DNA from: Welwitschia mirabilis
Taxonomy: Eukaryota
Assembly: GCA_051453625.1 (NCBI GenBank)
Contig: JBOZIK010000001.1
Coordinates: 39,100,452 to 39,137,547, forward strand
Length of the DNA stretch: 37,096 bases
Direction of reading: 5' to 3'
Every line of letters starts with the position of its first letter. The stretch's first letter is position 1. This document shows positions 1 through 37,096 of the stretch, piece after piece. The notes under the pieces are model-generated. The model was not told the origin of the DNA. It saw nothing but the letters and a program-made list of their open reading frames with translations, and did no database searches. The position numbers and the translations under genes are program-made.

Positions 1-365
1 TTTAAAATACCATTGTTTAATGTCTCTTACATCCTTATTCACAACCTATATAAATACTGCTATCTTTAAAATCCTAGTTTCACATCATGCATAGATAACA
101 TGCCATCTAAGAAGTGATTTTGGTGTACTTGATATTTTAATTCAAATTTATTACCATGTCCACATACTACGTGGTTGATGTTGTGAGTTTCATATACTTA
201 TTTTTACAATTTATCTAGCACCATAAAAATAACTAGTGAAATACATGAATTAGAAAAAGAAGACATATAAGTTGTAAGAAGGGATTGTACCTACTAAATG
301 GCCTTAAAACACTAGATGAAGGATACAAATGTACTTAGCAAATAAATAGAAATAATGTTACTCTT

Positions 366-605
366 TTGGAAGACCTTCAACCTAGATTATTTCCTTTACA
401 AAAGATTTATCATTTGATTCTCATATTGTATGATTGCATCCATGACTGTTGTAAATAAAATATGTCAAATTCCATATTATGTGGATGCGTCTTGATAGTG
501 TTACCAACCTATTTTCTACTTTGATAAGTTATAATTGACAAATGGATGTTTACAAAGCACTGTATTCGCTAATAATATTCCTTTACTATACACCTATTAT
601 TTCAT
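366..605 (+). mobile_element. Possible highly decayed Ty3/Gypsy pol fragment (pre-RT / RT N-terminus)
   Basis: LEDLQPRLFPLQKIYHLILIL resembles Gypsy 'PEDLPPGLPPxRxIxHxIxL'. Downstream MFTKHCIR...YYTPII resembles 'MLxKGxIRPSxSPYxxPI'. Frameshifts are needed. Confidence 0.3.
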
Positions 606-1459
606 GGACTTTTTCCTCTTTTAAAGAATTCTCATCAATGCACCTCAAAATTCTTAGATTTTGATGATGCATTTTGATCAAATATATAAATTTTCTTTTA
701 ACATAGGATGTTGAAGAATAAATTTTCAAGTTTTAATTTCATGTCATATGACTTTTTGAAGTGAGAAATCCTTTTTAGCTTCATCATTTTCTCAATAATA
801 AGGCTCATTAGTTTATATATGATCTCAAACACCCTTTTCTCTATTTACTTCTTTTTACCCTTATCATACGCATTTTCATAAGGAGATAGATATGGGAGTG
901 TTTCTCAGTTCTTCATACTTTCCTTAACACTTTCTTGATTTTGAAACCGATTATAAATTGAATCATGAAAGTGTATTTGATCTCTGATTCCTTCAATAAT
1001 TTTCTTTCGTACTCTTTCTTTTACCATTCCTCTATTTTTGTTATTACCAAAGATGAATTCCCAAAACATTAACTCAATAAATTGATTACCATTTAACAAC
1101 CTAAGGTACTAAGGATACTTCTTAAGAATCAATTCCCTAACATCTTCTAAAAATCCAAATTATTTAGCTACCAAATGAAGTATATGTATCTCTATCTTCT
1201 TGCTTATTAACATTATTAAGAGTTTCTTCAATGTTTAAATAACAACAAAGTCATACTCCCTAATCATTCTCTGCTCCTCCACCATTAAATCCAAAGATAT
1301 TTTTATCAATCTATAGAAAATAAGCATTCTTCATAGGATTTTTGAATACTTCAAAAACATGAGGATATTTTTTTTTAATAAGAAAAGAGAATAAACCATT
1401 AATGATGAAGGATTTGCTAAATGATTTCTCTCTATTTAATGAAATAAAACTAGAAATGG

Positions 1460-1555
1460 AAAATTCTCTGGTTTGAACATGCATTACTCTTCTCATACGC
1501 TTAGATCTCTTGTAATGGCCTAGAAGTTTATAATTACTTGGATGTATTTTGGTAT
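1460..1555 (-). pseudogene. Cytochrome P450 gene fragment (K-helix-to-PERF region), pseudogenised
   Basis: Minus-strand translation IPKYIQVIINF*AITRDLSV*EE*CMFKPENF matches plant CYP consensus IPKGTQVxVNxWAIxRDPSVWEEPxxFKPERF. Two of the stops sit at the conserved Trp positions. Confidence 0.6.
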
Positions 1556-2460
1556 TGTTTTCTTCATCTCTCTAGTTTCTTTTCTATATTTATTCTATTG
1601 AAAATACTATTACAACCTCAAGATCATCATTTAAGATTGCACTATGTGATGTGAGAACCTCTAGATTTGTCAATGGATATTTTGAATCCCACTCAATTGC
1701 AGATGTGGAAGCCACTATTTATCCTACCTTTCCCTTGCTAATACCAATGCTATCTCTTGGTTATTTTTTGTCTACCTATCTATATTTAATTTTTCTGGTC
1801 TAATTTCTTCTTTGTACCCAATGTTTTAACTAAAATTTGGTTTTCTATGATTCATTTTCATCTTTTCAAATGGATTCTCTATGGTGTTACTACTATGCCT
1901 CTAAATGTTGCCTTCAAGAAACACACTTTAACATAATTGCATACATCCTAGTGCAACGAATATTATAACAGCCTAGGCTATTATAGGTTTAAAGGAGTTT
2001 CAAAGTAGAAGTTGAAAGGATTCTAAGCAAAAATGCTAATAGTGGGAGTCAAGGAAGGTAGTAGTGCTGATATTTTAAGTTAAAATGGCTTAAAAAATGA
2101 AGTTACATTTATGGCTATACAAAATATTTCATGTTATGGGATACAAAAAATGTTAGCAAAAAATGAAAACAGCCATACCTTGAAAAATAGAACCTACAAA
2201 AATAAATGTTAAACATTTTCATTTTAAAAATTTTATTAGAAAAAGTAGAATAGAAGCTAAAACAATTTATACAAAAATTTGTGAAAATTGGAAAACATAA
2301 AACACATAATTTTGGAACTTAATTCTATGTTTTTACCTTTTTGTAATCTTGGTTTTGATTATAACCTATAGAAAAATTATTATATTTGCAATATAAAATA
2401 TCATAAATGAATATGATTTTCAATGTTAAAACAAAAAACTAAACAAAACTTAAAATTGGG

Positions 2461-2583
2461 CCAGTTTAGATTTCACTAGAAAAAGACCAGTACCCATTAC
2501 TAAAAATAAAATAAAATAAAATAAAATAAATAATCAAAATAAAAAAAAGGACCAGTTTCGGTATCACTAGAAATAGACTAGTA
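2461..2583. repeat. Two ~32-bp direct repeats flanking a (TAAAA)n tract
   Basis: ccagtttagatttcactagaaaaagaccagta (2461-2492) vs ccagtttcggtatcactagaaatagactagta (2552-2583), with a (TAAAA)n run between them. Confidence 0.6.
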
Positions 2584-3204
2584 ATAAACACGAGAAAAAT
2601 AAAAGCTAATTAAAAAATTACAAGAAGAAAAATTATGCACGTTTAAAAAGATATGATGCTAATATCCTAGATAACAGCACTAAAAATGTATTTGCTATGA
2701 AATAATGTTATTCATTATAGTAAAAAAAATATAAACATCAAACAAACTAGTAAGAACTCAATATCATTATTCCACAAGATATTTGTAACAAAAGATTCAA
2801 AATTAATACAATAATCCAATCCTATAATAAAATCAAATAAAATGTGAAATCAAATATTTTGAGATATTTTTGGTGAACTTTAGCTCATTAGGTAGGGAAA
2901 TAAACATGCTCTAGAAATCTAGGCTATCCTATTCAATAACCCATCTTCACTCTAATAATTTCCTATAATTCACAAAACATAAGCTTTAAATTATGACATC
3001 GTGTTGGTTTGGGCATGATGACATAACCTTATTCACCATTTGAGTATTGCTAAATTCAATAGTTACCTTAGTCCTTTGTATACCTTTATGAATATACAAA
3101 GTAAGTACATTTGTCCTTAAGATTTATAACATAATAATGACTATAATTAAAAAGCTAACTTTAGAGAATTCACTTGGTATAGAAGATCTTGATGATGTAC
3201 TCTT

Positions 3205-3341
3205 ACCTAAGGATTAATAGTAGAATGTTAATGTGCACTAGAAATCAAAAGTAAATAGCTACTATAATATTAATGATAAGATGAAAGAGTCTAACCTAAG
3301 GATTACTAGTACCATGTTAATATGCACTAGAAATAAAAGTA
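3205..3341. repeat. ~49-bp direct repeat, period 89
   Basis: acctaaggattaatagtagaatgttaatgtgcactagaaatcaaaagta (3205-3253) vs acctaaggattactagtaccatgttaatatgcactagaaataaaagta (3294-3341). Confidence 0.7.
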
Positions 3342-3399
3342 TGAATAAATATTTCTTGCATTAATTTAGAAAATATATTACATTACAAAATAAAGAATA

Positions 3400-4823
3400 A
3401 GGTAAAATTAACTCCTTAAACTAGATTTATAATAAGTTCACTTCCAAGGAAGGTGCTTAGAAAGCTATGTTGACTTGACGTTCTTAGTATTTCCACTATG
3501 TTTGTTTAACTAAATATGTTTATAAATGATGGCTTACGGCCTTTTTATAAAAGAAGGTAAGATTGAAGTGGTTTGGAGCCTTTATTTTGTAGTGGTAGAT
3601 GAGATGGATGAACTCCATCTTATAGCGTTAGGTAGAATCTTGATCATTTAGCACTAGGTAGATAAGATTCTACCTTGTAGCATTTGATGGAGATTATCAT
3701 GTAGNNNNNNNNNNNNNNNNNNNNNNNNNNNNNNNNNNNNNNNNNNNNNNNNNNNNNNNNNNNNNNNNNNNNNNNNNNNNNNNNNNNNNNNNNNNNNNNN
3801 NNNNNNNNNNNNNNNNNNNNNNNNNNNNNNNNNNNNNNNNNNNNNNNNNNNNNNNNNNNNNNNNNNNNNNNNNNNNNNNNNNNNNNNNNNNNNNNNNNNN
3901 NNNNNNNNNNNNNNNNNNNNNNNNNNNNNNNNNNNNNNNNNNNNNNNNNNNNNNNNNNNNNNNNNNNNNNNNNNNNNNNNNNNNNNNNNNNNNNNNNNNN
4001 NNNNNNNNNNNNNNNNNNNNNNNNNNNNNNNNNNNNNNNNNNNNNNNNNNNNNNNNNNNNNNNNNNNNNNNNNNNNNNNNNNNNNNNNNNNNNNNNNNNN
4101 NNNNNNNNNNNNNNNNNNNNNNNNNNNNNNNNNNNNNNNNNNNNNNNNNNNNNNNNNNNNNNNNNNNNNNNNNNNNNNNNNNNNNNNNNNNNNNNNNNNN
4201 NNNNNNNNNNNNNNNNNNNNNNNNNNNNNNNNNNNNNNNNNNNNNNNNNNNNNNNNNNNNNNNNNNNNNNNNNNNNNNNNNNNNNNNNNNNNNNNNNNNN
4301 NNNNNNNNNNNNNNNNNNNNNNNNNNNNNNNNNNNNNNNNNNNNNNNNNNNNNNNNNNNNNNNNNNNNNNNNNNNNNNNNNNNNNNNNNNNNNNNNNNNN
4401 NNNNNNNNNNNNNNNNNNNNCTTCTCTTATGACATTTGATGAAGGTTGTTCTGTAGCATTAGGTGAAATTTTTATTATGATAAGTTTAACATATTTTTTT
4501 TGAAGATGAATCCCTCTACCAATTATCATCACATGTCTCTAATGTCACCTTTATATGCCTTTGTCACATGTCTTTGAATGCTACTGCTATGTGTTACCCT
4601 TGCATCTTTTTATTTTCACCATTATTTTATCTGGAATTATGTTCATCTTCTACCTTATGTTCCAAAATATAGCTAAAAAACTACAATTATTATGAAGAAA
4701 ATTATAAAATTAAGTTTTCTTTTCAAAATAATAGAAGACATATTTTATTATTAAAATAATTAAATTAATGTCTTTATTTTTAATAAATTAGCCTAAAAAA
4801 CTTTCATTTTTTACATGTCAACA
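3400..4823 (-). mobile_element. Possible LTR remnant (left boundary uncertain, spans a gap)
   Basis: The minus strand begins TGTTGACATGTAAAAAATG at 4823, about where the integrase C-terminal motif stops, and has a TATAAA-type box near 3545. No second copy or TSD is seen. Confidence 0.3.
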
Positions 4824-5135
4824 ATATGCCATTTGGTAGCATCTATTTTATTATGTAGGGATATTTCCACTTAGAAACTAGTTTACCTGGGAACAAATAC
4901 AATCTTGAATTATAAAGCAAAACTGGTTCTAATTTTTTAATTACTTTGCTAAGGATGTTTTGATCATGTATTTTCATATGCATCATTTCTAATCTCATCT
5001 AGATCATTAAGTTAGAAAAATCTTTGTTTTCTTGTTATTTTAATATCCAACTTCATGATCTTGATGACTTAACACTCTTTATATTTAAGTTCCATGGGTA
5101 AATGATAAGATTTTTTATAGACCACCTAAAGTGAT
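4824..5135 (-). mobile_element. Athila-like Gypsy element A: integrase C-terminal (GPY/F) remnant
   Basis: VVYKKSYHLPMELKYKEC*VIKIMKLD...QRFF*LNDLDEIRNDAYEN...VLLYNSRLYLFPGKLVSKWKYPY matches Athila 'LVYGKxCHLPVELEHKAxWA...LNELEExRxxAYEN...VLLYNSRLxLFPGKLKSRWxGP'. Confidence 0.85.
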
Positions 5136-5139
5136 ACAT

Positions 5140-5668
5140 GTATAATGATGGTGGTCATTATTCTACTAATAAAACTACCACTAAAATTATTTAATCTCAT
5201 TTTCATTAACCATAATTTTTTAAGGATTGATACTTTCATTGTAAAATAGGCAAAAATTATCAAATACTTGATAGCCTTATATGAAGATACATGATGCCTT
5301 TGAATCCCATTCTTATTGTTGAACCTTTTAATATTTAAGGTATTAATTTTTAAGGCCTATATCATTTCTTAAATGGACATGAATATATTCTTGTCTATGT
5401 TGATTACACCACTAAGTGCGTAGAATCATGTGCTTGCAAGATTAATGAATCCTAAACTATAGTGAAGTTTTTTCAAGAAAATATTTTAACTACATCTAAT
5501 TGTCGTAAAATCTTGATTAGTAATGGTGATTCCAATAATATGTTTAATAAGTCTCTCATCAAATATGGAATTACGCATAAATTTACAAACCCTTATCACT
5601 TTAAACTAGTAGACAAGTTGAGGTTACTAATAAAGAGATCAAAAACATATTGTAGAAAGTGGTAAGCC
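5140..5668 (+). mobile_element. Athila-like integrase zinc-binding + catalytic core remnant, inverted relative to the flanking pol
   Basis: GGHYSTNKTTTKII*SHFH*P*FFKD and MPLNPILIVEPFNI*GINF*GLYHFLNGHEYILVYVDYTTKCVES...VKFFQENIL...ILISNG...YGITHKFTNPYH match rve-type integrase motifs. Confidence 0.85.
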
Positions 5669-5671
5669 TAA

Positions 5672-6058
5672 CATATTATAGAGTATCATGAGGAGCTCTT
5701 TTTTAATGATTGTGTAATTCAATTAAGTGTCACTCAATGTCTTATTTTCTTAATAAACCACGATTGCCTTTTATCTATTCTTTATTCTAACATAGCACTA
5801 ACTACATAATTACTAGTATTACATAATTTCAAAGGGTAACTTCTAGTCAGGTGGGTGGGTGGATGATGGATGTAATGGAAAATTTTCCTTTGCATTTATT
5901 AAAAGCTCATTGATACTCTTTGGTCCAATAAAAAGAGGAATCTTTACTTTGGGTATCATGGAAGGGATTGAAAATTTTGCTAAAATCTTTGATAAACCTC
6001 ATATAATAACCTACATGTTAAGAATAGAATCTAATGTATTCTTTCTTTTCTAGGATAG
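5672..6058 (-). mobile_element. Athila-like element A: RT connection + RNase H remnant
   Basis: HVGYYMRFIKDFSKI...KDSSFYWTKEYQ*AFNKCK...PPD*KLPFEIM, then NTSNYVVSAMLE*RIDK...KTLSDT*LNYTIIKKELL (DASDYAVGAVLGQR ... NYxTTEKELL motifs). Confidence 0.85.
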
Positions 6059-6958
6059 TGACAAGCCTATAATTTAACTAAAAATACTATAAAGCAGTTA
6101 ACTGGTTTTAATAAATACTTTTAAAAGACCATTACATTAACAAAATGCTAGAAAAACATATAACTAAATTACCATATCTACACATAGACTTTAATCATTA
6201 ATAATTTTTATATGGAAATTATGTTTCTTTCTGCTTTTAACTTAAATAAAGACTTTTCTTATTTCATCAGAACACATACTTTGTCAAGAATAGCTATTTT
6301 GGATAAAAAGGTATTATGATAGTTACTCTACTTATAAACAACAAATTACAGAATGTGGGAAAATAAAAGTAACTTAAACAAAGAAAACATAGCCAAATTA
6401 TGTATCCCAATTATTCTTAACTTATACATTATCTTAATATTAACTCTAGCTAATATCAATATCAAAAGCAAGAAAAATAGAGCATGCAACTTTTCTAAAT
6501 TATAGACTTCAGCAACACAAGATTATTTTAGAGTAATACATCTTGTATTACTTATTAAGAAAATATGATAATAAGCCACTTCCTTTGTTTCCATAATAGG
6601 TACAACAGCTTGGAAAGTTACTTTATAGTTCTTACAATGTAATCTCTTTACCTGATATGCGCTTTCCATCTCTTCTCTAAAACTTTCAAAATAACCCTTT
6701 TTTCTCCTCTATAATGGATATTTATAGGTGTGGTTGTAGTGAGTTTGTTATTTCTTCATTTATGCCACCTACCCAGTTGTTACAACCACTTTCCCTGTTT
6801 TTAGCATGGCCCCACCTAACTGACCTACATCACAAAGTTAGCTTATAATAACACATAACATATTATAATAATATCACAACATATTGCTAACATTTTAACA
6901 TATTCTTCATTAATTTGTAAGAACATAGAAAAAATTTACATCTATTTCTGACTCATCA
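6059..6958 (-). mobile_element. ~900-bp 3' LTR of Athila-like element B, inserted in the pol of element A
   Basis: The minus strand starts TGATGAGTC right after a PPT and ends ...GGCTTGTCA (TG...CA). Pol homology of element A resumes immediately afterwards. Confidence 0.65.
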
Positions 6959-6975
6959 GTTTCCCCCATACTTAG
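6959..6975 (-). other. Polypurine tract of element B
   Basis: Minus-strand CTAAGTATGGGGGAAAC directly before TGATGA resembles an Athila-type PPT (CTAAGTGTGGGGG). Confidence 0.65.
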
Positions 6976-7009
6976 AAATGGTTTAGTAATTTCTTTATTA
7001 ATTAAGTAA

Positions 7010-9505
7010 AATATTACTTAATAGTTTAGCAATTTTACTAAAATTACAATGAATCTTATATAATGCCCTGCATAACCCAAAAATAATCCTAGTTCTCTTA
7101 GTTTAGTTGGTGGAGTAATTTCTCTAATGATATTAATCTTTTACTCATCAGTTTCAATTCCTCTTACTGATATCCTATAGCCTAAAACAATCCCTTCAGC
7201 CATTATGAGATGAATTTTAGACTAGTTTAATTTTAAATTATTTTCTTCACAACATGTAAGTACCACTTCTAGTTTTTTCAAAGCTTTCCAAAATCATTTC
7301 CAAAGGTTAAGAAGTCATCCATGAAAACCTCAACTGGCTTTTCTATCATGTCTTGAAAAATACTATTTACTAACTATTGAAAAGTGGCTAGTGCATTACA
7401 TAACCCAAAATGTAAAACTTTAAAAGCATGTGTATTCCATTTGTAAGTAAAAGTAGTTTTTTCTTGGTCTTCAAGAGCTATGGGAATTTAGTTATACCTA
7501 CTGTATCCATCCAAGAAATTGTAGTATTTATAACAAAAAATTCTTTTTAAAACCTCATCCGTAAAGAAAAAAGGAAAAATGATCCTTATAAGTAGTAGCA
7601 CTTAGTAGCCTAAAATCTATGAATACTCTCCATTTATTATTCTTTTTAGAAACTACTGTCACAAGACTTACCCANNNNNNNNNNNNNNNNNNNNNNNNNN
7701 NNNNNNNNNNNNNNNNNNNNNNNNNNNNNNNNNNNNNNNNNNNNNNNNNNNNNNNNNNNNNNNNNNNNNNNNNNTTTTACTCATCAGTTTCAATTCCTCT
7801 TACTGATATCCTATAGCCTAAAACAATCCCTTTAACCATCATGAGATGACTTTTAGACTAGTTTAATTTTAAATTATTTTCTTCACAACATGTAAGTACT
7901 ACTTCTAGTTTTTTCAAAGCTTTCCAAAATCATTTCCAAAGGTTAATAAGTCATCCATGAAAACCTCAACTGGCTTTCCTATCATGTCTTGAAAAATACT
8001 ATTTACTAACTATTGAAAAGTGGCTAGTGCATTACATAACCCAAAATATAAAACTTTAAAAGCATATGTATTCCATTTATAAGTAAAAGTTGTTTTTGCT
8101 TGGTCTTCAAGAGCTATGGGAATTTAGTTATACCTACTGTATCCATCCAAGAAAATGTAGTACTTATAACCAAAAATTCTTTTTAAAACCTCATCCACAA
8201 AGAATAAAGGAAAAACGATCCTTATAAGTAGCAACAGTTAGTAGCCTAAAATCTACGAAAACTCTCCATTTATTATTCTTTTTAGAAAATACTGTCACAA
8301 GACTTACCCATTCTAAATAAAAAATAGGGTAGATGAATCCCAGTTTTAATAGCCTTAAAATTTTCTTCTTGATTACATCTTGCATATGAGAATTACATGT
8401 CCTTTTTAGTTGTCTCACACTTTACTGTGATATCTAAATAAATTTTATATTGACATATTGTATGGTTTACCACAATAATATCTTCATGAGTTCAAGTAAA
8501 TGTATTAGTCCATTTAGCTAATATCATTTTTAATTTTCTATATTAAGAATGAGTCAAATTTCCATTAATAATTAAAGATCTATTTTTTTGAATTTCAATG
8601 AATTCCAAACCTTGTTCAAGGTGCGTTTTCTCAAGTTCCTCCTCTTTTTCTATTAGTTCAATAGTCAAGGATTATCTTATTCTTTTAACCTCTCATTATT
8701 ATAATAAGTGTTGAGCTTATTTTACAAGGATAACATTNNNNNNNNNNNNNNNNNNNNNNNNNNNNNNNNNNNNNNNNNNNNNNNNNNNNNNNNNNNNNNN
8801 NNNNNNNNNNNNNNNNNNNNNNNNNNNNNNNNNNNNNNNNNNNNNNNNNNNNNNNNNNNNNNNNNNNNNNNNNNNNNNNNNNNNNNNNNNNNNNNNNNNN
8901 NNNNNNNNNNNNNNNNNNNNNNNNNNNNNNNNNNNNNNNNNNNNNNNNNNNNNNNNNNNNNNNNNNNNNNNNNNNNNNNNNNNNNNAATGAGTCAAATTT
9001 TCATTAATAATTAAAGATCTATTTTTTTGAATTTCAATGAATTCCAAACCTTCTTCAAGATGAGGTTTCTCAAGTTCCTCCTCTTTTTCTATTAGTTCTA
9101 TACTCAAGGATTATCCTCTTCTTTTAACCTCTCATTATTCTAATAATTGTTGAGCTTCTTTTGCAAGAATAACATTAGTACTATTTCCTTTATTAATAAA
9201 GGAGTGTTTAATTTCTACCTCATCAAATATTTTTATTTATGGCATTAGGTCTCTCAAACTAATATTCATTACTCCCTTATAAGAATAAATAGTTTCATTA
9301 GCTATTGCCATTCAAGTCTCCCTAGGATGATAGGGTGAGTATTNNNNNNNNNNNNNNNNNNNNNNNNNNNNNNNNNNNNNNNNNNNNNNNNNNNNNNNNN
9401 NNNGTATTCTTTATTATTTCCTTTGGCTTTACTATAGAGCCATTTTTCATGTAAACTCATCCATTATTATCTAATAGACATAATGGAACCTAGGATCAAA
9501 TTTTA
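7010..9505 (-). mobile_element. Athila-like element B: decayed protease-RT (RNase H and integrase deleted before the PPT)
   Basis: Protease: YMKNGSIVKPKEII and HPIILGR..AIANETI. RT: RQLKRTCNSHMQDVIKKKILRLLKLGFIYPI..EWVSLVTVFSKK..WRVFVDFR, catalytic EVFMDDF/L (two copies around a gap), EGIVLGYRISVRGI, LFLGYAGHYIRFI. Confidence 0.85.
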
Positions 9506-9550
9506 ATTAATCCTTTATTAGCATTTCTATATTCTTAAAAAAACAAATGA

Positions 9551-12540
9551 TATTAATATTATATGTTTACCTATAATTAATTTCTATATAATTTTGGTTT
9601 ACAAACAATAGTGATGTCATAAGTTCATGTCCTTTATTTCTTTTTAGTTTTCATTACATAAAAGATATCTTGTAAATAGTTAAGGAAATGTAAACTTATT
9701 GTCAACATACATGAATAACATTTAAGGATAATACCTAACTAATATAATAAGAGCTTGCAACTCCAATTAATGGCATTCCAACTTGATATCTAACTGCCCT
9801 CTAGACATGAGTTGGTTCTACTTTAAGTTCTAAACTATACGAACATGATTAGGCTTAACTTCATNNNNNNNNNNNNNNNNNNNNNNNNNNNNNNNNNNNN
9901 NNNNNNNNNNNNNNNNNNNNNNNNNNNNNNNNNNNNNNNNNNNNNNNNNNNNNNNNNNNNNNNNTATTAATATTATATGTTTACCTATAATTAATTTCTA
10001 TATAATTTTGATTTACAAACAATAGTGATGTCATAAGTTCATGTCCTTTATTTCTTTCTAGTTTTGATTACATAAAAGATATCTTGTAAATAGTTAAGGA
10101 AATGTAAACTTATTGTCAACATACATGGATAACGTTTAAGGATAATACCTAACTAATATAATAAGAGCTTGCAACTCCAATTAATGGCATTCCAACTTGA
10201 TATCTAACCGCTCTCTAGACATGAGTTGGTTCTACTTTAAGTTCTAAACTATACAAACATGATTGGGCTTAACTTCATAGGCTTTCACTTCACCTCAATA
10301 TACTTCAATATAGGTGGTAGGTGATACATGAGGTGGATGCATCCTTACAAATGATCCCCACTTCCTTGAAGCATTTCCATATGATGCAACATGATCCATC
10401 GATGTCAAGGGCTCAATAGGAACGTAGGGATTAAGTCCACTTCCATAAGGGTATTATAAAAATACTGCAATGCAACCCACCTTGATGATAAAATCCAAGT
10501 NNNNNNNNNNTATAATTATCTTAATTTAGTCCTATTTTATGAATATACCACACAAATGCATGTAAAAATTCTAACTAATTTGGATATTTAATGAATTATT
10601 TACCTAGTTATAATACTTCTAATCATCATTTGGTTCATTTTATAGAAACAATCATAAAAAGAAAAAAAGCATATAAGAACATTTCTATTTTCAAGATTAT
10701 AATAATAAAAATATAGATAAAGAAAATATTTTTTTTATTCTTTCAATAATAATAAAAATATTCAAAATGTATCATGTAACATTTTAATAATGTACTTAGA
10801 GANNNNNNNNNNNNNNNNNNNNNNNNNNNNNNNNNNNNNNNNNNNNNNNNNNNNNNNNNNNNNNNNNNNNNNNNNNNNNNNNNNNNNNNNNNNNNNNNNN
10901 NNTTTTTTCTTATTCTTTCAATAATAATAAAAATATTCAAAATGTATCATGTAACAATTTAATAATATACTTAGAGAAACTAAAACATACCTGGAGCTAT
11001 ATCAATGCTAGAAACATTCTTGCATGCTCATATGACAATCTCCATGGATTGGTGCAAAGAAGGTAAATAAAAGAAAGCATAGCTTAAGAATAATAATTAA
11101 GATATAAATCTTTATCTAATATTCATGTGCCTACATTATAAGTCAAATTAAAAAAATGATAAGCTAGAGACTACTTATGTTACTTAAACTACGAGGGTAA
11201 AAGCTCTTACAAGCATGCAAATTTAAAGTAAGCTAAAGGGTAAAAGAGGTATTTNNNNNNNNNNNNNNNNNNNNNNNNNNNNNNNNNNNNNNNNNNNNNN
11301 NNNNNNNNNNNNNNNNNNNNNNNNNNNNNNNNNNNNNNNNNNNNNNNNNNNNNNAAATAAAAGAAAGCATAGCTTAAGCATAATAATTAAGATATAAATC
11401 TTTATCTAATATTCATGTGCCTACATGATAAGTCAAATTAAAAAAATGATAAGCTAGAGACTACTTATGTTACTTAAACTACTAGGGTAAAAGATCTTAC
11501 AAGCATGCAAATTTAAAGTAAGCTAAAGGGTAAAAGAGGTATTTCTACAAATAGATACCACTCATCAGTAATTTAACTTAAATTTACTAATGAAAACATA
11601 TTTTATAAACTCAATTTCCCTAAAAAAANNNNNNNNNNNNNNNNNNNNNNNNNNNNNNNNNNNNNNNNNNNNNNNNNNNNNNNNNNNNNNNNNNNNNNNN
11701 NNNNNNNNNNNNNNNNNNNNNNNNNNNNNNNNNNNNNNNNAAACTAAATACATAGTAGGATTCTCAGAGTCTAACTTAAATTATCTTGGAATTATAAAAA
11801 TATTATTTCTAAGGTTATCATTTAAGGTTAAAAACTATTAAATTTTCAAAATTACAATCCTACTATACTACATTAAATGACCATAACTTTTAAAATACTT
11901 TGAGTGTTTAAATGATTCAAGATGTTTTGGAAAGAGTGATCAATTTTCTACAATTAGGATGCTCAAATTTGTAGATAAATTAACAAACAGGTACAAAAAT
12001 GTAAATTACTTACTTACTATTTTCTATCTTTATTTTCTAATGTATTTTAACAAATATTTTTTTAAAAACTAATTACCTATTAAAAAATTTATTTTTTTTA
12101 CCTACTAGTTAATAAGATATGATGTTTATCTTATGCCTCTATTCTAAAAATTTAATTTTTACCATAACAGAAATATGATAAAGGTTTTTCAGCTAGTTAA
12201 ATAATAACTTAGATCATTAAAATGATGGATATACTAATTAATTACTTATAAAATTGTAGAAAGGAAAATTATTATTTAAAAAAAATCAGATTAGTTAAAA
12301 AAAATCATTTACTATGAGAGGACTTGAATTCATGATCTATAGTTTAGCAGTCACTTTACTTAACCATTCATACTAGAACCAAATTCCCTTACACATCTCA
12401 AGAATATAAAAGTCATGGTAAAGTAAATCTACTCATTTATCGTCCTTAGTTCTAGATAAGAGTGCATGTACTTATTTAAATGCTCATTTATTTCAAAATG
12501 CATAAAATCTATCAATCACATAACATAAGAAAAAAATATT
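9551..12540. repeat. Old repeat block, copy 1 (collinear with 13760-16730)
   Basis: Three homologous segments in the same order: ~10140-10560 vs ~13810-14280, ~11840-12000 vs ~15260-15420, ~12405-12535 vs ~16617-16725. Roughly 70% identity by eye. Confidence 0.6.
12311..12376 (-). other. Decayed tRNA-like sequence (SINE head or tRNA pseudogene)
   Basis: Minus strand CTAGTATGAATGGTTAAG (A-box-like) ... CTGCTAA (anticodon-loop-like) ... GATCATGAATTCAAGTCC (B-box-like) at tRNA spacing. The stems are eroded. Confidence 0.45.
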
Positions 12541-13759
12541 TATTTATAATATATTACACCTATCACATTCATCCATTTGATGAAAATGTCCATGGTAGAT
12601 ATTAGTTTTTCTCTGTTGGTTTAAAGCTATTGGTTGTAATTATAAGGAGTTATCCTTACTACATTATTACAAACTTCTTTTTATGAATCATAGAAATATT
12701 TAAACTTTCTTGTAAATATTATAGAAATTCATTGTCTTTTCTTCTAAATCTTTTTATTAATGCTCCCCTTTTGTTTCATTGTAGAATACCCTTATCCATG
12801 ACTTTTAAACTGAGGATATGATATTCTGCCATCTATAATACAAAAATAAAAAGTTTTCTTTCTTTTTCTTCTATTTTCATTTAACATCATCTTTACTCTC
12901 ACTAGTTTATTTTTCTTAGAAATCTAACCATTATAAAAAACCATTACTAATAGTTTTTTATGTTTGGATTCTAAAAAAATACCTTTTTCATATGTGTTTA
13001 TGTAGATCTCTGAACTCATTTATCTTCTACAATATATCTTTAGAATTGGAAAAGGTCTCAAAGATATATTCTAAGGTAACCAAAGAATTGACAAAGTTTA
13101 ACAATCTAAAGTGGAAATCTCAAATGTGAGATAAGTGTCTAGACATCATTAAACTTCAATTTTCTAATGAAAATATTTTGATGTATAGGAATTTATAATG
13201 TTAACTAAGGAATATTTCAATAATTTATTATGCATAGGGTTATTACAAAGTTTTTCTTTTTTGCCTTCTCAAGAATGTAAATAAAATTTTTTTTTAAACA
13301 TTTATAAATCACAAAAAATTAATGAGTAATATGTATGGTTTTTTAATATTTAAAAGATGGCATAATAATAAGTATAAGAATTTGTATAAAGTAAACTAGT
13401 ATAAAATACAGGTATTTTTATCAAGAGTTTTGTAATATATAATTAAACAAATACCATTGTAATCTTAATATCACAACTTAATTTTCCTTAAGGGTTCTGA
13501 TACCATTTTGTAATACTCCAACTTACATTAATCTTATTAAATATCCCTTGTAAACTCAACTTAATTGAAACACTTAGCAAAACCTATAATCAACTTCTAC
13601 ATATACTTTACTAGTATAATCATACTTACTTAGGAAAAATAAATATTACAATTATTTATTATAAAATTATGTTATATCACTTTGATTTGCAAAAAATAGT
13701 GATATCTTACTTTTGTATCTTATTTTTCTTTCTAGTTTTTCACTGCACACAGATATATT

Positions 13760-16730
13760 ATACATGTTGATGCAATGTAAACTTATTATAATACATACAT
13801 GATATAGGTTTAGGATAATTCTTAATTAATAGAATAAGAGGTTACAACTCCTATTAATGAAATTCTAGATCCATACTCAGCCACCACCTAGATATGATTT
13901 GGTTCTACTCTGGATTCTAAACTATAATAAACATGATTTAACTCAACTTCATAGGTTTAAACATCACTTTAATATATTACTAAAAAGGATAGATAATACA
14001 TGAGTTGGATGCATGCTTACAAGTAACCATCACTTTTTTGAAGGATCTGAAAATGGTGTAACATGATCCTTTGATAATGGCTTAACATTATAAGTCAAAG
14101 TAAGTCCATATATGAGTAGGGTAGAAGAGTAATAACTAAATCAAATTCTAGAATGGTTTGACATAAACATGCAATAAAATCAACCTTGCTCATGAAATCA
14201 AAGTATGATGATGAAATTTACTAAGATTATCTTTGATTTAGTTATTATTAAATGTATACGCCATACATGTACATGCATATAATCCTAACTAATATGGCTA
14301 TTTAGTTGACTATTTACTTTAAAAAACTAATTTTTACTTTATTAGATTTATTTGATCACAAATAATCCTACATAGAAGGAAAGAAAAACATACATGATCT
14401 TTATTTCACATATTAAATGATAATTTCATTTGAAAAATATAGTAATGCAAGTAAGCTATTGTAAATGAATTCTCTTCTTTGACAGTAATAAAACTATTTT
14501 TAAAATAAATCACAAAGCAACTTTAGAGTTATTTTTGACAACAATAATATTCTATGCATTAAATTGTTCCCTTTTTTAATCCCTTTCTCTAAGTTCAACT
14601 AGTAACTTTCTAACATGATTAATAAAGAGAAAATAGAAACATAAGACATAATTATTACTTAAAATTCATGTTACTATAAATAAATAAAGGTAATAAAATA
14701 AAAAATAACTAATTTAAGCTAATTAGATTACCAAAATAAAAACCTCCATAAATTTCTAAATATATTTATGAGAGTGAATGTATGTAAGGAAGAAGAGGAC
14801 CTTATATATAAATGAGAAATATTAATAATATTATAAAGGTAAAATAATATTAAGATAATATTATAAACAAGAAGTATTAATAATATTTCTTATATAATAA
14901 ATTCACTTACTATTTAAGAGCAAGGCCTTAATAAGAAGTTGTACTATACTAAAGAACATTTAGCAAAAATAATGAAAAAAATAGAATTATTTTAATTATC
15001 ATTTATCTTAAATCCTTAAACTATTATTATAATTTTTGTAAATACATTTTCTATGATTAATATCAGTACTTATAATGTTTATATCTTTTTAAGAAATATT
15101 AAAAATAAAAGTTAATAATTAATTATATAAAAAGCTAAAAATATTGTATGATAACTTTCCTTAAAGTAGGCTGATGAAAGGGTCTCCAAAAATTAAATCC
15201 ATTAATTTTAAATTTATATAAGTATATTTTTTAATCATATTTTAAGTATAAAAACTATCTAAATTTTTAGAAAACTAATAATACCAAACCACATTAAAAA
15301 GATCATAACTTTGAAACTACTTTGAATTTTTAAGTAATTAAGAATTCTTTGAAAAGTCTATTCAATTATCTATAACTTACAACATTCATTTATTAATAAA
15401 CAATAAGTACTAAGTATATACTTGAAAAGTAATTGTTTGTTATTTGTTGTGTAAACTTTCTAAGTTATTTTCCTTTTAAGTTATTTTCATTAAATAATTT
15501 TTAAAAAATTATTGAGTCTCAGAAAAATTGCTATTTTTAATTTTTTGTAATCTCAACTAAATATTAGACTTGTAAAAGATATCTCATTAATGTTAATCAA
15601 TATTTAATAATTTATAATATTTTTCACCTATATTACCATTTTCCAAAAAAGGAACTTTATCTATACAAGAACATAGAAATTCATATGCAAATCTAGGAAA
15701 ATATAGTTGATAAAGTTAATATAAATAACTTATCTATTTATTCCATTTTACATACAAAATAAATTTAAACTAATAAAAATATACATTAATTAGAAAAGTC
15801 AATGCGTATAACTACTTTACAAGTAACCAATTTAATGAGTTAGGATTACTATGAAGGATTATCTAACATAAATGAAGTTTGAGGATCTATAATGTTTCAT
15901 AATAAGAAGATTATAATGCACATGCATAACTATAAAAAGCATTTAATAATTCATAAGAAACACAAGTACTTGTATATTATAGTAAACCCACTAGCCACTT
16001 GGCCAAATGTTTTCATTATTAATCTCACAAGCCAAGCATGTAAACAGATCTCTCAATCCTCATCTTGTTTACAGATAAATGAAAGGGATGTTATTAATAA
16101 AAGAAACATTATAATTAGCATATATAATAAATACAACATTGAATTGATAATATTGATTAATTACAAGTTAGTTGAGATTGAGTGATAAGTGACATTACAG
16201 TTAGCATAAGTAGGTTTCCTCTATTTATTTTATTCCTATGTTGTATTTTATTCCTATGAGTATATTGAATTAGATAAGCTTGGTTAATCACAAGTTAGTT
16301 GAGATTAAGTGATAAGTGACATTAATGTATGAATGACAAGAAGACATCAAATTTATAACTCATGCACCTACCTAAGGTGAGTAACTCTCTTTTTTGAATT
16401 AGCGATATTAATTACATATATTATTTCCTCATGCTAGTTCCTTCTTAATCCTTCTCATATATATTTAACAATGTATAATATGCATTGAAATAATAATTTT
16501 TTTTGGCATAAATTTAAAAATTACCATGTATTGCAATGAGATAAGTTTTTTTCAATTCCAATGAAGAAGAAAACAAATAGCTTATAAACCAAGTACTTTT
16601 ATAAATATCAGGAAGGATAAAAGTCATGATGGAATAAAATCTACTCTTTCATCATTGAGAGGGCATGTACTTATTCACACTTTTATTAATTTCAAAATCC
16701 GTCAACACAAACACAAGAAAGAAAATGTCA
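13760..16730. repeat. Old repeat block, copy 2
   Basis: See 9551-12540. Example: ggttctactctggattctaaactataataaacatgat vs ggttctactttaagttctaaactatacaaacatgat. Confidence 0.6.
16162..16324. repeat. ~36-bp direct repeat
   Basis: acaagttagttgagattgagtgataagtgacatta occurs near 16163 and again, with one mismatch, near 16290. Confidence 0.75.
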
Positions 16731-17455
16731 TAATAAAAGGTAGTACACTTAAACTTTGTATTCATCTTTTTTACAAACTACGTTAATCATTTACTATTAC
16801 TAAGTAATTTTAATTTTCTAATTTATCCAAGATCAATTATTACAATGCTAATGCCTTGAACATACTAAACATAGCGTCTTACATTCAAACTCCTACATTA
16901 GCAGAGGCATATAATTTGCATGAACTGAAGTGCCACTGGGTGTTTATGTCATACATATTTACCTATTTATCATACCCTCTTAAAAAAATTGTGTTTTAAC
17001 TTGAATGAGATAGATGAATAAATAATAAAAAGATTTTATATGGCATTTATATAAATATTTTATTATTATTTTGTATCTTCTTGTAGAAATTTTCATTTAG
17101 TAATTTTACCATGTAAATTGGATACCTTTACATAAGTAAAATTATTTGATTTTAAATTTTAGATAGGTTTCATTTATTAAATTACTTTTAATAACAATTT
17201 TAATGAAATGATTATAAAAAAATACTAAAAGTATAAAAACTATTAAAAATTAAGATTTACTACTTAAAAAATTATTTAAGCATTTATAATTTAAAATTAG
17301 GTATAATGTATGTGACATAAAGAAAATAAAATGACATGATTGACTATAAAATAAATATTAATTTCTATTAAGCCTTTAATTAAATAAGGTTTTCATTCTA
17401 AAAATTCAATATAAAGAAGTACCATGTAATTAAAAGATTAACTTGTCTGATATGT

Positions 17456-17470
17456 AAGTGATTATAAGTT
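17456..17470 (+). repeat. Left target-site duplication of the LINE
   Basis: AAGTGATTATAAGTT matches AAGTAATTATAAGTT at 33616-33630 (14/15), which overlaps and follows the poly(A). Confidence 0.75.
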
Positions 17471-17789
17471 TAAGAATTAATAACAAATAGAACTCGCTGG
17501 TCTAGACTTGGGGCAGAAGGAAACATTTTAGATAGGAGTGTATCTAGAGCACAAGAGAAAGCTAGGGTTTGGAAGACTTTAGATCGGTGAGGGCAGTTTT
17601 NNNNNNNNNNNNNNNNNNNNNNNNNNNNNNNNNNNNNNNNNNNNNNNNNNNNNNNNNNNNNNNNNNNNNNNNNNNNNNNNNNNNNNNNNNNNNNNNNNNN
17701 TTAGTTCCAAGCAACTACAATGCGTAGGGGGTGATACCAGCCACTAGACAGATAAACTTTAGGTAAGTTGTGGAATCTCATTGTTACTT

Positions 17790-18938
17790 CTATGCTAATT
17801 TGATTTAGGGTTTACAGAGGGGCTTGTTCCCCAAAATTGAGAAGATCCAATTCTTCAAGGAGTGAAAAACCTAGTCTTAGTCTTAGATATTGATGAAGGT
17901 ACTTGTTTGGAGATAGAGAAGAAACTCCAATATGGTTTAATTGGTAAGTCCATTTCATCAGGTCCAAGACCCAGGCTTAATCTTATCATAGAATGGATAG
18001 CAACAAAATGGATAAAGGTTAGTAAAGTTAAATTTATTATTATGCCAGAAGGATTAGTGCTTTTTTAGTTTGATAATGAATGAGATCAAGAAGAGATTAT
18101 TACAAGAGGACCCTAGTTTTTTGGACTGAGGGAATTCACCTAGCTAAATGGATGCTAGGGGCACAATCAAAACTAAACCTTTTTAGGAAACTACCAATAT
18201 GAATCCCCATCCAAAAGTTTCCTCTAGAGTTTTGGAATGAAGACCTACTAAGGAAAATCACATCACAGTTTGGTGAACTTGTTAAGCTTGATAGAATAAC
18301 TATTAAATAGACGAGGCTAGTCCTTGCTAGATCATGCATTTGGATGAGCTTAAAAGATAAAAAGGAGACATAATCTATTAAGTTCAGATCCAACTGGGGC
18401 ATATATGACCTTGAAGTTATCTATGAGAACCTCTCGGTTCTATGTAAAATTTGTGAAAAGTCAAGATGCATCTTAGGAAGATGCATTTCTACAAAAAAGA
18501 GATGTTCCCATTGTGGGAGAATGGGTCATGTAAGGGAAATGCAGAAAAAAGTTAATAGACATTGAAGAAAAACAAAAAAAAGCCTATTTTTTCGTTGAAA
18601 AAACTAAACACAATCAAAGCAACTATTGACATAAATAAAAGAAGAAGAAAATGGTGAAGAGCACTATGGTCTTCCCCAAGGAAAGTAAGGAAAATAAGGA
18701 ACAGGAGAAGTAGTACAACTTCTTCCAATCTCTTATAGAAGAAGAGGACATTCAGTAACTTTAAAATCCATTAACCATAGAAGAGTCGAATGATGTGAAA
18801 GTTTAGATGATAGGAAGACCTAGCAATAAAACCCTCTAAGGAAGGGAAACTAAAGAGAATGTGGCTAATAGCTCTCAAGATACTATTGAAGATACTCTGA
18901 AAAGGTTAAGCTTTCAGAAAGGGGCAAAAATAGACTTA
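17790..18938 (+). pseudogene. LINE ORF1 (DUF4283-like + zinc knuckles), decayed
   Basis: YGLIGK...WIATKW...GLVLF*FDNE*DQEEIITRGP*FF...HLAKW...LPI*IPIQKFPLEFWNEDLLRKITSQFGELVKLD...LARSCI...VIYENLSVLCKICEKSRCILGRC...CSHCGRMGH is a typical plant L1 ORF1. The start is approximate. Confidence 0.85.
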
Positions 18939-20523
18939 ATGGATTGTCTCTCTTAGAACTGCAGGGGATTAGGATTCTCCTATAAGAAAAAACCCTAAGA
19001 CATCTTATCAGTTAATTTAATATTAAATTAGTTTCTCTATAGAAAATAAAAATGAAGGATGGTATGACACTAGAGAATCTAGGATAGCAGTGAAACACTT
19101 TTACCTATACAGCCTAAGGAAACTTAAGAGGCCTCATGATTCTCATGAATAAGGAGGCAAATTTAGTTAACTGCAATAAGAACCACATAACTATCTTTTT
19201 GAAGGAATAATGCTAGACTATAATAAACATTTATAATCCTCAAAATAATCAAGATAAAGCTTTCACTTTAAGGGACTTATAGTATANNNNNNNNNNNNNN
19301 NNNNNNNNNNNNNNNNNNNNNNNNNNNNNNNNNNNNNNNNNNNNNNNNNNNNNNNNNNNNNNNNNNNNNNNNNNNNNNNNNNNNNNNNNNNNNNNNNNNN
19401 NNNNNNNNNNNNNNNNNNNNNNNNNNNNNNNNNNNNNNNNNNNNNNNNNNNNNNNNNNNNNNNNNNNNNNNNNNNNNNNNNNNNNNNNNNNNNNNNNNNN
19501 NNNNNNNNNNNNNNNNNNNNNNNNNNNNNNNNNNNNNNNNNNNNNNNNNNNNNNNNNNNNNNNNNNNNNNNNNNNNNNNNNNNNNNNNNNNNNNNNNNNN
19601 NNNNNNNNNNNNNNNNNNNNNNNNNNNNNNNNNNNNNNNNNNNNNNNNNNNNNNNNNNNNNNNNNNNNNNNNNNNNNNNNNNNNNNNNNNNNNNNNNNNN
19701 NNNNNNNNNNNNNNNNNNNNNNNNNNNNNNNNNNNNNNNNNNNNNNNNNNNNNNNNNNNNNNNNNNNNNNNNNNNNNNNNNNNNNNNNNNNNNNNNNNNN
19801 NNNNNNNNNNNNNNNNNNNNNNNNNNNNNNNNNNNNNNNNNNNNNNNNNNNNNNNNNNNNNNNNNNNNACTTTAACCAATGCCTATACTATTGGGAGAAA
19901 TCAGGGGGAGATAACTAGAATTCCAAAGGGGCTATAATTCTTAAAGATTTCATGACACAAAATGCCCTTGTAGACTTTCCTCTCACTAGGTATAAATACC
20001 CTTGGTCCAATAGAAGGATAGAAAACAATCATAATGTCTAGAATTAATAAAATTCTTATGGAAAAGGACTTAGCAGTCCTCCCAATTGAAGCTTGTAGTC
20101 TAAATAGAATAGCTTTGGATCACCATTCAATCAAATATAGAATCGGGATGATAATGCCTCCAAGGATTCAATTTCGAATGGAATGTTTCTAGATTACCAG
20201 GACAAAAACTAGAACTCTAATAGAAAAAATTTCGATCTAGTATAACGATACTCAGCCATTAATCTTCCTCTACATAGGCCTCAACACCTTAAAATCTCAT
20301 ATAAATGACTAAGGGAGGAAAGACAAAGAAAGATTTAAATCCAAAAAGAACCTTGAAGAAGAGACCCAGAGAATCCAAACTAAGAAAGAAGAGGGGAAAG
20401 AATAAGATAACCTTCATAATAGGGAATATCAGTGCCTTATGAAATTCAAAGAGATAAATGTTGATGAGGAAAAATAATAGAGAAAATGATTAGGAATAAA
20501 GTGGGTTAAGGAGGGGGACAAAC
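18939..20523 (+). pseudogene. LINE ORF2 N-terminal part: APE endonuclease and linker
   Basis: MDCLS*NCRGLG (SWNCRGLG), INIYNP (NVYxP), LVDFPLTRYKYPWSNRR (FTWSN), SRINK (RLDR), DHHSI (SDH), QFRMECF* (FRFExxW). It ends WVKEGDK at the LTR junction. Confidence 0.88.
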
Positions 20524-21571
20524 TGATGCACTGCCAAATTGTATGCATTTGATGGAGTGTTATGAGCTATTTTATAGGACTTTTATATAAGTTTAGATGC
20601 AAATCTAAGGATTTTGAAGTGTTATTGAATAATCACTAAAGTACGTAATTCTTGCATATTTATAGGCATTTTATAAACTTTCTAATTCTCATTAATTTAG
20701 AAGAATATTACTAATGTTAGAGTTAATTTCTCTTAAGTTGAAAATCTAAGGAAGACTATCCTTCCACTGTCGTCCCCATGACAGATAGGACGATAGCCTC
20801 AGACATGCCAAAATAGGATGCTGATTGGATTAGAGCTGAGACCAATGGAAGCTTGTTTTCTAAGGGTGTCATTCCCCATGTTGTCCCCATGACATGAAGG
20901 ACAACAAATCATAACATATGCACCATCACCCCTTGGTCATTCCCATAACTTATAACTATTAACCAACCTTTGACCATTTCATCCATTTCTTTTCTATAAT
21001 TCAGTGTATTTTGTAGTGTATTTTGTGAGTTAATTTTGCTTTGTAATCCTATAAATAAAACTCCCCCTTCAATTCTCCTCTCCATCTTCATTTGCACCAA
21101 ACATTCTCATGATTGGAGATCAAAGGGCTAGAGATTCATCTCACAAGTTATAGAAAAATGTTCGCTTGGTAAAGGGCTATGCATCCTCCATTAAGTCTCG
21201 GTTGTTTTGTAACCCAGACGTTGGTTCTTTCTTAATACAAAACTTTGTTTTTATTGTGCATCTTAATTTTGTCTTATTTTCCTTATGATTTATGTTGTCT
21301 TGATTTGTTAACAGTTTCATTAGTGATATAGGTCTTAATGGTAGCCTTTGTTAGGGCTAAAAGAAAATAGTCTTAGATTAATTGCATTTAGATTTAGCCG
21401 CATTTGTATTTGCATTACATCTTTAATTCCTGCATTGTTCTTCAATTTCGTTTACTATATTCTTTTGGAAAATTAATCCTTATTCTTCTTTCATAAGTCT
21501 TTAATGAGATATAACATTTAGGTCACTCTTATTCATACTAGAGTGTATATGCAAAAATATGCACTGTAACA
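20524..21571 (+). repeat. 5' LTR (1048 bp)
   Basis: TGATGCACTG...CACTGTAACA (TG...CA), TATAAATA at ~21049, homologous to 29133 onward. Confidence 0.88.
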
Positions 21572-21574
21572 TCT

Positions 21575-21592
21575 TGGCGTCATTGCCAGGGA
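21575..21592 (+). other. Primer-binding site, tRNA-Asp type
   Basis: TGGCGTCATTGCCAGGGA vs Athila-type TGGCGCCGTTGCCGGGGA: three transitions. It lies 3 nt after the LTR end. Confidence 0.85.
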
Positions 21593-22420
21593 AGGCTATT
21601 CAAAAGCATAAAGATTGTCATTATTTGAATGAGTAAATTGGATTTTTATTTAGTTATTTATCTATAGCGATGTTGTATTTTTAATTAGGAATTATAGGTT
21701 TTTAGTTTTTGGTTTTTTGGTTTTTTCGATATTAGTTATCATCCTATTTGTTGTCCCCATGACATTAGATATGACAGCACCAATTTTCTCAGTTTTAACT
21801 TTTGTCTGTGAGCTTTTCTTTTGTTTTTAGTTTTACTAGTTAAATAAGTATTATCTTGTTCATCGTTCCCATGACAAGATGGATGACTGTTTTGTTTTTA
21901 GCTTTTGGTTTTTAGATTATAGTTTCCTATTAGTATAATAATATTTCATTTTCATTGTCTCCTGCATCGTCGACATGACCAGAAGGATGATAGTCTATGT
22001 GTATTTTTGAATTTCAATTTTCTTCTTTACTAAATTTTTTATTTTATTTTCTATTATTTTAGAAAAATAGTAGATTGTTATGGCATGGTTGATACGAGAA
22101 GAAAATATTAGAGAAAAAAGGGATACTAATAGAAGAAAATATCGGAGAAGGACCAATTAACTTGGGAATAGAATCGAGAATGCAATCTCTAGGTGCATAT
22201 AATATCTCTTCTGAGTTTATTTTTACTAAATCCAATTTCCTAAAAAGAAATTTTTTAAAAGATAATGATAGTTATTAGACATCTTTTAAGCATTAAGAAT
22301 TCAGACAATTTTATTAAAACATTAAAGAAAGTAAAACTCGACTATCACTATGCACTTATCTTCATCTTGAATTAGATTATCTTTTTCCCATTCTTTTCAA
22401 TTATGAATAGTAATACAAGG

Positions 22421-22582
22421 ACTCTTGAGGAAATTCTTACTGAAAGAAGGAGAAACTTGAAAAATTTTGAGGATAATAATAAGAAAACACTTCAAGAGAT
22501 TTTTGTAAAAAGGAGGAGAAACTTAAAAGATTCTGAGGTTTATTATGAGAAAACACTTCAAGAGGTTTTTGAAAGAGGAAGA
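22421..22582 (+). repeat. 66-bp (22-aa) in-frame tandem repeat, ~2.5 copies
   Basis: TLEEILTERRRNLKNFEDNNKK / TLQEIFVKRRRNLKDSEVYYEK / TLQEVFERGR in ORF 22403-22615. Confidence 0.75.
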
Positions 22583-25073
22583 CCAATACAAAATGATGTT
22601 AAGAGTAGGGATTGAGTCCATTCCTCTTTTTAACCATCTTATTATTCCCATTCTTCTTTTCAAGCCTTATACAGAAATGATAATAAAAATCTTTCACAGT
22701 TTAGGGATTCCACCTCATTTAGAAAAACTTTCCACAGTTACTTATATCAATCCCATCCATTTCCTATACATTACTATGAAGAAGAACCATCTCACATGAA
22801 CTACTATGAGGAAGTAAATGATCCAATGAAAAAAATGATTGAGAAAGTAATGAAGAGCCAAGAAAATACCAACAAAAAGATAGATAATTTGGTTGAGATC
22901 CTTCAACAAATACTATTACAAAATTGAGGTTTTTTTACAATACNNNNNNNNNNNNNNNNNNNNNNNNNNNNNNNNNNNNNNNNNNNNNNNNNNNNNNNNN
23001 NNNNNNNNNNNNNNNNNNNNNNNNNNNNNNNNNNNNNNNNNNNTATCAATCCCATCCATTTCCCATACATTACTATGAAGAAGAACCATTTCACATGAAC
23101 TACTATGAGGAAGAAAATGATCCAATGAAAAAAATGATTGAGAAAATAATGAAAAGCCAAGAAAATACCAACAAAAAGATAGTTAATTTGGTTGAGATCC
23201 TTTAACAAATACTATTACAAAATCTAGGTTTTTTTACAATACAACAATCTCAGACCCATTCTTCTACATCCTACCTTGAGGAAAATGAGGAGAATTTAGA
23301 GACAAATGATAATGATTTTTGCTTTCAAATATAAGATGAAATTTCAAATCAAATTTCAAGATCTTACTCATTAGGAGATGAGCAAAAGTAATATAATAAC
23401 TCAACTTTATCTTTCACTAATAAAGATGAGGATGACAATTCATTACACGATGATATCAAGGTGTTAGATTATATCCCTAAAATACATTTACTACTAATGA
23501 CTAAAATGTTGTGACATGTTGCCAAAAACGGGTAACATGTCACCCTTTTTTCAAATTAAAAATGTCTTTAAGTCAGCCGACATTTTCAACTGATATTTTG
23601 AAAAAGTCATCTACATTTTATTGACTTTTTGCTAACTTTTTCAAAATGTCTCACACAGGNNNNNNNNNNNNNNNNNNNNNNNNNNNNNNNNNNNNNNNNN
23701 NNNNNNNNNNNNNNNNNNNNNNNNNNNNNNNNNNNNNNNNNNNNNNNNNNNNNNNNNNNATAATAACTCAACTTTATCTTTCAATAATAAAGATGAGGAT
23801 GACAATTCATTACACAATGATATCAAGGTGTTAGATTATATTCCTAAAATACATTTACTGCTAATGATTAAAATGTCATGACATGTTGCCAAAAAAGGGT
23901 AACATGTCACCCTTTTTCCAAATTAAAAATGTCTTTAAGTTGGCCAACATTTTCAACTAATATTTTGAAAAAGTCAGCTACATTTTACTGACTCTTTGCT
24001 TNNNNNNNNNNNNNNNNNNNNNNNNNNNNNNNNNNNNNNNNNNNNNNNNNNNNNNNNNNNNNNNNNNNNNNNNNNNNNNNNNNNNNNNNNNNNNNNNNNN
24101 NNNNNNNNNNNNNNNNNNNNNNNNNNNNNNNNNNNNNNNNNNNNNNNNNNNNNNNNNNNNNNNNNNNNNNNNNNNNNNNNNNNNNNNNNNNNNNNNNNNN
24201 NNNNNNNNNNNNNNNNNNNNNNNNNNNNNNNNNNNNNNNNNNNNNNNNNNNNNNNNNNNNNNNNNNNNNNNNNNNNNNNNNNNNNNNNNNNNNNNNNNNN
24301 NNNNNNNNNNNNNNNNNNNNNNNNNNNNNNNNNNNNNNNNNNNNNNNNNNNNNNNNNNNNNNNNNNNNNNNNNNNNNNNNNNNNNNNNNNNNNNNNNNNN
24401 NNNNNTAATAACATGCAACAAGATGATGAGAATGGTGAAGAAGAAGATAATGATGACATTGAAATATTAGATCATATCCCTTACTTTGTGATGAGGAAAT
24501 TCCACCTTTAATAGAAGTTTAACTTATGAGATTAATGAAGAATTTAAGTATTGAAACAAAATCAGTGAAGAATAGTCAGCTCAGTAATAGAAACTCAATC
24601 ACTAAAAATTATAATTATAGTTTAAAGTTAATAGAATTATTTAATAGAAAGGAAGAAGAGCCAACTCAGGAAATATTGAAAAATATTCCATTGCATAATA
24701 AAGACAATGACAACTTTCCTTTATATAATCTTTTCAATGATTTTTTTAATGAATCTACCAACTCAGAAAAGAAAAATAATCCTTAATAAAACAATACACA
24801 AGAGCATAATACAATCAATGATATTGATAATGAAGAAGAGGTAGATGTGATCAAAGAACATAATGAAGAAAGTAAAGAGAGCATTCAACCAAGTAATAAT
24901 AAAGTGAACAATGACAAGGAGAGGAATGAAGAAGAATTAATTAAAAATCAAATAAACTTAATGGAGAATAGACTTATACATTTCAATGAAACAAACTAAC
25001 TTAAAGAGTTTCTACATGTTTTTTTCATCTCTTTCACTTATATTGCCATGCAAAATCTAAAATGACATCCCTC

Positions 25074-25107
25074 CTTCTACTTCTACTTCTACTTCTACTT
25101 CTACTTC
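25074..25107 (+). repeat. (CTTCTA)5 microsatellite
   Basis: Direct reading. It explains the poly-Leu in ORF 25062-25292. Confidence 0.9.
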
Positions 25108-28100
25108 ACCTTGTGATCTTGACAATAATAACCTCTTTTCCTTTACCCCTTTTGAACATTCAAGTAATTCTTCAAATCACATCCATGTCCTTAAGACACA
25201 TCATCTTGAGGACTCGACTTCAAAAATCTCACAATCCTTTCCTTTTAAAACTTTATATGCTACAAAACATAACATCTTTTCCTCTTTTGTAAAGCCAACT
25301 CTACCTTGTTCTTTTAATGATTATCCTTTTAAAAAATAAGACCTGTAATATCTAGGAACTCTAAATTGGGGTAAACCATATGTTTTTGATCCAAATCCAT
25401 GCTTAAAATTAANNNNNNNNNNNNNNNNNNNNNNNNNNNNNNNNNNNNNNNNNNNNNNNNNNNNNNNNNNNNNNNNNNNNNNNNNNNNNNNNNNNNNNNN
25501 NNNNNNNNNNNNNNNNNNNNNNNNNNNNNNNNNNNNNNNNNCAAATAATTTATATCATGAGTTTGATATGAGGTTGTTTTTTCATGAGTTATATGAATTT
25601 TTTATCTCTTGTATTACTACTAGATCTTGTGAAGCCAAAATGTTATGTGGCCATTCTAATCGAAAAAAGTATTATTTTTTAAATTAAAATCCATGTCTTG
25701 AATTGATAATAGAAAACTTCTTAATCTTATTATACATTTTAAAGATCCTTCAAAATCGTCTTAGATACTTTCTTTGAGTCCCTCCTCGCATGCCTTTTAT
25801 AATGATACTGAGGATTCATAATGTTTTTATAAGAGATTATTTGTAAATAATACTAATTACTTCTTTATCTCTTATTCGAATTTTGAAATTTGTGCTATTA
25901 AAGTTTTATATTTCTATTCCCTCTTCCTCCAATTGATTTTACTCAAAAATATTTATATACCTTTTATGCTTTATCAATTGGTAAATACTTGGTTTGGACC
26001 TTATTTCTTCAAAAGAATGTAATATCCAGAGACCATAGCCTTAGAAACAAATCCTTTCTTTTCTTTCTTTAAATAAAAGTATTGAATAAAGATTTTAGGA
26101 TTTGAATAGAGTTTACTTTTAGTTTGCATTAGTGTTTCNNNNNNNNNNNNNNNNNNNNNNNNNNNNNNNNNNNNNNNNNNNNNNNNNNNNNNNNNNNNNN
26201 NNNNNNNNNNNNNNNNNNNNNNNNNNNNNNNNNNNNNNAAAGATTTTAGGATTTGAATAGAGTTTACTTTTAGTTTGCATTAGTGTTTCCTTTTTTGCTC
26301 TTAAGTTTTTATGATTTTGACTTTAATTTTAATTTTAAGTAATAAATCAACCTCTAGATGGTTAAGTCTTTACCTTATCTTTGATAAAGTACATTCTAAT
26401 GGCTATGTTAAGATTTTTGACTTAATCACTAAAGAACTTCAAAAAGTTAATGAGCACAGGTTAAAAATATATGAGCAACATTCTGATTAAACATTATNNN
26501 NNNNNNNNNNNNNNNNNNNNNNNNNNNNNNNNNNNNNNNNNNNNNNNNNNNNNNNNNNNNNNNNNNNNNNNNNNNNNNNNNNNNNNNNNNNNNNNNNTTG
26601 ACTTAATCACTAAAGAAATTCAAAAAGTTAATGAGCACAGGTTAAAAATATATGAGCAACATTCTGATTAAACATTATAGAAGCACTAGCCTTAGAGGTT
26701 TCCCTTGATGAGGAGGACTTCTTCCCTACCATTGTCTAAATTTTCTCTTAGCTTTTAACTTTGGAGACCACTATAATATCACTTGATCATCTTTCAAACA
26801 TGACTTATGTATTGATTTCCATGATTAGTCTTTGACTTGGGCATTTTATAGTGGTAAGATTAGATTCATCCAATCTTAAGACATTCACATGTCTATGGAC
26901 TTTAGTTGAAGGAAGATGCTTTATTTTTTATTTTTNNNNNNNNNNNNNNNNNNNNNNNNNNNNNNNNNNNNNNNNNNNNNNNNNNNNNNNNNNNNNNNNN
27001 NNNNNNNNNNNNNNNNNNNNNNNNNNNNNNNNNNNNNNNNNNNNNNNNNNNNNNNNNNNNNNNNNNNNNNNNNNNNNNNNNNNNNNNNNNNNNNNNNNNN
27101 NNNNNNNNNNNNNNNNNNNNNNNNNNNNNNNNNNNNNNNNNNNNNNNNNNNNNNNNNNNNNNNNNNNNNNNNNNNNNNNNNNNAACAATGTAATATAGTA
27201 GTTGTGGGAACTCCACTAGGTGATCAGTTGACCATGCTTTACGGGTCCTTACTTTTCTAACTGTGGTTGTGCTACCCTCATCAGGGATATTTAGATAATA
27301 AAATAATAAAAACATAGGATCAGTGGTATTTCTAGATTTATTAGGGTATTACTTGATTCCTTGACACTTCATTTTTCCACATGATCATTTCATTTCTTAG
27401 GATTTAGGTGTTTGTTTTGNNNNNNNNNNNNNNNNNNNNNNNNNNNNNNNNNNNNNNNNNNNNNNNNNNNNNNNNNNNNNNNNNNNNNNNNNNNNNNNNN
27501 NNNNNNNNNNNNNNNNNNNGATAGTTAGATAATAAAATGATAAAAACATAAGATTAGTGGTATTTCTAGATTTATCAGGGTATTACTTGATTCCTTGGCA
27601 CTTTATTTTTCCACAATGATCATTTCATTTTTCAGGATTCAGGTGTTTGTTTTGAGATGTAAGAAAGAGAATTCATTCTTAAGCAACTCTTCGATCTTAT
27701 CACTTATTGTTTAAAGAATTTCATTTTTAGCATCATCATAACCATTGCCTTATCGAACAGAATTTTTTTTATACATCAAGTCATGCGTTTTTAAATCAAG
27801 TGATATTATGATTTCTTTCATGAACTCTATTAGGTTAAAATTTTTGATAGGAGGCTATCTTCTTTATGTTTCCTTATGTCCATTTTTTTTGTTTTCTTTC
27901 ATTATTTAGTTAGTTATTTTAAAGTCATTTCCATAGTTTCTTATCATTTTTGGATCTTAATGGATTCCTTCATAGTTTTTAATAAAGAATTCATTTCTTG
28001 CTTACATAAGTTCCCTTAATAATTTTATAATGTTTATTTTCAGTCTTTTGATGTTCTAAACATTGCTCTTAATCATTTTTGTGATGGTGCATTTTTTAAA

Positions 28101-29101
28101 AATTCATTGATCTGCTTAGTACATTTTCATTATCCACTTTTTTTGTCCTTGTTAGAATATTTTATACATCTCTAGTTTCCAAATCTGAACTTTTATACTC
28201 AACTTTGTACTTAAAGCTGTCCAAATTCAAAAAAACATCCATCATCTATCTTCTCACTTATGTTTGCTTTCTTTGTTTTATTATCCAATACCAGACATAT
28301 TATTTTTCTCAAGAGAAGAGGCAGGACTCATTTTCATGACTTATTTTCATAATTTTTCAAAGTTATTGTAGAGCTTTCATGAGACATAATTTTTAAAATT
28401 CTCTCTCCATACACATAAAGTGTTACATGTTGTTTTGCCATGCAATGTGTTTGAGATTATTTTTATAATTTACAGATTGATTNNNNNNNNNNNNNNNNNN
28501 NNNNNNNNNNNNNNNNNNNNNNNNNNNNNNNNNNNNNNNNNNNNNNNNNNNNNNNNNNNNNNNNNNNNNNNNNNNNNNNNNNAATTTTATAATGTTTATT
28601 TTCATTCTTTTGATGTTCTAAACATTTCTCTTAATCATTTTTCTGATGGTGCATTTTTTAAACATTCATTGATCTGCTTAGCACATTTTCATTATCCACT
28701 TTTTTTGCGCTTGTTAGAATATTTTATACATCTCTATTTTCCAAATTTGACACTTTTATACTCAACTTTGTACTTAATTCAAAAGCTGTCCAAATTCAAA
28801 AAAACATCCATCATCTGTCTTCTCACTTATGTTTGCTTTCTTTGTTTTATTATCTAATACCAGACATATTGTTTTTCTCAGGAGGAGAGGCAGGACTCAT
28901 TTTCATGACTTATTTTCATAATTTTTTAAAGTTATTTTAGAGATTTCATGAGACATAATTTTTAAAATTCTCTCTCCATACACATGAAGTGTTACATGTT
29001 GTTTTGCCATGTAATGTGTTTGAGATTATTTTTATAATTTCCAGATTAATTTTTTATAAGACAATTTAACTCGCATTTGTAGTTGTTCACTTGGTTTTTA
29101 T

Positions 29102-29132
29102 CAGGGACTGACAAAAGCTAACTGAAGGGCTA
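29102..29132 (+). other. PPT region before the 3' LTR
   Basis: CAGGGACTGACAAAAGCTAACTGAAGGGCTA directly precedes TGATGTAC and resembles the Athila 'GGGAC...AAAAGCTAAG..GGG' pattern. Confidence 0.6.
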
Positions 29133-31098
29133 TGATGTACTACCAAATTTTATATATTTAATGGGGTGTTATGATCTATTTTGTAAGACTTTTATATAGG
29201 TTTAGATGCAAATATGATGATTTTGGAAAGTTAATAGATGATCACCAAAGTACACAATTCTTGGCATATTTATAAACATTTCAAGAATTTTCTAATGCTA
29301 ATTGCTTTGGAAGAAGATCACTAATGTTAGAGCTAATTTCTCTTGAGTTGGAAAGCTAAGGAAGACTGTCGTCCCCACTATCTTTCCCACAACAGATAGG
29401 ACGACAACCCCACACATGCTAAAATAAGATGTTGACTGAATTAGAGAGGGACCAATAGAAGCTTATTTTCTAAGGGTGTCATCCTTCATGTTATCCCCAT
29501 GACATGAAGGATGATAAATCATAACATATGTACTGTCATTCCCTGGTCATCCTCATGACAACAGGGATGATACTTATAACTACTAGTCGATCTTTGACCA
29601 TTTCATCCTTTTATTTTCTATAATTAAGCATATTTTGCAGTGCCTTTAATGCAGTAATTTTACTTTGTAATCCAATAAATAAGACCTTTCTTCGATTCTT
29701 CTCTCCATCTTCATTTTCACTAGACATTCTCGTAATAGAAGATCAAAGGGCTAGGACTCCGTCTCGCGAGTTGCAGAAAGACATTCTGTTGATGAAGGGT
29801 TGTGCATCCTCCATTAAGTCTTAGCTGTTTTATAAACTAGACATTGGTTTTTTCTTAATATGAAACTATATTTTTATTGTTCATTTTAATTTTGTCATAT
29901 TTTCATTATGGTNNNNNNNNNNNNNNNNNNNNNNNNNNNNNNNNNNNNNNNNNNNNNNNNNNNNNNNNNNNNNNNNNNNNNNNNNNNNNNNNNNNNNNNN
30001 NNNNNNNNNNNNNNNNNNNNNNNNNNNNNNNNNNNNNNNNNNNNNNNNNNNNNNNNNNNNNNNNNNNNNNNNNNNNNNNNNNNNNNNNNNNNNNNNNNNN
30101 NNNNNNNNNNNNNNNNNNNNNNNNNNNNNNNNNNNNNNNNNNNNNNNNNNNNNNNNNNNNNNNNNNNNNNNNNNNNNNNNNNNNNNNNNNNNNNNNNNNN
30201 NNNNNNNNNNNNNNNNNNNNNNNNNNNNNNNNNNNNNNNNNNNNNNNNNNNNNNNNNNNNNNNNNNNNNNNNNNNNNNNNNNNNNNNNNNNNNNNNNNNN
30301 NNNNNNNNNNNNNNNNNNNNNNNNNNNNNNNNNNNNNNNNNNNNNNNNNNNNNNNNNNNNNNNNNNNNNNNNNNNNNNNNNNNNNNNNNNNNNNNNNNNN
30401 NNNNNNNNNNNNNNNNNNNNNNNNNNNNNNNNNNNNNNNNNNNNNNNNNNNNNNNNNNNNNNNNNNNNNNNNNNNNNNNNNNNNNNNNNNNNNNNNNNNN
30501 NNNNNNNNNNNNNNNNNNNNNNNNNNNNNNNNNNNNNNNNNNNNNNNNNNNNNNNNNNNNNNNNNNNNNNNNNNNNNNNNNNNNNNNNNNNNNNNNNNNN
30601 NNNNNNNNNNNNNNNNNNNNNNNNNNNNNNNNNNNNNNNNNNNNNNNNNNNNNNNNNNNNNNNNNNNNNNNNNNNNNNNNNNNNNNNNNNNNNNNNNNNN
30701 NNNNNNNNNNNNNNNNNNNNNNNNNNNNNNNNNNNNNNNNNNNNNNNNNNNNNNNNNNNNNNNNNNNNNNNNNNNNNNNNNNNNNNNNNNNNNNNNNNNN
30801 NNNNNNNNNNNNNNNNNNNNNNNNNNNNNNNNNNNNGGACAGTTTCATTAGTGATAGAGGTCTTAAGAGTAACCTTTGTTAAGGCTGAAAGAAAGTAGTT
30901 TTAGGTTCATTGCATTTAGATTTAGTTGCATTTGCATTTGTACTACATCTTTAGTTTTTGCATTGTTCTTCAATTTTGGTTACTATATTCTTTTTTAAAA
31001 TCAATCCTTATTCTTCTCTTTAAGTCTCCAATGAGATACAACATTTAGGTCACTCCCATTCATAATAGAGTGTGTATGCAAAAATACGTATTACAATA
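29133..31098 (+). repeat. 3' LTR region (29133-29912, gap, 30837-31098), possibly two LTR copies
   Basis: Collinear with the 5' LTR at roughly 80-85% identity by eye. The ~920-N gap replaces only ~20 bp of the 5' LTR alignment. Confidence 0.8.
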
Positions 31099-31123
31099 TC
31101 TTGATGTTATTATTAGGAAAGGC

Positions 31124-31488
31124 AAAGCCTGTTTTTGCTTCCCCTCGATCTCGAGGGGCCCTCCAGGACGGATCGGATTTATGAAAACAATCAGTCAGTA
31201 TGCTTGCCCATGTAGCCAGGACAAGGATTGGTGATAAGGTAAGCCCCGCATATAATCCCTACATCATATAATATAGATATATACGCCGGGGTACTCCCCT
31301 TTGGTTAAGGTGAATGTATCGCAGAACTGCCTGCTGTTCAAGTGNNNNNNNNNNNNNNNNNNNNNNNNNNNNNNNNNNNNNNNNNNNNNNNNNNNNNNNN
31401 NNNNNNNNNNNNNNNNNNNNNNNNNNNNNNNNNNNNNNNNNNNNGCCAAGCCAGGCAGGTACAATGGAAGGGTTATATAGAAAGAAGG
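31124..31488. other. CpG-rich inserted island (filler or organelle-like DNA)
   Basis: Absent from the homologous position (~21597-21604) of the first copy. It retains many CG dinucleotides and has a CCCCTCGA-TC-TCGAGGGG hairpin. Confidence 0.6.
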
Positions 31489-31654
31489 AGCATGAGGATT
31501 ATCATCGTTCAGGCAGATAAATTGGATTTTTATTTAGTTATTTATCTATAGCGACGTTGTATTTTTAATTAGGAATTGTAGGTTTTTAGTTTTTTGGTTT
31601 TTCAATTTCTTCAATATCAGTTTTCAGTTTTTTCGATATCAGTTTTATTTTTAA

Positions 31655-32014
31655 TTCTGAAAGGGCTAAATTTTAGATAAAATCAAAGTATTTTGCTAGT
31701 TGAAGGATCATAACAAAATCTTCATAAGAGAACAAATGTGCACGAGGGGCTTTCAAGTTGAAACTACTTATCCAATTTGTCAGTCTTGTACTAAAGATGC
31801 TAATCACCTGTTTCATTAATGAAAATGGAGTGACAAATTAATAACAATTATGAAGAGTAACTACAAGCTCTGTAACACATTTAACACATGCATTAATGAT
31901 GGGATTTACTTGACTTATTGGTAGATATGGCGTACAAGAAATGATTTGATTTTCAATAGCACCCCCTCCCATTTCCAATAAATATCGCTAAGAGAATCAA
32001 ATGATATCACTTAG
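31655..32014 (+). pseudogene. LINE ORF2 C-terminus (zf-RVT)
   Basis: F*KG*ILDKIKVFC*LKDHNKIFIREQMCTRGFQVETTYPICQSCTKDANHLF and YW*IWRTRNDLIFN match 'KIKxFxWL..H.K......RG......CxxC....E...HLF' and 'WxIWxxRNxxIF'. Confidence 0.85.
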
Positions 32015-32028
32015 AAATCAGAATAGCT

Positions 32029-33204
32029 ATGGGAGCAACTCCTCTTATTGAATCTTTTGATCCTAGTTTGTTTAAAATATGTCCTCAGTTGTGGGAGAAG
32101 GTGTAGGCTGTGGGTTTGGGAATCATCTTGCACAAACTGAAGGAACAACTAGGGGTTGATATTATCCCTTTCTATAGATGATGGAGAGGGCAGTGAACAA
32201 ACCTTAAGAGAATCTCCACCAAAATCACTAAAGAATTTCTCTAAACTTTTCGAAATTCTAGTAGCTAGTGAAAGAATTCCTTTTGAAAGCAGAGAATAAC
32301 AAGAGGTGCTCCACTTTTTTCTTGGTGGTGTTCCTAAGCTACCTAGTGGGCACATCAACCAAAAGGCACTTTTGCCCTTTTAAAGATTGAGTGTCGAATT
32401 CATATACCAATACTTCATTCAATCTAGAAGCTTTTAGTTGTATACTTCATATTTCTTAAAGCCTTAGATCTAGAACACCAGGTTAACCTACCATTCTTCT
32501 TCATTTAGGCATTATGTCATAAAGACACTACAAGATACTCAGGATTAATTATGGCACTTTAGAGGGTAGGTAGTGAGATTAGGATGTAAGAGGCCCCTTA
32601 TCCCTTCTCCTTCAATAATGTCCTTAAGAGACCCCTCTTAGAAAAAAACCACGGATGAAGCCTCTAACTCTAAGGAGAATGTTAAAGAGGGAAGCTCCAA
32701 CTCTCAGAAAAGGTTGACTCCACTCCTAGAACCTCAGGAAGAGAAGCCAAATTTGCCCTCAACATAGGAAGAGATAGCTCAAGAGAACTTTCCAACTGAA
32801 TCCCAGAAGAACCCCTTGACGAGACTCAAAATGACACCTACCCCTAGAAGAGTTTCAATTCCACCCAAGAGTTGACTATGGATTCTACATTAGAAGAGAT
32901 GTCGCATAACTCTTAGGAAGACATAGATATGGACACCACAAAAAGATAGGTTATTCTTGCCAAAATTCATGGGCTAAACAGATGTCCATCTGTGGCCCCA
33001 AGAATCTCTAGTAGAGCCTTATCACAAGCAATCAAGTTAAGCTATAGGAAGAAAGCGTTGACACTGCACCATAACAAGAATCAAGTAGGAGTTAAAGAAT
33101 TCAAGGAGGTTAATCACATCTTTGAGGTGCTATCTAATGAAATGGAGCACTTCCTACTAGAGCATAAGCACAACAATCTCTTTCCCTTTTGTAGGGTATA
33201 CTAA
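32029..33204 (+). pseudogene. LINE-borne ORF3 (~390 codons, stops and frameshifts): globular N-terminal domain, acidic/Pro linker, C-terminal J-domain
   Basis: ATG at 32029: MGATPLIESFDPSLFKICPQLWEKV*AVGLG..., then ...SGHINQKALLPF*RLSVEFIYQYFI..., FLKALDLEHQVNLPFFFI*ALCHKDTTRYSGLIMAL, an E/P/S-rich linker and the J-domain. Several frameshifts are needed. Confidence 0.6.
32983..33141 (+). pseudogene. DnaJ/Hsp40 J-domain (HPD motif altered to HHN)
   Basis: CPSVAPRISSRALSQAIKLSYRKKALTLHHNKNQVGVKEFKEVNHIFEVLSNE aligns with little or no gapping to xPYxVLGVxxxASxxEIKKAYRKLALxxHPDKNxxxxExFKEINxAYEVLSD. Confidence 0.85.
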
Positions 33205-33229
33205 TCCCTCATTTTTTTAGGTATTTTAC

Positions 33230-33600
33230 ATAGTTTAGTTCTAATTCTTATTAGTTCTTTTCTCAAGGGCCGCTTTCGCTCCCAATTTTAACCTGTTTAC
33301 AGTTTGTTCCTACATTTTCTATAAAATGTTCTCCTTCAAGTTAATCAGTTTACTTTGTCATGTCAAATTAGGATGATCTCGCCCCTCTTTGTAAATTCTC
33401 TATCCCCTTCAGGTTACTTGGCTAGTTTAGCTCTAGCTTCTATTAGTTTTTCCTCTCAAGGTGCTTGCGCCCCCAATTTTATTCTATTTTCAGTCTGTCT
33501 TTGAGTATCCTATAGAATCCACAGGTCGTTCGCTCACTCCGTCAAGCTAGGGTCTTTTTGCCTCCCCATGTAAATTTTCTAGTTTAATATATCTCTATTT
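33230..33600 (+). repeat. Diverged ~190-bp tandem duplication in the LINE 3'UTR
   Basis: tagtttagttctaattcttattagttcttttctcaagggccgctttcgctcccaatttta vs tagtttagctctagcttctattagtttttcctctcaaggtgcttgcgcccccaatttta. Both units run on to tgtaaatt(c/t)tcta. Confidence 0.65.
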
Positions 33601-33607
33601 CTATTTC

Positions 33608-33630
33608 AAAAAAAAAAGTAATTATAAGTT
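33608..33630 (+). other. LINE poly(A) tail (A10, 33608-33617) and right TSD (33616-33630)
   Basis: ...ctatttc AAAAAAAAAA gtaattataagtt. Base composition changes after this point. Confidence 0.75.
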
Positions 33631-34649
33631 AAAAAATGTAAGATATAATAGAAAAAACCAATTTATAGGATGAATGTTCTATAATATCTTTTATTCTTCA
33701 AAAATAAATCCCTAAGCCTAAAAAAAGTAAAATAAAAAACTAATAAAGGTAATAGTAAAATACTATATCACTCATTGTGCACTCAAGCTAATACATTAAT
33801 AAATAAATTAACAAAACCTAAACCTTATTTTTCCTTAGGCACATTCATAATATTTCAAGTAACTTTATGAAATCATTTTTTCCCTTCTACAAAAGACCAC
33901 ATAAAACTTCTAAGAACTTACTTTAGCCTTAAGTAAGCATATTTTAAGGAATCCCAATAAAAAAATAATAAACATGAGTAAAGTAATAATAAATTTATAT
34001 CAAAAATTGGCCTATAATTAAAAAAACATTTTGTCCTCATTTATTCACTTTTCTTTGAATTCTTTGTAATGTCTAATCTTATAAACTTTGAGGATGATTT
34101 TAAAATAAATAGAAACACTTAAATCTTTGATAATTCCCTCTCCTTCTAGAATGTGTCATGCATAATATAGAAGATATTGATAATATGTCTCCACTTGTTA
34201 TATAAACTAAATACTTTTTCTAGTTTATATCACCTCTTGATAATTAATAATACTACTAAAAATGAATAAAAAGATAACCAATAAATTATTGATCATTTTC
34301 CACTATAAAGAAAGAATCATTACCAAAAATGTAAATTTAGTAACTTGTGAGAAGCATTATCCAAATAAATTTCCCTCACTAATTTGATGTTAAAAAGCAA
34401 GACAAATAAAATCAACTACAATTATGAAAAGATATGGATGAAGGAATGACCTTTCTTAACTATAAAGAGAATAAGAAATGTCAAACTTATTCCCTAAGAA
34501 GTAGTAATAAAATAATTTCCATGTAGAAATAAGCATTTCACAATATGAAGAAATTATGATTCAAAATCAAATTTCTTCATGAAGAAAAGAATAAAATCCT
34601 ATTTAACTTCATTATATGGTTTAGCATAATCAATTTTGATAAAGATGAT

Positions 34650-34778
34650 GCCGGGCGCCCAGGACCCAAGCAAAAGCAAAAGGGAAGGCCCTTTACCCTT
34701 TTGTTTAGGAATAGGGAGATTCTGATCGGGGTAGCAGATGCTAAACAAGCTATTATGGAATAGTGCAGGTCCTTATCC
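34650..34778. other. GC-rich island replacing part of the minus-strand LINE RT
   Basis: gccgggcgcccaggaccc... with a CAAAAGGG/CCCTTTTG stem. RT motifs stop and resume at its edges. Confidence 0.55.
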
Positions 34779-35380
34779 TTAGTGTATAGGATATCAAATA
34801 GAATTCTTTTAAGTTAATGAGGTAGGTAGTTATCTCAAATATTGTAAGTCACATTTAATAATGTAACGAACCATATAAGTTACATTAAATAAGGATCATC
34901 TAATTTAGGTAACAAATAATGTTACCTTTGTTAATATGATGACTAAATGATCCATAGTAAATGCCCTCCTTACCCTCCTTAATGACATTAAGACAATCAT
35001 AACTTAACATATCCTAGTTTTCTTTATGAAAGTTCACTAGAAAACCATTAAAACTAGGTTCTTTTTCATTGGTTGTATCTAAATAAGATACTTTTAATTC
35101 TACAAAAGTAATATTAGAATCTAACACTTACCACATTTTAGTACTAATTACTAGAGAAAGGAATAAAGAAAGATGACCAAACTTATTATGGTTGATAAAA
35201 TTCTCTTTTTGAAAATAATAATAATAATAATATCATTGTGATTAGAAATGATCTAGCCATTAATCTTTAAAGAACTAATTAGAGGCTCACTATTTAAAGG
35301 ATTTATAAATTTAAAAAATTATTTAGAATTATCATGTTGAGTTATGAATCATTAAAGCCCAATTTTAGAAGACCACTCTC

Positions 35381-36245
35381 TACTAGATAGACCTTTCACT
35401 TTTATTAAGTCATCCTAGCTTTAGCAAGAATAACCTAAAGCTTAGAATTAAAAGAATTATTAGGAAGTTCATTATTTAAATCTCAATAGATTAAAATGGA
35501 AGTCTAGATTATGAATCTACATTTTTTTTTCATATAATGAGCATAACTTTAAACATTGCATAAGATGTGATTCCACTAAAAGGTCTAAGTTTTTCATTTC
35601 ATAATTCATTAAGAATTTTTTATCNNNNNNNNNNNNNNNNNNNNNNNNNNNNNNNNNNNNNNNNNNNNNNNNNNNNNNNNNNNNNNNNNNNNNNNNNNNN
35701 NNNNNNNNNNNNNNNNNNNNNNNNCACTAAAAGGTCTAAGTTTTTCATTTCATAATTCATTGAGAATTTTTTATCTACTAGGTCATTTATCCCATCTTCT
35801 GTTAAGTCAAAATGAAGAAAATTAGCATTATGAAGGTGAACATGCAAATGTACTAGACCTTTTCACTTTTATTAAGTCATCCTAGCTTTAGCAAGAATAA
35901 CAACTTTAAACACTTAAGATATGATTCCACTAATCAAAACATTCTATTAAAAAAACCATATATGGCTAAAAGGTCTAAGTCTTTCATTTCATAATTCATT
36001 AAGAATTTTTTATCTACTAGGTCATTTATCCCATATTATGTTAAGTCAAATTGAAGAAAATTAGCATTATGAAGGTGAACATGCAAATTTACTAGACCTT
36101 TTCACTTTTATTAAGTCATCCTAGCTTTAACAAGAATAACCTAAAGCTTAGAATTAAAAGGATTATTAGGAATTTAATTATTTAAATCTCAAAGTTCTTA
36201 CGTAATAGATTGAAATGGAAGTCCAAATTATCAATCTACATTTGT
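35381..36245. repeat. Complex tandem duplication (~240-bp core, 3 partial copies) inside the minus-strand LINE
   Basis: tagacc(t)tttcacttttattaagtcatcctagctttagcaagaataac occurs at ~35388, ~35854 and ~36093. ctaaaaggtctaagt...catttcataattcatt occurs at ~35576, ~35727 and ~35966. Confidence 0.8.
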
Positions 36246-37096
36246 TTTTCATGTGTCTTTGACTTTCTTTGGTACCAAAAATTCTAAGCACTTCAACATC
36301 ATTATCAAAAATAATATGCTTAATATACATATGTAGTGAAAGATGACATAGAAAAATAATAATTTGAATGGAAATAAATCATAAAGCAAAATTAATATAA
36401 AAATTCTTAAATGAGGTTCATTTTTATTAGCTTTAATATGAAGTAAAGATATTAATATGATGATTTTGGATTCAAAAGATTTTTAAATGGATTTCTATCC
36501 TTTTGATGTTCAAAAAAAGAAAATAGATAACATGGTAACCGTATAACGTATGACGATGGGGGATCGTAACNNNNNNNNNNNNNNNNNNNNNNNNNNNNNN
36601 NNNNNNNNNNNNNNNNNNNNNNNNNNNNNNNNNNNNNNNNNNNNNNNNNNNNNNNNNNNNNNNNNNNNNNNNNNNNNNNNNNNNNNNNNNNNNNNNNNNN
36701 NNNNNNNNNNNTAGTCCAACAATGCAATATCCAATAAACAAATACGAAAGTAAGCTTGCAATCTCAAGAATGATGCAACAAAGTAGAATCCCTTAGCAGT
36801 TGCCTCATGTTGTGTCATTTCATATTCTTGATTCTTATCACCTTATGCATGTTCTACCACTTTAAATAGGGTCCTTACTTCCTCAAGTCTATTTTATTTT
36901 CCAAATATAGATTTTACAAGTTAGTGTGATTTCCTTTATTGATTAGAGAAGAGATTTTATACTAAAGACATATAAGGTAACCATTTCCATAAGTAGTAGT
37001 GAACTGTTGCATTTGGCTCAAATACTTTTCCTTCATTTTTTTTTTCATTTCTTCATTATTTTTGCCCATTCCTTTGAGAGACAAATATCCCTCTAA

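Follow-up and report, generated by a model that had tools for sequence, protein, structure and literature searches.

A Decayed Hsp40-Type J-Domain in the Tail of a 5'-Truncated L1-Type LINE Copy From Welwitschia mirabilis

Introduction

Virus-encoded J-domains, such as that of the polyomavirus large T antigen, are examples of a selfish element using host Hsp70 through a J-domain of its own. In J-domains, the invariant His-Pro-Asp (HPD) motif between helices II and III is required for Hsp70 stimulation.

The fixation of a new protein domain is a rare event in retrotransposons, and cases such as the RNase H of plant L1 elements or the helicase of insect R1 elements each show what limits their spread. 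As described in the available portion of PMC4686597, plant L1 LINEs with a C-terminal archaeal-type RNase H after ORF2 are known (Smyshlyaev et al., 2013, as cited in PMC4686597), and insect R1 LINEs have a tobamovirus-like SF1 helicase at the ORF2 C-terminus. For the R1 helicase, the same portion speculates that it helps RNP handling or counters host defence. Retroelements also carry transduced pieces of host genes: a gene-capture review (PMC13317346), in whose available text the term "DnaJ" does not occur, gives 3' transduction by human L1 and the maize element Bs1 as instances. At the level of titles and abstracts, no paper was found that describes a LINE with a J-domain.

The locus reported here lies in a stretch of 37,096 nucleotides of the Welwitschia mirabilis assembly GCA_051453625.1 (contig JBOZIK010000001.1, positions 39,100,452–39,137,547), the whole of which is referred to as the window. 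Unlike the J-domains of polyomavirus large T antigens, which are intact, expressed and tested, the J-domain in this locus is a decayed relic known from sequence alone. The arrangement is the same as in the plant L1 elements with RNase H, in that a foreign domain is placed 3' of zf-RVT, where ORF2 ends, and in the orientation of ORF2. However, the RNase H is in frame, conserved and reported active in the available account, whereas the J piece is out of frame with ORF2 and has lost its key motif. The locus is also like insect R1 in that a LINE acquired an accessory domain behind ORF2, but the clade, the host and the domain are different, and the available account of R1 has intact ORFs where none was found here. 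Finally, the layout is like that of 3' transduction, in which a piece of a host gene sits between the body of the element and a newly gained poly(A) and is copied onward with the element. The plant examples in the available text of PMC13317346 are LTR elements, whereas the present case concerns a LINE, a family-wide piece and no donor gene. If intact members of the family exist, LINE replication or anti-silencing would be tied directly to Hsp70. If there are none, the locus would be a commonplace instance of a gene fragment amplified in the tail of a LINE, and would serve as a reminder that finding a recognisable domain within a repeat does not make it an ORF.

Results and Discussion

Structure of the Element

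The proposed LINE copy occupies positions 31653–33617 on the forward strand, as do all of its parts described below. The draft sequence of the window is AT-rich and interrupted by 24 runs of N; none of these falls within 31445–35624, so the element is contiguous. It opens with a 5'-truncated L1-type ORF2 end (31653–31960), which includes a zf-RVT remnant (31667–31825) and W-x-I-W-x-x-R-N words (31919–31942) and has six stops in 102 codons of its own phase. The preliminary description had recognized an ORF2 end by these two features, and the identification holds in part. When a 39-aa open piece (31700–31816) was searched by features against the protein atlas, zf-RVT sets from Streptophyta made up 27 of its 30 matches (score 0.92, 180 shared features), and the words are present at their place. 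On the other side, the Pfam zf-RVT match in a six-frame scan of 31450–33620 is below the cut-off (16.7 bits versus 27.5, E = 0.012), and the words are broken by a stop at the first x. The same scan of 31450–33620 found neither RVT_1, the copy being cut at 31653 before zf-RVT, nor RNase H, and 26001–31449 was covered by the ORF listing alone. A word-based search of the zf-RVT read-through against longer proteins found no match.

At the 5' end, 37 contigs of the DNA sequencing run X1 continue upstream of 31653 into sequence unlike the window, forming a pile of loose ends that marks this position as the truncation point of the present copy. Nowhere else in the window is there a match to a 16-nt word taken from the sequence into which those other copies continue upstream, indicating that the missing 5' part was not displaced within the window. 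The sequence adjoining the 5' end (31518–31652, no strand assigned) lies outside the LINE and is the end of an unrelated, very abundant repeat, as seen from self-comparison and read depth.

Downstream of the ORF2 end is a decayed stretch (31961–32949) that has no open frame, differs in length among copies, and has no match to any Pfam family at E ≤ 1 in six frames. It is followed by an 84-codon open stretch with its stop codon at 33202–33204 (32950–33204), which is the sole long open frame of the element and contains the J-domain relic (33004–33141). The 3' untranslated part (33216–33581) consists of two units of about 190 nt (33216–33402 and 33408–33581) that are about 70% alike; the repeat search reports them as families D1–D3 (spacing 179–192, identity 70–71%), and BLAST aligns them at 76.9% over 78 nt. 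No internal repeat was found in 32400–33010, the only tandem repeat is a 22-nt unit at 31600–31646, and Rfam and tRNA scans of the window gave no matches. The element ends in ten A's at 33608–33617, which direct reading confirmed as the poly(A) tail claimed earlier. The 15-bp target site duplication claimed along with it was not found: the repeat search has no direct repeat at the element ends, and the best candidate in a scan of 31560–31700 against 33590–33700 was 13 nt with two mismatches, located away from the ends.

The J-Domain Relic

The homology to J-domains is real. As the preliminary description had proposed, the 84-aa ORF matches the Pfam DnaJ family (PF00226) above the cut-off (30.2 bits versus 27.8, E = 5e-7); residues 19–64, corresponding to nucleotides 33004–33141, align with profile positions 8–56 of 63. 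The same region placed inside a 723-residue read-through scores only 25.4 bits, which is under the cut-off. A phmmer search against PDB yielded 30 chains at E ≤ 1, of which 28 have names of the DnaJ, Hsp40, Sis1 or Ydj1 type and two have uninformative names. The best match is 2och_A (dnj-12; E = 2.1e-6), and a type II Hsp40 J-domain, DNAJA1 and Sis1 are also among the matches. In the protein atlas, DnaJ sets account for 26 of the 30 matches of the J stretch. Only one match at E ≤ 0.001 emerged when 1.84 billion cluster representatives were searched exhaustively with a 117-residue read-through: a DnaJ protein of 200 aa and generic type, with 36% identity and 41.6 bits (E = 1.5e-5). A score of 41.6 bits in a library of this size rules out a chance likeness to DnaJ. 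Thus, the piece is homologous to J-domains of the classical A/B type and has no close relative among these representatives.

Helix II, the loop and helix III of the piece align over 46–49 residues with those of class A/B Hsp40 proteins (dnj-12, 2och; human DNAJA1, 2lo1; yeast Sis1, 8eod), and the K-x-Y-R-K-x-A-L and F-K-E-x-x-x-x-x-E-V-L-S words of this class are kept. In contrast to these proteins, the piece has no match to helix I or to the final part of helix IV, and its HPD place (33067–33075) reads H-H-N in the PDB alignment. An intact HPD, which the preliminary description had proposed to look for among the copies, is lost in this copy and was not seen in any other; indel rows at 33071/33073 in six X1 contigs and four to five contigs of the second DNA run (X5) would imply H-L-D at this place. 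Because the HPD place reads H-H-N, the piece is, judged by its sequence, a J-domain relic and not a working member. It was as such a relic that the predicted position was borne out, on the LINE strand, 3' of the L1-type ORF2 end and 5' of the poly(A).

A single-sequence AlphaFold2 model has low confidence (mean pLDDT 62.1) and two helices (residues 21–42 and 48–71); the top two Foldseek matches of this model are J-domains, which are not significant (E = 1.1 and 5.4). Other parts of Hsp40 proteins, namely the G/F region and client-binding domains, were not found by Pfam after the J piece. A word-based search of the J ORF against longer proteins found no match. Among metagenome contigs, a protein-pattern scan matched 597 stretches, of which none was confirmed, and a search for a 24-nt word of the J region gave no exact match.

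Open Reading Frames and Expression

The preliminary description had read a decayed third ORF of about 390 codons from an ATG at 32029 to the end of the open stretch at 33204. The ATG (32029–32031) was confirmed by direct reading, and the frame that starts from it is interrupted by 21 stops over its 391 codons. Within 32029–32949 (307 codons), there are 21 stops in the ATG phase and 14 and 25 in the other two. The stop rate expected from composition is 6.5% per codon, which places the ATG frame at random density, such that a decayed ORF in 32029–32949 is indistinguishable from noise. In addition, some other copies are without the segment that holds this ATG (joints 31958>32159 and 31959>32166, each linking two positions of the present copy). 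There is no ORF3 in the present copy. Among RNA reads aligned to the region, about a quarter of each run being covered, none that is at least 95% alike falls on this copy (0 of 8 aligned reads in run X16 and 0 of 28 in run X13), and the expression looked for in RNA-seq was not observed in these reads. On the opposite strand inside the element, a 76-codon open stretch (32152–32379, −) has no Pfam match and probably arose by chance.

The phase of ORF2 (that of zf-RVT) is stop-poor in two segments that precede the shift into the J phase, with one stop in 68 codons in 32159–32364 and two in 93 codons in 32584–32864, versus five to eight in the other phases; each of these differences corresponds to about P = 0.07 by a Poisson estimate, before correction for the choice among three phases. 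A 240-residue read-through of phase 2 (32153–32872) found no match among proteins of near length in a word-based search.

Origin of the J-Domain Fragment

With roughly even confidence, we regard 31653–33617 as a dead, 5'-truncated L1-type copy from a family that carries a captured fragment of a host Hsp40 J-domain and copies it passively. We infer that, most likely, part of a host Hsp40 gene would have been acquired by an ancestral element, either by 3' transduction, in which transcription runs on into the flanking DNA, or by a template switch in reverse transcription. The fragment, which lies about 470 nt upstream of the poly(A), would then have been copied passively with the element tail. 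No donor gene was found, the generic DnaJ protein mentioned above being the only match at E ≤ 0.001 in the exhaustive search. This counts against passive carriage of a captured fragment, as do two further findings. First, among the 16 of 11,101 pieces and 15 of 345 joints listed, no single long record joins the LINE tail to the J part, and only three X1 contigs are present at 32365–32450. Second, the J stretch is the only one open over 84 codons, versus the six stops in 102 codons of the zf-RVT part. This open stretch and the stop-poor intervening segments are no less compatible with an extension that was once translated than with passive carriage, with the reservation that the openness of the J stretch is subject to ascertainment bias, the J piece having been noticed for being well kept.

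It is accordingly possible, if rather doubtful, that active ancestors translated the J-domain to engage host Hsp70, either as an extension at the ORF2 C-terminus, set off by a long linker that changed fast, or as an independent ORF further downstream, and that the present copy is a decayed relic of this state. This is a modified version of the idea put forward in the preliminary description. The J piece is on the ORF2 strand throughout the family, it is the only long open frame, the ORF2 phase is stop-poor between the two domains, and what was captured is a single domain without any other Hsp40 part. Furthermore, the C-terminus of LINE ORF2 accepts foreign domains, as exemplified by the plant L1 RNase H and the insect R1 helicase in the available portion of PMC4686597. 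However, the present copy has no uninterrupted frame, the HPD is absent from it and from the few other readable copies, and no related protein was found among the 1.84 billion representatives or in the word-based searches. The linker between RT and J varies among copies by indels of 107, 182–240 and 281 nt, and both the marginal stop counts and the biased choice of a well-kept piece weaken the argument from open frames. More tentatively still, a plant L1 lineage might have acquired and expressed a classical Hsp40 J-domain as an ORF2 C-terminal module or a third ORF; such a domain could have provided an Hsp70 handle for RNP folding or remodelling, or for interference with chaperone-dependent silencing, and the copies seen today would be fossils of it.

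Colinearity of the LINE Tail and the J-Bearing Part

Contigs of the two DNA runs (X1 and X5) and reads of the two RNA runs were aligned to 31445–34200 at a likeness of at least 80%. The coverage dips at 32078–32146, 32714–32855 and 33524–33536 coincide with joints in other copies, which, among the 15 listed of 345, are 31958>32159, 31959>32166, 32062>32245, 32067>32308, 32583>32865, 32758>32866, and 33504 or 33518>33568 (contigs of 300–800 nt). These joints indicate that other copies are colinear with the present one and are without the segments concerned, and they account for the indels in the RT-to-J region given above. As a candidate remnant of the element's own poly(A) at the junction, which capture by 3' transduction could leave, there is a run of seven A's (32643–32649), but it lies inside a segment that is absent from some copies (joint 32583>32865). 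For 32365–32450, there is no bridge among the joints listed.

The LINE tail and the J-bearing part are probably one element, because they have the same orientation, the single poly(A) is at the far end, and no listed pile of loose ends lies inside; colinearity of the two is likely. The contrary reading is that two unrelated repeats stand head to tail. In that case, the fragment of L1 tail would stop close to 32365, and the J relic would belong to a different repeat at about 32451–33617, either a retroposon ending in poly(A) or one of some other kind. This reading appears unlikely. It would explain why coverage falls to three X1 contigs at 32379–32384, with a summed depth of 154 in the bin 32365–32456 versus 872 and 945 alongside, and why no bridge over 32308–32451 is found among 15 of 345 joints and 16 of 11,101 pieces listed, and the neighbourhood is indeed a patchwork of repeats. 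However, neither a poly(A) nor an end of the L1 part is present near 32365, three contigs cross 32379, and the orientation of both parts and the sole distal poly(A) are as expected of one unit. Moreover, the other coverage dips are bridged by joints, which points to indel variation rather than ends, and of the 15 loose-end piles listed (of 2,466), none is inside 31654–33617.

Copy Number and Family Nature

The numbers of contigs that align on 31445–34200 are 5,287 (X1) and 5,365 (X5). In the likeness classes of 99% and above, 95–99%, 90–95% and below 90%, X1 has 185, 324, 1549 and 3229 contigs and X5 has 156, 328, 1570 and 3311, respectively. Among the 16 pieces listed of 11,101, two from X5 that are 80–83% alike extend over the J region and its flanks (32856–33102 with 48 other letters; 33083–33417 with 66), and a further such piece is from X1 (33120–33518 with 66 other letters and 5 gaps). 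Others cover the LINE tail (31653–32043, 31747–32029 and 31780–32066). At variant sites drawn from 40 of the 847 that differ, the commoner other letter is found in 41–74 X1 contigs in the RT tail (31721–32044), 41 at 32903, 30–31 in the J region (33011 and 33168), and 25–38 in the 3' part (33247–33421). These counts are of like order along the element, which is one member of an old multi-copy repeat family.

The preliminary description had named a single chimeric retrocopy as an outcome that would overturn it, and the element survives this test, the J region and both of its flanks being present in many diverged copies. That the chimeric structure arose only once, by retrocopying or 3' transduction at this site alone with a J piece from a single host gene, is therefore highly improbable: the order of LINE piece, gene piece and poly(A) is that of a template-switching product, as is well established, but single sites show the J region in about 30 distinct X1 contigs and in 27–33 of X5, the pieces 80–83% alike run into both J flanks, and no close host gene was found among the 1.84 billion representatives.

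A peak of bin depth over the J region (925–1057 versus 125–267 alongside) was considered as a sign of conservation and rejected, as the site depths are only 232–345 and the region's contig counts resemble those on either side; the bin depth is probably due to a few collapsed contigs. Substitutions relative to X1 contigs are mostly transitions (C>T 177, G>A 141, T>C 131 and A>G 107, versus 10–44 for each transversion), an excess that fits old, methylated repeats as expected. The runs X1 (organism A) and X5 (organism B) have nearly equal counts and likeness classes and share even the same joints. It follows from this agreement either that the family predates the split of the two organisms or that the two are very close.

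Sequence Context in the Window

Pfam searches found no family in six frames of 33621–37096, and ten further ORFs in the window had no match at E < 0.03 and none near the cut-off. A candidate reverse transcriptase of an LTR element at 8194–8421 (−) was rejected, with no Pfam match to bear it out. The 5' part of another L1-type element is located at 17970–20540 (+), where Pfam DUF4283 matches in two phases (17970–18125, E = 9.2e-5; 18122–18337, E = 5.1e-7) with a frameshift in between. By eye, this element continues with a zinc-knuckle-like CxxC..H..C word and then endonuclease-like words to about 20540, with no RVT_1 after them.

A repeat of about 1.2 kb occurs twice (20524–21741 and 29133–31626), its copies being 79–91% alike in three blocks. 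Both begin within L1-like sequence, and the second ends at the 5' end of the LINE copy. The segment 31518–31626 is 90.8% alike to 21634–21741, and the last 110 nt or so of the repeat have a summed depth of 6415 (X1) and 9313 (X5) in the bin 31537–31628, with loose ends piled at 31518–31567. Lastly, the sequences flanking the N runs at 7675, 8738, 9865, 11255, 22944, 23660, 26498, 27420 and 28483 are 92–99% alike over 81–536 nt, a pattern suggesting that overlapping or allelic contigs were falsely duplicated where the scaffold has gaps.
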